Of a stretch of DNA of 64,000 bases, positions 1-64,000 are shown one piece after another. This stretch comes from Acidimicrobiia bacterium (GTDB taxonomy: Bacteria; Actinomycetota; Acidimicrobiia; UBA2766). The stretch covers positions 29,776 through 93,775 of the forward strand of contig JADZDR010000008.1 of the NCBI GenBank assembly GCA_020850945.1, written 5' to 3'. The position numbers were made by a program, and so were the translations under genes. The number at the start of each line of letters is the position of its first letter. The stretch's first letter is position 1. The notes under the pieces are model-generated. The model saw only the letters and a program-made list of their open reading frames with translations. It did not search any database and was not told the DNA's origin.

Positions 1-1060
1 CGCGACCTCGAAGGCAGTCGAGGTGGACGTCACCTTCGACGCGATCGCCATCTCGAGACGGGGCGGAGCCTGCAGGGTGTTGAGGAGGATGGTGCGGCGA
101 TTCAGGGCACGGGCCGCCTCCACCTTGCGGAACATCTCGAAGAGACGGCCCTTCACGCTCTGGTGCTCGATGATGGGGATGCCGCCCTGCACGCGTGTCT
201 TTGCGTACTCGACGGCGAGGTCGAGGGCGGCCTGGGCGACCCCGACGAAGATCGAGCCCATACCCCCGTTCGCCTGGCTCAGGACCATGTCCCCCCCGAA
301 ACCCATCATCTCGCTGGGAATGACCATGTGGTCGGCGGGCACCCGTACGTCGTCGAAGAAGATCTCGCCTTGGTTGAGGGCGCGCTGGCCGAGCTTGTCG
401 AGCGGCTTGCCCCGCTTCACGCCGTCGAGGTCGAGGGGAACGACGAAGGCCGCCGTACCGTTCTCCCCATCTCCCATGTCGACGGAGCAGAAGAGGGCGG
501 CGTCCGTGGCGATCGTGCCGTTGGAGACCCAGGCCGACTTCTGACCGCGGATGACGAACGAGTCACCGTCCTTGACGGCGACGCAGTTCGGTGTACCCGG
601 CACCTCCTTGGGTCGGTTCAGGTAGAGGATGGTGTCGCTGCCGTGATCGGGTTCGGTTATGGGCCAGCAGCCGATCATGTCGTCGCTGCTCACGCGTGCG
701 ATCAAGTCCGCGTTGCCCGTGAGCATCGCGAGCATGCGCGGAAAGCCGGACACGCCCAGGCTGATGGCGAGCCCCGCATCTCCCCAGCCGAGCTCCTCGG
801 CGATGATGCAGCGCAGACGGGCCTGCTGTGCCGGGGTGAGGTCCGTGGACGTGGTGCCGATCATGTCGACGCCGAGCGCGTGGTAGCGCTTGAACACGTC
901 GTAGACCACCGAACCCGGGGCGATCACGTCGGCCGGGTCGGGCATGGCGTCGAGTGCGACACCCGCCGGCCGCATCACCTCCTCGGCGAAGCGATGCACC
1001 GTGTCGCATATCGCCTTCTCTTCTTCCGTCAGATCCGGTTCGTAGTCGCTGATCGCCATC
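1..1060 (-). CDS. acyl-CoA dehydrogenase family protein (partial; runs off the window start)
   Basis: Minus-strand translation from ATG at 1060 gives MAISDYEPDLTEEEKAICDTVHRFAEE... with ACAD-like middle and C-terminal domains (GQKSAWVSNG, IFEGT-like region). It is absent from the ORF track because it has no in-window stop. SD-like GAGGAGGCACAG sits upstream of the ATG. Confidence 0.8.
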
Positions 1061-1090
1061 TGTGCCTCCTCGGATTCGTGTGCTGTGCGC

Positions 1091-1873
1091 TCAGAAATTG
1101 GGCAGGTCCAGGGCCTTCTGGAGGTAGTCGAGCTCGGCCTGCCGCCACGGCAGCGGTGCCGACGCCTGGAGCATCTTCGCCTCCGTGAGCTCCTCCACGA
1201 CCGTCTCGCTGCGGGGGAAGGGCGTGTCGTAGCCGTTCAGCTTGAACATCTGCTCGAAGGGGAGGCGGGGGCGCTGGCCGCCCGCCTCCCTGGACTCGGC
1301 GGGGTAGCCGACGCACATGAGGACGAGGACCTTGGCGGTCTCGGGCAGACCGAGGTTCGCCTTGATCTGCTCCTGGTTGGTCGTGCCGAGCAGGCAGGTG
1401 CCGAGCCCCTGCTCGATCGCCATGAGTGTCGCCTGCGCGATGCCCTGGCCGCAGTCCATGTCGGTGAGGGCGCCTTCCTTGATGAGCGGCATGGCCGCCT
1501 CGAAGAAGGGGATGAGGGTCTGGTCGAGGTAGTCGAGGGCTGCCTGCTCCTCGATACCGAGCGCCCGGGCCCGGACGAGCTCCTTGAGTCGCTCACCCTG
1601 CTCGTCGAGTGCTCCGTAGTCGAGGTACCAGACGATGACCACGGGTGCGCGATCGACCTGGAACCCGGCGACCGGCGCGAAGAGCGATTTGGTGACGGCG
1701 TCGGTCGCCGTCTCACGATGCACTACGACGGCACGCAGGGCCTGCACGTTCCCCCAGAACGAGGCGAGGCGGGCCGCTTCGAGCATCTTCTGGACCTTCT
1801 CGAGCTCGACCGGCTTGTGGGGCAGCAGGAAGCGGTACGAACGGCGTGTGCCTATGGCCTCTTGGACTTCCAT
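1091..1873 (-). CDS. nitroreductase family protein
   Basis: 260-aa ORF with a nitroreductase-like fold signature (RRSYRFLLPHKPV..., GYPAE motif region). Same strand as, and downstream of, the thiolase. Confidence 0.7.
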   Translation of the reverse strand: MEVQEAIGTRRSYRFLLPHKPVELEKVQKMLEAARLASFWGNVQALRAVVVHRETATDAVTKSLFAPVAGFQVDRAPVVIVWYLDYGALDEQGERLKELVRARALGIEEQAALDYLDQTLIPFFEAAMPLIKEGALTDMDCGQGIAQATLMAIEQGLGTCLLGTTNQEQIKANLGLPETAKVLVLMCVGYPAESREAGGQRPRLPFEQMFKLNGYDTPFPRSETVVEELTEAKMLQASAPLPWRQAELDYLQKALDLPNF

Positions 1874-1927
1874 ATCGTCGGACCTCCTCTTATGCGGTGG
1901 CGTCTCCGTGACTCCGGTTCGACCTCG

Positions 1928-3190
1928 TCATGTCGGGGGCCCCTCGAAGATGTGGACGGCGATCGCCGCCTCCCCCATTCCGAGGAAGCCGCCTCCGTTC
2001 TCCGTGAGCCCGAGGCGCGCGCCTGCGACCTGCCTCTCTCCTGCTTCGCCGCGGAGTTGGCGCACGATCTCGGCTGCCTGGGCGAGGCCGGTGGCACCGA
2101 GGGGATGCCCACGGCATTCGAGGCCTCCACTCGGGTTGACGGGCTTCGACCCGCCCAAAGTGGTCGCGCCCGACTCGGCGTACGGCCCGCCTTCACCCTC
2201 CGGGCAGAAGCCGAGGCTCTCGGTCTGGGCGAGCTCGCCGAATGCCGTGGCGTCGTGGACCTCTGCCGTGTCGATGTCCTCGGGTCCGACACCGGCCATC
2301 TCGTAGGCCTTGCGTGCCGCTGTCGACGCCTCGTTCTCTCCCTTCGTGCCGGCGGAACGCAGGACCGAGGCGCGGATACGGACCGGCCGGGCTGCGTCGA
2401 GATCCCCGAGGCGCTCCTCCGACACGAGGATCGCGGCGGCCGCGCCGTCTCCGGTGGGAGCGCACATGGCCCGCGTGAGCGGGTACGAGACGAGGCGGTC
2501 GTCGAGGACCTCTCCCACGGTCATGGGCATGCGGTACTGGGCATCCGGGTTGAGGGAGCCGTGGAAGTGGTTCTTGGAGGCGATGACGGCGAGTTGCTCC
2601 TGCGTCGTGCCGTACCGATCCATGTGGAGCCGGCTCGCCATCGAGTAGATGTCCATGAAGGGGCTGCGGGCCGCACTTCCCTCTGCTGCGACCTGGCCGT
2701 TCGCGGTGAGCTCGGCTCGCTTCGCGTCTGCGTGCGCCTTCATCTGCTCGATGAGCTGCCGCGTGACCTCGACGTCTGTGCCGGCGAGGAAGCTCTCGAA
2801 TCGCCTTGCCTTCTCCTCGGGAGTCTCACTTCCCGGGGGCGTCATCTTCTCGACACCGATCGCGAGTGCGATGTCGTAGGCGCCGGCCGCGACGCCGAGG
2901 TACGCGCCGTGCAGGGCGGAGGAAGCGCCGGCACATGCGTTCTCGACGTTCATGACGGGGATGCCGCCGATGCCGAGGGGTGCGAGCGCGACCTGTCCAC
3001 GGATGCAGTGCTGGCCGGTGTTCATCCCCCAGCCGGCATTGCCCATCCAGACCGCTTCGATCTCGTCGAGCGAGATCGGACTGTCGTCCCTGAGGTTTGT
3101 CATCACCATGGCGGCGAGGCCCTTGACGCCCTGCTCCGGGTACTTCCCGAAGGGGATCATGCCCACCGCGACGACGTGGACGCCGCGCAT
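1928..3190 (-). CDS. thiolase / SCP-x-type lipid-transfer-protein thiolase family protein
   Basis: 420-aa ORF with MRGVHVVAVGMIPFGK start, an NACAGASSAL active-site Cys region and C-terminal GGLECRGHPLGATG thiolase signatures. Confidence 0.8.
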   Translation of the reverse strand: MRGVHVVAVGMIPFGKYPEQGVKGLAAMVMTNLRDDSPISLDEIEAVWMGNAGWGMNTGQHCIRGQVALAPLGIGGIPVMNVENACAGASSALHGAYLGVAAGAYDIALAIGVEKMTPPGSETPEEKARRFESFLAGTDVEVTRQLIEQMKAHADAKRAELTANGQVAAEGSAARSPFMDIYSMASRLHMDRYGTTQEQLAVIASKNHFHGSLNPDAQYRMPMTVGEVLDDRLVSYPLTRAMCAPTGDGAAAAILVSEERLGDLDAARPVRIRASVLRSAGTKGENEASTAARKAYEMAGVGPEDIDTAEVHDATAFGELAQTESLGFCPEGEGGPYAESGATTLGGSKPVNPSGGLECRGHPLGATGLAQAAEIVRQLRGEAGERQVAGARLGLTENGGGFLGMGEAAIAVHIFEGPPT

Positions 3191-3329
3191 GCTCGTGCCC
3201 TTGATGAGGGGTCTGGGGAGTGGAACGGTAGCCCTGCACGACCGCTGTCCACCAAATCCCCAGCGAGGGAATCACGCGTTCGATGTGACGCCGGGTCGAA
3301 GCTGCAAACCGGTGGTCCCTCGAGTCCGG

Positions 3330-4721
3330 TCAGGTGTGACTGGGGATCGGCGGGAAGTGCGCCCGCGCCTCCGACCTCGCTGTGCCGTGGAGGAGGCGGA
3401 TGGTGGCGTCGACCACGTCCGGGTCGTAGAGGCGTCCCCGACCCCGTGTGAGCTCCTCGATGGCGCTCTGCACCGGCCGGCCGGGCCGGTAGGGTCGATG
3501 CGCGGTCATCGCCTCGAGCACGTCGGCGACGGTGACGATGCGTGTCTCGAGGTCGATCTCGTCGCCGGCGAGGCCGTCGGGGTATCCGGAGCCGTCGAGG
3601 CGCTCGTGGTGACCGCGCACGACGTGGCGGACCGGCCAGTCGAACTCGACGCGGGCGACGATGTCCGCCCCGGCGATGGGGTGGTACTTGACCATTCCCC
3701 ACTCGCTCTCGGTGAGGCTGCCGGGCCGGCTCAGGATCTCGGCCGGCACGTAGAGCTTGCCGAGGTCGTGGATCAAGGCGGCGAGGTGTACACCCTGTGC
3801 GCGCTGCGGGTCCAGGCCGAGTTCCTCACAGATGGCCGTGGTGATCTCGGCGACGCGGCGCTGGTGACCGGCGGTGTGGGGATCGCGGGTCTCGACCGCT
3901 GTCACGAGGGAGTCGACGAGCTGGAAGAGGGACTGCTCGACTCTCTCCTCGGCCTCGCGGCGCTCCCTGATGTCGCGGATGACCGCCGTGAAGAGAGGGT
4001 CGGGGCCTGGTGTGAAACCGACCGTGGCCTCCACGGCAATCGTGTCGCCGCTTCGCAGCAGGCCTTCGTATTCGTGCGCGTGCCGGTACGGGCTCGGCCC
4101 CACCGGGTGGATCGCCTGTTCACGGACGATATCGTGGAGGATCGTCTCGTAGTCTTCTCTGTGAGCAGGGGGGACGAGGGACCTCACATCCTGTCCCATC
4201 ATGTCTCTCTCGCTGTAGCCGTAGAGCTCCTCCGCCGCCCTGTTGAACCCGACGATGGTGCCGTGCGTGTCGTAGGTGATGACGGCGTCGCCCACCGTGT
4301 CGAGGACTGCGCGGATGTTGAGCGTCGCCCGTTCCAGGGTCTCGTGGAGCTTGGCCGACGTGATCTCGCGGGCGACGTTGAACGTGCGGCCGAGCTCGGC
4401 CACGACGACGCCGTTCCACTGGAGCCACTTGTAGCTGCCGTCGTAGCAGCGGTACCGGTTCTCGAATGCGATGACGGTCTCACCCGTGGCCTTCGCCTCG
4501 GTCCACGTGGCCAGCGTGCGTTCGACGTCGTCGGGGTGGATGAAGTCGACGAAGGGGTGCTGCGCCCAGGTGTCCGGCGACCAGCCGAGAACCCGCTCGA
4601 ACGACGGGTTGACCCTGACGAGGTACCCCTCGAAGCTCGCCACGGCGAGCAGGTCCGGGGAGTCCTCCCACATGTGGTCGAAGAGCTCGAGGTCCTCGGC
4701 TGATGCGACTCTCTCTGTCAT
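3330..4721 (-). CDS. dual-PAS HD-GYP domain c-di-GMP phosphodiesterase
   Basis: 463 aa. Two PAS-like segments are followed by an HD-GYP domain (HDLGK, HHERLDGSGYP). Confidence 0.8.
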   Translation of the reverse strand: MTERVASAEDLELFDHMWEDSPDLLAVASFEGYLVRVNPSFERVLGWSPDTWAQHPFVDFIHPDDVERTLATWTEAKATGETVIAFENRYRCYDGSYKWLQWNGVVVAELGRTFNVAREITSAKLHETLERATLNIRAVLDTVGDAVITYDTHGTIVGFNRAAEELYGYSERDMMGQDVRSLVPPAHREDYETILHDIVREQAIHPVGPSPYRHAHEYEGLLRSGDTIAVEATVGFTPGPDPLFTAVIRDIRERREAEERVEQSLFQLVDSLVTAVETRDPHTAGHQRRVAEITTAICEELGLDPQRAQGVHLAALIHDLGKLYVPAEILSRPGSLTESEWGMVKYHPIAGADIVARVEFDWPVRHVVRGHHERLDGSGYPDGLAGDEIDLETRIVTVADVLEAMTAHRPYRPGRPVQSAIEELTRGRGRLYDPDVVDATIRLLHGTARSEARAHFPPIPSHT

Positions 4722-4862
4722 GTGCTCCCGCCTTCTGGCCTCACGGCATCTCCGCGCTCCTCAACGCACACCCCTGACCGCGTAGCGTACATGCTCGGAC
4801 ACCATTGGTGGTCACGCCGGAGCGGGGCGATCAGGAGGCAGGTACGATCGTGCGTCTGGAAC

Positions 4863-4944
4863 GCGAGAGTGGCGGAACAGGTAGACGCGTCGGCCTTAGG
4901 AGCCGGTGCCTTCGGGCGTGTGGGTTCGAGTCCCACCTCTCGCA
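4863..4944 (+). tRNA. tRNA-Leu (anticodon TAG)
   Basis: Cloverleaf readable by eye: acceptor GCGAGAG/CTCTCGC, anticodon stem UCGGC/GCCGG with loop CUUAGGA (U33, anticodon UAG, G37), long variable arm GCCTTCGGGC, T-arm GTGGGTTCGAGTCCCAC and discriminator A. No encoded CCA. Confidence 0.85.
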
Positions 4945-4998
4945 CTCGGTGGTCGACTCACGCCCCGCCCACGTGGAGGTTGCCGGCTCACGACCGAC

Positions 4999-6553
4999 TC
5001 AGAAGGGCCCCTCGGCGAAACGGCGGAGGACGTTCTCCGTGATGCGACGCACCATCGTGCCGTCGTCCTCCTGCTCCGGCGCGCCGCCGTCGAGGCAGTC
5101 GATCCAGGCGACCGAACCCGTGCTGAACACACCCGCGCCGCTCGGAGCCCGGTGGAACGCGGCGTTGTGCTTCGTCTTGTTGCCGTTGTAGGTCAGCGGG
5201 GACTCGGCCAGGACCTCGAGCCCCGCAGGTTGCGGCACGCTCTGGAACACCCGGTCGTACTCACCCCCGACCGCAGCCGAGATCTTGTCGCCCGCCGCGA
5301 GGCCCGTGTCCGTGTAGATCCAGTGCTGCGGTGCGGTCACGACCCAGTCGGCCCGCACCCCCGCCCCTTCGTACTGGATTCCGCAGATCTCCTGCTCGGG
5401 CTTGTCCACGGGTGGAGACCGCCACTCGACCGTGACGGCACCGGGATCCGTCTTCCCGATGGGATCTTCCGTCGACCGCCAGTTCACCATGAGACGGTCG
5501 GGCCGCCCGCCGGACCCGGCCTCGAAGCGAACACGACGGTAGATGGCGTTGGCACCGAAGAAGGCGAGATGCGCCCCGGAATCACGCGCTGTCACGATCG
5601 CCTCACGCATCGTGTCCGACCAGTACTCGTCGTGGCCGAGTGTGAGGACCGCTCTCTGCTTCGAGAGGTAGTCGGGGGTGGCGTGGATATCCGTGTCGGT
5701 CACGTAGCTCAAGGGAAGGCCGAGGCTCTCGGCGAGAGTGACGAGGGGAAGTTCGATGCCGAGGAAGTCCATGCTGCCGGGGTCCTCGTAGGGCCGGTCG
5801 AAGGAGACGACCTTGGCGCGACCCTTGCGGTTCCCGTTCAAGTCCATGTAGAGGCTGTGCCCCCCCCCATCGGTTGTATGCCTGCCAGGTCGTGTTGGCG
5901 TTCACGAGGACAACCGAGTCGGTCGCAGAATCGTCACGCACCGTGAGAGGTATGTAGGACTGACCGCCGGAGCTGTCGCTCAACTTGAGCAGGTACGTGC
6001 CCGCCACCCACTCGTCGTCTATCTCGAGACGCAGGACCGACTTCCATGCCGTCTCGACCGTGTTCAGGGCCGAGATCGTCGCCTCCGCCTGGGACACGGA
6101 CGCGATCGGCTCGGACTTCCAGACCTCGCGGCCGAGGAGGCCCCCGTAGTGACCCATGCGGAACGCCTGTACCGAGAGCTCGGGGGCTGCCGTCCGCACG
6201 AAGAGAGCAATCTCCTCTCCCTGCGTCGTGCTCGGCTTCTCGGCCCATCCCACGACGGACCTGCTGTCGGTCGTGAGCTGCCACGCATCCGTCCCCGGCC
6301 GTGCGTTCTCCTCGGTGACGCGCGATGCGGCATCGGAAGGCCTCCTGCTGCGTATCGGCTTCGTGTCGATGGTGTCCGCAGGGGGGTGTTCCGGCGGCGA
6401 CGACGCCTCACGGCGGGCGAACCCCAGCGCGGCCGCGGCACCGACCGAGAGACCCGTCGCGGCTCCGAGGCGTACGAGATCGCGTCTCGACAGTGGCCGC
6501 CACCTGGGGGGCTTGGCGCTCGAGGACTCGGGATCTCGTGGGGAGTTCGGCAT
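4999..6553 (-). pseudogene. TAT-signal N,N-dimethylformamidase beta-subunit-like (DmfA2-like) protein, disrupted by a +1 frameshift in a G9/C9 homopolymer (5861-5869)
   Basis: Two overlapping minus ORFs (5603-6553 and 4999-5847) read as one protein if one G is removed from the 9-mer: ...NTTWQAYNRWGG|HSLYMDLNGNRK.... The N-terminus has a twin-arginine signal (RRDLVRLGAATGLSVGAAAALGFA). Confidence 0.6.
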
Positions 6554-6707
6554 GGTCTTCGGGCAGGCTCAGAGGGTGAGCGAGACCCCGTGTGAGAGGA
6601 GGGAGCAACCCAGGTGAACCGCCCGAATCAGAGGGGTCACCCAGAGCACGAAGGATAGAAAACCGCCCTCGCTGCACCCAAGGCACTCACAGCACGTGTA
6701 CGTGCCG

Positions 6708-7403
6708 TCATTCGGCCGATCCACCGCCCGGCATGAAGCGATAGCCCATCCCCGGCTCCGTGACCAGGTAGCGCGGTTTGGAAGGGTCCGGCTCCAGCTT
6801 GCGCCTGAGATGCGCCATGTGGACACGGAGGAATCCTGTGTCATCCTCCGTGGTCGCCCCCCAGATGTCTGTGAGTATCTGGCGCTGTGTGACGAGACGC
6901 TCGGCGTGACGCGCGAGAAGCTCGAGGACCTGCCACTCTGTGGGTGTCAGGTGGACTCCGGCGCCGGACGACTCCCGAACCTGCTTGTCAGCGAGGTCGA
7001 TCGTGAAGTCCGGAGTCTCGATCCTTGCCTCGACATCGCCCGGTACGGCTCGCCGCAGGGCAGCACGGAGCCGGGCGAGAAGCTCGCCGACACCGAACGG
7101 CTTCGTCATGTAGTCGTCGGCCCCCGCATCGAGGGCGGCGATCTTGTCTGCTTCGGCATTCCTCACGCTGAGGATGACGATCGGGACGGTCGTCCATCCG
7201 CGCAGTGCCTCGACGACCTCCACACCTGTGATGTCGGGCAGCCCGAGGTCGAGGATGACCGCGTCGGGGGCCGTCTCGGCAGCCACCTGGACTGCGCCCT
7301 GACCCGTGTCGGCCGTGACGACCTCGTACCCGTTGGCACGCATCGTGATGGCGAGTGCACGCAGGATCTGCGGCTCGTCGTCGACGATCAGAACTCTGCT
7401 CAC
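6708..7403 (-). CDS. kdpE: KdpE OmpR-family response regulator
   Basis: 231 aa with a receiver domain (LIVDDEP...D) and winged-helix C-terminus. Overlaps the kdpD stop by 4 nt. Confidence 0.9.
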   Translation of the reverse strand: MSRVLIVDDEPQILRALAITMRANGYEVVTADTGQGAVQVAAETAPDAVILDLGLPDITGVEVVEALRGWTTVPIVILSVRNAEADKIAALDAGADDYMTKPFGVGELLARLRAALRRAVPGDVEARIETPDFTIDLADKQVRESSGAGVHLTPTEWQVLELLARHAERLVTQRQILTDIWGATTEDDTGFLRVHMAHLRRKLEPDPSKPRYLVTEPGMGYRFMPGGGSAE

Positions 7404-9916
7404 CGGATCACCACCGGGAACCGCAGTGACACGGTCAGGCCACCGCCCGGCGTGTCGTCGACTTCGATGCTGCCCCCGACGGACTCGACGAACCCCTTCG
7501 CGACCGCGAGTCCGAGCCCCACTCCGTTGTCGCTCCCTTCCCCTTCCAGGCGACGGAAGGGCTCGAAGATGGTCTCATGATCGGCGGGTGCTATCCCGGG
7601 CCCATGGTCCACCACGCGCACGAGAACTTCCTGTTGCACTGCACCCGCAGTCACGTGGACCGGGATGTCGGCCGGCGACCATTTCGCCGCGTTCGAGATC
7701 AGGTTCGCAACCGCCCTTTCGAGGAGGGTGGGGTCGACCTCGATCGCCGGTAGGTCCTCGGGAACGTCCACGACGACCCTCTGCTTGGGTATCTCGGGCA
7801 GGCTTTGGAGAGCTGCGTGGACGATCTCGTCGACTCCCACCTCGAACCTCGAGACCTGAAGGGCGCCGGTCTGGATGCGACTCATGTCGAGGAGGTTGCC
7901 CACGAGATGGTCGAGCCTCTCCGTCTGATCGCGGATGGCAGTCAGGAGCTCCCCGCGTTCTGCAGGTGGGATCTCCACACGTGGCTGCAGAAGAGTCGTG
8001 ACCGACGCGAGGATCGACGCCAGGGGAGTCCGCAGGTCGTGCGAGACGGCGTTGAGCACGGCGTTGCGCAGCTCGTCGGCCTCTTCGAGAGCATGCGCGC
8101 GGGCTGCATCCTCTTCCAGCTTTCGGCTCTTCTGGGCAAGGACCAGCTGATCGGCGAACGCAGTCAGCACCCGACGGTCCTCCGACGTGAGTCGGGGGCC
8201 GCGCAGTGCGAGAACGCTGTCTTCCTCCAGAGGGATACAGAGCCCGGCTTCCTCGGGACGCGTGGGTGGGTTCTCCCCTGCCGACACCTCGACCGTCGAG
8301 TCGTCGTCGGAGACGACGAGCACCGCCACCGCGTCCTGGCCGAAGGTCGTGCGCATGCGCTCCACGAGCTCGGGTAAGGCATCACGCGTGCTCAGGAGGG
8401 CCCCGGCAACCGAGCCGAGTGCCTCAGCGATCGCACTCGAGCGGTGCGCGTCGTGGCGACGTCGGGCGGCGAGCGATACGAGCGTGCTCACGACACCCGC
8501 CACGATGAGGAATGCGACCAGGGCGAAGAGGTTCTCCGGATCGGCAATCGTCAGGGTGTGGATGGGTGGCGTGAAGTACCAGTTCAGACAGAGGAATCCG
8601 GTGAACGCCGCCGCAATTGCCGGCCACGTACCCCCCACGGTCGCGACGAGCACCACAAAGAGCAGGTATAGAAGGATCTGGCTCGGTAGGCCGAGTTCGT
8701 CGCGTGTGCTCACGAGGACGAGCGTGAGCAGGGGCAGGCCCAGGGCGGCCAGCCCCCAGCCGGCGAGTGTGCGTCTGCGAGTCAGGGGAGCTGCGCGAGG
8801 ACGTCGCCAGGAGGCCTGGGACGCGCCCTGCTCCTCACCCGCCTCTTCGTAGGAGATCACGTGCACGTCTATGGGCCCGGATTCCCGGATGACCTTGTTG
8901 ATCACTGAGCCGGTCGTGATCTCCTGCCACCGGGACCGGCGAGTCGCACCCAACACGAGTTGAGTCGCGTTCTCGTCGTGGGCGAACTGCACGAGCGACC
9001 CGGCCACATCGCTTCCCACCACTTCGTGGAACTCCCCACCAATGGCTTGGAGAAGCGCCCGCTGCCTGTCGAACTGGGCTGAGGTATCCGACACGAGACC
9101 GTCCTGGCCGATGACACGCACTCCGAGGAGCTCGCCGTGACTGCGCTCCGCGATCCTGGCGGCACGCCGGATCAGCTGTTCCCCCCCGGGCGCTCCAGTG
9201 ACCGAGACCACAACGCGCTCACGTGTCTCCCACTGCGTCTCGATGTCGTGCTCTTCGCGGTACCTGCCCAAGTACTCGTCGACGCGGTCGGCGACCCAGA
9301 GGAGGGCGATCTCTCTGAGGGCGGCGAGGTTGCCCTTGCGGAAGTAGTTCGCGAGTGCTGCGTCGATGCGCTCCGCCGGGTAGATGTTCCCGTGCGCCAT
9401 GCGGCGCGTGAGGGCCTCGGGCGTCATGTCGACGAGCTCGATCTGGTCTGCCGACCGCACGACGGCATCCGGGATCGTCTCCTGCTGCCTGACCCCGGTG
9501 ATGTCCTCCAGGACGTCGTTGAGCGAATCGAGGTGTTGCACGTTGAGCGTCGACACGACATCGATCCCGGCATTGCGCAACTCCTGCACGTCCTGCCATC
9601 TCTTGGTGTGGCGTGACCCCGGGACGTTCGTGTGAGCTAGCTCGTCGACGAGCGCCACCTGCGGGCCGCGTGCGAGCACGGCGTCGATGTCCATCTCCTC
9701 GAAGGCCGTCCCCTTGTACTCGATCGAACGTCGCGGGATCACCTCGAGATCTTCGATCTGGGCGGCCGTGAGCTTGCGACCGTGCGTCTCCACGAATCCG
9801 ACGACAACGTCGGTACCGCGATCACGCCGACGCAGACCCTCGTTCAGCATCGCGAAGGTCTTGCCGACACCGGGCGCGGCCCCGAGGTAGATGCGAAGTT
9901 GCCCTCGTTTCGCCAT
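7400..9916 (-). CDS. kdpD: KdpD osmosensitive K+ channel sensor histidine kinase
   Basis: 838 aa. N-terminal KdpD domain with P-loop GAAPGVGKT, Usp-like domain, four TM helices, and HisKA (HDLRTPL) plus HATPase_c. Confidence 0.9.
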   Translation of the reverse strand: MAKRGQLRIYLGAAPGVGKTFAMLNEGLRRRDRGTDVVVGFVETHGRKLTAAQIEDLEVIPRRSIEYKGTAFEEMDIDAVLARGPQVALVDELAHTNVPGSRHTKRWQDVQELRNAGIDVVSTLNVQHLDSLNDVLEDITGVRQQETIPDAVVRSADQIELVDMTPEALTRRMAHGNIYPAERIDAALANYFRKGNLAALREIALLWVADRVDEYLGRYREEHDIETQWETRERVVVSVTGAPGGEQLIRRAARIAERSHGELLGVRVIGQDGLVSDTSAQFDRQRALLQAIGGEFHEVVGSDVAGSLVQFAHDENATQLVLGATRRSRWQEITTGSVINKVIRESGPIDVHVISYEEAGEEQGASQASWRRPRAAPLTRRRTLAGWGLAALGLPLLTLVLVSTRDELGLPSQILLYLLFVVLVATVGGTWPAIAAAFTGFLCLNWYFTPPIHTLTIADPENLFALVAFLIVAGVVSTLVSLAARRRHDAHRSSAIAEALGSVAGALLSTRDALPELVERMRTTFGQDAVAVLVVSDDDSTVEVSAGENPPTRPEEAGLCIPLEEDSVLALRGPRLTSEDRRVLTAFADQLVLAQKSRKLEEDAARAHALEEADELRNAVLNAVSHDLRTPLASILASVTTLLQPRVEIPPAERGELLTAIRDQTERLDHLVGNLLDMSRIQTGALQVSRFEVGVDEIVHAALQSLPEIPKQRVVVDVPEDLPAIEVDPTLLERAVANLISNAAKWSPADIPVHVTAGAVQQEVLVRVVDHGPGIAPADHETIFEPFRRLEGEGSDNGVGLGLAVAKGFVESVGGSIEVDDTPGGGLTVSLRFPVVIR

Positions 9917-9934
9917 GGTTCCGAGCCCCGCCGC

Positions 9935-10573
9935 TCAGCGCCGCGCGTCGAGCGCGACGTTGAGCTCGAGCACGTTCACCCTCCTCTCCCCCAGGAACCC
10001 GAGATCGGGGTCTTCGGTGTGGGCATCGACGAGGGTGAGGACATCGTCGACGTCCTCACCGCGGGTCGCGGCGACACGGGCCGCCTGGAGCTCGGCATTC
10101 GCAACCGAGATGTGCGGGTCCAAACCCGACCCGGACGCGGTGACGGCGTCGATCGGGATCTCGGTGTCAGGGTCGACATCGTTGATCTCACGGTACTCGC
10201 GCTCTCTCTGCTGGATGAGCCCCGCACACGGATCCGCCTCTGACCCGTCTTCGCAGAGCTCCCTCTGGTCTCCCGCCCTTCCCGCCCCCACGAGGACGGG
10301 GTTGCTCGGACCCAGATTCGAACCGCTGCTCGCCCGAGGATCGTATCCCTCCCCCGCCGCGGAGGGCCGAGGATGGAAGTACTCGTTGGACGTGAACGCC
10401 TGCCCGACGAGGGTGGATCCGACCTTCTCCCCGTCGACGTGGAGGAACGACCCGTTCGCCTTCCTGCCGAAGGCCACCTGGGCCACCCCGGTGACCACGA
10501 GTGGATAGACGATCCCGCAGATCACGGTGAAGGCGAGGAAGGTGACGATCGCGGGGGCGATTTGGCGTCTCAT
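9935..10573 (-). CDS. kdpC: K+-transporting ATPase subunit C
   Basis: KdpC-like sequence from internal Met MRRQIAPAIVTFLAF... onward. This start overlaps the kdpB stop. The upstream part of the 258-aa track ORF lies inside kdpB. Confidence 0.8.
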   Translation of the reverse strand: MRRQIAPAIVTFLAFTVICGIVYPLVVTGVAQVAFGRKANGSFLHVDGEKVGSTLVGQAFTSNEYFHPRPSAAGEGYDPRASSGSNLGPSNPVLVGAGRAGDQRELCEDGSEADPCAGLIQQREREYREINDVDPDTEIPIDAVTASGSGLDPHISVANAELQAARVAATRGEDVDDVLTLVDAHTEDPDLGFLGERRVNVLELNVALDARR

Positions 10574-10574
10574 G

Positions 10575-12734
10575 TCAGCTGATCCCCAGTGCGGTGATGA
10601 CCACGTCGATGAGCTTGATCCCGATGAAGGGGGCGACGATCCCCCCGATGCCGTACACGAACAGGTTGCGGCGCAATACCTGAGCCGCCGGCAGGGCCCT
10701 GAAACTGACACCGCGCAGTGCGAGGGGGATGAGAAGGATGATCACCAAAGCGTTGAAGACGACAGCTGAGAGGATCGCCGACACCGGTGACTCGAGCCGC
10801 ATCAGATTCAGAGCGTCGAGGGCCGGGAACACGCCGACGAACATGGCGGGGATGATTGCGAAGTACTTGGCTATGTCGTTCGCGATCGAGAACGTCGTGA
10901 GCGACCCCCGCGTCATCAGCATCTGCTTGCCGATCTCGACCACGTCGATCAGCTTCGTCGGGTCGCTGTCGAGGTCGACCATGTTGGCCGCCTCTTTCGC
11001 GGCCTGCGTGCCCGAGTTCATGGCAACACCGACATCTGCCTGTGCCAACGCGGGCGCGTCGTTGGTGCCGTCACCGGTCATTGCGACCAGCTTGCCGCCC
11101 TCCTGCTCTCGACGGATGAGCCGCATCTTGTCCTCAGGGGTGGCCTCGGCGAGGTAGTCGTCGACACCTGCTTCCTCTGCAATGGCCGAGGCGGTCACCG
11201 GGTTGTCGCCCGTGATCATCACGGTCCTGATCCCCATCGCGCGGAGCTCACCGAACCGCTCGACCATGCCCTCCTTGATGACGTCCTTCAGGTGGACGAC
11301 ACCGAGCACTTCCCGGCCTTCGGCCACCACGAGGGGCGTTCCACCGTCCCGCGCGATCGAGTCGATGGTCTGGTCCATCCCGGCCGGGATCTCACCGCCC
11401 TGCTCGTCGATCCACTGTCTCACGGAGTCCGCGGCCCCCTTGCGGATGCTGCTCGCATCGAAGTCGACCCCGCTCATGCGGGTCTGCGCGCTGAACGGGA
11501 TGAACTCCGATCCCTCGGGCACCTCCTGCGAGCGGGCACCGTACACCCCCTCCGCGAGCGCCACGATCGACTTCCCCTCCGGTGTCTCGTCGGCGAGGCT
11601 CGACATCCGTGCCACTTCGGCCAGCCGCTCAACGGAGATGCCGTACATCGGGATGAGCTCTACGGCCTGGCGGTTCCCGTAGGTGATCGTGCCCGTCTTG
11701 TCGAGCAGCAGCGTCGAGACGTCTCCGGCGGCCTCCACCGCCCGACCACTCATGGCGAGGACGTTGCGCTGGACGAGTCGGTCCATGCCCGCGATGCCGA
11801 TGGCGGAGAGGAGTCCTCCGATCGTGGTCGGGATGAGGCAGACGAGGAGAGCCAGGAGGATCGTGAGGGAGATCACCTTGTCGCCGGTCGCGCCCGAGTA
11901 GATCGCGAACGGTTGGAGGGTTGCAGTCGCGAGGAGGAAGATCAGGGTCAGACCCGACAGGAGGATCGTGAGGGCGAGCTCGTTCGGTGTCTTCTGGCGC
12001 TCTGCGCCCTCGACGAGGGCGATCATGCGGTCGAGGAACGTCTCACCCGGCCTTGCCGAGATCTGCACGACGATCGCGTCGGACAGGACCCGCGTGCCCC
12101 CCGTGACGGCAGACCGGTCCCCACCCGCTTCACGTATCACGGGTGCCGACTCACCTGTGATCGCGGACTCGTCGACGGACGCGATGCCCTCGATGACGTC
12201 CCCGTCTGAAGGGATGACCTCCCCGGCGGCGACGACGACGACATCACCCACCTCCAAAGCCGTGCTCGTGGTCTGCTCGAGTGTCCCGTCGGGAAGCCTG
12301 CGCGTGGCTGTCGTCTGCTTGCGTGTGGCGCGCAGGGTGTCCGCCTGCGCCTTGCCGCGGCCTTCGGCGACGGCCTCGGCGAAGTTCGCGAACAGCACCG
12401 TGAACCAGAGCCAGAACGAGACGAGACCGACAAAGAGCGGATCACCGCCCACGAGGAACACGTCCCGTACGAACAGGAGTGTCGTCACGACACTCACGAC
12501 CTCGACTATGAAGATCACGGGGTTCGCGATCAGGGTGGTCGGCTTCAGCTTGCGGAAGCTGTCCGTCACCGCCGGCCACAGGATCTCGGGATCGAGGATC
12601 GCCCGCCTCTGGCGTCCGGTTCGCTGCGCGTGCACGGCCGCGCGCTCGCCTATTGCCGTGCCCTCTCTGCTCGCCCCGCCGGGACCGGTCTCAGGGCCCT
12701 GATCCTGGGTGTTCTGTGCGGTCTGCTCGGTCAT
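10575..12734 (-). CDS. kdpB: K+-transporting P-type ATPase subunit B
   Basis: 719 aa with P-type ATPase motifs ([22 protein letters not shown]). Confidence 0.9.
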
Positions 12735-12746
12735 TCGCGTCCTTCC

Positions 12747-14459
12747 TCACGCAACGAGTGACTCGACGATCGGCCCGAGCGCGAGCACCGGGATGTAGGT
12801 GAGTCCGACAACGATGAGGACGATTGCGACCAGGAGGCCCGTGAACGTGGGTGTGCCCGTCGGGAACGTGCCGAGGGACATCGGTGTGTGGTTCTTCTGG
12901 GCGACTGCGCCGGCGATGGCGAGCACCGGCACGATCAGCAGGAACCGACCGAAGAGCATGGCGAGGCCGAGCGTGATGTTGTACCAGTCCGTGCCCCCCG
13001 TCAGCCCGGCGAAAGCAGACCCGTTGTTGTTGGCTGCCGAGGTGTACGCGTACACGACCTCGGACAGGCCGTGCGGCCCCGGGTTGAGGATCGAAGCTCT
13101 CGCCGTACCGAGAAGGACGGAGATACCCGCGAAAACGAGGACTACGACGGGCACGATGAGGATGTAGAGAACGACCAGTTTCACCTCACCGGCCTCGATC
13201 TTCTTGCCGAGGTACTCGGGAGTGCGTCCCACCATGAGACCCGCCACGAAGACCGCGAGGATCGCGAAGACGAGCATCCCGTAGAGTCCGCTCCCCACCC
13301 CCCCGGGCGAGACCTCGCCCAGCATCATGTTCACCAGCGGGACCATCCCGCCGAGCGGTGTGAAGCTGTCGTGCATGGCGTTGACAGCGCCGGTTGACGT
13401 TCCGGTCGCTGTCGTCGCGAACAGGCCCGAGCCAGGTGGGCCGAAGCGGGACTCCTTGCCTTCCATGTTTCCGCCGGTGGCGGTGTCCGTCCTGACTTGC
13501 GTGACCGCCGTCCCCTCGAGCCTCGGGTTCGACCTCCCTTCCATCCACATCGTGAGACCGGCCGCGGATACCCAGAGGACCACCATGGCACCGAGGACTG
13601 CCAGGCCCTGCCGGAGGTCACCCGCGAGCCTGCCGTATGTCCACGTGAGGGCGAACGGGATGCAGAGCATGAGCCAGATCTCGAGGATGTTCGTCGTCGG
13701 ATTCGGGTTCTCGAAGGGGTGCGACGAGTTCCCGTTGAAGAAGCCGCCGCCGTTCGTGCCGAGCAGCTTGATCACCTCCTGGCTCGCCACGGGCCCACCC
13801 GGGATCTGCTGCGTCGCACCTTCGACTGTCGCGACCTCGGTGAATCCGGAGAAGTTCTGGATGAGGCCGAGCCCGACAAGGGTGAGCGCGCCCACGAGGG
13901 CGATGGGGACGAGGAGACGCAGCGTGGCTCGAGTGAGGTCGACCCAGAAGTTCCCGATCGTGCCGGCGCGTCGACGCGTGAGCCCACGGACCAGGGCGAC
14001 GGCGACGGCGATGCCCACGGCAGCGGACACGAAGTTCTGGACGGCGAGCCCTGCCATCTGCGTGAGGTGGGTCATCGTCGACTCGCCGCTGTAGTTCTGC
14101 CAGTTCGTGTTCGTGACGAAACTCACGGCAGTGTTGAACGCGAGGAACGACGGTACGTTCGGCAGGTCGTCAGGGTTCAGGGGTAACCACGCCTGAACAC
14201 GCTGGAGCAAGAAGAGTCCGAGCACACACACGGCGCTGAAGGCCACGACGGAAGTCGCATATGCCCGCCATCGTTGCTCACCTTCGGGATCGATCCCGCA
14301 CAGCCTGTAGATGCCACGCTCGATCGGTGCGAACACGCGATCGCCCGGAGCCTTCACTCCCCCGAACACCTTCGCCATGTAGGTCCCGAGAAGGGGTGTC
14401 GAGACTGCGAGCATCGCCACCAGCACGGTGAGCTGTACCCAGCTCCCGAGAGACATCAG
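12747..14459 (-). CDS. kdpA: K+-transporting ATPase subunit A
   Basis: KdpA-like polytopic protein starting [18 protein letters not shown].... The track ORF extends further upstream, but the extension is Arg-rich non-membrane sequence, so it is judged an over-extension. Confidence 0.8.
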
Positions 14460-14541
14460 AACCTCTCCGGGTAGACGAGTGTGAACACGAGGAATGCGGC
14501 CAGTCCGAGTGCCAGGATCAGCCCGACGGCGTTCTCGAGGT

Positions 14542-14720
14542 TCACGCTTCGCCTCCCGATCGGGCCTCACGCTTTCGCCCTGACGCCGCCTCGGCTTCGT
14601 CCTCGTCCTTGCCCCGTAGGTCGGATGCCGTGCCGACGATCCGGTCGCACAGGGCCACGTAGGGCACGCAGAGCCCGAAGAACGCCAAGACGACTGCGAG
14701 GATCAACACGTCGGTCATGA
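14542..14720 (-). CDS. kdpF: KdpF-like small membrane peptide (elongated, 59 aa)
   Basis: ATG at 14720 gives [27 protein letters not shown].... Single TM helix in the position expected for kdpF, with a charged C-terminal tail. Confidence 0.55.
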
Positions 14721-14964
14721 CGCACCGGCCGCCTGAGCCCGTCTCGGCTCGATTCCGATCATGTCCGTGTCTCCCTCCATCGCAGACAGGCGCCCTCGGG
14801 GTCAGGCCTCCTGCCGGCATCAGTCATACCGGGTCATGCTCGAGACAGGAACGGGCTTAACGGGGTCTGAACGCCAGATGGGCAGATCTTCACGCGTTCG
14901 CAACACACGTGTGGCCGGACGGGGGTTTGGTTCGGGGCTAACCCGTGGAGACGGCTCGGCTCGA

Positions 14965-16104
14965 CTACGTGCCTGCCCGGGGGCGGCGTCGGGGCTGTGT
15001 GGCCGCAACCTCGGCCTCCGCCTCGACCCGGCCACCTGCTCGGAGGTCAGGCCCGCCCTGGGCGAGTCGCACGGCAGCGCGACAGATCCCGTCGGCGACG
15101 TCGTCGAGGCGGAGCACCTCGACCACGGCTCCGATCGTGACGGCCTCGCGGGGCATCCCGTACACGGCGGACGTCGACTCGTCCTGCGCGATCGTGTGGG
15201 CACCGGTGCTGCGCATCTCGAGGAGGCCGGCAGCCCCGTCCTGGCCCATGCCGGTCAGGAGGACACCGATACCCCGCGATCCGAGGGTCGTGGCGAGGCT
15301 GCGGAAGAGGACGTCGACGGCGGGCTTCTGGTGGTGCACAGGTGATCCGTCGGTGACCACGGCCTCGACACCTGCCTCCGTCTCGGCGACGACCATGTGC
15401 CTATCGCCAGGTGCGACGGCGACGACTCCCGGCCCGAGGGGAACTGCGGTGTCGACCTCCAGGACACGGAGATCGCACACGGCGTCGAGGCGCCGTGCGA
15501 AGGGGGCCGTGAAGGCGGCCGGCATGTGCTGGCACACCACGACCGGCGGGCAGTTCGCAGGCAGAGACCGCAGGACGGTCTCGATCGCGGCCGTGCCTCC
15601 CGTCGACGCCCCGATCGCGACGACGCAGCGGCCAGGCGTGCGTGCCAGGTCGGCGGTCCGCGCGACCGCATGCTGCTCCCGCGGAGTCGCCGACCCCCTG
15701 GCCTCCCCGAGCATCTCCTGCCTCACGCGACGGAGCGTCTCGGCGAGCCTGTCGAGGAGGAAGTCCTGGTCCACTTCTCCCACCTGCACGACCTCGACAC
15801 ACGATCTCTCCCCGGATCGCAGGGTCGATGCGGGATTCACGGCCTGATGGGACTCGAGGACGACGACCGGCACTGCCCGCTGCGCGAGCATCTCGTCGAG
15901 GAGATCCCGGAACGCGGCGTCGATGATCCGCCCGTCAACGATCATGACATCCGGTCGCGCCCGGAACACGAGGTCCCTGACCGAGCGCTCGTCACACGCC
16001 GCTCCGACCACCTGCATGTCGGGTTCCCGCGCGAGGCGGCGCGAGAGGACACGCCGGTCGTTTGCGGAGCCGGCCACGACGAGGACGCGGGTTCTTTCCA
16101 CCAC
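14965..16104 (-). CDS. CheB-like protein-glutamate methylesterase with a degenerate receiver domain
   Basis: C-terminal CheB methylesterase domain (GASTGGTAAI, GMGQDGA, catalytic-type motifs). The N-terminal REC-like domain lacks the acidic pocket (VLVVAGSANDR in place of the DD pair). Confidence 0.7.
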   Translation of the reverse strand: MVERTRVLVVAGSANDRRVLSRRLAREPDMQVVGAACDERSVRDLVFRARPDVMIVDGRIIDAAFRDLLDEMLAQRAVPVVVLESHQAVNPASTLRSGERSCVEVVQVGEVDQDFLLDRLAETLRRVRQEMLGEARGSATPREQHAVARTADLARTPGRCVVAIGASTGGTAAIETVLRSLPANCPPVVVCQHMPAAFTAPFARRLDAVCDLRVLEVDTAVPLGPGVVAVAPGDRHMVVAETEAGVEAVVTDGSPVHHQKPAVDVLFRSLATTLGSRGIGVLLTGMGQDGAAGLLEMRSTGAHTIAQDESTSAVYGMPREAVTIGAVVEVLRLDDVADGICRAAVRLAQGGPDLRAGGRVEAEAEVAATQPRRRPRAGT

Positions 16105-16158
16105 GCATAAGCATCGGCTCCTGACCCCGCGGATTGAGACCGCCGCAACGTCAGTGGC

Positions 16159-16713
16159 TCAACCCACGGACGGGGTCGACCTCGCCTCGGCGTCGGCCTG
16201 GAAGTAGGGAGCAGCCTGATGCCCGAACGGGCGGGCGACGAGCACTGCCGGAAACGTCTGCTGGCTGTCGTTGTACTTGCGGGCGCTCGCGTTGTAGTAG
16301 CGCCGCGCGAACGAGATGTCCTCCTCGATCTGACCGAGCTGTGCCTGCAGGTCGAGGAAGTTCTCGTTCGCCTTCAGGTCCGGATAGGCCTCGGCGACGG
16401 CGACGAGGCGCTGGAGTGACCCGTCGAGGTGGTTCGCGGCCTGCTCGGCACTGCGTGGCTCCGCCGCGTCCACCGTCTCCGTACGTGCGCGTGTGACGTC
16501 CTCGAGCGTCGCGCGTTCGTGCCCCGCGTAGGCCCCGACGACCTCGACGAGATTGGGCACGAGATCGGCGCGGCGCGTGAGTTGCACATCGATACCGGCC
16601 CATGCGTCATGCACGAGATTGCGCCGGCGCACGAGCCCGTTGTAGATCACCACGAGGAACGCGGCGAGCCCGACGACGACAGCGACTAGTACGACGACGA
16701 CGATCCATACCAT
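16159..16713 (-). CDS. lemA: LemA family protein
   Basis: Starts MVWIVVVVLVAVVVGLAAFLVVIYNGLVRRRN, then a conserved LemA core. The upstream part of the track ORF is rejected. Confidence 0.8.
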   Translation of the reverse strand: MVWIVVVVLVAVVVGLAAFLVVIYNGLVRRRNLVHDAWAGIDVQLTRRADLVPNLVEVVGAYAGHERATLEDVTRARTETVDAAEPRSAEQAANHLDGSLQRLVAVAEAYPDLKANENFLDLQAQLGQIEEDISFARRYYNASARKYNDSQQTFPAVLVARPFGHQAAPYFQADAEARSTPSVG

Positions 16714-16782
16714 CCTGTCATCATGCCTTGTCGGGCGGTGAGCCCCAAGGCAGCACAGCCGTACGGGACAGAGGGAGAACGC

Positions 16783-17712
16783 GTGGCATCGGGTAGCACG
16801 AAGGCGGTGGTCGCGGCCCTGGCCGCCAACGCCGGCATCGCAGTCGCCAAGTTCGCCGGCTTTGCCGTGACCGGCTCGTCGGCCATGCTGGCCGAAGGCG
16901 TGCACTCCGTCGCCGACTCCGGCAACCAGGCCCTGCTCCTCTGGGGTGAGCGGGCGTCACGCAGGCCTGCCGACCCCTCGCACCCGTACGGGTACGGCGC
17001 CGAGCGCTTCTTCTGGTCCTTCGTAGTCGCCGTCGTCCTCTTCGCGCTCGGATCCCTCTTCTCCCTCTACGAGGGCATTGAGAAGCTGCGGCATCCCCAT
17101 GAGCTCGAATCGCCCGTCGTCGCCGTCGCCATCCTCGGCGTGGCGATCGTGCTCGAGTCCCTCTCGTTCCGGACAGCAGTGCAAGAGTCCAACCGCGTGC
17201 GCCGCGGCAGGCCGTGGTGGGAGTTCATCAGGAGCACCCGCGTCCCCGAGCTGGCCGTGGTCGTGATGGAGGATCTCGGTGCCCTCGTCGGCCTCTGCCT
17301 CGCCCTCGCCGGCGTGGGTCTCACGATGATCACGCACGAACCGGTCTTCGACAGCACCGCCACGATCGCGATCGGGGTTCTCCTCGGGGTGATCGCCGTG
17401 ATCCTCGCCATCGAGATGAAGAGCCTCCTCATCGGCGAGTCCGCCGACGAGGAGTCGTTGCGCGGGCTCTTCGAGGCGGCGGGTGCCGAGCCGGCCGTGC
17501 GCCGCGTGATCCACATGCGCACGCGGCACCTCGGGCCGGACGAGCTCCTCGTCACGGCGAAGATCGAGATCGACCCCGCACTCGGGACGAGCGACGCGAC
17601 CGAGGTCATCGACCGCACCGAAGCCGCCATGCGGGCAGCCGTCCCCTCTGCGAAGCTGATCTACCTCGAACCCGACGTGTACGACGAGACCCCGACCCGA
17701 TCCGACGGCTGA
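16783..17712 (+). CDS. cation diffusion facilitator (CDF) family transporter
   Basis: CDF TM core (SSAMLAEGVHSVADSGN, HPYGYGAERF). The chosen start is GTG at 16783, preceded by GAGGGAGAA. The ATG at 16723 would lie only 9 nt from the divergent lemA start. Confidence 0.7.
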   Translation: MASGSTKAVVAALAANAGIAVAKFAGFAVTGSSAMLAEGVHSVADSGNQALLLWGERASRRPADPSHPYGYGAERFFWSFVVAVVLFALGSLFSLYEGIEKLRHPHELESPVVAVAILGVAIVLESLSFRTAVQESNRVRRGRPWWEFIRSTRVPELAVVVMEDLGALVGLCLALAGVGLTMITHEPVFDSTATIAIGVLLGVIAVILAIEMKSLLIGESADEESLRGLFEAAGAEPAVRRVIHMRTRHLGPDELLVTAKIEIDPALGTSDATEVIDRTEAAMRAAVPSAKLIYLEPDVYDETPTRSDG

Positions 17713-17757
17713 CCGACCCCGCGCAGACGTGGGTCCCCACCGCCGACTGGCGTTCGC

Positions 17758-18570
17758 TCACTGGCGCAGCGTGCGGCGCCACGCCGGTACGGCGAGGACG
17801 AGGCCGATCACGGCGAGGACGGCACTGCTGAGGAGCGACGCGGGGATCTCGCCCGTCGCGTCGGGGAGTCCGAGGGCGAGGGCGCGGGCGGCGTCGATCG
17901 TGTACGAGAGGGGATTCACACTTGCGATCTCCTGCAGCCAACTCGGCAGCGCGTCGATCGGCACGTAGGCCGACGACGCGAACATGAGGGGCAGCGTGAC
18001 CATGAAGCCGGCGAGTTGCGTCGTCTCGGTGTTCTTCGTCGCCGTGCCGAGCGCGATGAACACCCACGTGAGTGCCCAGTTGAGGGGGAGGACGATCAGG
18101 ATCGAGAGGATCGCCTCCCACCACGCGCCTTCGAAGCGGAAACCGAAGATGACCATCGACACGAGGAGCATGAAGACCGCCTGCAACGAGGCCCGGATCA
18201 CGTCGGAGTTCGAGCGGGCCACGGGGATCCCGTACTTCGCCATGGGGAGGGACCGGAAACGGTCGATCACTCCTTCCTGCAGGTCCGTCGCCATGCCGAT
18301 GCCCGAGGCGGACGCGTTGAGGGAGACGGTCGTGACGATGACGGCGGGCACGAGGTACTGGATGTAGGAGATGCCCGGGTACAGCTCCTGGAACTGCGGG
18401 GTGTCCACGATCGAACGGAACACCTGGCTGAACAGCGTGAGGAAGATCACGGGCTGCACGAGCGAGAAGAAGAGGAGTTGGGGAACCCGCGTGACCTTCT
18501 TCAGGTTCCGCACCGTGAGCACCCACACGTCTGTGAGGGGTGAGTGCCGTCGCATGAGGGGTGTCGTCAC
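17758..18570 (-). CDS. ABC-2 type transporter permease
   Basis: 270 aa with six predicted TM helices and ABC-2/DrrB-like architecture. Overlaps the upstream ATPase gene by 4 nt. Confidence 0.8.
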   Translation of the reverse strand: MTTPLMRRHSPLTDVWVLTVRNLKKVTRVPQLLFFSLVQPVIFLTLFSQVFRSIVDTPQFQELYPGISYIQYLVPAVIVTTVSLNASASGIGMATDLQEGVIDRFRSLPMAKYGIPVARSNSDVIRASLQAVFMLLVSMVIFGFRFEGAWWEAILSILIVLPLNWALTWVFIALGTATKNTETTQLAGFMVTLPLMFASSAYVPIDALPSWLQEIASVNPLSYTIDAARALALGLPDATGEIPASLLSSAVLAVIGLVLAVPAWRRTLRQ

Positions 18571-19526
18571 CGCTCCTCCCCCTCCTCATCGGAAGCCCGC
18601 GTTCCCGTCAGGGTCAGGAACACGTCGTCGAGGCTCGGGGAATGCAGTTCGAGGCCGTTGATGCCGACACCGGCGGCGTCGAGGTCCCGCACGACGTCGG
18701 CCACGCGTGCCGCGCCGTCCGTCGGTACGTTGAGCCGGCCTGCTTCCCGGTCCACGACCACCTTGCCCCCCTCGGCGTCGAGGGCTGCGACGGCCGCGTC
18801 GACGTCCCCGGTGTCGACGTCGACGGCGATCACACGCCCTCCCACCGCGTCCTTGAGCTCCTCCGGGGTACCGAGGGCGATGACGCGGCCGTGGTCGATC
18901 ACGCCGATGCGGTCGGCGAGCCGGTCCACCTCCTCGAGGTACTGGGTGGTGAGGAGCACGGTCGTGCCCTGGGCGACGAGATCCTCGACGATGTCCCACA
19001 ACTCGAGACGCGAGCGGGGATCGAGACCGGTGGTCGGTTCGTCGAGGAAGGCGATCTCCGGTTCGCCGACGAGACTCGCCGCGAGGTCGAGGCGACGCCT
19101 CATGCCGCCCGAGTAGCCGCGAAGGGTCCGGTCTGCGGCACCGGTGAGTCCGAAGCGGTCGAGGAGCTCGTCCGCCCGGGTCTTCGCCCGGGTCTTGCCG
19201 ATCCCGAGGAGCTGCCCGAACATGACGAGGTTCTCACGCCCCGTGAGGTCATTGTCGACGGCGGCGAACTGGCCCGTGAGGCCGATCCGGGCCCGCACCT
19301 CGTCCGCCTCACGGCGCACGTCGAATCCGGCCACCTCGGCCCGCCCCCGTGAAGCGCGCAGGAGTGTCGAGAGGATGCGCACGAACGTCGTCTTGCCGGC
19401 ACCGTTCGGACCGAGCAGTCCGAACACGCTGCCACGATCGATCTCGAGATCGATCCCCGCCAAGGCCCGTACGTTCTTGAAGTCCTTCTCAATGCCCTCG
19501 GCTCGGATGGCGGGCTCGGAACCCAT
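18567..19526 (-). CDS. ABC transporter ATP-binding protein
   Basis: Starts MGSEPAIRAEGIEKDFKN.... Walker A GPNGAGKTT, signature YSGGMRRRL and Walker B AFLDEPTTGLD. The long upstream part of the track ORF is GC-frame noise. Confidence 0.85.
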   Translation of the reverse strand: MGSEPAIRAEGIEKDFKNVRALAGIDLEIDRGSVFGLLGPNGAGKTTFVRILSTLLRASRGRAEVAGFDVRREADEVRARIGLTGQFAAVDNDLTGRENLVMFGQLLGIGKTRAKTRADELLDRFGLTGAADRTLRGYSGGMRRRLDLAASLVGEPEIAFLDEPTTGLDPRSRLELWDIVEDLVAQGTTVLLTTQYLEEVDRLADRIGVIDHGRVIALGTPEELKDAVGGRVIAVDVDTGDVDAAVAALDAEGGKVVVDREAGRLNVPTDGAARVADVVRDLDAAGVGINGLELHSPSLDDVFLTLTGTRASDEEGEER

Positions 19527-19588
19527 CTGCCTCGCAGTTCTGCTGGGGTGCGGGGTCTGGAAGCCTACAACCCGCGCTTCGAACCGAA

Positions 19589-19639
19589 GGGGTTGTGAGG
19601 ATCCTGCAGCGCCGCGGCGTGTGAGATCCTCACAACCCC
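19589..19639. promoter_or_regulatory. 15-bp perfect inverted repeat (GGGGTTGTGAGGATC ... GATCCTCACAACCCC) with a 21-nt spacer, in a divergent promoter region
   Basis: Read directly from the sequence. Lies between the ABC ATPase start (19526, minus) and the GGDEF-EAL gene start (19726, plus). An extra ACAACCC copy occurs just upstream. Confidence 0.5.
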
Positions 19640-19725
19640 GTGATCCCTGAGGGCGAGAAAGCTCGACAGTTCGGGGCTTGTCTGCCGATGGATAGACACC
19701 GGAACACATCGCGCCTGGGAGGGCC

Positions 19726-21714
19726 GTGCCCCACGATCCAGAGACACCCGAGGACGTAACCCTCTGCCTCGACGCGGGAGGCAGGGTGGTCGCCGCGCAC
19801 GGGCCGGTCGAGCGGATCCTGAACGGCCCCGACGTGAACGGGCTGAACCTCACACAGCTCCTCCCCCCGGACAGCATGACGAGCTGGGCACGGGCGATCG
19901 CCGACGCCGTGCAGGGGCGCCCCCACACCTTCGACCTGACAACCGACCGGGGTACCGAACACGTGACCGCGGCCCCCGTCGAGCCCGGCGGCACGGTCAC
20001 GGTCGTCACCCGCTTCACCCACGTTCCCGCGGAGGTCAGGGGGGAGTCCCTCCCCGCGACGGGCGACATCCTCTACCGCCTCCGCCTCCAACCCCACGTG
20101 GCGACGGCGTTCGTGTCGGCATCGGTGGAGGACCTCACGGGGATCCCGCCGGGCCAGTTCCTCCAGGACCCGGAGACGTTCCTGCTCGTGACGCATCCCG
20201 CGGACCGGGGTCTGTTCCGGGCAGCCCTCGACACGCCCGAGCACGCCACGACATCACTCACGCTCCGGTGGACACGCTCGGACGGCTCGCTCGCCTGGAC
20301 GAGCCACAGGCTCGGCGCGATCCGCGACAACGGTCGGATCGTAGGTGTGGACGGCATCGCCCGCGACATGACGAGCGACCGCTCGCGAGAGCTCCTCCTC
20401 GCCACCGCGAGCCTGCACGATCCCGTCACCGGACTCCCCAATGCCACCCTCGGCCGCGATCGGGTCTGCATGGGCCTGCAGTCCGTGGCGGGCACGACCG
20501 ACGTGGTCGGGGTCATCGCGTGCCGCCTCGAGGCAGCCGGCGACCTCGACGCGGACACCATCGCCGATCCCCTCTTCCAGCAGAGGATCGCGGCCCGCCT
20601 CCGTGCACTCGTGGAAGGGTCGGGCACCTCGGTCTCCAAGATCGACGACACGACCTTCCTCGTAGTAGCCCGGGCCGGCGACGCGGCCGCCCTCCTCCGC
20701 AGAGCGGACGAGATCCGCATGCGCGTCCGGGCCCCGCTGGAGCTCGCAGGCGAGGAGCTCCACACCACACTCGCCGTCGGGGTGGCCGTCGCCGAGAACG
20801 GGATCGACGCGGCGGACGACGTGATCCACGATGCGATCTCGGCTGCCCATCTCGCTGCCCTACGGGGCGGGGATGCGTGCGAGCTGCACTCGAACACGCG
20901 CAGCGCCCAGGTGGCGAGACGCCTCGAAGCCGAAGAGGCGCTGCGTCGCGCCGTCAACCTGGGCAGCTTCTCGGTCGTGTACCAACCCGTCGTCGATCTG
21001 CGAACGGGCGGCCTCGTCGAGACCGAGGCGCTCGCCCGCTGGAAGCATCCCGAGCAGGGGCTCGTCCCCGCCGGCGACTTCATGCAACTGGCCGAGGAGA
21101 CGGGAATGGTCGTGGCGATGGGCCGTACGGTCCTCGTCACCGCCTGTCGCGACGCCTTGACGTGGGTTCGGCACCGGCCCGACACACCTCCGATCGGCGT
21201 GAACCTCTCACCTGAGCAGTTCGAGGACCCCGCGCTCGTGGAAGACATGCAGGCGATCCTCGCCGGAGCCCGCCTCGACCCGGGCCGGCTCCGCCTCGAG
21301 GTGGGTGAGGTAACACTCCACCGTGACCTCGCCCGCACCGAAGGTGTCGCACTCGCCCTCCACGAAATCGGTGTCGACCTAACGGTCGACGATTTCAGGG
21401 GTGCGACCTCTCCCATGTGGCTCGAGCGGTGGCGTGTGCGGGCCGTGAAACTCGACATGTCTGTGACCACGGCTCTCGCCGACCCCGAGCCGGCCCAGGG
21501 ATGTCTCGCAACCGTGCGGGCAGCAGAGAGCGCGACTGCGACACTCGGGATCGACCTTGTCGCCAAGGGGATCGAGACGCGCCTGCAGAGCGAACGACTT
21601 CTCGAAGCGGGCTGTCAGAGGGGACAGGGGTTCTGGTTCGCGCCTCCCGTCTCCGCCAGCGTCGTCCCGACCCTTTTCGGTATGGACCTCAGGGGTGCAC
21701 GCGGCGACTCGTAG
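19726..21714 (+). CDS. PAS - degenerate GGDEF - EAL domain protein (probable c-di-GMP phosphodiesterase)
   Basis: 662 aa. N-terminal PAS-like repeats; the GGDEF domain has an intact upstream DPVTGLPN motif but the GG(D/E)EF motif is replaced (ARAGDAAALL). The EAL domain is intact (ETEALARW, QGFWF). Confidence 0.8.
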   Translation: MPHDPETPEDVTLCLDAGGRVVAAHGPVERILNGPDVNGLNLTQLLPPDSMTSWARAIADAVQGRPHTFDLTTDRGTEHVTAAPVEPGGTVTVVTRFTHVPAEVRGESLPATGDILYRLRLQPHVATAFVSASVEDLTGIPPGQFLQDPETFLLVTHPADRGLFRAALDTPEHATTSLTLRWTRSDGSLAWTSHRLGAIRDNGRIVGVDGIARDMTSDRSRELLLATASLHDPVTGLPNATLGRDRVCMGLQSVAGTTDVVGVIACRLEAAGDLDADTIADPLFQQRIAARLRALVEGSGTSVSKIDDTTFLVVARAGDAAALLRRADEIRMRVRAPLELAGEELHTTLAVGVAVAENGIDAADDVIHDAISAAHLAALRGGDACELHSNTRSAQVARRLEAEEALRRAVNLGSFSVVYQPVVDLRTGGLVETEALARWKHPEQGLVPAGDFMQLAEETGMVVAMGRTVLVTACRDALTWVRHRPDTPPIGVNLSPEQFEDPALVEDMQAILAGARLDPGRLRLEVGEVTLHRDLARTEGVALALHEIGVDLTVDDFRGATSPMWLERWRVRAVKLDMSVTTALADPEPAQGCLATVRAAESATATLGIDLVAKGIETRLQSERLLEAGCQRGQGFWFAPPVSASVVPTLFGMDLRGARGDS

Positions 21715-21849
21715 GGACGTCTCGCGAGCTGGCACCACCCGGTGCAGTGGCACACGCGTCGCCCGGCTGGCGACCGCGCCGACTCGCGTCAGTACCGGCC
21801 GGGCAGGCACCGGCACCCGCACCGGCACCAGAGACGGGCGGCCAGCGCG

Positions 21850-22523
21850 TCAGTCCTCGTCGGCGAAACCGGCGAGAGCATCCGGGATCGACCCGCGCCT
21901 GACACCGAACTCCTCGACGACGGCATCGAGCCAGGGCGCGCGCTGGCGGGCGCTGACCACGACCGGGGTGAGTAGGCCTGACCGCTGCACGGCCTGGCGA
22001 ACGAAGATCGTCGCGTAGTCGGGAGGACGTACGTCCCGGCTCAGCTCGGCCAGCGCGAACGGATCGGGTGCGACACCGGCTCCTGCCCGCGCGCCCACGT
22101 CCGGGGTGACGATCGTGCCCGTCGTGGGCATGGGGCCCCCGCCGAGAAGGCCCGGTCCGTCGGCGATGACGAACCCCTCACCTCCTCGGGTCGTGACCCG
22201 GCGAGCTGCAGACCGACATATCCGCCCAGCCCGTAGCCGATCACCGTCGCCGCACCGAGCTCGCAGAGGGCGGCATCGGCATCGCCGAGGAGCGCCTCGC
22301 ACGTGTAACCGCCGCCGGCGGGGACGGTGGATGCCCCGTGGCCGGTGAAATCGAGACCCCAGACCGGCCCGGGCCAAGCCTCGCACTCCGACGGAACGGT
22401 ATCGGGAGTCCGCAGGCCGAGGCCGTGCAGAACGAGGAGGGCTCGCTCCGAACCCGCCCGCAGGCGGTGCAGGGCGAGGCGGACGTGGGCGTGTACGAGG
22501 TCGACCTCCGGATCACGAGTCAT
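21850..22523 (-). pseudogene. alpha/beta hydrolase, apparent 1-bp frameshift near 22190 in a short C/G run
   Basis: The 22041-22523 ORF (HGLGL..., GYGLGGYVGLQLAGSRPEEV) and the 21850-22386 ORF (GFVIADGPGLL...) join into one alpha/beta hydrolase if one G is removed (PEEVRGFVIADGP). Confidence 0.55.
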
Positions 22524-23440
22524 GGCCGTCCCTCCTCGATGAAGGCGAGCACGAGTCGCGCGACCTCGTCCGACTGTTCGATGTGGACGAAATGGCCCAC
22601 ACCCTCCAGCTCGACGATCTGCATGTCAGGCGCCGCGTACGGCTCGAGATCCCTGGCACGTGTACCCCAACCCATGACTTCCTGCTCGGTTGCCAGGATG
22701 CCGAGGAGGGGGACCGGCAGCGACGGCAACACGCCGAGCGCCCACTCCGGACGCCACGGACCGAACCCGCCGAAGCGCAGAGTCGGATCGAGCTTCCAGC
22801 GCCATCCGTCCGTGTCGTGACGCCCCCCTACGGTCACGAGGTATTCGAGCCAGGCGCTGTCGAGGCGCGGGTTCATGCGGGCGCGGCGGGTGGCGAGCCC
22901 CGCGATCGTGTCGGGTCGCCGCACCCGCGCCGCTGTCCGTCTCCTGTGGTCGAGCCAGCCGCGCATCTCCTCGGCGAGCATCCGTGTGCGCTCGTGCTCG
23001 GCGATGTCCGGGATCCGCAGGAAGGGGAGGCCGTCCATGTTGACGAGCCGGCTCACGCGGTGCGGCCACGTCGTGGCGAGACGCAGGAGGAGGGACCCCC
23101 CTTTCGAATGGCCGACGAAAGGGATCGGCTCCGGCCCGATCGAATCGAGCACGGCGGCCGCATCCCGCACGTCCGCCTCCCACGAGTAGAGCTCGGCATG
23201 AGCGGAGTCACCGTGCCCGCGCTGGTCCCATGCGACCACACGCCATCCGGCCCGGGCGAGAAGGGGTGCGAACACGTCGAACGTCCGCGCGAAGTCGAAG
23301 CCGCCATGACCGAGGAGAAGGGGCGGGTCCGTCGCCGCACCCCATTCCTTGACCGCGATCCGCGCCCCCCACGCGTCGACCTCGCTCTCACGGTCGGGGC
23401 CGACCGCGCCCGGGTACGTCCTCTGCTCCGTCGCGCTCAC
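22520..23440 (-). CDS. alpha/beta hydrolase fold protein
   Basis: 306 aa with HGGFDF, the nucleophile-elbow GHSKGG and a C-terminal GVGHFVHIE. Confidence 0.8.
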   Translation of the reverse strand: MSATEQRTYPGAVGPDRESEVDAWGARIAVKEWGAATDPPLLLGHGGFDFARTFDVFAPLLARAGWRVVAWDQRGHGDSAHAELYSWEADVRDAAAVLDSIGPEPIPFVGHSKGGSLLLRLATTWPHRVSRLVNMDGLPFLRIPDIAEHERTRMLAEEMRGWLDHRRRTAARVRRPDTIAGLATRRARMNPRLDSAWLEYLVTVGGRHDTDGWRWKLDPTLRFGGFGPWRPEWALGVLPSLPVPLLGILATEQEVMGWGTRARDLEPYAAPDMQIVELEGVGHFVHIEQSDEVARLVLAFIEEGRP

Positions 23441-23452
23441 TTCACTCCCGAT

Positions 23453-24112
23453 TCAGTCCTGGGCGGATCGCTCGACATCACGGGGGGTCGGCTTCGACAC
23501 GTGAACCTCCCAGAGTGCCTGGTGATCCGCGGGGATCTCACGAGCCATGTACGCCAGGCGCGTGAGTGGATTGCTCATCTCGCCCGATGCGCCGACACCG
23601 ACCGTGTCGATGCCGACCTCACGGCATGTATAGACGGCACGCGGCAGGTGGTATTCCTGGGTCACGACCACGGCCTCTTCCACGCCGTAGACGTGGCGTG
23701 CCCGCCAGCACGAGTCGTAGGTGTCGCGCCCGGCCGAATCGAGGACGATGTCGTGCGCCGGAACGCCCTTCTCGATGAGATGCCTGCGCATCACGCCCGC
23801 CTCGTCGTGGAAGTCGCTCGTGTCGCCCGAGACGAGGATGCGCTCGACCTTCCCCTCCCGGTACAGGTGAGCTGCCGCGTCCAGGCGCCGCTCGAGGTAC
23901 GGGGACGGCCGGTTGCCCGGCCGCAGTCCCGCTCCGAGCACGATCGCCGTGGACCGCGGCGGGACGTCGGCAAGCGTGTACCGGGCCGAGCGGGTACCGA
24001 CGACGATCCAGATGGCGGGGGCCGAGGCGAGCGCGAACACTACAGCCACGACGGCGATCGACACACGGCGCAGCCGGCGGCGCCAAGGTCGATTCTTCCG
24101 GTGCCTGCCCAT
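23453..24112 (-). CDS. SanA/YdcF (DUF218) family membrane protein
   Basis: Begins at internal Met MGRHRKNRPWRRRLRR with a TM anchor, then a DUF218 core (ILVSGDTSDFHDEAGVM). Confidence 0.65.
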   Translation of the reverse strand: MGRHRKNRPWRRRLRRVSIAVVAVVFALASAPAIWIVVGTRSARYTLADVPPRSTAIVLGAGLRPGNRPSPYLERRLDAAAHLYREGKVERILVSGDTSDFHDEAGVMRRHLIEKGVPAHDIVLDSAGRDTYDSCWRARHVYGVEEAVVVTQEYHLPRAVYTCREVGIDTVGVGASGEMSNPLTRLAYMAREIPADHQALWEVHVSKPTPRDVERSAQD

Positions 24113-24299
24113 GCCCGGTTCGCGCTTTTCACCCTGCCCGTTGCCCCGAAGCCCTGCGGTGCCGGCCTCGGGGCGGGCATGGCGGGCATCGGACTTCCGT
24201 CCCAACATCGTCGCCATGCGTGAGCTCACTGTACCGGGAGGGTGTGACACAACGCGCGCATCACGGGCGCAGCGCCGTGTCTACGTGGGACACTGGCAG

Positions 24300-24896
24300 A
24301 TGGAATTCCAGGACGTGATGCGCCGCCGCCACATGACCCGATCCTTTACCGGGGATCCCGTGCCCGAGGATGTGGTGACGACTCTCCTCGCGAACGCGCA
24401 CAGGGCGCCGTCGGCGGGGAACACGAAGGCGACCGAGTTCCTCGTCCTCGCAGGCCCCGAGGAAACAGGCCGCTTCTGGGCCGCGACTCTTCCCGAAACC
24501 GAGCGCGGGGCCTTCCCGTGGCCCGGTCTCCTCGACGCCCCGCTGCTCGTCGTGTTCCTCGCGCACGAGGCCGCCTACAGGGCGCGTTACGCCGAGGCGG
24601 ACAAGGGCGTGGTCGAGCAGGAGGGCTTCTGGCCGGTGCCCTACTGGTACGTCGACGCAGGCATCGCAGCCATGCTCGCCCAGCTCACCGTGGTCGATCA
24701 CGGCCTCGGCTGCCTCTTCTTCGGGATCTTCCCGCGTCGCCTCGAGGCCTTCAGATCCGCCTTCGGGATCCCGGAATCCCATGTGCCGGTCGGTGCGCTC
24801 GCGGTCGGTCGGGCCGCGCCGCGGCAACGGAGGTCACGTTCCCTCGCCCGCCCCACCCCGACGGTGGGAGACGTGACCCACCGCGGCCGCTGGTGA
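24300..24896 (+). CDS. nitroreductase family protein
   Basis: Starts MEFQDVMRRRHMTRSF... with RRSxR and SAGNTKATEF nitroreductase motifs. Confidence 0.75.
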   Translation: MEFQDVMRRRHMTRSFTGDPVPEDVVTTLLANAHRAPSAGNTKATEFLVLAGPEETGRFWAATLPETERGAFPWPGLLDAPLLVVFLAHEAAYRARYAEADKGVVEQEGFWPVPYWYVDAGIAAMLAQLTVVDHGLGCLFFGIFPRRLEAFRSAFGIPESHVPVGALAVGRAAPRQRRSRSLARPTPTVGDVTHRGRW

Positions 24897-24929
24897 GCGG
24901 TCTCCCCGATCGACCACTAGCGTGACCGG

Positions 24930-25613
24930 ATGCCCCGCGCGCTGGATCGTCTGCCCGGATTCCTCTACGACACGTGCATGGCCCGCGCGGAGCGGCGCTG
25001 GCTGTCGGGGGTGAGAGCCGGCCTCCTGCAGCAGACCGGGGGGACGATCGTCGAGATCGGGGCGGGGACGGGCGCGAACCTCCCCCACTACCCGAGACGC
25101 GACGTCACACGTCTCGACGCCGTCGAGCCGAGCCTTTCCATGATCAGACGACTCGAACGCCGCACACCACGCTGGGTCACCGTCCACCACGACACGGCCG
25201 AGGATCTGCCATTCGAGGAGGCGACCTTCGACTACGCGGTCGGCACGCTGGTCTTCTGCACGGTGCCCGACGCCTCACGTGGCTTCGGGGAGATCCGCCG
25301 CGTCCTCAAACCGGGGGGGCGTCTCGTCTTCCTCGAGCACGTGCGATCGTCCCGGCCCCGTGTCGCCCGCTGGCAGGAGCGCATCGACACGGTCTGGCCG
25401 AAGATGACGGGCGGCTGCCACGCGAGCCGGGACACGGTGGACACGATCGAGGCATGCGGCTTCGAGATCGAGCACCTCGCCCACCGCGAGCTCGACTGGC
25501 GGGCGGGTTTCATCCGGGACTTCGTGTGGGGTGTCGCCTCAGTGCGGGCGGCGGATCGGCTCACGTCACCGGCTGCTCGCACGCAAGCCGACCCGACGCG
25601 ATCGCGTCCATGA
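24930..25613 (+). CDS. class I SAM-dependent methyltransferase
   Basis: Motif I VEIGAGTGAN and a post-I acidic loop. 227 aa. The 3' end overlaps the convergent DUF2252 gene. Confidence 0.7.
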   Translation: MPRALDRLPGFLYDTCMARAERRWLSGVRAGLLQQTGGTIVEIGAGTGANLPHYPRRDVTRLDAVEPSLSMIRRLERRTPRWVTVHHDTAEDLPFEEATFDYAVGTLVFCTVPDASRGFGEIRRVLKPGGRLVFLEHVRSSRPRVARWQERIDTVWPKMTGGCHASRDTVDTIEACGFEIEHLAHRELDWRAGFIRDFVWGVASVRAADRLTSPAARTQADPTRSRP

Positions 25614-26952
25614 ACTCGGCGTAGTCGCTCGTGTTCTGCTCCCTGTACGCGGCCGAGAACTCGGCGATCGCCTTGTCGAACGTCTCGCCACTCCCGAGGT
25701 ACGCCGCTGTCGCCACGCTGTCCCCGGAACGCGCATGCGCACGGGCGAGCGCAACACCGCAGAGCTCCGCGTAGAGGGCGAGTCGCGCCGGGTCGTGCAC
25801 GCCCGTGTCGATCGAACCCTTCATGTCGCGCAACTGGCGGCAGTAGAAGTGCAGACCGGTCGGGCCGGTCGTCCAGCCGAGGAAGATGTCGCTCGCCGCC
25901 TGCATGAGGCGCTGCCCCTCTACGACACGTCTGCCCTGGTGCCGGAAACGACCGGCGGGGAGGTACTCCTCGAGGACCGAACGCTGCGCCTCCTTCACCT
26001 GGATGAAGAGCGGATCCCCGGCATCACGACCCTCGAGGTAGAGGACGTAGCAGCGCGTGCCCACGCTCCCCACGCCCACGACCTTGAGGGCGAAGTCGAC
26101 GGACACGAAGCGGCGCAGGAGTGCCGCACGGCCGTCCTCGAGGGAGCTCTGGTAGCTCTCGAAGCTCGCCTCGATGTCACGCACCGCCTCGTCCGCGGTT
26201 CTCACCTCGAGATGGTCGCCGAGATCACGCAGGGGGATGAGGACGGGGGGATCGGCGCGGAAACGGCGCCTGCCGTCCTGGATCTCGGTCAGCTTCTCGA
26301 GGGCCTGCAGGTTCGTGCGCTTGCGCGCCTTGCCGACGGTACGCGTCGCGGTCTTCTTGATCGCACCCTGCAGGCGGGGCAGATAGTCCTCCACCCGCAG
26401 GCTCGTGTACCAGACGTCCATGTATCGCATACCCGCGAACTCATGCGTCGCCTCCCGGTACGCCCGGGCCACAGCCTGTGTCACCTTGTCGGTCTGCGCC
26501 GCGTCGAAGCCGCTCTCGGCCGCGGAGACGGCGAAACTGGCCGCGAGGCGTTTCACGTCCCACTCCCACGGTCCGACGTGGGTCTCGTCGAAGTCGTTCA
26601 CGTCGAAGAGGAGCTCGCGTTCGGGTGAGGCATAGATGCCGAAGTTGAGCAGATGCGCGTCCCCGCAGATCTGGGCCCTGAGCCCGCATGCCGGCGTGAA
26701 CGAGAGGTCCTGCGCCATGGGGAGGGCGGCCCCCCGGAAGTACGTGAACGGCGACACGCTCATGCGGGCATGGCGGACGGGCACGAGCCACGGTACGCGA
26801 TGGCGCCCCTGGGCTTCGATGAGGTCCACGGGGCCGATCCGTTGCCGCGGGGGCTCCCACACCGCCTGTGACGAGCGTGGCACACGCTTGCGCAGCTCCT
26901 TGCCGGCCGCGGCTCGTTCTGCGACTGTCCGGCCCCCGCCCGCCAGCGTCAC
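25561..26952 (-). CDS. DUF2252 domain-containing protein
   Basis: 463-aa ORF with characteristic DUF2252 blocks (FDVNDFDETHVGPWEWDVKRLAAS, FVSVDFALKVVGVGSVGTR). Confidence 0.7.
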   Translation of the reverse strand: MTLAGGGRTVAERAAAGKELRKRVPRSSQAVWEPPRQRIGPVDLIEAQGRHRVPWLVPVRHARMSVSPFTYFRGAALPMAQDLSFTPACGLRAQICGDAHLLNFGIYASPERELLFDVNDFDETHVGPWEWDVKRLAASFAVSAAESGFDAAQTDKVTQAVARAYREATHEFAGMRYMDVWYTSLRVEDYLPRLQGAIKKTATRTVGKARKRTNLQALEKLTEIQDGRRRFRADPPVLIPLRDLGDHLEVRTADEAVRDIEASFESYQSSLEDGRAALLRRFVSVDFALKVVGVGSVGTRCYVLYLEGRDAGDPLFIQVKEAQRSVLEEYLPAGRFRHQGRRVVEGQRLMQAASDIFLGWTTGPTGLHFYCRQLRDMKGSIDTGVHDPARLALYAELCGVALARAHARSGDSVATAAYLGSGETFDKAIAEFSAAYREQNTSDYAEFMDAIASGRLACEQPVT

Positions 26953-27347
26953 CGCAGGGCCTTCCAGACCGTGAGAACGGCAGCGATCACGGTGAGGCCG
27001 ATCTTGGTCAGATCGAGGACCGGCCGCACACGCACGCCGTCGTCGCTCACCTCGATGACGGCGACCGGCCTGCCCTCGCCTCCACCCCCGATGCCACCAC
27101 CGCCTCCGCCGTCGTCGGCGTCGCGGCCGCCCCGCCCGAACCCGAAACCGTAACCACCCCAGGTCGAGACGGATGCAGCCGTGATGATCGTGCGATCACC
27201 GTGGCGGCGGTCGTCGAAGACGCGCCGTTCGACGAAGGTGCCCGACATGCGTTCGAGAGCAGGTTGGAGCCGTTCGACGATCGCGTCTGCGAGACCTGAG
27301 AACGTGCGCGGCTCGGCCCCGTTCGTGGGCAGCATCTGCTCTGTCAT
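26949..27347 (-). CDS. GerW/YtfJ family (spore-protein-YtfJ-like) protein
   Basis: Starts at internal Met MTEQMLPTNGAEPRTF.... Gly-rich GGYGFGFGRGG...GGGGGGIGGGG segment and a C-terminal TM helix, typical of the YtfJ/GerW fold. The upstream part of the track ORF is rejected. Confidence 0.6.
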   Translation of the reverse strand: MTEQMLPTNGAEPRTFSGLADAIVERLQPALERMSGTFVERRVFDDRRHGDRTIITAASVSTWGGYGFGFGRGGRDADDGGGGGGIGGGGEGRPVAVIEVSDDGVRVRPVLDLTKIGLTVIAAVLTVWKALR

Positions 27348-27622
27348 GGGCTCCTCTTCCTGTTCTTGACGATCAACCGCAGGACCAGGGCGAGCCCGAG
27401 GGAACCGAGCCAGATCCCGCGCCTGAGCGCGGAATCGACGTCGCGGATCGCCACCGTCTCCTCTGTGCCGTCCCCCCATGTCACGACGACGGACTGGGGC
27501 ACTGCGCGGAGGGACCAGAACCGGACTGTGCCGAGGGCGTGGACGGACTCGTCGACGGCCGCGTTGCACGTGATCGTGTGGTTGCCTGCCTCGATCCTGC
27601 GGACTGCCTGTACGTGACGCAT
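27344..27622 (-). CDS. hypothetical small membrane-anchored protein, apparently co-operonic with the GerW/YtfJ-like gene
   Basis: 92-aa ORF ending in a TM helix (GIWLGSLGLALVLRLIV). Its stop overlaps the start of the GerW-like gene by 4 nt. Confidence 0.45.
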   Translation of the reverse strand: MRHVQAVRRIEAGNHTITCNAAVDESVHALGTVRFWSLRAVPQSVVVTWGDGTEETVAIRDVDSALRRGIWLGSLGLALVLRLIVKNRKRSP

Positions 27623-27819
27623 CCGCCCACCCTAGGGCAGCCCACGTGGGCCCGCAGCCGAGCTATGGACGTGACTCTTGTGGGTTCGCACGAACGCGGG
27701 TGCCCTGGTTCTGCGGGAGCGCCTATTGCGGCCCGAACGGGACGGCAACCTACGCTAGTGATCTGCCGTCGGCCCCCTGGCGGCGGCGCTTCCGGTTCGA
27801 GCACGCCTTGGAGAGACAC

Positions 27820-28607
27820 ATGGCCGTAGCTGCACAGAGGGGCAGCGCACACGAGCGGACACGCACGAAGCTCCTACCCGGCGACCCGCAGGTGGGCAAA
27901 CCCGGTGAGGGGCGGGCCCGGGGTGCACCCAACTTCCTCGTCGCGTTCTGGCGCTCTGACGTGGGCAAGAAGTGGCTCATGGCCGTGTCGGGAATCGCCC
28001 TCATGGGCTTCGTCTTCTTCCACATGGTCGGGAACCTGAAGCTCTACATGGGTGCCGCGGACTTCGACCACTACGCCGAGTTCCTGCGCGAGCTCCTCGT
28101 CCCGATCGTGCCGAGGACAGTGGTCCTCTGGCTCATGCGCATCGGACTCGTCGTCGCGTTCGGTGTCCACATCGTCGCTGCCGCACAGCTCACGAAGCAC
28201 AACCGTGACGCCCGCAAGGTCCCCTACCAGAGCGAGCGGGACTACCTCGCCGCGAACTTCGCGTCCCGGACGATGCGCTGGACGGGAATCATCGTCGCCC
28301 TCTTCCTCCTCTTCCACCTCCTCGACCTCACGTGGGGTGCGGCCAATCCCGACTTCGTGCGAGGCAGTGCCTACTGCAACGTGTACAACAGCTTCGACCG
28401 GGCGTGGGCGGCCATCATCTACGTGATCGCGAACCTCGCCCTCGGCATCCACCTCTATCACGGTGGCTGGAGCCTCTTCCAGAGCCTCGGACTGAACAAC
28501 CCGCGCTTCAACGCGTGGACGCGGTGGTTCGCGGTCCTCTTCGCGATCGTGGTCGTCGTCCCCAACATCTCGTTTCCGATCGCAGTCCAGGCGGGGGTGA
28601 TCGGACC

Positions 28608-28617
<10 letters not shown>
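27820..28617 (+). CDS. sdhC: succinate dehydrogenase cytochrome b558 subunit
   Basis: Begins MAVAAQRGS...; polytopic with conserved His-containing helices. Lies directly upstream of, and overlapping, sdhA. Confidence 0.8.
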
Positions 28618-30542
<1,925 letters not shown>

Positions 30543-31313
30543 ATGGACCTGACCCTGCGGATCTGGCGCCAGGCGGACGGCGATGCCGCCGGCGCCTTCG
30601 CCGTGTATGCGATTGCCGGGATCAACCCCGACATGTCCTTCCTCGAGATGCTCGACATCCTCAACGAGCAGATCCTCGCCGACGGCGGGGAACCCGTCGA
30701 GTTCGAGTCGGACTGCCGCGAGGGGATCTGCGGCACGTGTGGTGTCGTCGTCAACGGCATCCCGCACGGACCGGAGAAGGCGACGGCGACGTGCCAGCTC
30801 CACATGCGCAAGTTCCACGACGGCGACACCGTCACCGTCGAGCCGTGGCGGGCGACGGCCTTCCCGGTCCTGCGTGACCTCGTCGTCGACCGCTCTGCGC
30901 TCGACCGGATCGTCGAGGCGGGTGGCTTCATCACGGCACCGACCGGCGCGGCCCCCGACGCGAACGAGATCCCCGTCCCGAAGGAGGCGGCGGAGGCGTC
31001 GATGGACGCCGCGGCCTGCATCGGCTGCGGTGCCTGCGTCGCCGCCTGCCCGAACGGTGCCGCACAGCTCTTCACGGCCGCGAAGCTCGCCCACCTCGAT
31101 CTCCTCCCCCAGGGTCAGGCGGAGCGATTCCGCCGCACCGAGGCGATGGTCGACCGCATGGAGGACTACTTCGGGTCCTGCACCAACCACGGCGAGTGCG
31201 AGGAGGTCTGCCCGAAGGAGATCTCGATCGACTTCATCGCGATGATGAACCGCGACTACATCCGGGCGAAGTTCAAGAACCTGCGCCGGCTCGGCCAGCG
31301 TAAGGTCGGGTGA
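30543..31313 (+). CDS. sdhB: succinate dehydrogenase iron-sulfur subunit
   Basis: 256 aa with Cys clusters [10 protein letters not shown] and [12 protein letters not shown]...CxxHGxCxxxCP. Confidence 0.9.
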
Positions 31314-31325
31314 TCGCCCCCGGCT

Positions 31326-32675
31326 TCAGGTGACGTGCTCACCTTCCGCATCCGGACCGTCCGCGGCTGCGGGTGCCTGGGCCGGAGTGGCAACCGCTCC
31401 CTCGTCTACCGCCGGCGCAGTGTCGTCCTTCCCGTTGCCCGCGAGTGAGCTGAGCAGGTTCACGCCGGTCGCGGCCTCGATCTGATCGTTGAGGCGCACG
31501 ACAGTCCCGGGGAGCTGGCTCACGGCTGTCGAAACCCCGTTACCCGAACCCGAGTCGACGATCGAGATCCTGTCGATCAGCACGTTGTCGACGGTCGAGA
31601 CGAGCTTGTCCACGATGTCGGGCAGCATGCGCAGGACGTAGACGCGCTCGGCCATAGGCCCTGCCTCCTGGAACTCGTCCACGAGCTTTGCGAAGACCTC
31701 GATCGTGGCGTTGCCTGATTCGGTGATGGCGGCGGCCTTCCCCTGTGCCTCGAGTTGCGCGGCCTCGCGGGCGGCCCGGGCGGGTGCCACGACATCGGCC
31801 TCGAGCGTCCGCTCCTGGAGGGCGATGCGCTGCTGCTGCAGGTCCTGTTCCGCTGTCGCCTTGGCGATCTCACCGGCAACAGCCGCCTGCTTCTCCTTGG
31901 CGAGGGCAACCGCCTCGAGCTCGGCCCGGCGCACACGCAGCTCGTTCTGCTGCTCGACGATCTGGCGGTCGGCCTGTACGGTCGCGATCTCTGCCCGCTG
32001 GCGGGCGTCGGCCTCGGCCTCGAGCGCCTCGGCCGAACGTTCCGCCTCGGCGATCCGGGCTTCTTTCAGGACCTCGGCTGTGCGGCGCCGCCCCACCGAG
32101 TCGAGGTAGCCGACCTCGTCGGTCACGTTCTGGATCTTGAGGACATCGAGGCCGAGGCCGAGGGTTCGGATGTCGTCGTCGGCCTCGTCGGCGAGGGTCT
32201 GGGCGAAGCGCAGCCTGTCCTCGTTCACCTCCTCCGGCGTGAGCGTGGCGAGCACACCACGCAGGTTCGCCTCGAGCGTCTCCTTCGCGATCTGGCGGAT
32301 CGTCTCGAACGGCACGTCGAGGAACCGCTCGACCGAGTTCTCGAGCAGCCCCTCGACGTTGGCGACCTTCACGTTCGCGATGCCCTGCACGTTGAGGGGG
32401 ATCGCCCCCTTGGAGTAGGCGTTCGTGACCGTCACCTCGATCGGGATCGTGTTCAGACTCATCCAGGACACCCGCTCGATGAAGGGAACGCGCAGGGTGC
32501 GGCCTCCGTTCAGGATCCGGTAACCGACATGCCTGCCGTCGCTCATCGCCCGTCTCCGCCCCGATATGACAGCGATCAGGTTCGGGGGGCAGATGATGAT
32601 CAGGCGTTTCAGCAAGACCAGGACGAGGATGATCGCGAGGACGATCAGGGCTCCGGCGGCGAGTGCGATCTCCAT
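31326..32675 (-). CDS. flotillin / SPFH (band 7) family protein
   Basis: 449 aa with an N-terminal TM helix, an SPFH domain and a long Ala/Glu-rich coiled-coil (EAEADARQRAEIA...). Confidence 0.8.
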   Translation of the reverse strand: MEIALAAGALIVLAIILVLVLLKRLIIICPPNLIAVISGRRRAMSDGRHVGYRILNGGRTLRVPFIERVSWMSLNTIPIEVTVTNAYSKGAIPLNVQGIANVKVANVEGLLENSVERFLDVPFETIRQIAKETLEANLRGVLATLTPEEVNEDRLRFAQTLADEADDDIRTLGLGLDVLKIQNVTDEVGYLDSVGRRRTAEVLKEARIAEAERSAEALEAEADARQRAEIATVQADRQIVEQQNELRVRRAELEAVALAKEKQAAVAGEIAKATAEQDLQQQRIALQERTLEADVVAPARAAREAAQLEAQGKAAAITESGNATIEVFAKLVDEFQEAGPMAERVYVLRMLPDIVDKLVSTVDNVLIDRISIVDSGSGNGVSTAVSQLPGTVVRLNDQIEAATGVNLLSSLAGNGKDDTAPAVDEGAVATPAQAPAAADGPDAEGEHVT

Positions 32676-32692
32676 GCGGACTTCCTTTCAAC

Positions 32693-33286
32693 TCATGACA
32701 GATCCGGGTCGAGGACGTCGACGAAGGCCGTCCCGCCCTCGAACGACACGACGAGCACGTCCGCGCCGACGTCGAACACGCGGTCGCCGACTGGGTGGGG
32801 GCGGGCGGGGAGACGCATCGGTCGACCCGCGACGTCGACCATGACGCGTCCCGGCCTCGATCCCGACACCGGGACCACCACCTTGGCGCGCCGTCCGACG
32901 AGATCGGAGTCGAGCAACTCGCTGCTCGACTCGCCTCTTCGCATGAAGCGGTACGCGGCCGAGTTGAGGACGGCGACGGCAAGGCCGACGATGACGGCGG
33001 CGACGAGACCCACCCCCGGTGACGCGTCGAGGAGGCCGAACACGAGGCCGGCTGTGCCGAAGAAGGCGAGGAAGAACACGAGGGAGCTGAACCGGAGGAA
33101 CTGGAGGATGTGGGAGACGGGACCGCCCGCCTCCGCGTCGTGGCCCACGTCGTGGCCCACGTCGTGCCCGGCGTCGCCGTGCAGGTCCCCGCCCAGATGC
33201 GCATCGTGCCCGCCGTGCCCGGCAATGAGTTGGAATGCCACGAGGCCCCACCCGACAACCGCACATACGACGTACACGTACTGCAT
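32693..33286 (-). CDS. NfeD-like membrane protein (flotillin partner)
   Basis: Starts at internal Met MQYVYVVCAVVGWGLVAF.... Has a His/Asp-rich loop, TM helices and a C-terminal OB-fold-like segment (GRRAKVVVPVSGSRPGRVMVD). Directly upstream of the flotillin gene. Confidence 0.65.
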   Translation of the reverse strand: MQYVYVVCAVVGWGLVAFQLIAGHGGHDAHLGGDLHGDAGHDVGHDVGHDAEAGGPVSHILQFLRFSSLVFFLAFFGTAGLVFGLLDASPGVGLVAAVIVGLAVAVLNSAAYRFMRRGESSSELLDSDLVGRRAKVVVPVSGSRPGRVMVDVAGRPMRLPARPHPVGDRVFDVGADVLVVSFEGGTAFVDVLDPDLS

Positions 33287-33334
33287 GACCCAGGGAGTGT
33301 ATTCGCTGCCGGAAAGGCCGGGGGCCGAGCGCGG

Positions 33335-33392
33335 CACACAGTCTGGGTACCTGAGCGGCGCTATATCGCCGCTCAGGTACCCAGACTGTGTG
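33335..33392. repeat. 58-bp perfect palindrome (26-bp arms CACACAGTCTGGGTACCTGAGCGGCG, 6-nt centre CTATAT)
   Basis: Read directly: the second arm CGCCGCTCAGGTACCCAGACTGTGTG is the exact reverse complement of the first. It lies in the divergent intergenic region between nfeD (start 33286, minus) and the 33484 plus-strand gene. Confidence 0.9.
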
Positions 33393-33483
33393 GGTTTGGG
33401 GGGAGGGTTCTGCAACGGGTAGGTCCCGCGGTCACGCGGCGCGGACGAGGCCCGCGCGCCGTCGCGGTCTACACTGCCGACCG

Positions 33484-34302
33484 ATGTCCAGAATCGAGCT
33501 CTTCCAGCTCCAGCCCCAGAACGAGGTCGACCCGGACACGGGGGCGGAGGTCGTCGGGTTCGGGTACGGACTTCGCGACGCCACCACAGGGGCGCCTCTC
33601 CCCGCAGGTGATCCCTCTCTCGCCCCCCAGGGCATCCAGGTTTTCGACCTCATCGCCCTCGACCGGTACCCGTACGCGGCACAGGATCCGAGCTTCGACC
33701 CCGGCCGTGTTCTCGCCCTCGTCCCGGATCACAACCAAGGCGGAGCCGTGGGCGTGTGGGACGAAACCCGCCATGTGCAGGTCGGCTGGCTGCCCGGCAC
33801 GGCCGCAACCGTCGTGAACGAAGCCCTCGCTCAGGGTTGGTCGCAGCATGCAGTCGCCCTGTGGGCACAGCGCACACCTGACGACGTGCGTACCGGGCTT
33901 CGAATCGCGGTCTCGACCGATCTCCTGCCGATCGGGGGGCCTGTCGCGACACCTTCCGCGCCGGTTGCAGCGGTCGCCGCGGCGGTGCCCGAGCCCGCAC
34001 CGGCGGCGACACCGCCCGCACCCGACGCGTGGACCCCGACGACTGCCCCGCCCGAGGTGAAACGGGGCAAGGGTGCCGTCTGGGCCGTCCTCGCGGTGAT
34101 ACTCGCCGTCGTGATCGCCGCGGCCGTCTACTTCGCCTTCTTCCGGGGAGGCAATGAGCCCGAGCCGACGACCACGACCGAGGAACGGACGACGACCTCC
34201 ATCGCCACGACGGCTCCGCCGACCGTACCCACGACGGCTCCGCCGACGGTACCTCCGACCGAACCGCCGACCGTCCCCCCCACGGAACCACTACCCCCCT
34301 GA
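33484..34302 (+). CDS. hypothetical bitopic membrane protein with a Pro/Thr-rich repeat tail
   Basis: Starts MSRIELFQLQPQ.... Soluble N-terminal domain of about 150 aa, then a Pro/Ala linker, a TM helix (AVWAVLAVILAVVIAAAVYFAFF) and tandem TTAPPTVP repeats encoded by 24-bp repeats at about 34200-34290. Confidence 0.55.
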   Translation: MSRIELFQLQPQNEVDPDTGAEVVGFGYGLRDATTGAPLPAGDPSLAPQGIQVFDLIALDRYPYAAQDPSFDPGRVLALVPDHNQGGAVGVWDETRHVQVGWLPGTAATVVNEALAQGWSQHAVALWAQRTPDDVRTGLRIAVSTDLLPIGGPVATPSAPVAAVAAAVPEPAPAATPPAPDAWTPTTAPPEVKRGKGAVWAVLAVILAVVIAAAVYFAFFRGGNEPEPTTTTEERTTTSIATTAPPTVPTTAPPTVPPTEPPTVPPTEPLPP

Positions 34303-34468
34303 TCCGACCTCGCCTCTCCTGCGTGATCGCGACGGGCTGTGAGGATCTCACCCTCCATCACGCTGCAGAATCCTCCCAACCCCGCGGCCGGACGTCCGGA
34401 AATGCCGTTCTCGCCTCACCTCGGTAGGCTGCGGGGAGAGATCGCGTGAGGAGACGGAAGGCGAGCCG

Positions 34469-35920
34469 TTGCGCAGGGTCAGTGGTCTGGATGCAGCATT
34501 CCTGTACGGCGAGACATCGGCCTGGCACATGCACGTGTCCGCCCTCATGGTGCTCGATCCGTCCACGTGTGGAGGGCGGTTCAGCTCGGAGCGGTTCCGC
34601 GACCTGATCGCGAGCAGGCTCCACGTCGTCCCCCAGTTCAGGTGGAAGCTGAAGAAGGTGCCGTTCGGGCTCGACCGGCCCGTCTGGGTCGACGACGCCG
34701 ACTTCGAGCTCGACTTCCACATCCGCCGCATCGCCGTGCCCGCACCCGGCGGCATGGAGCAGCTCGGCAACCTCGTCGGTGAGCTCATCCCGCTCAAACT
34801 CGACCGCACCCGACCCCTGTGGGAGATGTGGATCATCGAGGGACTCGACGGCGGGATCGGGGAATCCGATCCCGACACGTCCTCCTCCGCGGACGCGGAC
34901 GGAGGCAAGGTCGCGATCCTCGCCAAGGTTCACCACTCCATCATCGACGGTGCGTCGGGGGCGGAGCTCATGAAGCTCCTCTTCGACATGGAACCGGACG
35001 CGCCGGTACCGCCTGCACCGGCCTGGAAGCCGGAATCGGAGAACCCGTCAGGCCTCGAACTGCTCGGGCTCGGCCTCTCGACGTCGATGAAGATGCCGTT
35101 CCGGTTCGCCCGCCTCAGCCGGTCACTCGTCCGCCAGGGCCTCACCGTCGCCGGCTTCGCGCGTCGTGGCAACCTACCCGCGATTCCCTTCCAGGCCCCC
35201 CGCACCCGCCTCAACGCCGAGATAACACCGAGCCGCCGCATGGCCATGGCGTCGGTACCCCTCGACGAGGTCAAGGCCGTGAAGCACGCCTTCGACGTGA
35301 AGGTGAACGACGTGGTCCTCGCCCTCGTCGGGGCATCCCTGCGTCGCTATCTCACCTCGCACGGCGAGCTGCCGGAGAGACCCCTCATCGCCCAGGTCCC
35401 CGTCTCGGTGCGCGTCGAGGGCGACAAGGAGTCGGGGACGAAGGTTGCCGCCATGTTCGCGTCCATGGCGACCGACCTCGAGGACCCGGGAGAACGCCTC
35501 CTCACCATCAACCGCGGGACACAGTCCGCGAAGGAGATGCAACGTGCCCTGGCCGTCGACAAGATCATCGGTCTCTCCGAGGCCTTCTCGCCGGGGCTGA
35601 TCGAGGTCGCAGCCCGCATGTACACCGCCGCGCAGCTCGACGGGCGCACACCGCCGATCTTCAACACGATCGTCTCGAACGTGCCCGGCCCGCCGTTCCC
35701 GCTCTACGTCGCCGGCGCCCGCCTCGCCGCGATGTACCCGATGGGCCCCCTCCTCTACGGCGGAGGCCTCAACATCTCCGTGATCAGCTACCTCGATTCG
35801 ATGGACTTCGGCTTCCTCTCGTGCCGCACGACGGTGCCGGACGTATGGACGATCGCCGAGGGGATCCCGCTCGCGCTCAAAGAGCTCATGGACACCGCCC
35901 CCACACCTCTTCGACTCTGA
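34469..35920 (+). CDS. wax ester synthase / diacylglycerol acyltransferase (WS/DGAT) family
   Basis: 483 aa with the catalytic HHSIIDGASG (HHxxxDG) motif and conserved C-terminal WS/DGAT blocks. Confidence 0.85.
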   Translation: MRRVSGLDAAFLYGETSAWHMHVSALMVLDPSTCGGRFSSERFRDLIASRLHVVPQFRWKLKKVPFGLDRPVWVDDADFELDFHIRRIAVPAPGGMEQLGNLVGELIPLKLDRTRPLWEMWIIEGLDGGIGESDPDTSSSADADGGKVAILAKVHHSIIDGASGAELMKLLFDMEPDAPVPPAPAWKPESENPSGLELLGLGLSTSMKMPFRFARLSRSLVRQGLTVAGFARRGNLPAIPFQAPRTRLNAEITPSRRMAMASVPLDEVKAVKHAFDVKVNDVVLALVGASLRRYLTSHGELPERPLIAQVPVSVRVEGDKESGTKVAAMFASMATDLEDPGERLLTINRGTQSAKEMQRALAVDKIIGLSEAFSPGLIEVAARMYTAAQLDGRTPPIFNTIVSNVPGPPFPLYVAGARLAAMYPMGPLLYGGGLNISVISYLDSMDFGFLSCRTTVPDVWTIAEGIPLALKELMDTAPTPLRL

Positions 35921-35958
35921 CGCGAGGCAGCCCGCCCGGGCGTGGATAGGCTTCGGGC

Positions 35959-36522
35959 ATGGCGAACTTCTACGCAGAGAACGGCCCGCCTCCTCCCGGC
36001 TTCGAGGAGGCGCTGTTCGGAATGGGCTGTTTCTGGGGGGCGGAACGGGTCTTCTGGGAGGCCGAGGGTGTGTGGTCGACCGCCGCCGGCTATGCGGGGG
36101 GCAGGACGGCACATCCCACCTACGACGCGGTGTGCTCGGGCCGCACCGGCCATGCCGAGGTCGTACGTGTCGTGTCCGACCCCGCCCGCGTCTCCTATGC
36201 CGAGTTGGTACGTCTCTTCTGGGAGGGACACGACCCCACACAGGGCATGCGCCAGGGCAACGACGTCGGCTCGCAGTATCGCAGCCTCCTCGGCGTCTAC
36301 TCCGACGCCCAGGCGGACATCGCCGTCTCGTCCCGTCGCACGTACGGCGAGGCCCTCGACCGTGCCGGTTACCCCGAGATCACGACGGAGATCGCACGCG
36401 ACCTCGTCTTCTACCCGGCGGAGGACCATCACCAGCAGTACCTCGCCAAGAACCCGTTCGGGTACTGCGGGCACGGTGGCACCGGAGTCGCGTACCCGAC
36501 CGGCCTCACACGTGCCGACTGA
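35959..36522 (+). CDS. msrA: peptide-methionine (S)-S-oxide reductase
   Basis: 187 aa with the GCFWG active-site motif. Confidence 0.9.
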
Positions 36523-36523
36523 C

Positions 36524-37165
36524 ATGGGGGAGTCACGGGACGACGAGCGACGGCGCATGGTGGAACGGCAGGTGCGAGACCGCGGCATAACGGACGTCCG
36601 CGTCCTCGCGGCGATGGCGACGGTCCCCCGCGAACGCTTCGTCGATGTCGACCTCGCCGACGCCGCCTACGCGGACCGGCCTCTCCCCATCGAGGAAGGA
36701 CAGACGATCTCCCAGCCCTTCATCGTCGCGGCCATGGCCGCGTACCTCGAGATCGAGCCCGCCGACCGCATCCTCGAGGTCGGCACCGGGTCCGGCTATG
36801 GCGCCGCGGTCCTGAGCCGTGTCGGCGGGCATGTCGACACGATCGAACGACACGCCCGCCTCGCCGAGACGGCCGCGCGGCGCCTCGCCGATCTCGGCTA
36901 CGCCAACGTGGATGTTCACGTCGGTGACGGCTCACGTGGCCTGCCCGAGCGCGCGCCGTTCGACGTGATCTGCGTGACGGCAGCCGGGGCGGACGTACCC
37001 GTCGCCCTCCTCGACCAGCTTGCCGACGCGGGCCGCCTCGTCATGCCCGTCGGCGGACGTGGCGGCCAGCGCCTCGTCCTGATCCGCAGACAGGGCGACG
37101 ATCTCGTCGAGACGGACCTCGACCCTGTGGCCTTCGTCCCCCTTGTCCCGGATCGCGAGAGCTAG
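36524..37165 (+). CDS. pcm: protein-L-isoaspartate O-methyltransferase
   Basis: Starts [17 protein letters not shown]... with TISQPF and [10 protein letters not shown] motifs. Confidence 0.85.
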
Positions 37166-37629
37166 GTCACACCGGACGACCCGAAGCCGCTGTCGCCTCT
37201 CGCCGCGTCGGGCAGGGAGGTGACCTCACGGAGCGCCACGGTGGCGACGGGGACGAGGACGAGCTGCGCGATGCGGTCCCCCCGCTCGACGACGAACGCG
37301 TCCCGCGGGTCGTGGTTGATGAGGAGCACCTCGATCTCACCCCGGTACCCGGAGTCGATGAGGCCGGGTGAGTTCACGAGGCCGATCCCGTGCCTGCGGG
37401 CGAGTCCCGAGCGCGCCAGGACGAGGCCGGCCCAGCCGGGCGGGAACGCGACGGCGATCCCGGTCGGAACGGCCACGCGCTCACCCGCCGCGACCTCGAT
37501 CTTCACGCGGGACCGCAGGTCGACGCCGGCGTCACCGGGGTTGGCACAGGCGGGCAGAGGCAGGGGATCGGCGTGCGCGGCATCGCCGACGCGCGTGACG
37601 AGCAGCTCGAGGGACGGTGGATCAGGCAT
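37162..37629 (-). CDS. dut: dUTP diphosphatase
   Basis: 155 aa with dUTPase motifs ([18 protein letters not shown]). Confidence 0.9.
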
Positions 37630-37655
37630 GGCGACGGCAGCCTAGTGGTGTCGGG

Positions 37656-39902
37656 TCAGCACGTCGAGAACCCGCACGCGAGGCACTTTCCGCAACCCTC
37701 CTCGGTCGCGAACGCGGCATCTCCGCAGTCCGGGCAGACCTCGAACGGCTCAGCCGGGGACGGCCGCAGTGTCGCGCCCTCACGTGGCTCGCCGTAGGTG
37801 CGATCGAGCAGCTTCGCGAGGGCGTCGGCCACCGAGAGTACGCGCGCCTCACCAAATCCCACGGCGGACCGGCCGCCTATGCCCGAGAGCTGTTCGACGA
37901 CGAGTTCCACGGGCACGCCTGTCCGCAGCAGGAGGGATACGAGACGCCCGATCGCCTCGGACATCGCAGTGATATCGGAGCCTGCCTTTCCGAACACGAG
38001 AAAGACCTCGAAGGGCTTCGCGTCGAGCTCGGTGACGAAGACGTTCATGATGCCGAGTGGGGTCTGGACACGGAAGCGGCGGGCGGCGAGCCCACCCGGG
38101 ACCTCGGGCACGGCGCGAGGCAGGACCTCGCTGCCGCGCACGTCCGGCGCGGACGTGGTGCGGCGCGCCGCCGTCGGGGACCCGGCGACGAGAACCTGGG
38201 CGGGCTTGGAGCCGTCCCGGAAGACAGTGACGCCCTTGCAGCCGAGCCGATCGGCGAGGTCGAAGACCTCGATGACCTCCTCGACGCCGGCGTCGTGGGG
38301 CAGGTTGACGGTCTTTGACACGGCGTTGTCGGTGTGCACCTGGAACGCGGCCTGCATGCGCACGTGCCAGACCGGGTTGATCTCGTGCGCGGTGGCGGCG
38401 ACAGCTCGTACGTGGGCGGGTATCTCGTCGATGTCGCCGGCATGACCGGATCGCACGGCTGCCTCGATCAGGTCCTCGGGGACTGCCTCACGTCGGGCGA
38501 GCTCGAGGAAGGAGGGGTTGACCTCACGCAGGAGGTTGCCGTCGAGTACGTGCCGTTCGAAGCCGAGGGCGAAGACCGGCTCGATCCCGGACGAGCAGCC
38601 GGCGATGACCGAGATCGTGCCCGTGGGGGCGATCGTCGTGCGTGTCGCGTTGCGCAGGCGCCGGCCATCGGCGGCGTAGACGGATCTCGACCAGTTCGGG
38701 AAGACGCCCCGCTCGGCGGCGAGACCCTCCGACGCCCGGTCGGCCTCGGTCGACACGAAGGACATGAGCGTATCGGCGAGCGCGAGCGCGTCGTCGCTGC
38801 CGTAGGGGATGCACAGAGCGATGAGGAGGTCCGCCCAGCCCATGACACCGAGGCCGATCTTGCGGTTCCCGTCGCGGGTCATGGCGGCGATCTCGGCGAG
38901 CGGCCACACGCTGCGCTCGACGACGTCGTCGAGGAACCGCACCGCCGTGTGGACGACAGAGCGGAGACGGTCCCAGTCGATGCCCGAGCCGGCACGGAAG
39001 CGGGAAACGTCGACGGACCCGAGGGTGCAGGCCTCGAAGGCGAGGAGAGGCTGCTCCCCGCACGGGTTCGTGGCCTCGATCGTGCCGAGATCGGGTGTCG
39101 GGTTCGTACGCATGTCGTTCATGCGGTCCATGAACACGAGACCGGGATCGCCGCAGCGCCAGGCCGCGTCGGCGATGCGCGCCATGACCTGTCTCGCCCC
39201 GAGCCGGCCGACCTCCTCACCGGTACGTGGGTTCACGAGCGGGTAGGTGCCGTCGGCATGCAGGGCATCCATGAAGCCGGCGTGCACGGAGACCGAGATG
39301 TTGAAGTTCGCGAGGCGGTCCGGTTCGAGCTTGGCATCGATGAACTCGAGGACGTCGGGGTGGTCGACTCTGAGGACGGCCATGTTCGCTCCGCGCCGGT
39401 TCCCGCCCTGGCGCACATGCTCGGTGGCCGCGTCGTAGACCTCCATGAAGGAGACGGGACCGGACGCCACGCCGCGCGTCGACGCGACGGTGTCGTCGCG
39501 AGGACGCAGGGCCGAGAAGGAGAACCCCGTGCCACCACCCGACTGGTGGACGATCGCCGCGTTCTTCAAGGTCTCGAAGATCCCCTCCATGCTGTCGGGT
39601 ACCGGCAACACGAAGCAGGCGGCGAGCTGTTCGAGGGAGCGCCCCGCGTTCATGAGGGTGGGCGAGTTGGGCAGGAAGTCGAGGTCACACATGAGGTCGA
39701 GGAAGCGCTGTTCCCAGTCGGCCACGCGTTCGGCCGCGGTCGCCGCGTCTCCCCATGTCGCCTCGGCCCCTGCCACGTCACGGGCGACGCGCGCGAACAT
39801 CTCCCCCGCGGTCTCGATGACCTCTCCCTGCGCGTCCCGCCCGAGGTACCTGTGTTCGAGGACGACACGGGCCTGCTCGGTGAGTTGCGGTTCTCGCTGC
39901 AT
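37656..39902 (-). CDS. nrdJ: adenosylcobalamin-dependent (class II) ribonucleoside-diphosphate reductase
   Basis: 748 aa with a class II RNR core (NPCGEQ, active-site Cys region) and a C-terminal Zn-ribbon CPDCG...CGKCLACG. Confidence 0.9.
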   Translation of the reverse strand: MQREPQLTEQARVVLEHRYLGRDAQGEVIETAGEMFARVARDVAGAEATWGDAATAAERVADWEQRFLDLMCDLDFLPNSPTLMNAGRSLEQLAACFVLPVPDSMEGIFETLKNAAIVHQSGGGTGFSFSALRPRDDTVASTRGVASGPVSFMEVYDAATEHVRQGGNRRGANMAVLRVDHPDVLEFIDAKLEPDRLANFNISVSVHAGFMDALHADGTYPLVNPRTGEEVGRLGARQVMARIADAAWRCGDPGLVFMDRMNDMRTNPTPDLGTIEATNPCGEQPLLAFEACTLGSVDVSRFRAGSGIDWDRLRSVVHTAVRFLDDVVERSVWPLAEIAAMTRDGNRKIGLGVMGWADLLIALCIPYGSDDALALADTLMSFVSTEADRASEGLAAERGVFPNWSRSVYAADGRRLRNATRTTIAPTGTISVIAGCSSGIEPVFALGFERHVLDGNLLREVNPSFLELARREAVPEDLIEAAVRSGHAGDIDEIPAHVRAVAATAHEINPVWHVRMQAAFQVHTDNAVSKTVNLPHDAGVEEVIEVFDLADRLGCKGVTVFRDGSKPAQVLVAGSPTAARRTTSAPDVRGSEVLPRAVPEVPGGLAARRFRVQTPLGIMNVFVTELDAKPFEVFLVFGKAGSDITAMSEAIGRLVSLLLRTGVPVELVVEQLSGIGGRSAVGFGEARVLSVADALAKLLDRTYGEPREGATLRPSPAEPFEVCPDCGDAAFATEEGCGKCLACGFSTC

Positions 39903-39939
39903 GACCCCCCAAGGCTATGCGCCACCGGAACGGCCGGTC

Positions 39940-40224
39940 TCAGCCGGGACCGATCCCACGCGACATGCCGACGACGGCGGCGAGGACCACGACCGCCCAG
40001 ACGGCGAACCCGAGAACCGCGGCTCGCATGCCCCGCGACGCCAGCGGTGCCCCCGTCGCGATGCGGGCGGCGGCTCGCACACAGACCGAATCGCCAACCG
40101 TTCTCGTGCGTCGGCCGAGGTCACACAGGCGCGTGTAGCCGACGACGGCGAGTGCGAGAACGGCGCAGAGCACCTCGGCCTTCACACCTCCGGTCGTCTC
40201 ATTCGGTGTCAGGGCCGTGGTCAT
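39940..40224 (-). CDS. hypothetical small two-TM membrane protein, divergent from lexA; candidate SOS-regulated gene
   Basis: 94-aa reading frame from ATG at 40224 (MTTALTPNETTGG...) with two hydrophobic helices. An SOS box sits 64 nt upstream. The rest of the 260-aa track ORF overlaps lexA and the SOS boxes and is rejected. Confidence 0.4.
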   Translation of the reverse strand: MTTALTPNETTGGVKAEVLCAVLALAVVGYTRLCDLGRRTRTVGDSVCVRAAARIATGAPLASRGMRAAVLGFAVWAVVVLAAVVGMSRGIGPG

Positions 40225-40287
40225 CGCTCCTCCTGTCTCCGCATCTCCGGATCGTGCTCCACGATCCTGTCGCCGAGTGCCACCACA

Positions 40288-40302
40288 TCGAACGTGTGTT
40301 CG
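40288..40302. promoter_or_regulatory. LexA (Cheo-type) SOS box TCGAACGTGTGTTCG
   Basis: Matches the actinobacterial / Gram-positive SOS consensus TCGAAC-N4-GTTCGA. 64 nt upstream of the small membrane-protein gene. Confidence 0.7.
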
Positions 40303-40319
40303 TGTACCATCACAATATG

Positions 40320-40335
40320 TCGAACAGAGGTTCGA
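40320..40335. promoter_or_regulatory. LexA SOS box TCGAACAGAGGTTCGA (perfect half-sites)
   Basis: Both half-sites match the consensus exactly. It is the central box of three in the lexA divergent region. Confidence 0.75.
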
Positions 40336-40347
40336 GTCAACACCTCT

Positions 40348-40362
40348 TCGAACATGTGTTCC
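40348..40362. promoter_or_regulatory. LexA SOS box TCGAACATGTGTTCC
   Basis: Near-consensus box 62 nt upstream of the lexA start. Confidence 0.65.
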
Positions 40363-40423
40363 GTTCATCGGGGCCCATTCTCGCGGGGGTGTGTGACACT
40401 TTTCCCGACGGCAGGAGGGACCG

Positions 40424-41065
40424 GTGGCCCAAGACGAGCTGACTCCCAGGCAGAGGGCGGTGCTCGAGTTCATCAGCGAGCAGATGCAGGAACGCGGGTT
40501 CCCCCCTTCGGTCCGTGAGATCGGTGAGGCCGTGGGCCTCACGTCATCCTCGAGCGTGCACGCGCAGCTCGCCACGCTCCAACGTCTCGGCTTCCTGAAG
40601 CGGGACCCCACGAAGCCGCGGGCGATCGAAGTCCACTTCGACCCCGAGTCGGGCGGGGTGGCCGAACGCCGGCCGCCGCGTTTCGTACCGCTCGTCGGCG
40701 AGATCGCGGCCGGGCAACCCATCCTTGCCGCCGAGTCCGTCGAGGAGGCCTATCCCCTGCCTGCCGACTGGGTGGGTGAGAGCGGCACCCTGTTCATGCT
40801 CGCGGTGCGGGGCGACTCGATGATCGGGGCGGGCATCCTCGACGGCGACTACGTGGTCGTACGCCAGCAGCAGGATGCCCGCAACGGCGAGATCGTGGCG
40901 GCCATGGTCGAGGGACCCGACGGCGCTGAGGCGACCGTGAAGCGCTTCACGCGACGTGGGCGCACGGTCGTCCTCGTACCCGAGAACCCCGACATGGACG
41001 ACATGGTGTTCGACGCCGGTGTCGAGATCCTCGGTCGCGTCGTGGCCGTCATGCGCCGCGTCTGA
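40424..41065 (+). CDS. lexA: LexA SOS repressor
   Basis: 213 aa. N-terminal winged HTH, Ala-Gly cleavage site (VGEIAAGQP) and S24 peptidase Ser/Lys dyad (GDSM ... KRF). Confidence 0.9.
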   Translation: MAQDELTPRQRAVLEFISEQMQERGFPPSVREIGEAVGLTSSSSVHAQLATLQRLGFLKRDPTKPRAIEVHFDPESGGVAERRPPRFVPLVGEIAAGQPILAAESVEEAYPLPADWVGESGTLFMLAVRGDSMIGAGILDGDYVVVRQQQDARNGEIVAAMVEGPDGAEATVKRFTRRGRTVVLVPENPDMDDMVFDAGVEILGRVVAVMRRV

Positions 41066-42080
41066 CCGGCCCGAGATCTCGGCGGTGCGCCCAGCGCGTC
41101 CTGGGTGGTGAATCCGGCACACCGAGCCGCTGGCGGAGCGTACCGATGCGCTCGAACGTGATCGCGACCTCGTCGCCGGGTCGGAGCCACTCATCCCGAT
41201 CGAGACCACACGTGTCGGGCACAGTCCCCATCCCCACGACCGTGCCCGGGGCGAGACTCTGGCGTCTCGCGAGCGCCACGACGACGTCGACGGGATCCAT
41301 CGAGTACTCGGCCGTCGTCCCCCCCCAGGCCTCCCGCCCGCTCGTCTCGACCCTGACGGCAAGGGAGCGGGGATCGCCCACCTCGTCCGCTGTGACGAGC
41401 CACGGACCGAGGCCGTTGCCCATGTCGAGGTCCTTGCTCGTCGCCGGTCCCGTGAAGAACATCTCACCGAGCTGTACGTCACGCGCCGAGACGTCGTTGA
41501 AGACCGTGTATCCGGCGATCGCCGCCTCCGCCGCCGCCCGGTCGGATCCGATGGGAACCGCACCCGTCACGAGAGCAAGCTCCGGTTCGATGTCGAGATA
41601 CGCGCTGAAGGACGGCCACGGCACCGTGTCACCGTCCCCACTCACACTCTGGCAGTTGCCCTTGTAGTACCTCACCCCGCCTGCACTCCGCCGCAGCACG
41701 CGCTGTGCCACGGCTCCCAGCAGATGACCGGCACCCGGAGGCAGGGACCGCCGCAGGAGGACTGCCGAGGAGTTCGCGAGATGGCGGGGTGTGAGACCAC
41801 AGTCGAGGAGGGCGGCGGGCCGGACAAGGGTGGGGGCGAGGTCGACGACGTCGAGATGACGGCCGAGACGAGCACCCTCCCCCCCGGTCACACGCCGGGC
41901 GACCTCCTCCGCCACAGCACGACTCACGGGCAGCCCGTCCAGGTAGGCACTCATGTGAGACAGCACATGTGGCAGCGTCTCGTCTTCGAGGGCGAGGGCC
42001 GCGAACGGAACCAGGTGTTCGCCCGCGACGAACCCGAAGGCAAGGCTGCCGTCCACCTCACGCACGGTCGCGAGCTTCAT
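41049..42080 (-). CDS. fumarylacetoacetate hydrolase (FAH) family protein
   Basis: 343 aa with FAH-family C-terminal domain motifs (metal-binding D/E region, GTVVGMGT). Confidence 0.7.
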   Translation of the reverse strand: MKLATVREVDGSLAFGFVAGEHLVPFAALALEDETLPHVLSHMSAYLDGLPVSRAVAEEVARRVTGGEGARLGRHLDVVDLAPTLVRPAALLDCGLTPRHLANSSAVLLRRSLPPGAGHLLGAVAQRVLRRSAGGVRYYKGNCQSVSGDGDTVPWPSFSAYLDIEPELALVTGAVPIGSDRAAAEAAIAGYTVFNDVSARDVQLGEMFFTGPATSKDLDMGNGLGPWLVTADEVGDPRSLAVRVETSGREAWGGTTAEYSMDPVDVVVALARRQSLAPGTVVGMGTVPDTCGLDRDEWLRPGDEVAITFERIGTLRQRLGVPDSPPRTRWAHRRDLGPVRRGA

Positions 42081-43459
42081 CGCGGCTCACCTCCGTCGTC
42101 TTCCGAGAAGTGCGCGAAGCGGGCGGCGCTCGCGGCCGGCACCCGCACCCGCAGGTGTGTACCCGAGTCGCCGTGCCTCTCCTCGAGCACGTCACCCATG
42201 GCGTGGGCGGCATGCACGACATCCCCTCTCTCGTAGGGCACGAGGAGCGTGAGCTCGCTCGCCCCCAGGTCCAAGGCGGACACCACGGCATCCACGAGGG
42301 TGTCGATTCCCTCGCCGGTCTCGACCGAAACGGCGACACTCCCAGGCATACGACGCAGGAGCCTTCCGACATCGGCCCCGTCGGCGAGATCGACCTTGTT
42401 CCAGACCACGATCTCGGGCACCGCACCTGCTCCGACTTCCGCCAGCACCTTGCGCACGACGTCCACCTGGGCCAGCGGGTCGACCGCCGACGCGTCGACG
42501 ACGTGGAGGAGCAGGTCCGCTTCCGTGCCCTCCTCCAACGTCGAATGGAACGCCCGCACGAGCTCGTGGGGGAGCTTGCGCACGAAACCGACCGTGTCGG
42601 AGAGCAGCACGGTCCGCCCGCCGGGCAACTCGGCTCGGCGCACTGTCGTGTCGAGGGTCGAGAACAGCCGGTCCTCGACCCTGACTCCGGCCGCGGTGAG
42701 CACGTTGAGGAGGCTCGACTTGCCGGCATTCGTGTAGCCCACGAGCGATACGGCGGCGAGCCCCGACCGGCGTCGCCCCTTGCGTTTCGTGCGCCGCGTC
42801 CGGTCCGTCGACTCCAACTCCCGCTTGAGGCGCGACACGCGTTCGAGGATTCTGCGGCGGTCCACCTCGAGGATCGTCTCACCGGGGCCGCGTGTGCCGA
42901 TCCCACCCCCGAGGCGGGACAGCATCGCGCCGCGGCCACGCAGGCGGGGAAGCCGATAGCGGAGCTGGGCCAGCTCGACCTGGACCTTCCCCTCGCGGGT
43001 CGTGGCGTGCTGGGCGAATATGTCGAGGATGAGCTGCGTCCGATCGAGGACCCGCCTGCCGCCGAAGGCCTCCTCCAGATTGCGCTGCTGGGCGGGGGTG
43101 AGCTCGTCGTCGAAGATGATCAGGGTGGCGTCGAAGATCTCCCCGTCCTCCTTGATCGCGTCGACCTTGCCCCGCCCCACGTAGGTCGCCGGGTCCGGGC
43201 CGCGGCGCACCTGCATGTGCCGTGCCACCGGCTCCGCCCCTGCCGTCTCGGCGAGGGCGGCGAGCTCCTCGAGCGACTGCTCCTCCGCCTCGACCTCACC
43301 GGCGTTGCGAGCGAGACCCACGAGTACTGCGCGATCGGTCTCCCAGTCCTCGCGCACGACCTCGTCGGGGCCGAGGCGGAGACGGCGGCCCGCCCCGACG
43401 GTCGTCTGTTCGGGATCCTCCCGCCGTGAGCGGCGCCTGCCCGGCTCGCCGCGAGTCAC
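42077..43459 (-). CDS. hflX: GTPase HflX
   Basis: GTG start overlapping the dapF stop (GTGA). HflX N-domain, then G-domain GYTNAGKSSL, DTVGF and NKVD. The track ORF is over-extended into dapF. Confidence 0.85.
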   Translation of the reverse strand: MTRGEPGRRRSRREDPEQTTVGAGRRLRLGPDEVVREDWETDRAVLVGLARNAGEVEAEEQSLEELAALAETAGAEPVARHMQVRRGPDPATYVGRGKVDAIKEDGEIFDATLIIFDDELTPAQQRNLEEAFGGRRVLDRTQLILDIFAQHATTREGKVQVELAQLRYRLPRLRGRGAMLSRLGGGIGTRGPGETILEVDRRRILERVSRLKRELESTDRTRRTKRKGRRRSGLAAVSLVGYTNAGKSSLLNVLTAAGVRVEDRLFSTLDTTVRRAELPGGRTVLLSDTVGFVRKLPHELVRAFHSTLEEGTEADLLLHVVDASAVDPLAQVDVVRKVLAEVGAGAVPEIVVWNKVDLADGADVGRLLRRMPGSVAVSVETGEGIDTLVDAVVSALDLGASELTLLVPYERGDVVHAAHAMGDVLEERHGDSGTHLRVRVPAASAARFAHFSEDDGGEPR

Positions 43460-44304
43460 AAGCCCAGGGCCCGCGTGTCGACGGTGGCCGTGAAGACCTC
43501 GACAGCCGGGCCGGTCAGGACGACCGTGTCGCCGAGATCGACGAGGAGGTCGCCGCCGGGGAGGCTGACCGTGACATGCCGGCCCACGTGCTCGAGGCGG
43601 TGGGACACGGCAGCAACCGCACACGCGCCCGTTCCACAGGCCATCGTCTCGCCCACGCCCCGCTCCCAGACACGAGCGCGTACGTGCCCCCGGTCGAGGA
43701 CGCGAACGAAGCTCACGTTCACCCCATGCGGAAAACGATCGTCCGTTTCGACCGTCGCGCCCCACGCTGCGACGGGGACGGCCTCGGGGTCCTCGACGAA
43801 GAGGACCGCGTGGGGATTGCCCATGCTCGCGAACCAGGCGTCGTGCCCGGAGTCGTCGAGGTGCACACGCACGGACTCGTCCCCGGGGCCGGCGGTGACC
43901 GGGATCTCCTGCGGCTCGAAGGAGGGCGGACCCATGTCGACGCTGACACGGCATACGCGGCCCCGTGCGTCGTGATGGACGACTACGTGCTTCGGACCCG
44001 ACCTCGTCTCGATCGTCGCCTCGGTACCGGTGAGGATCCCGCGATCGAAGCAGAACTTCGCGAAGCAGCGCACCCCGTTGCCGCACATCTCGGGTCGCGA
44101 TGCGTCGGCGTTACGGTGATCCATGAACACGCGTCCCGAGCCGAGCGCCACGACCCTGATGACTCCGTCGGCCCCCACGCCCCGGCGGCGCTCACAGAGG
44201 CGGGTCACGGTCAGATCATCGAGGTCGAACGCGTCCTCGAGATCCTCGAAGACCAGGAAGTCGTTCGATGCCCCGTGCGCCTTGACGATCTCGAGTCGAC
44301 TCAA
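43456..44304 (-). CDS. dapF: diaminopimelate epimerase
   Basis: DapF motifs (HGASNDFLVF, CGNGVRC, ACGTGACA). The likely start is TTG at 44304, abutting the miaA stop. The ATG at 44358 would overlap miaA by 57 nt. Confidence 0.8.
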   Translation of the reverse strand: MSRLEIVKAHGASNDFLVFEDLEDAFDLDDLTVTRLCERRRGVGADGVIRVVALGSGRVFMDHRNADASRPEMCGNGVRCFAKFCFDRGILTGTEATIETRSGPKHVVVHHDARGRVCRVSVDMGPPSFEPQEIPVTAGPGDESVRVHLDDSGHDAWFASMGNPHAVLFVEDPEAVPVAAWGATVETDDRFPHGVNVSFVRVLDRGHVRARVWERGVGETMACGTGACAVAAVSHRLEHVGRHVTVSLPGGDLLVDLGDTVVLTGPAVEVFTATVDTRALGL

Positions 44305-45266
44305 GTCCCTCCCTCGGACAGGAACTCCGTCAGCCTGTCCGTGACATCTGCGTCGCACTCCGCTTCGGGGTCGAACCAGTGTGCTCGCGGCTCACGTCGG
44401 AACCAGGTGAGCTGGCGCCTCGCGAACGCCCGCGTGCGTCGCCGCACACACTCGATCGCCTCGGACATCTCCATTTCGCCCCGGAGGACGAGGTGCAGCT
44501 CAGCATATCCGATGGCCGCACGCGCGGTTTTCGACAATTCACCGTACTCACGCCCCAGATGCGCCACCTCGTCCAGCCACCCGGACGCCAACATGGTGTC
44601 GATTCGCGTGTCGATCCGTTGATACAGAAGCGACCTGTCGGCGGGCGCGACGACGGCAAAGCGCACGTCGAAATCGCTGCTCCGGCCCGACCACGCTGCA
44701 TCCGGGGGTGTGACACCGTCGAGGGCCTGCTCGACCTGGCGCAGGACGCGGCGCGGGTTTGCGAGGTCGGTGCGGGCGGCTCGGTCGGGTGCGAGGCGCT
44801 CGAGGAGGCCGACGAGATCTCCCGCCGGCATCGCCTCGAGCTCCACGCGACGCGCGGCGTCCGGCCTGCCTCCGAACTCGATGTCGTCCGTCGCCGCCCG
44901 CAGGTAGAGGCCCGATCCCCCCACGAGGAGCGGAAACCGGCCGCGGTGCTGCACGTCGGCGAGGGCCGTCCGGGCGTGGTTCTGGAAGTCGGCGGCGGAG
45001 AACTCCTCGACCGGGTCGACGATGTCGAGGCAGTGGTGCGGGACCTGCGCCCGCGCCTCACGGGTCGGCTTCGCCGTGCCGATGTCCATGCCCCGATAGA
45101 CGCAGAAGGCGTCCGCCATCACGACTTCGGCGCCGAGCCGCTCGGCCAGGCGGAGGGAGATCTCGGTCTTTCCCGATGCGGTCGGGCCGGCGAGGACCCC
45201 GACACGGCCCCGCCGCTCAGCCGGCAAGTTCGCCGGTGAGGTAGTGCGAGGCGGCACCGGTGACAC
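44301..45266 (-). CDS. miaA: tRNA dimethylallyltransferase
   Basis: P-loop GPTASGKT then a MiaA core. The start may be an internal GTG near 45203, because the ATG at 45266 overlaps the miaB 3' end by 50 nt. Confidence 0.8.
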   Translation of the reverse strand: MSPVPPRTTSPANLPAERRGRVGVLAGPTASGKTEISLRLAERLGAEVVMADAFCVYRGMDIGTAKPTREARAQVPHHCLDIVDPVEEFSAADFQNHARTALADVQHRGRFPLLVGGSGLYLRAATDDIEFGGRPDAARRVELEAMPAGDLVGLLERLAPDRAARTDLANPRRVLRQVEQALDGVTPPDAAWSGRSSDFDVRFAVVAPADRSLLYQRIDTRIDTMLASGWLDEVAHLGREYGELSKTARAAIGYAELHLVLRGEMEMSEAIECVRRRTRAFARRQLTWFRREPRAHWFDPEAECDADVTDRLTEFLSEGGT

Positions 45267-46539
45267 GTGCCGTCCGCAACGATCCCGGCGCCGTGTTCCC
45301 GTCGTCTGGTACGTGCACGAGCTTGCCGCCCCGCGTGCGGCCGGTCAGCCGCGACGTGTCCTTTTTCGAGGGGCCCTCGACGAGGATCTCGACGTCACGA
45401 CCGACGAGCTCGAGGTTCCGGGACCAGGAGATGGCGCCCTGGAGGTCCGTGAGCCTGCGGTAGCGATCTTCCTTCTCTTCCACCGGCGTGGGATCGTCCA
45501 GTTCCGCCGCGACCGTGCCGGGCCGGGGGCTGTAGACGAAGGTGAACGCCGAGTCGAACTGCGCCGCCTCGACGAGGTCGAGGGTCGCCTGGAAGTCGGC
45601 CTCCGTCTCACCCGGGAAGCCCACGATGATGTCCGTGCTCACTGTGAGATCCTGAATCCCCGCCCGGGCGGACTCGAGTCGCTCGAGATAGCGGGCTGCG
45701 GTGTAGCCACGGTGCATGGCCGCGAGCACACGATCGGACCCGGCTTGGACGGGCAGGTGGAGCTGTTCGCACACGGTTTCGCATTCGGCCATGGCCGCGA
45801 CGGTCTCGGGGCGCAGGTCCTTGGGATGGGGGCTCGTGAAGCGGATGCGCTGGATGCCGGCCACACCGTCGACAGAGCGGAGGAGGTCGGCGAAGAGGGG
45901 ACGGCGGCCGTCGAGGTCACGCCCGTAGGAGTTGACGTTCTGGCCGAGCAAGGTGACCTCCACGACCCCGTCGGCAGCGAGCATCTCGCATTCCGCCACG
46001 ATGTCCGCGGCCCGCCGGCTCACCTCGCGCCCGCGCACGGCGGGGACTATGCAGAAGGTGCAGGAGTTGTCGCAGCCGATCGCGATCGTCACCCACGCCG
46101 TATGCGCCTTGTCGCGGGCGGCGGGCAGCGTCGAGGGGAAGGTTGCCGTCTCGGCGGCGATCTCGACGACGGGCGTGTCGGACGCCGCGGCCGTGTCGAG
46201 GAGGTCGGGGAGGCGGGCGAGGTTGTGCGTCCCGAACACGACGTCGACGGCAGGTGCCCTGGCGGCCAGGTCCGCTCCGTCCTTCTGGGCGAGGCAGCCG
46301 CCCACAGCCACGGTCAGGCCAGGCCGGCGCGCCTTCTCGGCGCGTAGCCGGCCGAGCTGGCCGTACAGGCGCTGGTCGGCGTTCTCGCGGATGCAGCACG
46401 TGTTGAAGAGGACGAGATCGGCGTCCTCGACCGCATCCGTGCGTTCGAGGCCGCGGGCATCGAGGAGACCGGCGATGCGCTCCGAATCGTGCTCGTTCAT
46501 CTGGCAGCCGAACGTGCGGAGGAGGTAGCGACCCGACAT
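45217..46539 (-). CDS. miaB: tRNA-2-methylthio-N6-dimethylallyladenosine synthase
   Basis: Starts MSGRYLLRTFGCQMNEHDSE... with a radical-SAM CxxxCxxC (CDNSCTFC) and TRAM domain. The upstream 95 codons of the track ORF are rejected. Confidence 0.9.
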   Translation of the reverse strand: MSGRYLLRTFGCQMNEHDSERIAGLLDARGLERTDAVEDADLVLFNTCCIRENADQRLYGQLGRLRAEKARRPGLTVAVGGCLAQKDGADLAARAPAVDVVFGTHNLARLPDLLDTAAASDTPVVEIAAETATFPSTLPAARDKAHTAWVTIAIGCDNSCTFCIVPAVRGREVSRRAADIVAECEMLAADGVVEVTLLGQNVNSYGRDLDGRRPLFADLLRSVDGVAGIQRIRFTSPHPKDLRPETVAAMAECETVCEQLHLPVQAGSDRVLAAMHRGYTAARYLERLESARAGIQDLTVSTDIIVGFPGETEADFQATLDLVEAAQFDSAFTFVYSPRPGTVAAELDDPTPVEEKEDRYRRLTDLQGAISWSRNLELVGRDVEILVEGPSKKDTSRLTGRTRGGKLVHVPDDGNTAPGSLRTARVTGAASHYLTGELAG

Positions 46540-46580
46540 CGGGTCAGTGTACCGGTGGCTGGGTGGGACGAACTCGGCGC

Positions 46581-47009
46581 TCAGGCGTCGTCGCGGCTCC
46601 CGGCGGGTGCGCGAAACAGGGATGTCACCTCGGATGCCGTGTCTGCGAGCGGGGCATCGTAGGTGGACGCGGCGGCTTCCGCTGTCGACGACATCGAATC
46701 GGGATGGCCCGTGGACACTGAGATGTCGAGCTCCACACGCGTCGGCGCGCGGTGCTCGACGGTGAGGCGGATCGCCGTGCGGGTCTGTCCGTCGATCACG
46801 ACCTCGTTGAACTCGGGAATGCACACGATGTCGATCTCGTCGTCGACGAGATACGTGCGGGCGATCGCGATCGCCTTCACACCCTGGTTGAGGGCGCCCG
46901 CCCCTATCACCTGCATGTCACATGAGCTGCGTTCACGCAGGATGCCTGCGAGGGCCCCGGCGACGCTGTGGGGCACCGACCGAGACGAGACCTTGAGACT
47001 GTGAGTCAT
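46581..47009 (-). CDS. SpoVS-family (stage V sporulation protein S-like) protein with a C-terminal extension of about 55 aa
   Basis: From Met MTHSLKVSSRSVPHSVAGALAGILRERSSCDMQVIGAGALNQGVKAIAIARTYL...CIPEFNEVVIDGQTRTAIRLTVEHR, which is colinear with Bacillus SpoVS (86 aa) over its whole length, followed by an unrelated Ala/Ser/Thr-rich tail. Confidence 0.65.
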   Translation of the reverse strand: MTHSLKVSSRSVPHSVAGALAGILRERSSCDMQVIGAGALNQGVKAIAIARTYLVDDEIDIVCIPEFNEVVIDGQTRTAIRLTVEHRAPTRVELDISVSTGHPDSMSSTAEAAASTYDAPLADTASEVTSLFRAPAGSRDDA

Positions 47010-47289
47010 GCCAACCCCCACGTCCAGCGCGGGAGAGCAGCCGGCGGCATCGTAGCCGAGTCTGGCTCGTCGAGCGGCTGCATGGCCCTCCTGCCCTCGC
47101 TGCGCACCGAACCCCCCGACTCCTGCTTCTACTAACGCAAGAAGCCGAGCCCGAATACGACACTAGCCGTATTCCCTATCGGGTGTGCGCCCTGTGAACA
47201 GGCTTGTCTACAGAAGAAAGGTGGTTTGATAGGTTTTATCCCGATTTGCCGACCTCGGCTGACTCGAATAATCCCTGAAAGGGGATCAC

Positions 47290-50200
47290 TCACTCCGGGT
47301 CCGCGGCCGGTTCCGCCGGCACACCGGCAACCTCGAGGTCCGCCAACAGGTCGGCGTCACCCGCCTCGCTCGTGTCGGCGGTGTCGACGGGGTCGGGACT
47401 GAAGACCTCGCGCACTCGCTCCGTGAGCTCGAGAGCGATGTCGGGATTCTCGGCAAGGAAGGCCTTGGCGTTCTCACGGCCCTGCCCGAGCTGTTCGCCC
47501 TCGTAGGTGAACCAGGCGCCGCTCTTCTGGACGAGGCCGGCGTCGACCGCCACGTCGAGAAGTGAACCCTCGCGGCTGATCCCCTTGCCGTACATGATGT
47601 CGAACTCCGCCTGCCTGAATGGCGCCGAGCAGTTTGCCACGACACAGCCCTCGGCCACGAAGGTGTGATGCTCGTCGACTTCGATATCGAAAACCTCACA
47701 TCTCTCGGAGGGAAGCACAGCTTCGATCCGTGCATAATGCAGGTCCTCGTCGAGCACGGCCCGGAGAAACTCGCTGTCGAGCGCATCGGCCAGCCGTTCG
47801 ATCCGATCTCTTCGCAGACGGCGCGCGCCGAGCACGAGCCTCAGGCTGTCACCCGCCCCCGCACCCGCTCCCAAGAGCCGGCCGACGAATGACGGCGTCA
47901 ACCCCCGCCCTCGCAGGTACGCCAAGACAGGTTCGGTCTGGGACGCGGGAAGGTAGTTCGTCTGGGAACCACGGTGCTTGCGCAACTCGGGATCCGCCAG
48001 GGACTCGACGAGCTTCGTCCCCCGCGGGCCCCACATCGGGAGGGCCTCGGCGAATCGTGTGACGTTGTCGATGCCACTCAAACGCACTTCCCAGCATGGC
48101 CGCCTCGCTTGTACCACCCGTCCCTTGATGAGGCTCGGCCGCTGACTCGTCGGGTCGTACACCCTCACCGATGTCCAAATGTCGAACCGCAGCAGGAGCC
48201 AATGAACCTGGTGGGCGAGCTGCTCTGATGTCGTCACGAATCCGCACCGGATCCCCCCGGTTTGCTCCCGACTCACGTACCCGTCCGTCTCCCAGAGGCC
48301 GAAGAGCAGGTTGCCGAGCACCTCCGCCGACACGTCGGAGGCGAAGAAGTCCGGTGGTATCCGCTTCTCGGGTGCCAGATGTCCCCAGATTCCCGCCCAA
48401 CGCACCAGCGCGAGGAGCTCGCTCTCCCTTCCAGAGCGGAAGGAGAAGCTCGTCTCGATCCCACGCCGTCTGGCCGAACAGCCGAGTGACTCGGCGATCT
48501 CGATGGCGTCCTGCTGCAACGACTCGGCCACGTTGATGAATGTCACCGGCGTCTTGCCACCCACATACCCGTCCCCGATCAGGTAGCCGAGGAGCCGGGC
48601 GTGGGCAGGGGGGACAGGCTCGGTATCACCGAACTCCCCCAAGCTGCGGGGCCGGGCAATTCGGTCACCTGCTCGCAAATCGCCGGCCGGACACCAACCC
48701 TTGTCCGTGAGGATCTTGTGGTCCGGTGTCACACGCAGGACCGTGCCATCGCGAAGTCGCAAACCGATGACGTCACGCACCCCTTGGGCGAAGCGGTTGA
48801 CGATGCGCCGCACATGCAGCTTCCCGGCCTTGTCGGCGGCAACCACGGCCTCACCCTGCTCACCTGTGACGATGTCTTCGATTCGGTGCGTCAGGCCTGT
48901 GGTCGGATCGAAGACGCGGGTACCGGCCGCGACGCACTTGTTCTTGGCGACCTTCACCCGCACCCGGTTGCCGACCGCCTCGGTGCCGACCTTGATCGAG
49001 TCGATGCGGCGCACGTCGAGACGCACCGACGAATAGAACTTGAGGGCTCGCCCACCCGATGTCGTCTCGGGTGAGTTGTGCACCATGACGCCGTCCACGA
49101 AGTAGTTGTGGGTCCCCTCGACCTCCAGATCGAAGCGATGCGTGTGCTTCCCGTTGGGCGGACCGACCCGGATGTCTGTTATCGGCATCGGCACCAGAAC
49201 CCGGCGCATCGGCGTGAAGATGGGCTGAACCGCGAACCGCCCTCGGAACTTCGGGAGCAGCTTGTAGTCCATCGACGGATGGACGAAGGGTGCGATCAGA
49301 GCGTGGAACGCCTCGGTCGCAGCCTTCGGGAACTGCAGGACCGCCTTGCGCGACTCGCCTCGGTAAACCAGCTTCGCCTGGATTCCCCAGGTGTCCGCGA
49401 GCAAGTCGACGAGGCGCCGGCGTGTGGCGGGGTCCATGGCTTCGATGCAGATCTCGCATCTGCCGCTCCCCCCCGCCGTTCGCGCCTGTTTCCCTTCGGT
49501 ACGGAGCTGGAAGGTGCCGTCATCCATGTACCAGAGGGCCAAGGCCAACGGCGTGAGCGCCTTCAGGTACTCGTCGCTGAACACCTTCTTGCCGCCGACG
49601 TACACGGACCTGCGAAGTTCCGCCAGCTCAGGAAGCGGACGCATGTCGAAGAAGATCGCTGCCTCTGCGTTGGTCGAGCGAGAAGTACCGATGTTCGCGA
49701 AGAGGGATGCCTTCCATTCCGCATATTCGGTCTGCTTCTTGCCATGACCCCACCTGAAGCGGGCTCCATGCCCACTGCGTGTGGGGGACAGAGCCCCGTC
49801 ACCCATCAGGGACCCGAGGATGACCTCCCGCTGGAAATCGGAGAGATGCTCTGGCACCTCTTGAAGCACCCGATCGCCAACCGAGAGCGCCTGTGCCTCC
49901 TTCCAGCCTCTCGGGGTGCGAATCCTGTGATTCGCCGTGCAGGAGAACTGGGCTCGACCGTTGCCGCCACCTCTCGCAACGCTGAAGCGGTAGAACTCGT
50001 CGGTCCGACCGTTGTCGAACCAGCCCACCACCCGCTTGGGTACCACGGCATCTTTGTCCGCGTCGTATGAGAGCACCTCGACCGGGAGTTTCTGGTTGAC
50101 GATCTTGCCGATCTTCTCCTGCGTTCCGTCCGCCAAAGTCACTCGCGTGCTGTAGTCGAAGCAGCCGAAGAGCACTCCCACCTTCTCACGGAGCTGGTTG

Positions 50201-50871
50201 ATGAAGATCATGATCGTGTTCGTCTTGGAGATCGTGCCCGAGAGCTTGCGCAGCGCCTGACTCATGAGTCGTGCCTGCAAACCGACGTGCGTGTCGCCCA
50301 TCTCGCCGTCGAGCTCGGCCTTGGGCACGAGGGCGGCGACCGAGTCGATCACGATCACGTCGAGGGCGCCCGATCGGATCAGCATGTCGGCGATCTCGAG
50401 CGCCTGCTCCCCCGTGTCGGGCTGGGAGATGTAGAGCTCGTCGATGTCGACGCCGAGGTTGCGGGAGTAGACGGGGTCGAGGGCGTGCTCGGCGTCGATG
50501 AACGCGCAGACTCCCCCGTTGCGCTGCGCCTCGGCGATCACGTGCAGGGCGAGCGACGTCTTCCCGCTGCTCTCGGGCCCGTACACCTCGACGATGCGTC
50601 CCCGCGGCAGGCCGCCGATGCCCAACGCGAGGTCGAGCGAGAGGGCACCGGTCGACACGACACCCTGTTCCTGCTTGAACGTGTCGTCCCCGAGCTTCAT
50701 GAGGGCACCCTTGCCGAACTGGCGCTCGATCTGGCTCACCGCCATGCCGATCGCCTTCTCGCGGGTGCCGTTCGAGTCCGGTCCGCCCCCTCGCCCCGAG
50801 ATCGGGGTCACCTTCGCCACGTTCCCCTTCGCGCCGCCCTTCGTGTTGCCCTTCGACGTGATCTGCGCCAT
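47290..50871 (-). CDS. recA: recombinase RecA precursor containing two inteins (mature RecA about 395 aa)
   Basis: 1193 codons. The exteins are 236 aa (with Walker A GPESSGKT), 46 aa and 113 aa, and are colinear with RecA. Two in-frame inserts of 363 and 435 aa carry intein and LAGLIDADG signatures. The N-terminal start (ATG 50871) is uncertain by about 20-30 codons. Confidence 0.85.
47632..48936 (-). mobile_element. RecA intein 2 (435 aa) with LAGLIDADG homing endonuclease domain, inserted KVAKNK|C...CVVAN|CSAPFRQ
   Basis: N-terminal Cys, block [18 protein letters not shown]-like [10 protein letters not shown] and [12 protein letters not shown]-terminal Asn followed by Cys. The penultimate residue is Ala rather than His. 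Confidence 0.8.
49075..50163 (-). mobile_element. RecA intein 1 (363 aa) with LAGLIDADG homing endonuclease domain, inserted KVGVLFG|C...VMVHN|SPETTSGG
   Basis: N-terminal Cys, block [18 protein letters not shown]-like [11 protein letters not shown] and [11 protein letters not shown]-terminal His-Asn followed by Ser. Confidence 0.8.
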
Positions 50872-50913
50872 GGTCCGTCCCTCTCTGCCTCGTCCTCTGC
50901 CTCCGGGTCTGTC

Positions 50914-50952
50914 CCGACTCGCCTTCCCGACTCGCCTTCTCGACTCGCCTCG
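50914..50952. repeat. 3 x 13-bp tandem direct repeat (CCGACTCGCCTTC x2, TCGACTCGCCTCG) in the recA leader
   Basis: Read directly. Lies 43-81 nt upstream of the annotated recA ATG. Confidence 0.8.
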
Positions 50953-51049
50953 GAGACCGTACCGGCGGGTTGTGACACAAAATCTCTCGGCACGGAATGT
51001 CACACCTGGAATTCCAGCCATGATATTCCGGACGTGCCGGGAGACTCTA

Positions 51050-51064
51050 TCGAACGCATGTTCG
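51050..51064. promoter_or_regulatory. LexA SOS box TCGAACGCATGTTCG upstream of recA
   Basis: Close match to the consensus TCGAAC-N4-GTTCGA, about 180 nt upstream of the recA start on the recA side of the intergenic region. Confidence 0.7.
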
Positions 51065-51103
51065 CCCGGCAAGGATCCCGGAGCGGAGCCGGGCCGAGTC
51101 CGG

Positions 51104-51682
51104 TCAGGTCTGGAGGGGGAACGTGTCGATCGAGACGTAGCGGGCACCGCTCGACTCGAGGCGTGACTCCATGAGGGTGACCTCCTCCACCACGCACGAC
51201 ACGTCGGGTGGGTCGATCGCGGCCACGACGGTCGACACGTCACCGGGATCACGCAAGCGGCCGATCGTGAGATGGGGCCGGAACTCCCGTGCCTCGGGCT
51301 CGAAGCCGAGCTTGGCCGTCTGGTCGCTCACCGAGGTCGAGAGCGCGGCGAGCCGGCTCTCGGGGTCGTCGACTCCGACCCACACGACCCGCGCGCGCCG
51401 CGGCGAGGGGAAGGCTCCGGAGCCCCCGAAGGTGATCCGGAAGGGGCGGATGCGGCCGGCCGCGAACGCGCACGCGAGCCTGATCCTGTCGACCAGGTCC
51501 GATTCGACATGGCCGAGGAACTGCAGGGTGAGATGCCATGCCTCCGGCTCGATCCACCGCCCCGTGGGCAGGTCCGGCAGCATCCCGAGGCCGGCGGCGA
51601 GCTCCTCGCGCACATGCCGCCCCGGGACCGCAGCGACGAAGAGGCGGATCCGGTCACCCACTGGGCGGCCCTGTCCCTGCAT
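51104..51682 (-). CDS. thpR: RNA 2',3'-cyclic phosphodiesterase (2H phosphoesterase, LigT/ThpR family)
   Basis: Two H-x-T/S-x motifs (HLTLQFLG and HLTIGRL). The start is uncertain; a GTG near 51661 is possible because the ATG overlaps the cinA 3' end. Confidence 0.75.
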
Positions 51683-52952
51683 CCGCCGCCCGCGCCTCGA
51701 GGCGCCGGCGCAGCAGGTCGAGCAGTGTCGCCACGGCGAACGTCCGCACGCGCTCGCGGTCGCCCGGGAAGCGCACGGTCACGACCGAGACGTCGCCCTC
51801 GACGTCGACGGCGAGGCAGGTCTCGCCGACCTCGCCTCCCTGCGCGACAGGCCCGGCCGACCCGGTGACGGCGACCGCGACATCGGCTCCGAACAGGTTC
51901 CGCGCGCCCGCCGCCATCGCCGTGGCCACATGTTCACTCACGGGCCCGTGGCGGTCGAGCACGTCTTCGGGCACGCCGAGGACACGGGTCTTGGCCTCCG
52001 TCGCGTACGTGACGGCCGAACCTCGGAAGACGTCGGAGCTGCCCGGTACGCGTGTGATCCAGGCGCCCACCATGCCGCCCGTCATCGACTCGGCGGCGGC
52101 CAGGGAGAGTCCCGCTCTGCGGAGGAGGTCGACGCAGACGGACTCGATCGTGTCCGCGTCCGTCCCGAACACCGTGTCCCCCAGCAGCGAGCGCAGGTGC
52201 GTCTCCTCGGAATCGAGTGCCACCGTGGCCTCGGTCACCGAGGCTGCCCGGACCGTGACGCGGACGCGCACGACGCCGTCTCCGGCGAGGAAGGCGAGGG
52301 TGGTCGAATCGGAGGAGTCGAGTGCCTCGAAGCGGGGGGCGAGGATCTCGGCGAGGCGGGATTCGGACATGCCCCACGTCTTCATCTCCCGCGAGCGGAT
52401 GGTCACGCTGCGACCCATGCGGCGCACGATGTCGGGGGCGACGGCCCGCTCGAACATGTCACGCATCTCGGCCGGGACGCCGGGCACGGCGTAGAACACG
52501 CAGGCGTGTTCGCCTTCCCCGTCCGGCCATGCCGGCACGATGAGGCCGGGGGCCGTCCCCCACTCCAGGGGGATCACGGTCGCCCCCTCCGGCACGTCGG
52601 CCTGGCGGAGGTTCGAGGCGGCCATCGCGCGGCCGCGCTCGGTGAAGATCGCCTCGATGCGAGAGGCGAGGTCCTCGTCCCGCACGAGCGGGCGGCGCGT
52701 AACGTCCGACAGGGCCTCCCGCGTGATGTCGTCCTGCGTGGGGCCGAGCCCACCCGTGACGATGACGGCGTCGGCGCGGTCCCTTGCTCTGGCGAACACC
52801 TCGGCCATGCGCGTCCGGTTGTCCCCGACACTCGTCCGGTACAGGAGGTGGACGCCTATGTCCGCGAGGCGCTGCCCGAGCCAGGCGCCGTTCGTGTCGA
52901 CGATCTGGCCGAGGAGCAACTCCGTGCCCACCGTCACGATCTCAGCCCGCAC
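51654..52952 (-). CDS. cinA: competence/damage-inducible protein CinA (MoCF-binding plus CinA C-terminal nicotinamide-nucleotide amidase domain)
   Basis: 432 aa: MRAEIVTVGTELLLGQIVDTN..., then a C-terminal CinA domain (AAESMTGGMVGAWIT). Confidence 0.85.
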   Translation of the reverse strand: MRAEIVTVGTELLLGQIVDTNGAWLGQRLADIGVHLLYRTSVGDNRTRMAEVFARARDRADAVIVTGGLGPTQDDITREALSDVTRRPLVRDEDLASRIEAIFTERGRAMAASNLRQADVPEGATVIPLEWGTAPGLIVPAWPDGEGEHACVFYAVPGVPAEMRDMFERAVAPDIVRRMGRSVTIRSREMKTWGMSESRLAEILAPRFEALDSSDSTTLAFLAGDGVVRVRVTVRAASVTEATVALDSEETHLRSLLGDTVFGTDADTIESVCVDLLRRAGLSLAAAESMTGGMVGAWITRVPGSSDVFRGSAVTYATEAKTRVLGVPEDVLDRHGPVSEHVATAMAAGARNLFGADVAVAVTGSAGPVAQGGEVGETCLAVDVEGDVSVVTVRFPGDRERVRTFAVATLLDLLRRRLEARAADAGTGPPSG

Positions 52953-53613
52953 GCGATGCCGACTCCCTGCCCATCTCGCCGGGCGGTGCCGATCCGGAGG
53001 CGGTTCCCTCGCGCAGGCTGCGCTCGGCCCGCACGAAGAGCTCGATCGCCGAAACCCAGGTCAGGACGACGGCCGCCCAGAGGACGGCGACGCCGACGTC
53101 ACGCGTGCCATCCCCCGGGATGAGGAGCAGGCCGATGCCGGACAGGGTCACGAAGGTCTTCACCTTGCCCCACCACGACGCCGGGACCGAGACTCCCCGC
53201 CTCACGGCATACGACCGGTATGCGGACACCGCCACCTCCCGGACCATCACGAGCACGAAGATCGCCCACGCCACCCGCCCCTGCACGGCGAGGCCGAACA
53301 GCGCCCCGCCCACGAGGACCTTGTCGGCGAGGGGATCGAGGAACGCACCCGAGCGTGTCGCACCCTGGCGGCGGGCGATCAGCCCGTCGATGTTGTCGCT
53401 GAGAGCGAGGACGATGAACACGGCCAGTGCCCACTCGAACAAGCCCGCGAGGATGAGAACCGTGAGCCCGATCGACCCGAGGATGCGTGCCAGGGTCACG
53501 GCATTCGCGGGAGTCGCCAGGGCAGTGGGACCGAACCTCTTGTCCGCCACACCCCGAGGATAGGTTCGCGCCGTCGCGGAGCTACATTGGTCGGCGAGCC
53601 CCCCTTCCCGCAC
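52942..53613 (-). CDS. pgsA: CDP-diacylglycerol--glycerol-3-phosphate 3-phosphatidyltransferase
   Basis: CDP-alcohol phosphotransferase motif (DNIDGLIARRQGATRSGAFLDPLADK). Directly upstream of, and overlapping, cinA. Confidence 0.8.
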   Translation of the reverse strand: MREGGLADQCSSATARTYPRGVADKRFGPTALATPANAVTLARILGSIGLTVLILAGLFEWALAVFIVLALSDNIDGLIARRQGATRSGAFLDPLADKVLVGGALFGLAVQGRVAWAIFVLVMVREVAVSAYRSYAVRRGVSVPASWWGKVKTFVTLSGIGLLLIPGDGTRDVGVAVLWAAVVLTWVSAIELFVRAERSLREGTASGSAPPGEMGRESASRAG

Positions 53614-53679
53614 AGGCCGACGAGGTGTCGCGGTCGGGTGGCTCAGGCAGCCCGGCGCACGAGACAGGGCGGACCTCCG

Positions 53680-55221
53680 ATGACCGAGACGACTTCGCAG
53701 CAGAGTGAGATCGAGTCACGCAACCCGGCGACGCGTGAGCTCCTCGGGACCGTCCCCGTCATGGACGAGGCGGAGGTGCGCCAGTGCGTGCAGCGCGCGC
53801 GGCGTGCCGCCGAGGACTGGGCAGCCCTTCCCCTCGATGACCGCCTCGCGCACCTCGCCCGCCTCCAGGACATCCTCGCCCGCGACTCCCGCGAGATCGC
53901 GACTCGGATCGCCGCCGAAACGGGCAAGCCCCGCCACGAGGCCCTCTTCACCGAGGTGACGGCCACGTGTGAGCTCCTCCGCACGCTCCGCCGCCACGCG
54001 GCCGGCGTGCTGCGACCCCGCCGCATCGATCCCGGCATCCTCAAGACAAAGCGCGCCTGGACCGTCTACGAGCCACTCGGCGTCGTCGGAGTCATCTCCC
54101 CCTGGAACTACCCGTTCACACTCTCGATGACCCCCGTCGTGACGGCGCTCGCCGCCGGGAACACGGTCGTGCTCAAGCCGAGCGAGGTCACGCCACTCGT
54201 CGGCACGGTCATCGAGGAGATCTTCGAGGCCGCCCGATTCCCCGCGAGCACCGTCGAAGTCGTAACCGGTGCCGGCGCGACCGGGGCGATGCTCGTGCGC
54301 AGCGGCGTGAACAAGATCCACTTCACGGGGTCGACGGCCACGGGACGCAGGATCATGGAGGCCGCCGCCGAGACCCTGACTCCTGTCGTGATGGAGTTGG
54401 GCGGCAAGGACCCGATGATCGTGGCGGAGGACGCCGATCTCGAGCGGGCCGCGCGGGGCGCCGTGTGGGCCGGTTTCTCCAACTCGGGACAGATCTGCAT
54501 GTCGGTGGAGCGGGTGTACGTCCCCGCTTCGATCCACGACGCGTTCGTGAGCCGCGTCGTCGAGCTCACGCGGGAGCTGCGCCAGGGCACGGACACCGAC
54601 GGCGACCCGGTCGACATCGGCGCCATGATCACACCCGCCCAGACCGACATCGTCGAGGCACACGTCGCCGACGCCCTCGAGCGGGGGGCCACGCTCGAGA
54701 CGGGCGGCGCCCGCCGCACCGATCTCGGGGGTGACTTCTTCGAGCCCACCGTGCTCACGGGCGTGAACCACGACATGCGGGTGATGCAGGAGGAGACGTT
54801 CGGGCCCGTCCTCCCGATCATGCGGGTCGAGACCGAGGACGAGGGTGTGCGCCTCGCCAACGACACCACGTACGGGCTCACCGCGTCCGTCTGGACGCGG
54901 GACAGGGCGAATGGGGAGCGGATCGCGTCCGAGCTGCGGGCGGGATGCGTGCTCATCAACGACCACATCACGGGGTACGCGCTCTGTGACCTCCCCTTCG
55001 GTGGCGTCGGCGACTCGGGATTCGGCCGTGTGCACGGTCCCGAGGGCCTGCTCGAGTTCGTCGAGGTCAAGTCCTTCGTCGAGGACCGCCTCGGCCTTCG
55101 GGCCGAGCCCTACTGGTTCCCGAGGCTCGGCAACCCGCTCGAGGTCTTCGCCCGCCTGAACGGCTTCCTCTACCGCACGGACTGGAAGGACCGCGTGAAG
55201 TCGCTCTTCGGCGGGCGCTGA
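53680..55221 (+). CDS. NAD(P)-dependent aldehyde dehydrogenase family protein
   Basis: Starts MTETTSQQSEIESRNPAT... with ALDH motifs (catalytic Cys GQICMSVER, Glu region ELGGKDP, GSTATG). The 5' 380 codons of the track ORF are rejected. Confidence 0.85.
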   Translation: MTETTSQQSEIESRNPATRELLGTVPVMDEAEVRQCVQRARRAAEDWAALPLDDRLAHLARLQDILARDSREIATRIAAETGKPRHEALFTEVTATCELLRTLRRHAAGVLRPRRIDPGILKTKRAWTVYEPLGVVGVISPWNYPFTLSMTPVVTALAAGNTVVLKPSEVTPLVGTVIEEIFEAARFPASTVEVVTGAGATGAMLVRSGVNKIHFTGSTATGRRIMEAAAETLTPVVMELGGKDPMIVAEDADLERAARGAVWAGFSNSGQICMSVERVYVPASIHDAFVSRVVELTRELRQGTDTDGDPVDIGAMITPAQTDIVEAHVADALERGATLETGGARRTDLGGDFFEPTVLTGVNHDMRVMQEETFGPVLPIMRVETEDEGVRLANDTTYGLTASVWTRDRANGERIASELRAGCVLINDHITGYALCDLPFGGVGDSGFGRVHGPEGLLEFVEVKSFVEDRLGLRAEPYWFPRLGNPLEVFARLNGFLYRTDWKDRVKSLFGGR

Positions 55222-55225
55222 ACCT

Positions 55226-56203
55226 TCAGAGCCAGCCCTTCCTGCGGAACAGGGCGTAGAGCGCGGCGGCGCAGACGACGATGAGGCCCACGCTCACGAG
55301 CCAGCCCGCCGTCCGGCCCTCACCCGGGTACGGGACGTTCATGCCGTAGTAGCCGGTGATCAGAGTCGGCACGGCGATGATCGCGGCCCAGCTCGTGACC
55401 TTCTTCATGATCAGGTTCTGCCTGTACTCGTGCAGCGTGAGGTTCGTCTCGACGATCGTCGTGACGAGGTCGCGGAGGGCGTCCGTCGACTCCACGACCC
55501 GCAGGATGTGGTCGTAAAGGTCCTGGTAGTAGGGGTAGAGCTCCTCGTGCACGGTCGTGTGCTCACGCCGCAGGAGGCCGCTCACGACCTCGCGCAGCGG
55601 TGCGGCGAGCCGGTGGAACCTCACGAGGGACTGCCGCACGTGGAACCAGCGGCGCTGCTGCTCGGGACTGAGGGGGGTCCCGGCGAAGATGAGGTCGCTG
55701 ACCTCGTCGTAGTAGTCGTCGAAGTCGGCGAGGACGTCGAAGTAGGCGTCGATCACGGTATCGAGGAGGCTGTACAGCAGGAACCCCACGCCGTGGCGGG
55801 TCATGTCGGTGGCGCCGTCCCAGCGGTTCGTGACCTCCCCGATCGGGAACTCCTCGTTCGCCCGCACGGTCACGAGCCACCGGTCGTTCACGAACGCGTC
55901 GATCTCGGTCGTGACGAGGCGCTCCGCCCCGCTGTCGAACCGGATCGCATGGCAGGCGAGGAAGGCGTGCGTGGGATAGAGGTCGAGCTTCGGTCTCTGG
56001 TGGGGATCGAGGGCGTTCTCCACGGCGAGCTCGTGCAGTCCGAGCTCGGCGGCGAGCTCGTGCAGCTCCGCCGCCGACGGCGCACACAGGTCGATCCAGA
56101 CGACGGTGTCGGACTCCCCGAGGCGCTCGGAGACCTCCCCCATCGGGAAGCCTTCTGCCTCGAGGACCCCGCCTCTGTATGCACGCGTGTGGGCTGTTCC
56201 CAT
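55226..56203 (-). CDS. corA: CorA family magnesium/cobalt transporter
   Basis: 325 aa with two C-terminal TM helices and the YGMNV (GMN) signature. Confidence 0.85.
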   Translation of the reverse strand: MGTAHTRAYRGGVLEAEGFPMGEVSERLGESDTVVWIDLCAPSAAELHELAAELGLHELAVENALDPHQRPKLDLYPTHAFLACHAIRFDSGAERLVTTEIDAFVNDRWLVTVRANEEFPIGEVTNRWDGATDMTRHGVGFLLYSLLDTVIDAYFDVLADFDDYYDEVSDLIFAGTPLSPEQQRRWFHVRQSLVRFHRLAAPLREVVSGLLRREHTTVHEELYPYYQDLYDHILRVVESTDALRDLVTTIVETNLTLHEYRQNLIMKKVTSWAAIIAVPTLITGYYGMNVPYPGEGRTAGWLVSVGLIVVCAAALYALFRRKGWL

Positions 56204-56260
56204 CCGGCCTCCTCGCCCAAGTTACCGCCGTGCGCCGGACTGGGCGGGTCGCTTGGGTGG

Positions 56261-56286
56261 GGTTTGTTGCGCATGCGCAACAAACC
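56261..56286. promoter_or_regulatory. 26-bp perfect palindrome GGTTTGTTGCGCATGCGCAACAAACC (extends imperfectly to about 38 bp)
   Basis: Read directly; it is self-complementary. Lies 58-83 nt upstream of corA (minus) and about 140 nt upstream of the 56425 plus-strand gene. Confidence 0.85.
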
Positions 56287-56424
56287 GCACCCAACTCCGT
56301 CACTTCTGCCCACATCGTGGCGCGAGCAGATCACGGCCAGTTGGGAACCGTGAGCTCCATCGGCGCGTCAGACCCATCGAAACACGGTCCGGATCTCGAT
56401 GCCGGCCACCAAGGGAGGAACACG

Positions 56425-57060
56425 ATGAGCGACATCGGATACGACACAGACGGTGACGGCGTGGCCGACTCATATGACACGGACGACAACGGCTACTTCG
56501 ATCTCGTCACGGCCGACACCAACGGGGACGGCATCGTCGACCTGGTGGGGACCGATCAGAACGAGAACGGCTATTTCGAGGGTGTCATGACCGACACCGA
56601 CGGTGATGGGGACTTCGACCTCTTGATGGCGGACAACAACGAGAACGGCGTGCACGAGGCGTTCAGTGTCGAGGGGGGCGACGGCATGATGCATCAGATC
56701 TTCGACTTCAACGAGAACGGGGTCGCCGACGCCGCGGAGACTTCCCAGGGCGGCTACTACCCGGGCGCCTCGACGATCGGCGGTTCCTCGTTCTCCGACG
56801 GCATCCACGTCGAATACCCGCCCGGCTACGTCCCGCCGAGCTCAATAACCATCACGGGTCCGACGGAACTGGATCCCACCTTCCCGGCCGGGGGTGGTCC
56901 CGATCTCCTCAAACCGTGGTTGGGCGCGGGAGATGCGGACGCTGACGGCATGCAGGACGATGTCGACCCCTTCCCGCACGACGCGGTGGGCAGTGACGTC
57001 GACTACGACGGTGTCGAAGATGCGTACGACGCGAAGAAGTACGATCCCACCGATAGCTGA
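56425..57060 (+). CDS. hypothetical highly acidic protein with calcium-binding (thrombospondin type-3-like DxDxDG) repeats
   Basis: Strong RBS AAGGGAGG 7 nt upstream. MSDIGYDTDGDGVADSYDTDDNGYFD..., with repeated DTDGDG / DTNGDG / DNNENG motifs. No signal peptide. Confidence 0.6.
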   Translation: MSDIGYDTDGDGVADSYDTDDNGYFDLVTADTNGDGIVDLVGTDQNENGYFEGVMTDTDGDGDFDLLMADNNENGVHEAFSVEGGDGMMHQIFDFNENGVADAAETSQGGYYPGASTIGGSSFSDGIHVEYPPGYVPPSSITITGPTELDPTFPAGGGPDLLKPWLGAGDADADGMQDDVDPFPHDAVGSDVDYDGVEDAYDAKKYDPTDS

Positions 57061-57174
57061 CCGCGTGCGATGGTGACTCGGCCTCGCCGCTCTTGCCCTC
57101 TTCGGGGCTTGTGTATAGCTTCGTGTTTCGGCTGTTCCGAGGTGTTCGGGCAGTGGGACCGGGAGGATCATCTC

Positions 57175-57878
57175 ATGCGGTGGCGACTTGCCGTTGTCGT
57201 GTCCGTACTCGGTGTGGGCCTGTCGGCGTGCGTGGCGCCGATCCTCGTGACTGCCCCGACGGTTCTGGGTGTCGCCCAGGTCGGTGAGACGCTCACGGCC
57301 ACGAACGGGACGTGGCTGCTCTCGGGCAGCTATGCGTACAAGTGGCAGCGCTGCGAGGTCGACGGGACAGGCTGTGTCGACATCACAGGCGCCACGGCCA
57401 AGACGTTCGTGCCGACGGTGTCCGAGGAGGGCAAGAGGGTACGGGTGCGGGTGACGAACACGAACCAGTTCGGCGCCCAGTCGGCCTCGTCGGCCCTGAC
57501 CGGCCCCGTCACTCCCGCCGCCGCGTCGCCTTCGACGTCTCGCGTGTCGGTCGCCACAGGCGGCACCCAAGCCGACAACTCCTCCGAGGCTCCGAGTGTG
57601 TGAGCGGGGACGGCCGCTACGTCGCCTTCACCTCGTCGGCGTCGAACCTCGTCCCCGCCGACACCAACAGCACACACGACGTGTTCGTGCACGACACCCA
57701 GACCGACGTCACGACACGCGTGTCCGTCGCCACAGACACCACCCAAGCCAACAACATCTCCTATGAGCCGAGTGTGAGCGGGGACGGCCGCTACGTCGCC
57801 TTCCACTCGGATGCGTCGAACCTCGTCCCCGCCGACACCAACGCCGCAGGCGACGTGTTCGTGCACGACCGCGGCTGA
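57175..57878 (+). pseudogene. lipoprotein with Ig-like domain and PD40/TolB-type beta-propeller repeats, interrupted by a 2-bp (TG) indel at about 57596-57602
   Basis: RBS GGGAGGA. Signal plus lipobox (VLGVGLSAC). The first ORF stops at TGA 57601, and the second frame continues with SGDGRYVAFTSSASNLVPADTN.... The later repeat copy GAGCCGAGTGTGAGCGGGGAC has one fewer TG than the disrupted copy. Confidence 0.55.
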
Positions 57879-57967
57879 GACGGGTCCGCCGCTGACACGT
57901 CGAATCCCCACTGTCCAACCCGGGGGTGAGGCGCCGCTCGAACACGGTCCGGCATGACCGGTGCGTC

Positions 57968-60601
57968 TCAGATCCCCAGCCGCGACCGGTACCCGTCGAG
58001 ATCCTCGGGTGCCATGAGGACCTTGCGTGCCTTCGAGCCCTCCGACGGACCCACGACACCGTGCTGCTCCAGCAGATCCATGATCCGCCCCGCCCGCGCG
58101 AACCCGACACGGAGCTTGCGCTGGAGCATCGACGTCGATCCGAGCCGGCTCGAGACGACGAGCTCCATCGCCGCCCCGAGCAGGGCGTCGGACTCCTCGT
58201 CGACGTCACCCCGCACGGCGTCCACCGAGAGATCCCCCGAGAAGACGACATCGGGTTCGGTCGTCTCCTCCGGTCCCGGAGCCGGTCCCGTCGCGGCCGG
58301 ACCGGCTACCGTCCCGGGATCGGGCACGGCGGGGACAGGGGTCGCCTCCCCGTCGAGGTCCGCCGGGACCGCGACCGCGGGCGCCTCGGCCGCGTTCGTC
58401 TCCCTGTGCCGCTCGGCCTGGGCGCGCCAGTGCGACACGATGCCGGCGACCTCCTCCTCCGAGACGAACGAAGCCTGGATGCGCTCGCACTGCGAAGCGG
58501 AGCTGCCCAGATAGAGAAGGTCACCCTGGCCGACGAGCTTCTCCGCTCCCGCCTGGTCGAGGATCACACGGCTGTCCGTCACGGTCCGCACCTTGAACGC
58601 CATGCGGGTGGGGATGTTCGCCTTGATCACGCCCGTGATCACGTTCACGGACGGGCGTTGCGTCGCGATCACGAGGTGGATGCCGACGGCACGGGCCATC
58701 TGCGTGATGCGGGCTATCGATTCCTCGACGTTGCGGGGCGCGACGAGCATGAGGTCGGCGAGCTCGTCGACCACGACGAGGATGTAGGGGAGTGTGTGGG
58801 GCGCCTCACCGTCGTCGGCCTTGATCTCGCCCCGCCCGACACCCTGGTTGTAGGACACGACGTCGCGGCTCCCCGCAGCCTGGAGGATGTCGTAGCGGCG
58901 GTCCATCTCCTGCACAGCCCACTCGAGTGCGTCGGCGGCCTTCTTCGGGTTCGTGACCACCCCGGTCAGCAGGTGGGGGATGCGCCCGTACCTGCCGAGC
59001 TCGACGCGCTTGGGATCGATGAGGATCATGCGCACCTCGGACGGCCGGGTCCGGCAGAGGATCGACGTGAGTATCGAGTTGATGCTCGACGACTTGCCCG
59101 AGCCCGTCGCGCCCGCGATCAGGAGGTGGGGCATGTCGGCGATGTCGACCATGACCGGCCTGCCGCTGATGTCCTTGCCGAGTGCCACCTGGAGGGGTCG
59201 GGTCGCGGCCCGCGCCTGCTTCGAGCGGAGGATGTCGCCGAGGGTCACCATCTGGCGTACGGCGTTGGGCACCTCGAGGCCGATCGCGGACCGGCCTGGG
59301 ATCGGTGCGAGGATGCGCACGTCGGGTGTGGCGAGGGCATAGCAGATGTCCGGTGTGAGCTTGAGGAGGGCGTTCACCTTCACACCCTGGGCGAGCTCGA
59401 CCTCGTAGCGGGTCACAGTGGGCCCGGCGACGTGACCCACGACCTCGGCCCCGACGTTGAACTCGTCGAGCGTCGCCTTGATCACCTCGGATCTCGACTC
59501 GGTGGCGGCAGTGTCGACCTTGCGTTCGGGACTGGAGCGCAACAGGTCGAGTGCCGGCAGGACGTATATCTCGGCATCGGCGGGCTTGGGCTCGCGGAGG
59601 CGGAGCTGCTCGGGTGCATGTTGCCGCCCCCCGCCGGATGCCTGCCGGCTCGCCGTGTGCGAGCCGCCGCCTCGCGCATGCGCATCCGCGTCGACCTCCG
59701 CGTCGACCGGAGGCACCGTGACCTCGGCTGCCTGGTCGTACAGGGTGGTGTCGGGGACCGAGCCCGCCGCCTGGCCCCCGGCAGCCCCCGGGGGCCGGGC
59801 CGGGACCGCCGTGCGCTTCGGACCGCTCGCCGTGTGACGGGGCCTCTCGTCTGCGTCAGGCGGCGGAGGCTCCCCGGCGGAGGCGGGAGGCTCGAGGAAC
59901 GACGCCGTCACCACGCGCCAGGCCGACCGCGTGTGGGCGGCGATGCCCCGCAGGCTCTGACCGGTCGCAACGAGGATTCCGACGAGGACGGCACCGCCCA
60001 GGATCACGGCCGCGCCTGCCCGACCGAGGGCGGCATCGAGGGGAACGGAGAGGACCGCGCCCACGTACCCGCCGTGTTCGCGGATCTCCGCGAACGGGGC
60101 GTCGAGGGGCACCGCACCACCGGCGAGGTGGATGAGGCCCAGCACGGCCGCCACGGCGAGGACGACCCCGATCACGCCGAGCGTGCGCACACGGTCTCCG
60201 CGCGTGAAGGCGAGGCCGAGCCCTCCCCCCACGAGAACCAGGGGGAGCCAGACCGCCCCCTTCCCACCCACTGCCCTCGTTCCGGTCTCGAGCGCGTCCC
60301 CGACCGGGCCTGCCCCGTTCGCCCACACGGCGAGTGCGAGGAGGACCCCGAGGACGACGAGGCTGATACCGAGGATGTCGGCCATGTGGCGCTCGACGAG
60401 GTCGGTGGTGGCGTGCCGGGGCGCGTGCCCCTTGCGGGGGGCGGACTTCGGGCCACGTCGGGCGGCGTCACGCGACCTCTTCGACGTCTGCGCCGCACGC
60501 GGTCCCGATCGAGGGGCGGGCTTGCCTCCGGCGCGCGTCTTCGACGTGGACGTGGCGGAGCGGGACTTGGACTTCGTGGACCGTCGGGTGGCGGCGGGCA
60601 C
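57968..60601 (-). CDS. ftsK: DNA translocase FtsK/SpoIIIE
   Basis: FtsK core (Walker A GATGSGKSS, DELADLM). N-terminal basic tail plus four TM helices. The proposed start is GTG at 60601 with RBS AGGAGA. The track ORF extends to 60856 by reading through an intergenic tandem repeat. Confidence 0.8.
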   Translation of the reverse strand: MPAATRRSTKSKSRSATSTSKTRAGGKPAPRSGPRAAQTSKRSRDAARRGPKSAPRKGHAPRHATTDLVERHMADILGISLVVLGVLLALAVWANGAGPVGDALETGTRAVGGKGAVWLPLVLVGGGLGLAFTRGDRVRTLGVIGVVLAVAAVLGLIHLAGGAVPLDAPFAEIREHGGYVGAVLSVPLDAALGRAGAAVILGGAVLVGILVATGQSLRGIAAHTRSAWRVVTASFLEPPASAGEPPPPDADERPRHTASGPKRTAVPARPPGAAGGQAAGSVPDTTLYDQAAEVTVPPVDAEVDADAHARGGGSHTASRQASGGGRQHAPEQLRLREPKPADAEIYVLPALDLLRSSPERKVDTAATESRSEVIKATLDEFNVGAEVVGHVAGPTVTRYEVELAQGVKVNALLKLTPDICYALATPDVRILAPIPGRSAIGLEVPNAVRQMVTLGDILRSKQARAATRPLQVALGKDISGRPVMVDIADMPHLLIAGATGSGKSSSINSILTSILCRTRPSEVRMILIDPKRVELGRYGRIPHLLTGVVTNPKKAADALEWAVQEMDRRYDILQAAGSRDVVSYNQGVGRGEIKADDGEAPHTLPYILVVVDELADLMLVAPRNVEESIARITQMARAVGIHLVIATQRPSVNVITGVIKANIPTRMAFKVRTVTDSRVILDQAGAEKLVGQGDLLYLGSSASQCERIQASFVSEEEVAGIVSHWRAQAERHRETNAAEAPAVAVPADLDGEATPVPAVPDPGTVAGPAATGPAPGPEETTEPDVVFSGDLSVDAVRGDVDEESDALLGAAMELVVSSRLGSTSMLQRKLRVGFARAGRIMDLLEQHGVVGPSEGSKARKVLMAPEDLDGYRSRLGI

Positions 60602-60741
60602 TGGTTCTCCTGGGATGCGCTTCGTTGCGGGACGTGTGCCGTCCCGTTCGCGCTCCCACCCGTTCCGCCCGGGGAGACGCTGGCCCCGAAGGTACCACCG
60701 ACGGCGTCCCGTGGGTGGGTGCCCCCCGTCACGGCGGGTTC

Positions 60742-60865
60742 CCACTGTCACGTGGGCGTACTGAACCACAACCACCGTGGTTGAATACGCCCACGTGGGT
60801 TGTCCACTGTCACGTGGGCGTACTGAGCCACAACCACCGTGGTTGAATACGCCCACGTGGGGGGC
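60742..60865. repeat. 2 x 62-bp tandem direct repeat; each unit contains a 12-bp inverted repeat CACGTGGGCGTA ... TACGCCCACGTG around an inner near-palindrome CAACCACCGTGGTTG
   Basis: Read directly. The units are CCACTGTCACGTGGGCGTACTGA(A/G)CCACAACCACCGTGGTTGAATACGCCCACGTGGG..., with 1 mismatch between copies. The repeat starts 9 nt after the rnj stop and ends about 140 nt upstream of ftsK. Confidence 0.85.
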
Positions 60866-60873
60866 AGGGGGGA

Positions 60874-62544
60874 TCAGACCTCTACGACCAGCGGGAACAC
60901 GATGGGACGGCGCTCCGTCCGCTTGCGGGCGAAGCGGCTCAGCGCCTGACGCACATGCCGGTTCAGGGTCGTGAGGTCGAGGGCGTCCTCCTCGGCGGCG
61001 GCGTCGATCGACGCGATCACGTGCTCGATCGCCTCCTCGATGAACTTCTCCTCCTCCTCGGCCCGCAGGAAGCCCTTCGACATGATCTCGGGGCCACTCA
61101 CGACCTCGCCTGTCCTGCTGTCGACGCAGACGACACAGACGAGCGTGCCGTCGTCCGCGAGGCGGCGCCGCTCACGCAGAACACCACCGGTCACGTCGCC
61201 CACCCCGGCTCCGTCCACGTACACGTAGCCTGCCGGCGCCTCCGTGTCGGCGAAGTCGACGCCGTCGTCTCCGATCTCGAGCACGTCCCCGTCCTCGGCG
61301 ACGAGGATGCTGTCGTCGGGGATGCCGAGTCGCGTCGCGAGGCGCGAATGCACGACGAGATGGCGGTACTCGCCGTGGACCGGCACGAAGAACTCGGGGC
61401 GGACGAGGGCGAGCATGAGCTCGAGCTCGGGGGCGCCGGCGTGGCCCGACACGTGCACGTCGGCGACTCCGGCGTGCACCACCTCGGCGCCCGCCCGGAT
61501 CAGGCCGTCGATGGCGCGGTGAACGTTCATCTCGTTGCCGGGTATCGCCGTCGCCGAGATGATGACCGCATCCTGCTCGCCGACGGTGACCCACTTGTGC
61601 TCACCCGACGCCATGAGCGAGAGAGCCGCGAGCGGCTCACCCTGGGCGCCGGTGCAGAGGACACAGACGTCGCGGGGATCGAGCTTGGCGATCTCGGAGA
61701 TGTCGACGATGTCGTCGGCGGCCACGTCGAGGAGGCCCTTCTCCCGCGCGAGACGCGTGTTCGACTGCATCGAGCGGCCGAGGAAGGCGATGCGGCGGCC
61801 ACTCTCGACTGCGGCGTCGCAGATCTGCTGGACCCGGTGGAGATGGCTCGCGAAGCACGCACAGATGATGCGCTTCTCCTCGTGACGGTGGAAGAGGTCG
61901 GCCAGCCACTCGCCCACGAGGGACTCGGACCGCGTGAACTCGCGGTGCTCGGCGTTGGTCGAGTCGGAGAGGAGGAGTCGGACGCCTTCGGCACCGAGGG
62001 TGCCGAACCGCGGGAGGTCGGTGAGGCGGCCGTCGACGGGCGTCTGGTCGAGCTTGAAGTCGCCCGTGTGGACGATGACCCCCTGGGGTGTGCGGAATGC
62101 GAGCCCGACCGCGTGCGGAGTCGAGTGCGTGACGGCGATCGTCTCGAAGTCGAACGGCCCGACCTGCACACGGTCTCCGTCCGCGAAGACCCGCAGCTCG
62201 GCCCGGTCGGACACACCGGCCTCGTCGAGTTTGTTCGCGAGCAGGCCGAGCGTCAGATCCGTCCCGTAGATCGGTACAGGCGCGTACAGCTCCTTGAGGA
62301 GGAACGCGACACCACCGATGTGGTCCTCGTGCCCGTGCGTGAGGATCACCGCCTCGAGGTCGTCGGCCCGATCGAGGATCCAGCGCAGGTCGGGCAGGAC
62401 GAGATCCACCCCCGGCATGTCCTCCGTCGGGAACATGAGTCCGCAGTCGACGACGAGGAGGCGGCCCTCGACCTCGAGACAGAAGCAGTTGCGGCCTATC
62501 TCACCGAGACCGCCGAGGAACACGATGCGGACGGGTGCCGTCAC
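60874..62544 (-). CDS. rnj: ribonuclease J
   Basis: 556 aa with a metallo-beta-lactamase HxHxDH motif (THGHEDHIGG), beta-CASP and an RNase J C-terminal domain. Confidence 0.9.
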   Translation of the reverse strand: MTAPVRIVFLGGLGEIGRNCFCLEVEGRLLVVDCGLMFPTEDMPGVDLVLPDLRWILDRADDLEAVILTHGHEDHIGGVAFLLKELYAPVPIYGTDLTLGLLANKLDEAGVSDRAELRVFADGDRVQVGPFDFETIAVTHSTPHAVGLAFRTPQGVIVHTGDFKLDQTPVDGRLTDLPRFGTLGAEGVRLLLSDSTNAEHREFTRSESLVGEWLADLFHRHEEKRIICACFASHLHRVQQICDAAVESGRRIAFLGRSMQSNTRLAREKGLLDVAADDIVDISEIAKLDPRDVCVLCTGAQGEPLAALSLMASGEHKWVTVGEQDAVIISATAIPGNEMNVHRAIDGLIRAGAEVVHAGVADVHVSGHAGAPELELMLALVRPEFFVPVHGEYRHLVVHSRLATRLGIPDDSILVAEDGDVLEIGDDGVDFADTEAPAGYVYVDGAGVGDVTGGVLRERRRLADDGTLVCVVCVDSRTGEVVSGPEIMSKGFLRAEEEEKFIEEAIEHVIASIDAAAEEDALDLTTLNRHVRQALSRFARKRTERRPIVFPLVVEV

Positions 62545-63434
62545 GAGACCCCACGGTACCGGGAGACGACCGCCTGCAGTCGCGTGGCGAGGTCGGGCTC
62601 GATCGGGGCGAGCGGTGGGCGGGGCGGCCCGGCCGGGAGGCCGAGCATCTCGCAGGCCGCCTTCACGGGGATCGGCGACGAGTCCTCGAAGAGGATGCGG
62701 AAGAGGGGCAGGAGATCGTCATGTGTCTTGCGGGCCGACTCGACGTCGCCTGCCTTGTAGGCCCTGATCATCTCCGAGATCTGCACGCCTGCGACGTGCG
62801 ACGCGACGGAGATCACACCCCGTGCGCCGACGCTCAGGAAGGGCAGCGTCTGCGCGTCGTCACCCGAGTACACCTCGAACGCGTCGCCGCACACGGCCCG
62901 CACCGACCCCACGTGCACGCTCGATCCCGTCGCATCCTTCACACCGATGATGCGGGGGTGGGCGGCGAGGCGCTCGTACGTGTCGAGTTCGATCCCGCAA
63001 CCCGTGCGCCCCGGGATGTCGTAGAGGATCACGGGCAGGTCGGTCGCGTCCGCGATCGCCCTGAAATGGATCTCGAGTCCCCGCTGGGGCGGCCGGTTGT
63101 AGTACGGCGTGACGGCGAGGATCCCGTCGACGCCGATCTCGGTCGCTGCCGTCGTGAGGCGAACCGAGGCGGCCGTGTCGTAGCTCGACGTGCCGGCGAG
63201 GACCTTGCCCGCACCCGCACCCGCAGCCGCGTCGACGACCGCCCGGAACAGCTCGGCCTTCTCGTCGAAGGACAGGGTCGGGGACTCCCCGGTCGTCCCC
63301 GACGCGAGAACCGCGTCGGACCCCGACTCGAGGAGGGCACGGGCGAGACGGGCGGCGCCGTCGACGTCGAGCGACAGGTCCTCCCCGAACGGTGTGATCA
63401 TGGCGGTGACGACGTCACCGAACGTGCCTTCCAT
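62541..63434 (-). CDS. dapA: 4-hydroxy-tetrahydrodipicolinate synthase
   Basis: Starts MEGTFGDVVTAMITPF... with DapA motifs (GTTGES, the Schiff-base Lys region VKDATG). Its stop overlaps the rnj start (ATGA). Confidence 0.85.
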   Translation of the reverse strand: MEGTFGDVVTAMITPFGEDLSLDVDGAARLARALLESGSDAVLASGTTGESPTLSFDEKAELFRAVVDAAAGAGAGKVLAGTSSYDTAASVRLTTAATEIGVDGILAVTPYYNRPPQRGLEIHFRAIADATDLPVILYDIPGRTGCGIELDTYERLAAHPRIIGVKDATGSSVHVGSVRAVCGDAFEVYSGDDAQTLPFLSVGARGVISVASHVAGVQISEMIRAYKAGDVESARKTHDDLLPLFRILFEDSSPIPVKAACEMLGLPAGPPRPPLAPIEPDLATRLQAVVSRYRGVS

Positions 63435-63636
63435 GAGCGGCAGTCTATCTCCGCGCTCGAATCGGCACCCGCTACTCACTGCGACATCAACGGGAACCTG
63501 ACATCCTCGTCCTAAACCCAACGGGGGGTATGGCCGAAGCACAACAAGACAGAATCGCACACCGTCAACAGCAGTGCGATAGTCGCCTTGCGGCATCAGG
63601 AGCGGCTCGATCGTCTGCCCGAGCTGGGAACAAGAC

Positions 63637-64000
63637 TTGGCCGGGACTCCAAGACCCCTCGACAGGCTCCGGGCCCCTCCGGACAGAGCCTCGAAGACGA
63701 CAACCGCTCCGTCGCTCGACACCATCGCCGCGCTCGTCCTGCAGGCACGCGATGGCGACGAGCAATGCTTCGCCGACCTCTTCGCTCTGCTATTCGATCT
63801 CGTCTACTCCACGGCATATTGCGTGCTCGAGGACAGCGGGGAGGCCAGCGATGTCGTGCAAGAGGCATTCCTGGCTGCCTGGCAGAACCTTGCGAGTCTC
63901 GACGAGCCGAGAGCGTTCCGCAGCTGGCTCGTGCAGATCACCCGCAACCTCGCAATCGACCGTACCCGCAAACGCTCCTTCCGCGATCGAGCCATGGACG
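63637..64000 (+). CDS. ECF-type sigma-70 family RNA polymerase sigma factor (5' partial in window; start uncertain)
   Basis: Frame open from 63583 to the window end. Region 2 signatures (DGDEQCFADLF...VQEAFLAAWQNLASL...FRSWLVQITRNLAIDRTRKR). The first plausible in-frame start is TTG at 63637. Confidence 0.6.
   Translation, partial: MAGTPRPLDRLRAPPDRASKTTTAPSLDTIAALVLQARDGDEQCFADLFALLFDLVYSTAYCVLEDSGEASDVVQEAFLAAWQNLASLDEPRAFRSWLVQITRNLAIDRTRKRSFRDRAMD

Follow-up and report, generated by a model that had tools for sequence, protein, structure and literature searches.

The 58-bp palindrome at positions 33335-33392 of the window (the whole stretch of DNA analyzed here, 64,000 nucleotides) is very probably one copy of a dispersed, intergenic, hairpin-only REP/MITE-like repeat family in the genome of an uncultured member of the Acidimicrobiia. 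The sequence is multi-copy, its copies lie in unrelated contexts, it is absent from the corresponding sites of relatives, and at one of those sites the filled and the empty version differ by 58 nt. Because the copies are near-identical, occupy unrelated intergenic sites and are missing from the sites of relatives, they point to arrival by insertion rather than to inherited regulatory sequence. From this presence and absence we infer that the repeat is mobile; the relatives compared are distant, and an empty site could also mean loss. The initial annotation had offered three readings of the palindrome, namely a shared operator for a dimeric regulator, a cruciform-forming element, and a small mobile or REP-type element. 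It is the third that agrees with the multi-copy status, the unrelated contexts and the empty orthologous sites.

The palindrome and its surroundings

The features of the locus are as follows.

33335-33392, no strand: 58-bp palindrome with 26-nt perfect arms and a CTATAT center; the window's copy of the dispersed repeat
33341-33386, no strand: 46-bp core common to all copies, from comparison with five other copies
33335-33340, no strand: copy-specific stem extension CACACA, pairing with TGTGTG at 33387-33392
32693-33286, minus strand: gene for an NfeD-like membrane protein (IT198_01605, MCC7075798.1); neighbor of the repeat, not part of it
31326-32675, minus strand: flotillin/SPFH (Band_7) gene, Pfam match E=1e-20; neighbor
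33484-34302, plus strand: gene whose 272-aa product combines a transmembrane segment with a Pro/Thr-rich tail and is 60% identical to its orthologue in the relative L017; neighbor
33296-33301, minus strand: TACACT, -10-like hexamer located 9 nt upstream of the nfeD-like ATG; putative promoter element
33470-33475, plus strand: TACACT, -10-like hexamer located 8 nt upstream of the divergent gene's ATG; putative promoter element

The left arm (33335-33360), CACACAGTCTGGGTACCTGAGCGGCG, matches the reverse complement of 33367-33392 at every base; between the two is a 6-nt spacer, CTATAT. The palindrome itself is real, with two exact 26-nt arms around this center. Its earlier description as a perfect 58-bp palindrome holds for the arms but not strictly for the whole 58-mer, in which 28 of 29 positions pair when the center is included. 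It is the longest inverted repeat of the 64-kb window. Neither the full arm, searched with up to 3 mismatches, nor the 20-nt inner arm, searched with up to 4, had a second match in the 64-kb window, and arm matches occurred in 0 of 100 dinucleotide-preserving shuffles. The predicted hairpin energy of this copy is -55.9 kcal/mol as RNA and -35.4 kcal/mol as DNA (z of about -14 relative to shuffles), and cruciform extrusion at the window palindrome would be physically possible. By inspection, the sole internal dyad of each arm is the 6-bp GGTACC; a 6-bp dyad of this type is expected by chance in about one in three 26-mers. At the gathering threshold no Rfam family matched, and permissive E-values gave generic hairpin matches to miRNA models that were far below threshold. 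A scan for intrinsic terminators found none.

The distances to the flanking genes, given in the initial annotation as about 50 and 90 nt, are right: the nfeD-like ATG on the minus strand (33286) is 48 nt from the palindrome, and the plus-strand ATG (33484) is 91 nt from it. The gene labels stand fairly well. Flotillin is secured by its Band_7/SPFH match, and the transmembrane segment and Pro/Thr-rich tail attributed to the divergent gene are seen in its product. The name nfeD comes only via weak homologues with NfeD names or domains, and the product has no Pfam domain match of its own. Downstream of the 272-aa protein gene lie a WS/DGAT acyltransferase gene and then msrA. The rest of the window is ordinary chromosome at 68% GC, including kdp, sdh, lexA, recA, ftsK, rnj and dapA, and a Pfam scan of 47 window ORFs revealed no regulator gene adjoining the palindrome.

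Leaderless transcription is known from actinobacteria, and we used it to place the starts of both flanking genes. TACACT is also present before the nfeD-like orthologue in the relative L001, and it is kept before the orthologue of the plus-strand gene in L017 and L018. Approximately 30 nt around the plus-strand hexamer are conserved in L017, with an alignment score of 35 against a shuffle mean of 18.3; none of 500 shuffles reached this score. Both flanking genes appear to start transcription at or near their ATG. With starts so placed, the palindrome would lie at about -49 to -106 relative to the nfeD-like gene and at about -92 to -149 relative to the divergent gene, that is, upstream of both core promoters, and hence would probably be untranscribed. 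A TANNNT hexamer stands 5-10 nt before the ATG or GTG of 14 window ORFs (for example at 16723, 24930, 35959, 37629, 39902, 46539 and 63434), a spacing that suggests widespread leaderless transcription in the organism.

The window also contains other palindromes. Positions 60749-60859, between the RNase J stop (60874, minus strand) and ftsK, hold two tandem copies (62-bp period) of another palindrome, about 49 bp long (CACGTGGGCGTACTGAaCCAC ... GTGGTTGAATACGCCCACGTG); a second palindromic repeat family is one possibility, a processing or termination structure another. A 42-bp near-perfect palindrome at 56253-56294 (TTGGGTGGGGTTTGTTGCGCA followed by TGCGCAACAAACCGCACCCAA) lies directly upstream of a corA-like gene (55226-56203, minus strand) and occurs once in the window. 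The recA frame (47290-51252, minus strand) carries two intein/homing-endonuclease insertions, with LAGLIDADG_2 at residues 475-649 and Intein_splicing plus LAGLIDADG_3 at residues 786-1207, and a 38-bp imperfect palindrome lies upstream of its RecA domain at 50993-51030.

Copies of the repeat and empty sites in relatives

A scan of metagenome contigs, seeded with the exact 20-nt inner arm, matched five contigs. Four of these hold five further copies: two complete copies on L014 and one each on L013, L016 and, in part, L012. The match on the fifth, L015, was rejected as a chance match within an asparagine-synthetase-like reading frame, with no second arm. The copies found in the metagenome scan are listed below.

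L014, 240-285: complete palindrome (L014a)
L014, 1070-1115: complete palindrome (L014b)
L016, 1006-1051: complete palindrome
L013, beginning at contig base 2: complete palindrome
L012: palindrome truncated by the contig end

The contigs were placed by their flanking proteins.

L014: exact protein matches to IT198_11515, IT198_11520 and MCC7077747; MAG contig of 58.9 kb
L013: exact protein match to IT198_04680; MAG contig of 18.6 kb
L012: exact protein match to MCC7076910; MAG contig of 231.6 kb
L016: protein in the same 90% cluster as IT198_03650; MAG contig of 172 kb

The nfeD-like gene of the window, IT198_01605, belongs to a MAG contig of 101 kb. Judged by these protein matches on metagenome contigs, at least six copies are carried on five contigs of one population genome (IT198_). 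The number is a lower bound set by the exact 20-mer seed, with six copies documented, one of them in the 64-kb window. The same palindrome has been assembled independently in two other projects, WBZR01 and JAANMX01. The breaks of L012 and L013 at or within a copy are typical behavior of repeats.

The unit of the family is GTCTGGGTACCTGAGCGGCG-ATATAT-CGCCGCTCAGGTACCCAGAC, 46 bp with 20-nt arms. The single difference of the window copy from it is at 33361, with C in place of the A of the other copies, and the L013 copy differs in one outermost base; outside the 20-mer seed, one change is seen across all four complete metagenome copies. This near-invariance outside the seed is far more conservation than protein binding would require. 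Predicted RNA hairpin energies of the copies range from -45 to -56 kcal/mol, at about -45 kcal/mol for the 46-nt core and deeper where the flanks pair.

Next to the core, all six flanking positions pair in the window copy (CACACA/TGTGTG), L014b has GGG/CCC, L014a has three Watson-Crick and two G-T pairs, and L016 has none paired. L012 reads CACGCA where the window has CACACA; the flanks of the other copies are different, often partly complementary. Mutually complementary core flanks are thus present in three of four complete copies, with different letters in each (CACACA/TGTGTG, GGG/CCC and GTG/CAC). They could reflect either a stem longer than the conserved core or insertion that favors the centers of pre-existing dyads. 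L014a and L014b are further alike in a tail of about 25 nt, yCCACnnCTCCCACGCGkGTCA, located on the same side of both.

All six copies are intergenic. Each of the five outside the window lies 18-76 nt past a stop codon, and one of them is between convergent genes. L014a is 18 nt past the stop of an alpha/beta-hydrolase-like gene and 61 nt before the next gene, while L014b is 29 nt past the stop of a nucleotidyltransferase-like gene and 19 nt from the stop of the convergent Nfu gene. One further copy is 25 nt past the stop of an SDR oxidoreductase gene and another is 27 nt past a hypothetical secreted-protein gene; the L016 copy is 75 nt past a hypothetical-protein gene and some 80 nt before a gene for what is, by eye, a tryptophanyl-tRNA synthetase. 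In all, one context is divergent, two are tandem, one is convergent and two are unknown. The window copy alone lies in a divergent promoter region, and it also has the longest perfect stem among the copies. No U-tract or T-run follows any copy. None of the five other copies is linked to nfeD.

The two L014 copies (spanning 240-1115) are 830 bp apart and bracket a two-gene cassette that resembles a toxin-antitoxin pair. The cassette encodes an 80-aa protein and a 146-aa nucleotidyltransferase-like protein (IT198_11515/11520) and is present without the repeats in the relative L034. L034, whose Nfu is 76% identical, has the same gene order as L014 (hydrolase, small protein, nucleotidyltransferase, Nfu). 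Both palindrome sites of L014 are empty in L034, and at the L014a site the alignment gap between filled (L014) and empty (L034) is 58 nt.

Near relatives are few; the nearest NfeD-like homologues, at 58% identity, are found in L001-L004. No palindrome lies upstream of the nfeD-like orthologue in L001. A possible remnant of the arm at this position, prompted by the shared words GCCGCTC, CTGTGT and TGAGCGG, was dismissed as chance (alignment score 14 against a shuffle mean of 14.6). L001 has a transposase-like ORF fragment (3-341) located 75 nt upstream of its nfeD-like gene, and in L005, a distant relative, the NfeD-like gene overlaps at its start with a gene for a PadR-family regulator (9621-10684).

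Relatives with 83% identical SdhB (L017-L026) are without the nfeD-flotillin pair; an EamA gene sits between sdhB and the orthologue of the plus-strand gene. The order in these relatives is sdhB, EamA, the orthologue of the divergent gene, WS/DGAT and MsrA, with sdhCAB and the downstream genes syntenic with the window. The nfeD-flotillin pair is lineage-specific at this locus (window 31314-33392 versus L017 10772-11802, where an EamA transporter gene stands instead). Upstream of the orthologue of the divergent gene, L017 and L018 have no palindrome. Altogether, four of four orthologous sites examined are without it, in relatives that are distant (58-83% amino-acid identity).

Wider searches gave no further members. 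Loci of relatives totalling about 190 kb, largely redundant, contained no copy at up to 4 mismatches per arm. An 18-mer search of a collection of species-representative genomes returned four single-arm matches in unrelated taxa and no palindrome of the family; by estimate, approximately 17 such matches are expected by chance (596 Gb x 2 strands / 4^18). In viral contigs a 16-mer gave two chance matches and the 22-mer center none, and BLAST against plasmids and phages found no match. One of the 18-mer matches, at 3660-3760 of the Dermatophilaceae MAG L006, falls in an inverted repeat of that genome's own that contains CCTGAGCGG; nothing else is in common, and the match was set down to chance. 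This 14-bp inverted repeat (CCTGAGCGGTACGT ... ACGTACCGCTCAGG) spans the start codon of a small gene.

Comparison with known repeat classes

REPs are elements of 20-40 bp with stems mostly of 6-9 bp and up to 12-13 bp (PMC3733652), and REPs and REPINs, tagged with GTAG or CGTC, are mobilized by RAYT transposases (PMC3733652, PMC3337134, PMC5581495). Like REPs, the repeat is short, non-coding, extragenic, multi-copy and hairpin-forming, lies mostly just downstream of genes, and varies in presence between related genomes. It differs in its stems, which are perfect and 20-26 bp long whereas REP stems are shorter and imperfect; the element is a 46-bp core with stems of 20-21 bp, extended in the window copy to 58 bp with a 26-bp stem. 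No copy contains GTAG, and CGTC occurs near the core only in L016, 1 nt away. Six copies are documented, as a lower bound, compared with tens to hundreds for REPs. The window contains several distinct palindromes, and multi-copy status was shown for the one at 33335-33392 only. A REPIN doublet, as defined in PMC3337134, was considered and set aside: the arms are not REP-like imperfect palindromes, they lie 4-6 nt apart, and GGTACC is the only dyad in each. Among the 47 window ORFs scanned against Pfam, a subset of the window's ORFs, none has a transposase or RAYT domain, and no parent IS with matching ends was found.

Correia/NEMIS, RUP, ERIC and Nezha are examples of bacterial MITEs (PMC3733652). 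The repeat arms of 20-26 nt are within the range of MITE TIRs (15-30 bp), and the repeat is likewise non-coding and intergenic, shows insertion-like presence and absence, and would form a robust hairpin if transcribed. MITEs, however, are 70-300 bp with internal sequence, whereas the repeat is 46-58 bp with arms only 4-6 nt apart. Moreover, the four complete copies show no direct target-site duplication, and their flanks instead tend to be inverted complements. There is also a resemblance to the TIR families tied to TIRYT tyrosine transposases, in which membership is given by a flanking TIRYT gene (PMC3733652). These are moderately abundant, longer inverted repeats unrelated to GTAG REPs, some of them self-complementary, in species without classical REPs; for such a gene the comparison covers the 64-kb window, where no transposase domain appeared among the scanned ORFs.

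Three further classes were considered. Integron attC and Xer/dif sites do not fit by eye, as there is no GTTRRRY/RYYYAAC core, no extrahelical bases are present, and the arms next to the spacer are GC-rich, unlike dif. A canonical intrinsic terminator was rejected given the empty scan, the lack of a T-run after the copies and the position of the window copy between divergent genes. Hairpin-only, I-shaped intrinsic terminators that have no U-tract are reported in mycobacteria, and the copies resemble these in being GC-rich hairpins without a U-tail shortly past stop codons in a high-GC Gram-positive lineage. Such terminators, though, do not share an identical sequence from one unrelated gene to the next, and the window copy follows no gene. 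Since the repeat acts like a REP, REPIN or MITE and yet falls outside the definition of each, we regard it as a variant within the small palindromic repeats.

Alternative explanations and probable behavior of the repeat

Among the alternatives, the one that fares best is a family of selected terminators or mRNA-stabilizing hairpins, in which the window copy is a stray. It addresses function and not origin, and so overlaps with the insertion of a dispersed repeat; taken as the explanation of the family it is possible but on the unlikely side. All five copies outside the window lie shortly past stop codons, one between convergent genes, and their folds are very stable. REPs, too, are found mostly downstream of coding regions, and roles in termination and mRNA stabilization have been hypothesized for them (PMC3733652). 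Against this, neither the terminator scan nor the sequence after any copy provides the expected signals, the mix of contexts matches the expectation for random intergenic insertion, and no gene has the window copy downstream of it. Selection for a hairpin also leaves identical sequence at unrelated loci unexplained.

We consider it improbable that the palindrome is a rearrangement scar at the junction where nfeD-flotillin replaced EamA, for instance one carried in by the incoming DNA or formed at the breakpoint through template switching. The palindrome does lie at the boundary between the novel nfeD-flotillin segment and the conserved one, and the relatives with 83% identical SdhB carry EamA instead. 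The five other copies show that the sequence pre-exists as a family and was not created at the locus; furthermore, the other boundary (31313-31326) has no second copy, and L001 has nfeD-flotillin without the palindrome.

A genome-wide site for a chromosome-organizing or global DNA-binding protein, like the parS, matS and Noc/SlmA sites but longer, would agree with a sequence that is multi-copy, symmetric, almost invariant and present on at least five contigs. Known sites of this kind are 13-16 bp and tolerate variation, while here 46 bp are invariant. Copies are missing from the orthologous sites of relatives, the family was not detected outside the species, and the two L014 copies around a small cassette fit mobile DNA better. 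Together these observations leave such a site with only a slight chance of being correct.

A dedicated shared operator, at which a dimeric or dimer-of-dimers regulator controls the nfeD-flotillin operon, the divergent gene or both, is very unlikely. The divergent intergenic location and the dyad symmetry would suit an operator, and the PadR gene directly before the NfeD-like gene of L005 indicates that such operons can be regulated. However, the arm search in the metagenome contigs uncovered a multi-copy family without a link to nfeD, with the same 46 bp at five unrelated loci of the same genome. One of these, L014b, lies between convergent genes, without a promoter, and thus cannot be an operator. 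Nor is the palindrome conserved upstream of nfeD in relatives: it is absent at the orthologous sites of L001 and L017/L018 although the TACACT elements are kept. It also falls outside both putative core promoters, no regulator gene is adjacent, and a perfect 26-bp half-site far exceeds what regulators need. The first reading of the initial annotation is accordingly not upheld.

An assembly artefact in the MAG contig, such as a chimeric join or a spurious hairpin, can be practically dismissed: two metagenome contigs (L012 and L013) do break at or within the repeat, but in relatives the sequences flanking the palindrome correspond to a single uninterrupted syntenic region (sdh to the left; the 272-aa protein gene, WS/DGAT and MsrA to the right), and the palindrome was assembled independently in WBZR01 and JAANMX01.

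If the palindrome is a dispersed hairpin-only repeat, as we favor, it would have spread in trans, by a transposase or an HUH-type nuclease. Transcription of the copies past stop codons would yield very stable RNA hairpins (the 46-nt core at about -45 kcal/mol), and by analogy with REPs such hairpins could block 3' exonucleases and protect 3' ends, or stop transcription. The window copy would have landed between two leaderless-type promoters without disrupting either. Most likely it has little or no dedicated regulatory role at this locus and is neutral; a locally co-opted role is possible, for example if divergent transcription drives cruciform extrusion. More speculatively, the repeat might represent an undescribed class of minimal hairpin-only mobile element in the Acidimicrobiia, with two abutted 20-nt arms and an AT-only center, that spreads without target duplication, perhaps as single-stranded DNA via an unrecognized HUH-type or other nuclease. 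Such an element may prefer the centers of short dyads or hairpins downstream of genes, and could also act as a cruciform sink for negative supercoils at divergent promoters. We put this forward tentatively, as an unlikely extension.

For the nfeD-flotillin operon, these results remove a tempting inference, as there is no evidence for a dedicated palindromic operator. In practical terms, short-read assemblies of this organism break at the repeat, and two contigs end in copies. Catalogues of small palindromic repeats cover mostly Proteobacteria, with a few other phyla; in a 2013 survey, GTAG repeats were recorded from Proteobacteria, Cyanobacteria, Chloroflexi and the PVC superphylum, with Actinobacteria unnamed in its text (PMC3733652). 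A family in an uncultured Acidimicrobiia lineage slightly extends this catalogue; its perfect stems are unusually long, and it lacks both a GTAG/CGTC tag and target duplication. The family would offer a tractable case for how hairpin-only repeats move.

Follow-up and report, generated by a model that had tools for sequence, protein, structure and literature searches.

The recA gene in the 64,000-nt window (the whole stretch of DNA analysed, from an Acidimicrobiia MAG) raises the question of whether so long a reading frame can still yield an ordinary RecA, what the additional sequence within it represents, and how often such an arrangement occurs. The frame (47,290–50,871, minus strand; 1193 codons plus a stop at 47,290–47,292, with ATG at 50,871), first proposed in a sequence-only reading, was confirmed by translation. 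The encoded protein is identical to NCBI MCC7075813.1, named just ‘recombinase RecA’, a name that is silent on two-thirds of the gene being intein. Neither a second recA nor a further copy of either intein was found within the 64,000 nt of the window.

Translation places the junctions of five segments, all on the minus strand: an N-extein of 236 aa (50,164–50,871) ending in REKVGVLFG, intein b (49,075–50,163; 363 aa), a middle extein of 46 aa (48,937–49,074) running from SPETTSGG to RVKVAKNK, intein a (47,632–48,936; 435 aa) and a C-extein of 113 aa (47,293–47,631) that includes the RecA C-terminal domain (Pfam RecA_C, 2e-23). The insert coordinates and splice junctions given in the sequence-only reading proved exact, and excision of both inserts (236 + 46 + 113 aa) does, as it had claimed, leave an uninterrupted, colinear RecA of 395 aa; each is thus an in-frame insert whose removal yields a colinear host protein, as in class 1 inteins. 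The RecA core (Pfam RecA, E 7e-126; profile positions 1–198 correspond to precursor residues 39–237) retains an intact, uninterrupted Walker A motif (GPESSGKT) in the N-extein, so that core, Walker A and RecA_C domain, the features of a bacterial RecA, are all present. The precursor scores 511 bits with TIGR02012 (recA; cutoff 325) and 1079 bits with NF007072 (‘intein-containing recombinase RecA’; curated cutoff 1024), and the NCBIfam intein_Nterm and intein_Cterm profiles each match it twice. Alignment to RecA, intein and LAGLIDADG profiles, which the earlier reading had suggested as a check, was positive throughout in Pfam and NCBIfam, and the profile matches are far above chance. In intein-free alleles of relatives MFG is followed directly by SPETT and KNK by C/VxxPF. 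The corresponding intein-free recA targets here are CTCTTCGGC joined to TCACCCGAG (site b) and AAGAACAAG joined to TGCTCGGCG (site a), with 138 bp between the two insertion sites.

Intein b, the upstream insert, lies between FG and SPETT of RecA, begins CFDYSTRV after Gly and ends GVMVHN before Ser (intein_Nterm, 1e-9; intein_Cterm, 1e-5). It has the residues of a class 1 intein, namely C1 and Ser+1, Thr-x-x-His in block B (TANH), Asp in block F and a terminal His-Asn. All 119 homologues share C1, T76, H79, the F-block Asp, H362, N363 and Ser+1 without exception. A LAGLIDADG_2 domain (PF03161, E 1e-36 over the whole 168-position profile) is nested at intein residues 112–286 (49,306–49,830, minus strand) and carries the paired motifs LMGDGAL and WYMDDGT, bearing out the view that this insert is an intein with block B and paired LAGLIDADG motifs. 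Among the same 119 homologues, acidic residue D214 of the endonuclease is invariant and D122 and D215 are at least 90% conserved. The AlphaFold model of intein b, the one modelled (pLDDT 90), predicts the LAGLIDADG fold (alpha-beta-beta-alpha-beta-beta-alpha) and matches the PI-SceI, PI-PfuI and TliVMA inteins, the endonucleases I-SceI and I-WcaI (TM about 0.7) and the Mtu RecA splicing domain. Identity to nine site-b inteins picked for diversity is 52–60%. We take site b (MFG/LFG ahead of SPETT) to be the position of the M. leprae RecA intein, which reportedly lies between MFG/LFG and SPETT. That intein, PI-MleI, has 365 aa and includes a homing endonuclease (PMC8861304, Table 1); compared with this published description rather than with the sequence itself, intein b is of similar length (363 aa) and likewise contains an endonuclease.

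Intein a, the downstream insert, starts with Cys after Lys, ends EGCVVAN before Cys and aligns to positions 252–691 of NF007072 (E 1e-155). An endonuclease region at intein residues ~111–377 (47,806–48,606, minus strand; LAGLIDADG_3, 2e-14 at residues 208–297) is flanked by two stretches aligning to the PI-MtuI mini-intein, residues 1–110 and 378–435 matching the PI-MtuI splicing domain (PDB 2imz) with E 3e-50. Block B reads TPDH and the paired LAGLIDADG motifs are LIGDGYV and LWETDGYV. The 120 homologues all retain C1, T70, H73, D417, H424, N435 and Cys+1, together with endonuclease residue E216; D122 and D218 are at least 90% conserved. The class 1 features are again C1 and Cys+1, Thr-x-x-His in block B, Asp and His in block F and a terminal Asn; the penultimate His, a common but not defining residue, is replaced, the intein ending in Ala-Asn. 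M. tuberculosis PI-MtuI (440 aa; 2imz/2in0) occupies the same insertion point (after KNK and before C[S/A]xPF), is homologous over its full length, shares C1, T70, H73 and the equivalents of F-block Asp422 and His429, and also has a nested LAGLIDADG domain. Insertion point and homology identify intein a as a RecA-a allele, in agreement with the earlier claim of an endonuclease-bearing intein at the M. tuberculosis site. It differs from PI-MtuI in length (435 vs 440 aa), in having Ala in place of the penultimate His439, in an extra His beside the F-block His, in a unique Cys431 and in its setting, an Acidimicrobiia MAG with a second intein in the same gene.

Occupancy of both sites had been thought rare, a view that holds in part. 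The a+b layout, at the same two sites, is found in 119 of the best 120 database clusters. With no fewer than 119 separate clusters, defined at 90% identity, it is not rare in absolute terms. Examples are Haloechinothrix alba WP_089301308.1 (1152 aa) and Mycobacterium sp. WP_343601315.1 (1157 aa), which have the two sites, junction residues and intein families of the window protein, from which they differ in overall sequence (~58–61% identity) and in a canonical His-Asn at site a. The nearest relative of the window protein is ~70% identical; intein b is at most ~72% identical to its closest relatives. Close relatives mostly lack double occupancy. At least 568 stretches of species-representative genomes carry a site-b intein, and of the 79 scorable species genomes with the closest site-b inteins, 74 have an empty site a and five (6%) a filled one. 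A third intein, in the P-loop, is present in nine of the best a+b clusters and at three loci among the scored site-b species genomes, Walker A being GKS in some loci. A single 90%-identity cluster contains three allele types, b-only (759 aa), a+b (1196 aa) and a+b with the P-loop intein (1625 aa); its b-only alleles are 97% identical and show an exact absence of intein a (KNK followed by CAPPF). All combinations of the P-loop, b and a sites except P-loop plus a were seen in Actinomycetota RecA, the a-only and intein-free states as single, partly fragmentary examples each. A 50%-identity representative library includes many diverse b-only clusters and several P-loop plus b clusters, and merges the a+b proteins into very few clusters, apparently via fragments of 926–927 aa, making it unsuited to counting double-intein lineages. 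Searches with each intein alone listed matches of at most ~1.75 times the query length, i.e. fragments, and no co-occurrence frequency was drawn from them. A literature search, which could have missed one, found no paper describing a RecA in which both sites are occupied. Both inteins fall into known families, and more than a hundred public sequences already have the two together, so that the pairing represents a minority state rather than a novelty and leaves current views of inteins or RecA unchanged.

With high probability, two independent class 1 inteins (HINT domain plus nested LAGLIDADG endonuclease) sit in frame within recA of the window and are spliced out to give the 395-aa RecA, the double state being one state of a gain/loss polymorphism. 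Transcription, probably under LexA control, would lead to the 1193-aa precursor, in which Cys1 of each intein would attack the preceding peptide bond, the +1 nucleophile (Ser for intein b, Cys for intein a) would take over the N-extein and cyclisation of the terminal Asn would release the intein, mature RecA appearing once both splicing reactions are complete. If still active as endonucleases, the freed inteins could cut intein-free recA at their respective targets, and cut alleles would then receive an intein copy by recombinational repair. The double state probably arises most often through entry of a site-a intein into an allele already carrying the much commoner site-b intein. Intein gain-and-loss polymorphism at recA is best seen as widespread in Actinomycetota, where RecA is a three-site intein host (P-loop, b and a). 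In haloarchaeal MCM, double inteins arose mostly by invasion of single-intein alleles, and in Haloferax mediterranei MCM-a as well as MCM-d keeps its endonuclease (PMC10643990). M. smegmatis DnaB also carries two inteins, DnaBi1 and DnaBi2, the former a class 3 mini-intein without endonuclease (PMC6195587). Both systems, which have been studied experimentally, resemble recA of the window in having several inteins at separate conserved sites of one ATPase gene, and differ from it in the host protein and in intein alleles, which are unrelated. Presence/absence polymorphism among near-identical recA alleles offers a natural bacterial system for the interplay of neighbouring inteins in homing, as in archaeal MCM.

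Across homologues, the distance matrices of exteins and of each intein show significant correlation (Mantel r 0.63, 0.63 and 0.73; p 0.001). Prolonged vertical co-inheritance accounts for this at least as well as frequent homing does, and the endonucleases may therefore be inactive in this lineage, with both inteins splicing and persisting as fixed vertical passengers that are no longer mobile. Divergence of the inteins from those of nearest relatives (67–71% identity) being about that of the exteins (~74%) is consistent with this, as are viral contigs, searched with intein b, which yielded distant relatives only (best full-length match 36% identical) and no sign of a phage vector. However, conservation across the 119–120 homologues is 90–100% at the acidic residues and glycines of the LAGLIDADG motifs, which is unexpected for decaying endonucleases, and in another lineage the precise presence or absence of an intein among 97%-identical alleles speaks against immobility. 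The lower GC3 of the inteins (0.78–0.81, vs 0.91 for exteins) is a further hint, of foreign origin or of different selection. Loss of endonuclease activity is accordingly a serious but somewhat doubtful reading. An assembly artefact, in which b-only and a-only alleles of co-occurring strains were joined into a chimera, might be suspected since the source is a MAG and since single- and double-intein alleles coexist in similar populations. It is extremely improbable given exact splice junctions and an unbroken frame, recurrence of the layout across many projects in no fewer than 119 independent clusters, including contigs of 1–3.7 Mb, and its presence in WP_089301308.1, a RefSeq entry bearing the name of Haloechinothrix alba.

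Splicing itself might be questioned at intein a. That Ala precedes its terminal Asn had been correctly read; that this is unusual does not hold, as penultimate His is absent from 33 of the 120 site-a inteins (27%; S 23, Q 6, A 3, R 1), mostly Acidimicrobiia-like and including that of the window. Penultimate His aids Asn cyclisation in many inteins (PMC4031507), and Cys431, which precedes the splice junction by four residues, is unique among the 120 homologues, so that slow or conditional splicing is conceivable. Taken further, Ala could impair the downstream intein to the point that little or no mature RecA is made, so that the gene would in effect be a pseudogene or its RecA be activated conditionally. 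This is unlikely: ~5% of functional inteins have another penultimate residue and in some of them His makes splicing worse (PMC4031507), and all 33 site-a inteins lacking this His keep C1, T70, H73, D417, H424, N435 and Cys+1, which argues for continuing selection for splicing. The 1193-codon frame is also intact and belongs to the sole recA in the window, and an SOS box is present. This LexA box, CGAACATGCGTTCG (51,051–51,064; strand not assigned), precedes the start codon of recA by ~180 nt, so that recA looks like a working SOS gene. The window holds three exact matches to CGAAC-N4-GTTCG where 0.2 would be expected; the two besides that of recA lie directly upstream of a lexA-like ORF (40,424–41,065).

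An extra His beside the invariant F-block His is found in 21 of the 33 site-a inteins without penultimate His, vs 7 of the 87 with it. A speculative reading, for which the chances appear slim, is that the former represent a compensated catalytic variant in which this extra His partly substitutes and Asn cyclisation proceeds more slowly or depends on conditions; with the second intein and the SOS promoter added, maturation of RecA would then pass a two-step post-translational gate, and double inteins would gate the DNA-damage response, a role beyond mere parasitism. A scan of the window for promoters and terminators gave nothing meaningful. The genes neighbouring recA (cinA, a thpR-like gene, a spoVS-like gene and miaB) are intact.

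Translation of the recA reading frame (1,193 residues, minus strand; ATG at 50871, stop at 47290-47292) confirmed the presence of two inteins and gave five pieces, all on the minus strand: an N-extein of 236 aa (50164-50871, ending VGVLFG), insert 1 (intein b; 49075-50163; 363 aa, CFDYSTRV...GVMVHN), a middle extein of 46 aa (48937-49074; SPETTSGG...VKVAKNK), insert 2 (intein a; 47632-48936; 435 aa, ending EGCVVAN) and a C-extein of 113 aa (47293-47631). These coordinates and lengths are exactly those proposed in the sequence-only reading. The start codon at 50871 is plausible, as the conserved RecA N-terminal helix is encoded downstream of this ATG and a purine-rich stretch precedes it. The P-loop is uninterrupted, and neither a second recA nor additional copies of either insert were found in the window. 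At third codon positions, G+C content falls from 0.91 in the exteins to 0.81 in intein b (Fisher p 6e-5) and 0.78 in intein a (p 2e-7), the lower values fitting either a foreign origin of the inteins or different selection on them.

Profile searches supported the interpretation of both inserts as inteins with a LAGLIDADG endonuclease domain. Pfam RecA (E 7e-126, the match broken up by the inserts) and RecA_C (2e-23) were identified together with LAGLIDADG_2 in insert 1 (1e-36, covering the full 168-position profile), LAGLIDADG_3 in insert 2 (2e-14) and the Intein_splicing profile. NCBIfam matches comprised intein_Nterm and intein_Cterm (two each), TIGR02012 (recA; 511 bits) and NF007072 (‘intein-containing recombinase RecA’; 1079 bits, above the curated cutoff). 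Insert 2 alone (residues 1-435) matches positions 252-691 of the 790-position NF007072 model (E 1e-155), where the M. tuberculosis intein is located, and its residues 1-110 and 378-435 align to the solved splicing domain of the M. tuberculosis RecA intein, PI-MtuI (2imz; E 3e-50). As the sequence link of insert 1 to solved structures is weaker, its structure was predicted from a 10-sequence alignment (mean pLDDT 90). The predicted model resembles the intein-endonucleases TliVMA, PI-PfuI and PI-SceI, superimposes on the Mtu RecA splicing domain with an rmsd of 1.5 Å over 102 residues, and reaches a TM of about 0.7 (on target) with the free LAGLIDADG enzymes I-SceI and I-WcaI.

Intein a shares its insertion point with PI-MtuI and is homologous to it over the full length; by the tests of membership applied it belongs to the M. 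tuberculosis RecA intein family. Intein b occupies the position reported for the M. leprae RecA intein and is a candidate member of that family. The M. leprae intein is similar in length (365 vs 363 aa) and also carries a homing endonuclease (PMC8861304). Precedents for genes with multiple inteins include mycobacterial DnaB (PMC6195587) and archaeal MCM (PMC10643990).

The inteins of the 120 top-scoring full-length homologues were extracted and aligned for each site (site b, n = 119; site a, n = 120). At site b, Gly-1, Cys1, T76, H79, the F-block Asp, the terminal His-Asn and Ser+1 are invariant in 119/119; at site a, all 120 sequences share Lys-1, Cys1, T70, H73, D417 (Mtu D422), H424 (Mtu H429), Asn and Cys+1. 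Among the endonuclease acidic residues, D214 of intein b and E216 of intein a are invariant, and D122 and D215 (intein b) and D122 and D218 (intein a) are at least 90% conserved across the same sets. The sole catalytic deviation is at the penultimate position of intein a, where Ala434 replaces His. The sequence-only reading had called this residue correctly; such a replacement is not unusual, since 33 of the 120 site-a inteins lack His here (H 87, S 23, Q 6, A 3, R 1). These non-His inteins cluster among the closest, Acidimicrobiia-like relatives of the window protein; this clade of site-a inteins without the penultimate His is a useful by-product of the analysis. This residue is dispensable in some inteins, is replaced in about 5% of functional inteins, and its restoration benefits some and harms others (PMC4031507). 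Given this background and the frequency among relatives, Ala434 appears to be a lineage trait that would give no ground for doubting splicing. A His at position 423, adjoining the invariant F-block His, is present in 21/33 non-His and 7/87 His inteins (shared ancestry uncontrolled), and intein a of the window has this HH pair; its Cys431 is unique among the 120 homologues.

The window precursor is already in NCBI (MCC7075813.1, ‘MAG: recombinase RecA [Acidimicrobiia bacterium]’). The 120 best-scoring 90%-identity clusters comprised 110 with both sites filled (a+b), nine with an additional P-loop intein and one fragment, a count rather than a frequency, as this ranking favours double-intein proteins by construction. 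Sources included Acidimicrobiales, Nocardioidaceae, Streptosporangiaceae, Nitriliruptorales and Egibacteraceae, with named a+b entries from Haloechinothrix alba (WP_089301308.1) and Mycobacterium sp. (WP_343601315.1). For a frequency estimate, one genome per GTDB species was scanned with an alignment of the site-b intein only, identifying relatives in at least 568 stretches; occupancy of site a was scored in 79 of the closest 80, of which five have it filled (L006, L022, L036, L074 and L080) and the other 74 have it empty. Double occupancy is thus a minority state, seen in about 6% of close site-b carriers and recurring across the phylum. The earlier suggestion that filling of both sites is rare therefore stands for close relatives and fails in absolute terms (119/120 best clusters, including the Mycobacterium sp. 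entry): a+b recA is a minority allelic state, yet abundant in public data. No paper describing RecA with both sites filled was found in a limited literature search. L080 (QHBU01000209.1, 4.2 kb), an a+b recA close to actinobacterial ones, is binned to Candidatus Aeolococcus gillhamiae (Dormibacterota); the contig is probably mis-binned, horizontal transfer being less likely.

Evidence of both mobility and vertical descent was found. One 90%-identity cluster (P0090, members P0516-P0529; representative from a Streptosporangiaceae MAG) mixes a+b alleles (1196 aa), b-only alleles (759 aa) from which intein a is precisely absent (RIKVVKNK/CAPPFKAA) and which are 97% identical over all shared residues, one a+b allele with a P-loop intein (1625 aa), and one fragment precisely lacking intein b (MFG/SPETT). 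Such exact presence or absence in near-identical alleles is what would be expected of homing or of precise loss. Pairwise distances among 116 homologues are correlated between exteins and intein a (Mantel r 0.63), exteins and intein b (0.63) and the two inteins (0.73; all p 0.001), so that much of the history is vertical. The nearest full-length relative of the window protein is 70% identical, marking an isolated lineage. In haloarchaeal MCM, neighbouring inteins home well singly and co-home poorly into an empty allele, double-intein forms arising mostly from single-intein alleles (PMC10643990). By analogy, a+b recA may have formed via single-intein alleles, which the abundance of b-only genes fits. 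In the 74 genes with an empty site a among the closest site-b carriers, the residue that would be +1 is Cys in 34 and Val in 34; a Cys at this position may record past occupancy, or may be a prerequisite for an intein to invade.

The P-loop intein occupies a third site, within Walker A (GPESSGK/C...HN/TTVALH; inteins of 359-442 aa). It accompanies a+b in 9/120 best clusters (P0036, P0047, P0074, P0094, P0100, P0105, P0106, P0109 and P0117; precursors of 1494-1642 aa) and intein b without a in three of the closest 80 loci (L026, L027 and L029). Another useful by-product is thus the view of actinobacterial RecA as an intein host with three sites whose occupancy is segregating.

The recA gene is preceded, at a distance of about 180 nt, by an exact LexA box (CGAACATGCGTTCG; 51051-51064). 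The pattern CGAAC-N4-GTTCG occurs three times in the window vs 0.2 expected, the other two copies (40289-40302 and 40321-40334) directly preceding an orf (40424-41065) that reads as LexA (MAQDELTPRQRAVLEFI...); together the three boxes mark the SOS regulon of the window. The lexA-like orf is divergent from a class II ribonucleotide-reductase-like gene (37656-39902; 748 aa). Upstream neighbours of recA are cinA and a LigT/2′,5′-RNA-ligase-family gene, and downstream are a SpoVS-family gene and miaB, surroundings that appear to be those of a working SOS-regulated recA. The SpoVS-family gene (46581-47021; Pfam 2e-32) is directly downstream, the position of recX in many actinobacteria; the immediate surroundings of recA showed no recX. 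The recA 5′ leader, downstream of the LexA box, carries three tandem copies (50912-50950) of a 13-nt unit (TCCCGACTCGCCT, plus strand; TRF score 71, 96% matches), as well as a short inverted repeat (GTGTGACA ... TGTGTCACA, minus strand; about 50975-51005) that was seen by eye.

Follow-up and report, generated by a model that had tools for sequence, protein, structure and literature searches.

A tandem palindromic repeat in the rnj-ftsK spacer of an uncultured Acidimicrobiia bacterium and its dispersed lineage variants

Organization of the rnj-ftsK spacer

The window, the 64-kb stretch of DNA analysed here, contains on its minus strand the gene for ribonuclease J (rnj), followed by ftsK. The product of rnj is 100% identical to NCBI entry MCC7075823.1, "ribonuclease J [Acidimicrobiia bacterium]", and that of ftsK has the FtsK_4TM, alpha, SpoIIIE and gamma domains described in Pfam. 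A tandem 62-bp repeat, reported between the two genes in the initial annotation, is recovered by Tandem Repeats Finder as one array with a period of 62, 1.9 copies, 98% matches and a score of 233. Along the minus strand, the rnj stop codon is followed by a C-rich tract, hairpin A, hairpin B and the ftsK leader. The coordinates of these features, and of the copies of the element identified at other loci, are collected in Table 1.

Table 1. Features of the rnj-ftsK region of the window and copies of the element at other loci.
Feature	Position	Strand	Basis or remarks
rnj (RNase J), upstream gene	60874..62544	-	ORF; protein match; stop codon 60876-60874
C-run CCCCCCTGCCCCCC (C-rich tract CCCCCCUGCCCCCC), polar 5' flank of the element between rnj stop and hairpin A	60860..60873	-	flank comparison over 9 loci
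Tandem array, two 62-bp units	60742..60861	-	Tandem Repeats Finder; 1 mismatch over 58 bp
Hairpin A, W-type, nearest the rnj stop codon	60811..60859	-	inverted repeat I8; model R1 72.6 bits, E 2.5e-19
Hairpin B, W-type	60749..60797	-	inverted repeat I3; model R1 74.9 bits
Variable spacer from hairpin B to the conserved ftsK block, including the second 13-nt tail	60701..60748	-	without counterpart in ATB1
Conserved ftsK promoter/leader block, outside the repeat	60602..60700	-	near-identical in ATB1 (L001 5713-5825)
ftsK, true extent	57968..60601	-	N-terminus conserved with ATB1; GTG start 60601-60599; Shine-Dalgarno AGGAGA 60611-60606
L022, 2 adjacent hairpins, loops differing			nearer one 20 nt after Pup-ligase gene stop
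L023, 1 hairpin			15 nt after ferredoxin gene stop, 45 nt before next co-directional gene
L024, 1 hairpin plus partial arm copies	partial arms 18-44		31 nt after stop of unknown protein gene
ATB1 MAG copy, diverged	L001 3017-3065		between MlaD-like gene and dapA; model R1 34.9 bits, E 8e-8
L033 copy, ATB1-type GACGTGGGCGGAT...ATCCGCCCACGTG	10810-10858		38 nt after pafA stop
L034 (STL-ACT9 MAG), third variant GTTCTGGGCGCGC...GCGCGCCCAGGTC, 3 copies	2310, 9092, 11389		after trmI, proteasome and pafA stops

The longest open reading frame for ftsK, 57968..60856, starts inside the repeats, and a conserved GTG codon at 60601 lies 85 codons further downstream; the earlier suspicion that the ORF caller inflates ftsK by about 85 codons proved correct. 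In the MAG 'Actinobacteria bacterium ATB1' (L001), the closest relative examined (RNase J 85% identical), FtsK has the same N-terminal residues, VPAAT, preceded by its own AGGAG, and similarity between the two genomes ends upstream of VPAAT. Because this start is shared while everything upstream differs, the start of ftsK is GTG 60601 and the repeats do not code for protein. The contrary reading follows the ORF caller in taking the repeats to encode extra N-terminal residues of FtsK, and can point to a frame that stays open from GTG 60856 through them. It is scarcely credible, however, as the extension has no counterpart in the ATB1 protein, the same DNA follows the stop codons of unrelated genes, and long spurious open reading frames are common at 68% G+C. 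The corrected annotation has an ftsK gene 85 codons shorter than the ORF call and a spacer of repeat DNA that is neither coding nor a dedicated regulator.

The leader block that precedes ftsK comprises the ftsK-proximal 100 nt or so of the spacer; beyond it, the rest of the spacer is unalignable between the window and ATB1. Among the loci examined, the block is confined to the window and ATB1-like loci. It contains a small conserved hairpin, GGGACG-GCACA-CGTCCC (60645-60629), and the sequence TGGTACCTT (60697-60689; TGGTAYCTT), which is a possible extended -10 element. A sigma-70 consensus promoter scan of the region found nothing.

The initial annotation counted one mismatch between the 62-bp units. 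This holds for the first 58 bp; comparison of the complete units, 60742-60803 against 60804-60865, gives 4 mismatches (positions 24, 59, 60 and 62). Each array unit consists of a hairpin and a 13-nt tail, ACAGTGGRMAACC on the sense strand. The 12-nt arm CACGTGGGCGTA occurs exactly four times, at 60749, 60786 (minus strand), 60811 and 60848 (minus strand), which makes two inverted pairs; allowing up to one mismatch gives 5 matches in all against 0.27 expected, a number reached by 0 of 100 shuffles. The outer arms of each unit are separated by 25 nt rather than the 23 nt first given. The interval between them had been described as holding a second, nested palindrome. That sequence, CAACCACCGTGGTTG, is indeed present (60769 and 60831 in the window), but it is better seen as an extension of the same hairpin: a single unit forms one long bipartite hairpin with 21-nt arms, 2 mismatches and a 7-nt loop (inverted repeats I3 and I8). 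Its parts are a perfect outer stem of 12 bp, an imperfect stretch of 3 nt that holds both mismatches, an inner stem of 6 bp (AACCAC/GTGGTT) and the 7-nt loop. Other members of the family keep the inner stem and have a different loop, so CAACCACCGTGGTTG is particular to the loop of the window copy. Hairpin A reads CACGTGGGCGTA-TTC-AACCAC-GGTGGTT-GTGGCT-CAG-TACGCCCACGTG, and hairpin B departs from it at a single base, within the inner stem.

Folding, one of the checks proposed at the outset, predicts stable hairpins. The RNA form of a single unit, hairpin B, has a dG of -33.9 kcal/mol and a z-score of -7.8, the corresponding DNA has a dG of -19.7 kcal/mol, and the whole array folds at -78 kcal/mol (z -5.95). 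A terminator scan of 60300-61200 on both strands returned 0 sites; there is no U-tract, and the sense-strand tails read ACAGUGG.... A search for a known structured RNA was likewise negative, with no Rfam family matching the element: at a permissive threshold it gave only sub-threshold matches to hairpins of the miRNA-precursor type (24 bits or less, against thresholds of 70-100), and window-wide at the gathering threshold it gave tRNA only.

The G-rich tract that had been placed between the hairpins and ftsK is the C-run as read on the plus strand, and it lies on the rnj side. The KOPS-like sequence GGGNAGGG in the G-run is at chance level, with 20 matches found against 14 expected and no strand skew; KOPS-like GGGCAGGG, in the G-run beside ftsK, is likewise no more frequent than chance. 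The resemblance of 60700-60735 to a decayed third unit lacks significance, since 31 of 500 shuffles reach its score.

Dispersed copies and lineage variants

A scan for the exact arms in the pattern CACGTGGGCGTA-N20-30-TACGCCCACGTG gave 0 matches in 185,579 GTDB species genomes and 0 in viral contigs. In metagenome contigs it matched three 1-kb contigs, L022, L023 and L024, which together hold 4 hairpins whose stems are identical to those of the window and whose 7-nt loop is different in each (alignment A1). By BLAST, the hairpin is the sole resemblance between these contigs and the window. The suggestion that the repeat might belong to a dispersed, REP-like family is borne out by these copies, which follow the stop codons of unrelated genes. 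The W-type copies outside the window sit on 1-kb metagenome contigs, and their host is not tied to the genome of the window.

A covariance model, R1, was built on six copies, the two in the window and the four on metagenome contigs. Applied to the 64-kb window, it finds the two known copies only, which is one locus. R1 also picks up a diverged copy in the ATB1 MAG, at a locus other than the rnj-ftsK spacer (Table 1). Two further loci, L033 and L034, were reached by following the Pup-ligase gene into relatives. The PafA protein of L033 is 95% identical to that of L022. L034 comes from the STL-ACT9 MAG, whose RNase J (rnj locus L010) is 67% identical to that of the window; it also has partial arms at 11363-11372 and 11451-11459. 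Models R1 and R2, run over the window and all related loci, found no copies beyond those listed.

The copies represent three lineage variants, designated W, A and S. The A-type, with arm GACGTGGGYGGAT, is ATB1-like, and the S-type, with arm GTTCTGGGCGCGC, is that of STL-ACT9. All three have a common TGGGCG/CGCCCA core and the same bipartite architecture, and the S-type is without CACGTG. The family as tallied comprises nine loci in three lineages, at a density that ranges from three hairpin copies within 21 kb in L034 to one locus in the 64-kb window. The 3' flank of pafA is one orthologous site occupied in three lineages. In three further lineages of Acidimicrobiia (L036-L040; PafA 81-86% identical), the pafA flanks have neither a copy nor a hairpin, and the family is therefore confined to a sub-clade of Acidimicrobiia.

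ATB1 keeps both the adjacency of rnj and ftsK and the ftsK leader, and the repeat is absent. The MAG and, among the matches listed, 8 independent Logan contigs agree on an rnj-ftsK spacer of only about 160 nt, and this spacer has no significant fold (z +0.39). This absence from the orthologous spacer indicates a gain in the lineage of the window: a copy was acquired downstream of rnj in that lineage and was later, and recently, duplicated in tandem.

Pairing, polarity and genomic position

Across the family, the element measures 48-49 nt and has an outer stem of 12-13 bp, an inner stem of 5-6 bp and a variable loop of about 7 nt. Predicted RNA dG values of the copies range from -30 to -39 kcal/mol, with z-scores from -6 to -10. 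In an alignment of 11 copies (A3), 91% of cells are paired, compared with 28-48% in slid controls. Changes on both sides occur at 7 of 18 pairs, with U-A, C-G and G-C all found at one position, for example, and the covariation score is reached by 0 of 500 shuffles. RNAalifold independently predicts the same helix, with 9 compensated pairs. Because the aligned copies are related and themselves served to derive the structure, these covariation numbers are limited to showing upkeep of the palindrome. To judge from the aligned copies, the palindrome is maintained across the family, which fits a function as RNA, as single-stranded DNA or as a symmetric duplex site. Counts of G·U against A·C mismatches favor the sense strand by about 5 to 1, but the cases are too few for a strand preference and are not independent.

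At every one of the nine loci a stop codon precedes the element by 14-66 nt; the flanking genes are co-directional or convergent (convergent at three loci) and nowhere divergent. Directly 5' of the hairpin on the sense strand there is a C-run: within 10 nt, all 9 loci have CCC and 7 of them have CCCC; the background rate is 3.6%, and P is about 3e-9. Since the C-run is on a constant side, the element is polar and is oriented consistently relative to the upstream gene. This polarity could stem from a role at the RNA level or from a strand-specific preference for insertion beside C-runs. No copy is flanked by a target-site duplication. No transposase, Y1_Tnp/RAYT or other, was found with Pfam among about 50 proteins of the window, nor among the called genes of L033 and L034.

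Affinities, rival explanations and possible role

REP and BIME sequences of Enterobacteria and Pseudomonas, grouped in the GTAG and CGTC superfamilies, are likewise short, dispersed, extragenic imperfect palindromes that are lineage-specific and often clustered; they too occur mainly 3' of coding regions, among unidirectional or convergent genes, and plausibly form hairpins in RNA when transcribed (Di Nocera et al. 2013, PMC3733652). Actinobacteria are absent from that survey (PMC3733652). REPs measure 20-40 bp and have stems of 5-13 bp (PMC3733652), whereas the element described here has 49 nt and a bipartite stem of about 19 bp. In a canonical REP the foot of the stem bears an unpaired tag, GT[AG]G or CGTC (PMC3733652, PMC6006769); no copy of the present element has such a tag in its flanks, and the polar C-run stands in its place. 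The motif GTGG occurs only inside the paired arm of the W-type and is absent from the S-type. REP/BIME dimers are arranged head-to-head or tail-to-tail, whereas the two units here are in direct tandem. Membership in a canonical REP superfamily was rejected: the palindrome and the 3' location agree, but the tag is missing and the length exceeds 20-40 bp. The remaining biology is as REP-like elements would predict.

REPIN-RAYT systems (Bertels and Rainey 2011, PMC3116915; Ton-Hoang et al. / Quentin et al. 2018, PMC6006769) resemble the present family in that copies are uniform within a genome and lineages differ. Occupation of the pafA 3' site in three lineages matches the pattern described for vertically inherited REPIN populations. 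The arms of a REPIN are REP palindromes, whereas the 21-nt arms here, by reading, self-pair over at most 4 bp (GTGG/CCAC); as they are not themselves REP palindromes, the element is not a REPIN in the strict sense. No RAYT (Y1_Tnp) gene was seen in the window or among the called genes of L033 and L034. Bor, Ype, Efa, ERIC and NEMIS are also intergenic stem-loops near 3' ends that are co-transcribed and proposed to stabilise mRNA, but they are unrelated in sequence and belong to another phylum, and ERIC and NEMIS are 100-150 bp long (Petrillo et al. 2006, PMC1590033). The literature searched contained neither the arm sequence nor a REP/REPIN family in Actinobacteria or Acidimicrobiia, which is no proof of novelty.

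Intrinsic terminators share with the element a G+C-rich hairpin shortly after a stop codon. In a terminator the U-run follows the hairpin, whereas here a C-run precedes it and there is no U-tract; the hairpins are therefore not called intrinsic (factor-independent) terminators. Hairpin terminators without a U-tract have been proposed for high-GC Actinobacteria. The early reading of the array as a terminator or RNA-stability element survives in part: a hairpin that forms a barrier or attenuator at the 3' end of an RNA is plausible, while a canonical terminator it is not, and termination activity of these hairpins must be considered doubtful. Identical sequence at unrelated loci indicates copying rather than the independent evolution of terminators. 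Mycobacterial MIRU-type VNTRs are tandem repeats of 40-100 bp between co-directional genes; they lack the form of a long palindrome and are considered to contain small coupled ORFs. The array resembles them as a tandem repeat in an actinobacterial co-directional spacer, where variation in copy number is likely, and differs in that its unit is a hairpin and that single copies are dispersed.

The two units are best explained as copies of a non-coding, dispersed palindromic element, REP-like in the broad sense and specific to a sub-clade, that likely serves as a 3'-end barrier or attenuator once transcribed; we give this reading a probability of about 70%. Because the same hairpin follows the stop codons of unrelated genes, the element did not evolve for rnj or ftsK. 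That finding largely refutes a structure evolved in place, namely a tandem terminator/attenuator or RNA-stability element particular to rnj, to the ftsK leader or to both. Such a structure would account for an array that folds very stably and sits exactly between the rnj stop codon and the ftsK promoter/leader, but the closest relative lacks it from the orthologous spacer while keeping the ftsK leader, and no U-tract is present; we regard it as very unlikely. An artefact of short-read assembly, with only one unit in the organism, is quite unlikely. The window does come from a MAG, and repeats of this kind, which also give rise to VNTR-type strain markers, break short-read assemblies; among the matches listed for the ATB1-like locus, 7 of 8 Logan contigs break inside the hairpin of that lineage. 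The two units differ at one base, however, and have different 3' flanks, and the independent contig L022 also has two adjacent hairpins, with different loops.

Two other explanations are unlikely. One holds that a dimeric protein, regulatory or of the nucleoid/segregation type, binds the units as duplex DNA by recognising the CACGTG-containing palindrome, and that the tandem is a double operator upstream of ftsK. The symmetry is perfect, with CCCACGTGGG in the element being a 10-bp palindrome by itself; symmetric compensatory changes fit a dimer site and a hairpin alike; and the putative ftsK -10 follows the units at a distance of about 55-180 nt. The duplicated CACGTG operator of the initial annotation is nevertheless disfavoured. 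All nine loci are 3' of genes, the same element standing downstream of the stops of unrelated genes, with three between convergent genes and 0 in a divergent promoter region, which is not the placement of transcription-factor operators. The half-sites are split by a variable centre over 49 bp, the one-sided C-run makes the element polar, and the S-type variant has no CACGTG. The sequence for parS is GTTTCACGTGAAAC; on reading the sequences, the cores of the element match neither parS nor attC, and the lack of resemblance to parS also weighs against a segregation-type site. The other explanation is a MITE moved by a DDE transposase by way of its terminal inverted repeats, with a hairpin potential that would be incidental and no host function. 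Inverted arms of 21 nt, dispersed copies and partial arms beside full ones (L024, L034) would suit it. It is made improbable by a length of 49 nt, below the typical size of a MITE, by pairing that is kept through compensatory changes across lineages, by a location strictly 3' of genes in constant orientation, and by the fact that no related IS with these ends was seen; the element is also not a MITE by the criterion of target-site duplication, since none is found.

As a dispersed REP-like element, the array would be transcribed at the 3' end of the rnj mRNA, where it would form a pair of highly stable stem-loops, each at about -34 kcal/mol. By analogy with known stabilising repeats, these would most likely protect the rnj mRNA from exonucleases that work 3'-to-5', and would make transcription pause or attenuate before it reaches the ftsK promoter region, effects that have been demonstrated for enterobacterial REPs; more speculatively, the short C-run could aid Rho loading. 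REPs and other stem-loop repeat families are located 3' of coding regions, among unidirectional or convergent genes, and mRNA stabilisation or termination has been reported or proposed for them (PMC3733652, PMC1590033). Such repeats can insulate neighbouring genes from each other, through stabilisation of the upstream mRNA or attenuation of read-through.

Copies that are uniform within a genome, with arms that differ between lineages, imply that the copies are actively made, are evened out by gene conversion, or are recognised by a sequence-specific factor, and the constant sense-strand C-run together with this uniformity points to a mechanism of copying or recognition. Candidate agents of the spread and uniformity would be a RAYT-like or other ssDNA transposase that prefers C-run targets, gene conversion, or a sequence-specific binding factor. 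We tentatively raise the rather unlikely possibility that the family is the first REPIN-like system of Actinomycetota, in which polar elements, uniform in each genome and co-diverging, would be serviced by a dedicated lineage-specific protein. That protein might be a domesticated HUH/Y1 or other ssDNA enzyme that inserts the element 3' of C-runs, or else an RNA/DNA-binding factor that would use the element as a sequence-specific signal for 3' ends or termination where U-tract terminators are lacking.

The palindromic repeat family, with its three lineage variants in uncultured Acidimicrobiia, is undescribed in the literature searched; the kind itself, a species- or lineage-specific dispersed palindromic repeat, is known. 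Somewhat unusual in this family are the two-part hairpin of 49 nt, the polarity given by the C-run, and the co-divergence of three variants sharing the pafA 3' site.

Repeats in related lineages and around the rnj element

The spacer 3' of rnj also holds repeats in a second lineage. Another Acidimicrobiia MAG, whose RNase J is 71% identical, carries a tandem array of the unit CGGGGCCCGAGCGGCCCTTGAGCGGAGAG directly after rnj (L002). This array occupies the same place as the rnj element, the hairpin-forming palindromic repeat of the rnj-ftsK spacer, yet is unrelated to it. The rnj 3' spacer seems prone to repeat acquisition.

Partial, single-arm copies of the rnj-element family, such as CCCACGTGGGCAT and TGGGCGCGCC, adjoin full hairpins in a 1-kb metagenome contig (L024) and in the STL-ACT9 MAG (L034), producing larger nested palindromes. 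Such fragments may be what is left of older copies, or may arise from the way the element is copied. ATB1, the closest relative MAG, has its own arm variant upstream of dapA. Seven Logan contigs of this locus (L025-L028, L030-L032), each assembled from a different sequencing run, have the identical first base, corresponding to position 3028 of the ATB1 locus (L001) and falling within the hairpin. A systematic assembly break at this site would be expected of an element that is repeated or polymorphic in that genome.

Features of the window and of related loci (positions refer to the window unless a locus is named)
Feature	Position	Strand	Description
tRNA-Leu	4863-4945	+	anticodon TAG
Perfect inverted repeat	19589-19639		15-nt arms GGGGTTGTGAGGATC ... 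GATCCTCACAACCCC, separated by 21 nt
ORF flanking 58-bp palindrome	32693-33288	-	
Second flanking ORF	starts after 33388	+	
Near-perfect palindrome, 58 bp	33335-33392		29-nt arms CACACAGTCTGGGTACCTGAGCGGCGCTA|TATCGCCGCTCAGGTACCCAGACTGTGTG, 97% complementary, no spacer
recA ORF	47290-51252	-	1320 aa
corA start	56203	-	ATG; Mg2+ transporter gene
Palindrome, 42 bp	56253-56294		TTGGGTGGGGTTTGTTGCGCATGCGCAACAAACCGCACCCAA; ~50 nt upstream of corA start
ftsK promoter/leader block	60602-60700	-	TGGTAYCTT and small hairpin GGGACG...CGTCCC
dapA ORF	62541-63725	-	97 codons too long; start conserved with ATB1 is ATG 63434
Tandem repeat after rnj	L002 5733-5845		29-bp unit, 3.9 copies, 98% match
Partial single-arm copies	L024 18-44; L034 11363-11372, 11451-11459, about 2275-2290		

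The ftsK leader and the dapA start

The window and ATB1 share an almost identical ftsK promoter/leader block, whereas the flanking spacer cannot be aligned; the loop of the block's small hairpin differs between the two. The block was not found in the other Acidimicrobiia loci searched. In the overlong dapA ORF, the Pfam DHDPS domain starts at residue 102. Synteny upstream of dapA differs from that of ATB1, and the window has there neither the MlaD-like gene nor the hairpin that ATB1 has.

Other palindromes in the window

The 58-bp palindrome, followed by the G-run GGGTTTGGGGGGAGGG, looks to be set in a divergent intergenic region; neither flanking ORF has a Pfam match. Judged by sequence, it is unrelated to the rnj element, scoring just 15 bits with R1, the covariance model built from six copies of that hairpin. 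The 42-bp palindrome might serve corA as its leader or operator. The perfect inverted repeat sits where long ORFs for an ABC-transporter ATPase (minus strand) and a PAS-GGDEF-EAL protein (plus strand) overlap, a region that is probably the divergent intergenic region of these two genes.

Apparent recA inteins and the RNA gene

Two inteins seem to be present in the recA ORF. Residues 475-649 match LAGLIDADG_2, and residues 786-1207 match Intein_splicing and LAGLIDADG_3, all falling between the N- and C-terminal parts of RecA. The sole RNA gene found in the window, the tRNA-Leu, occupies a 277-nt gap between the genes for an HD-PAS protein and a DMFA2_C-domain protein.
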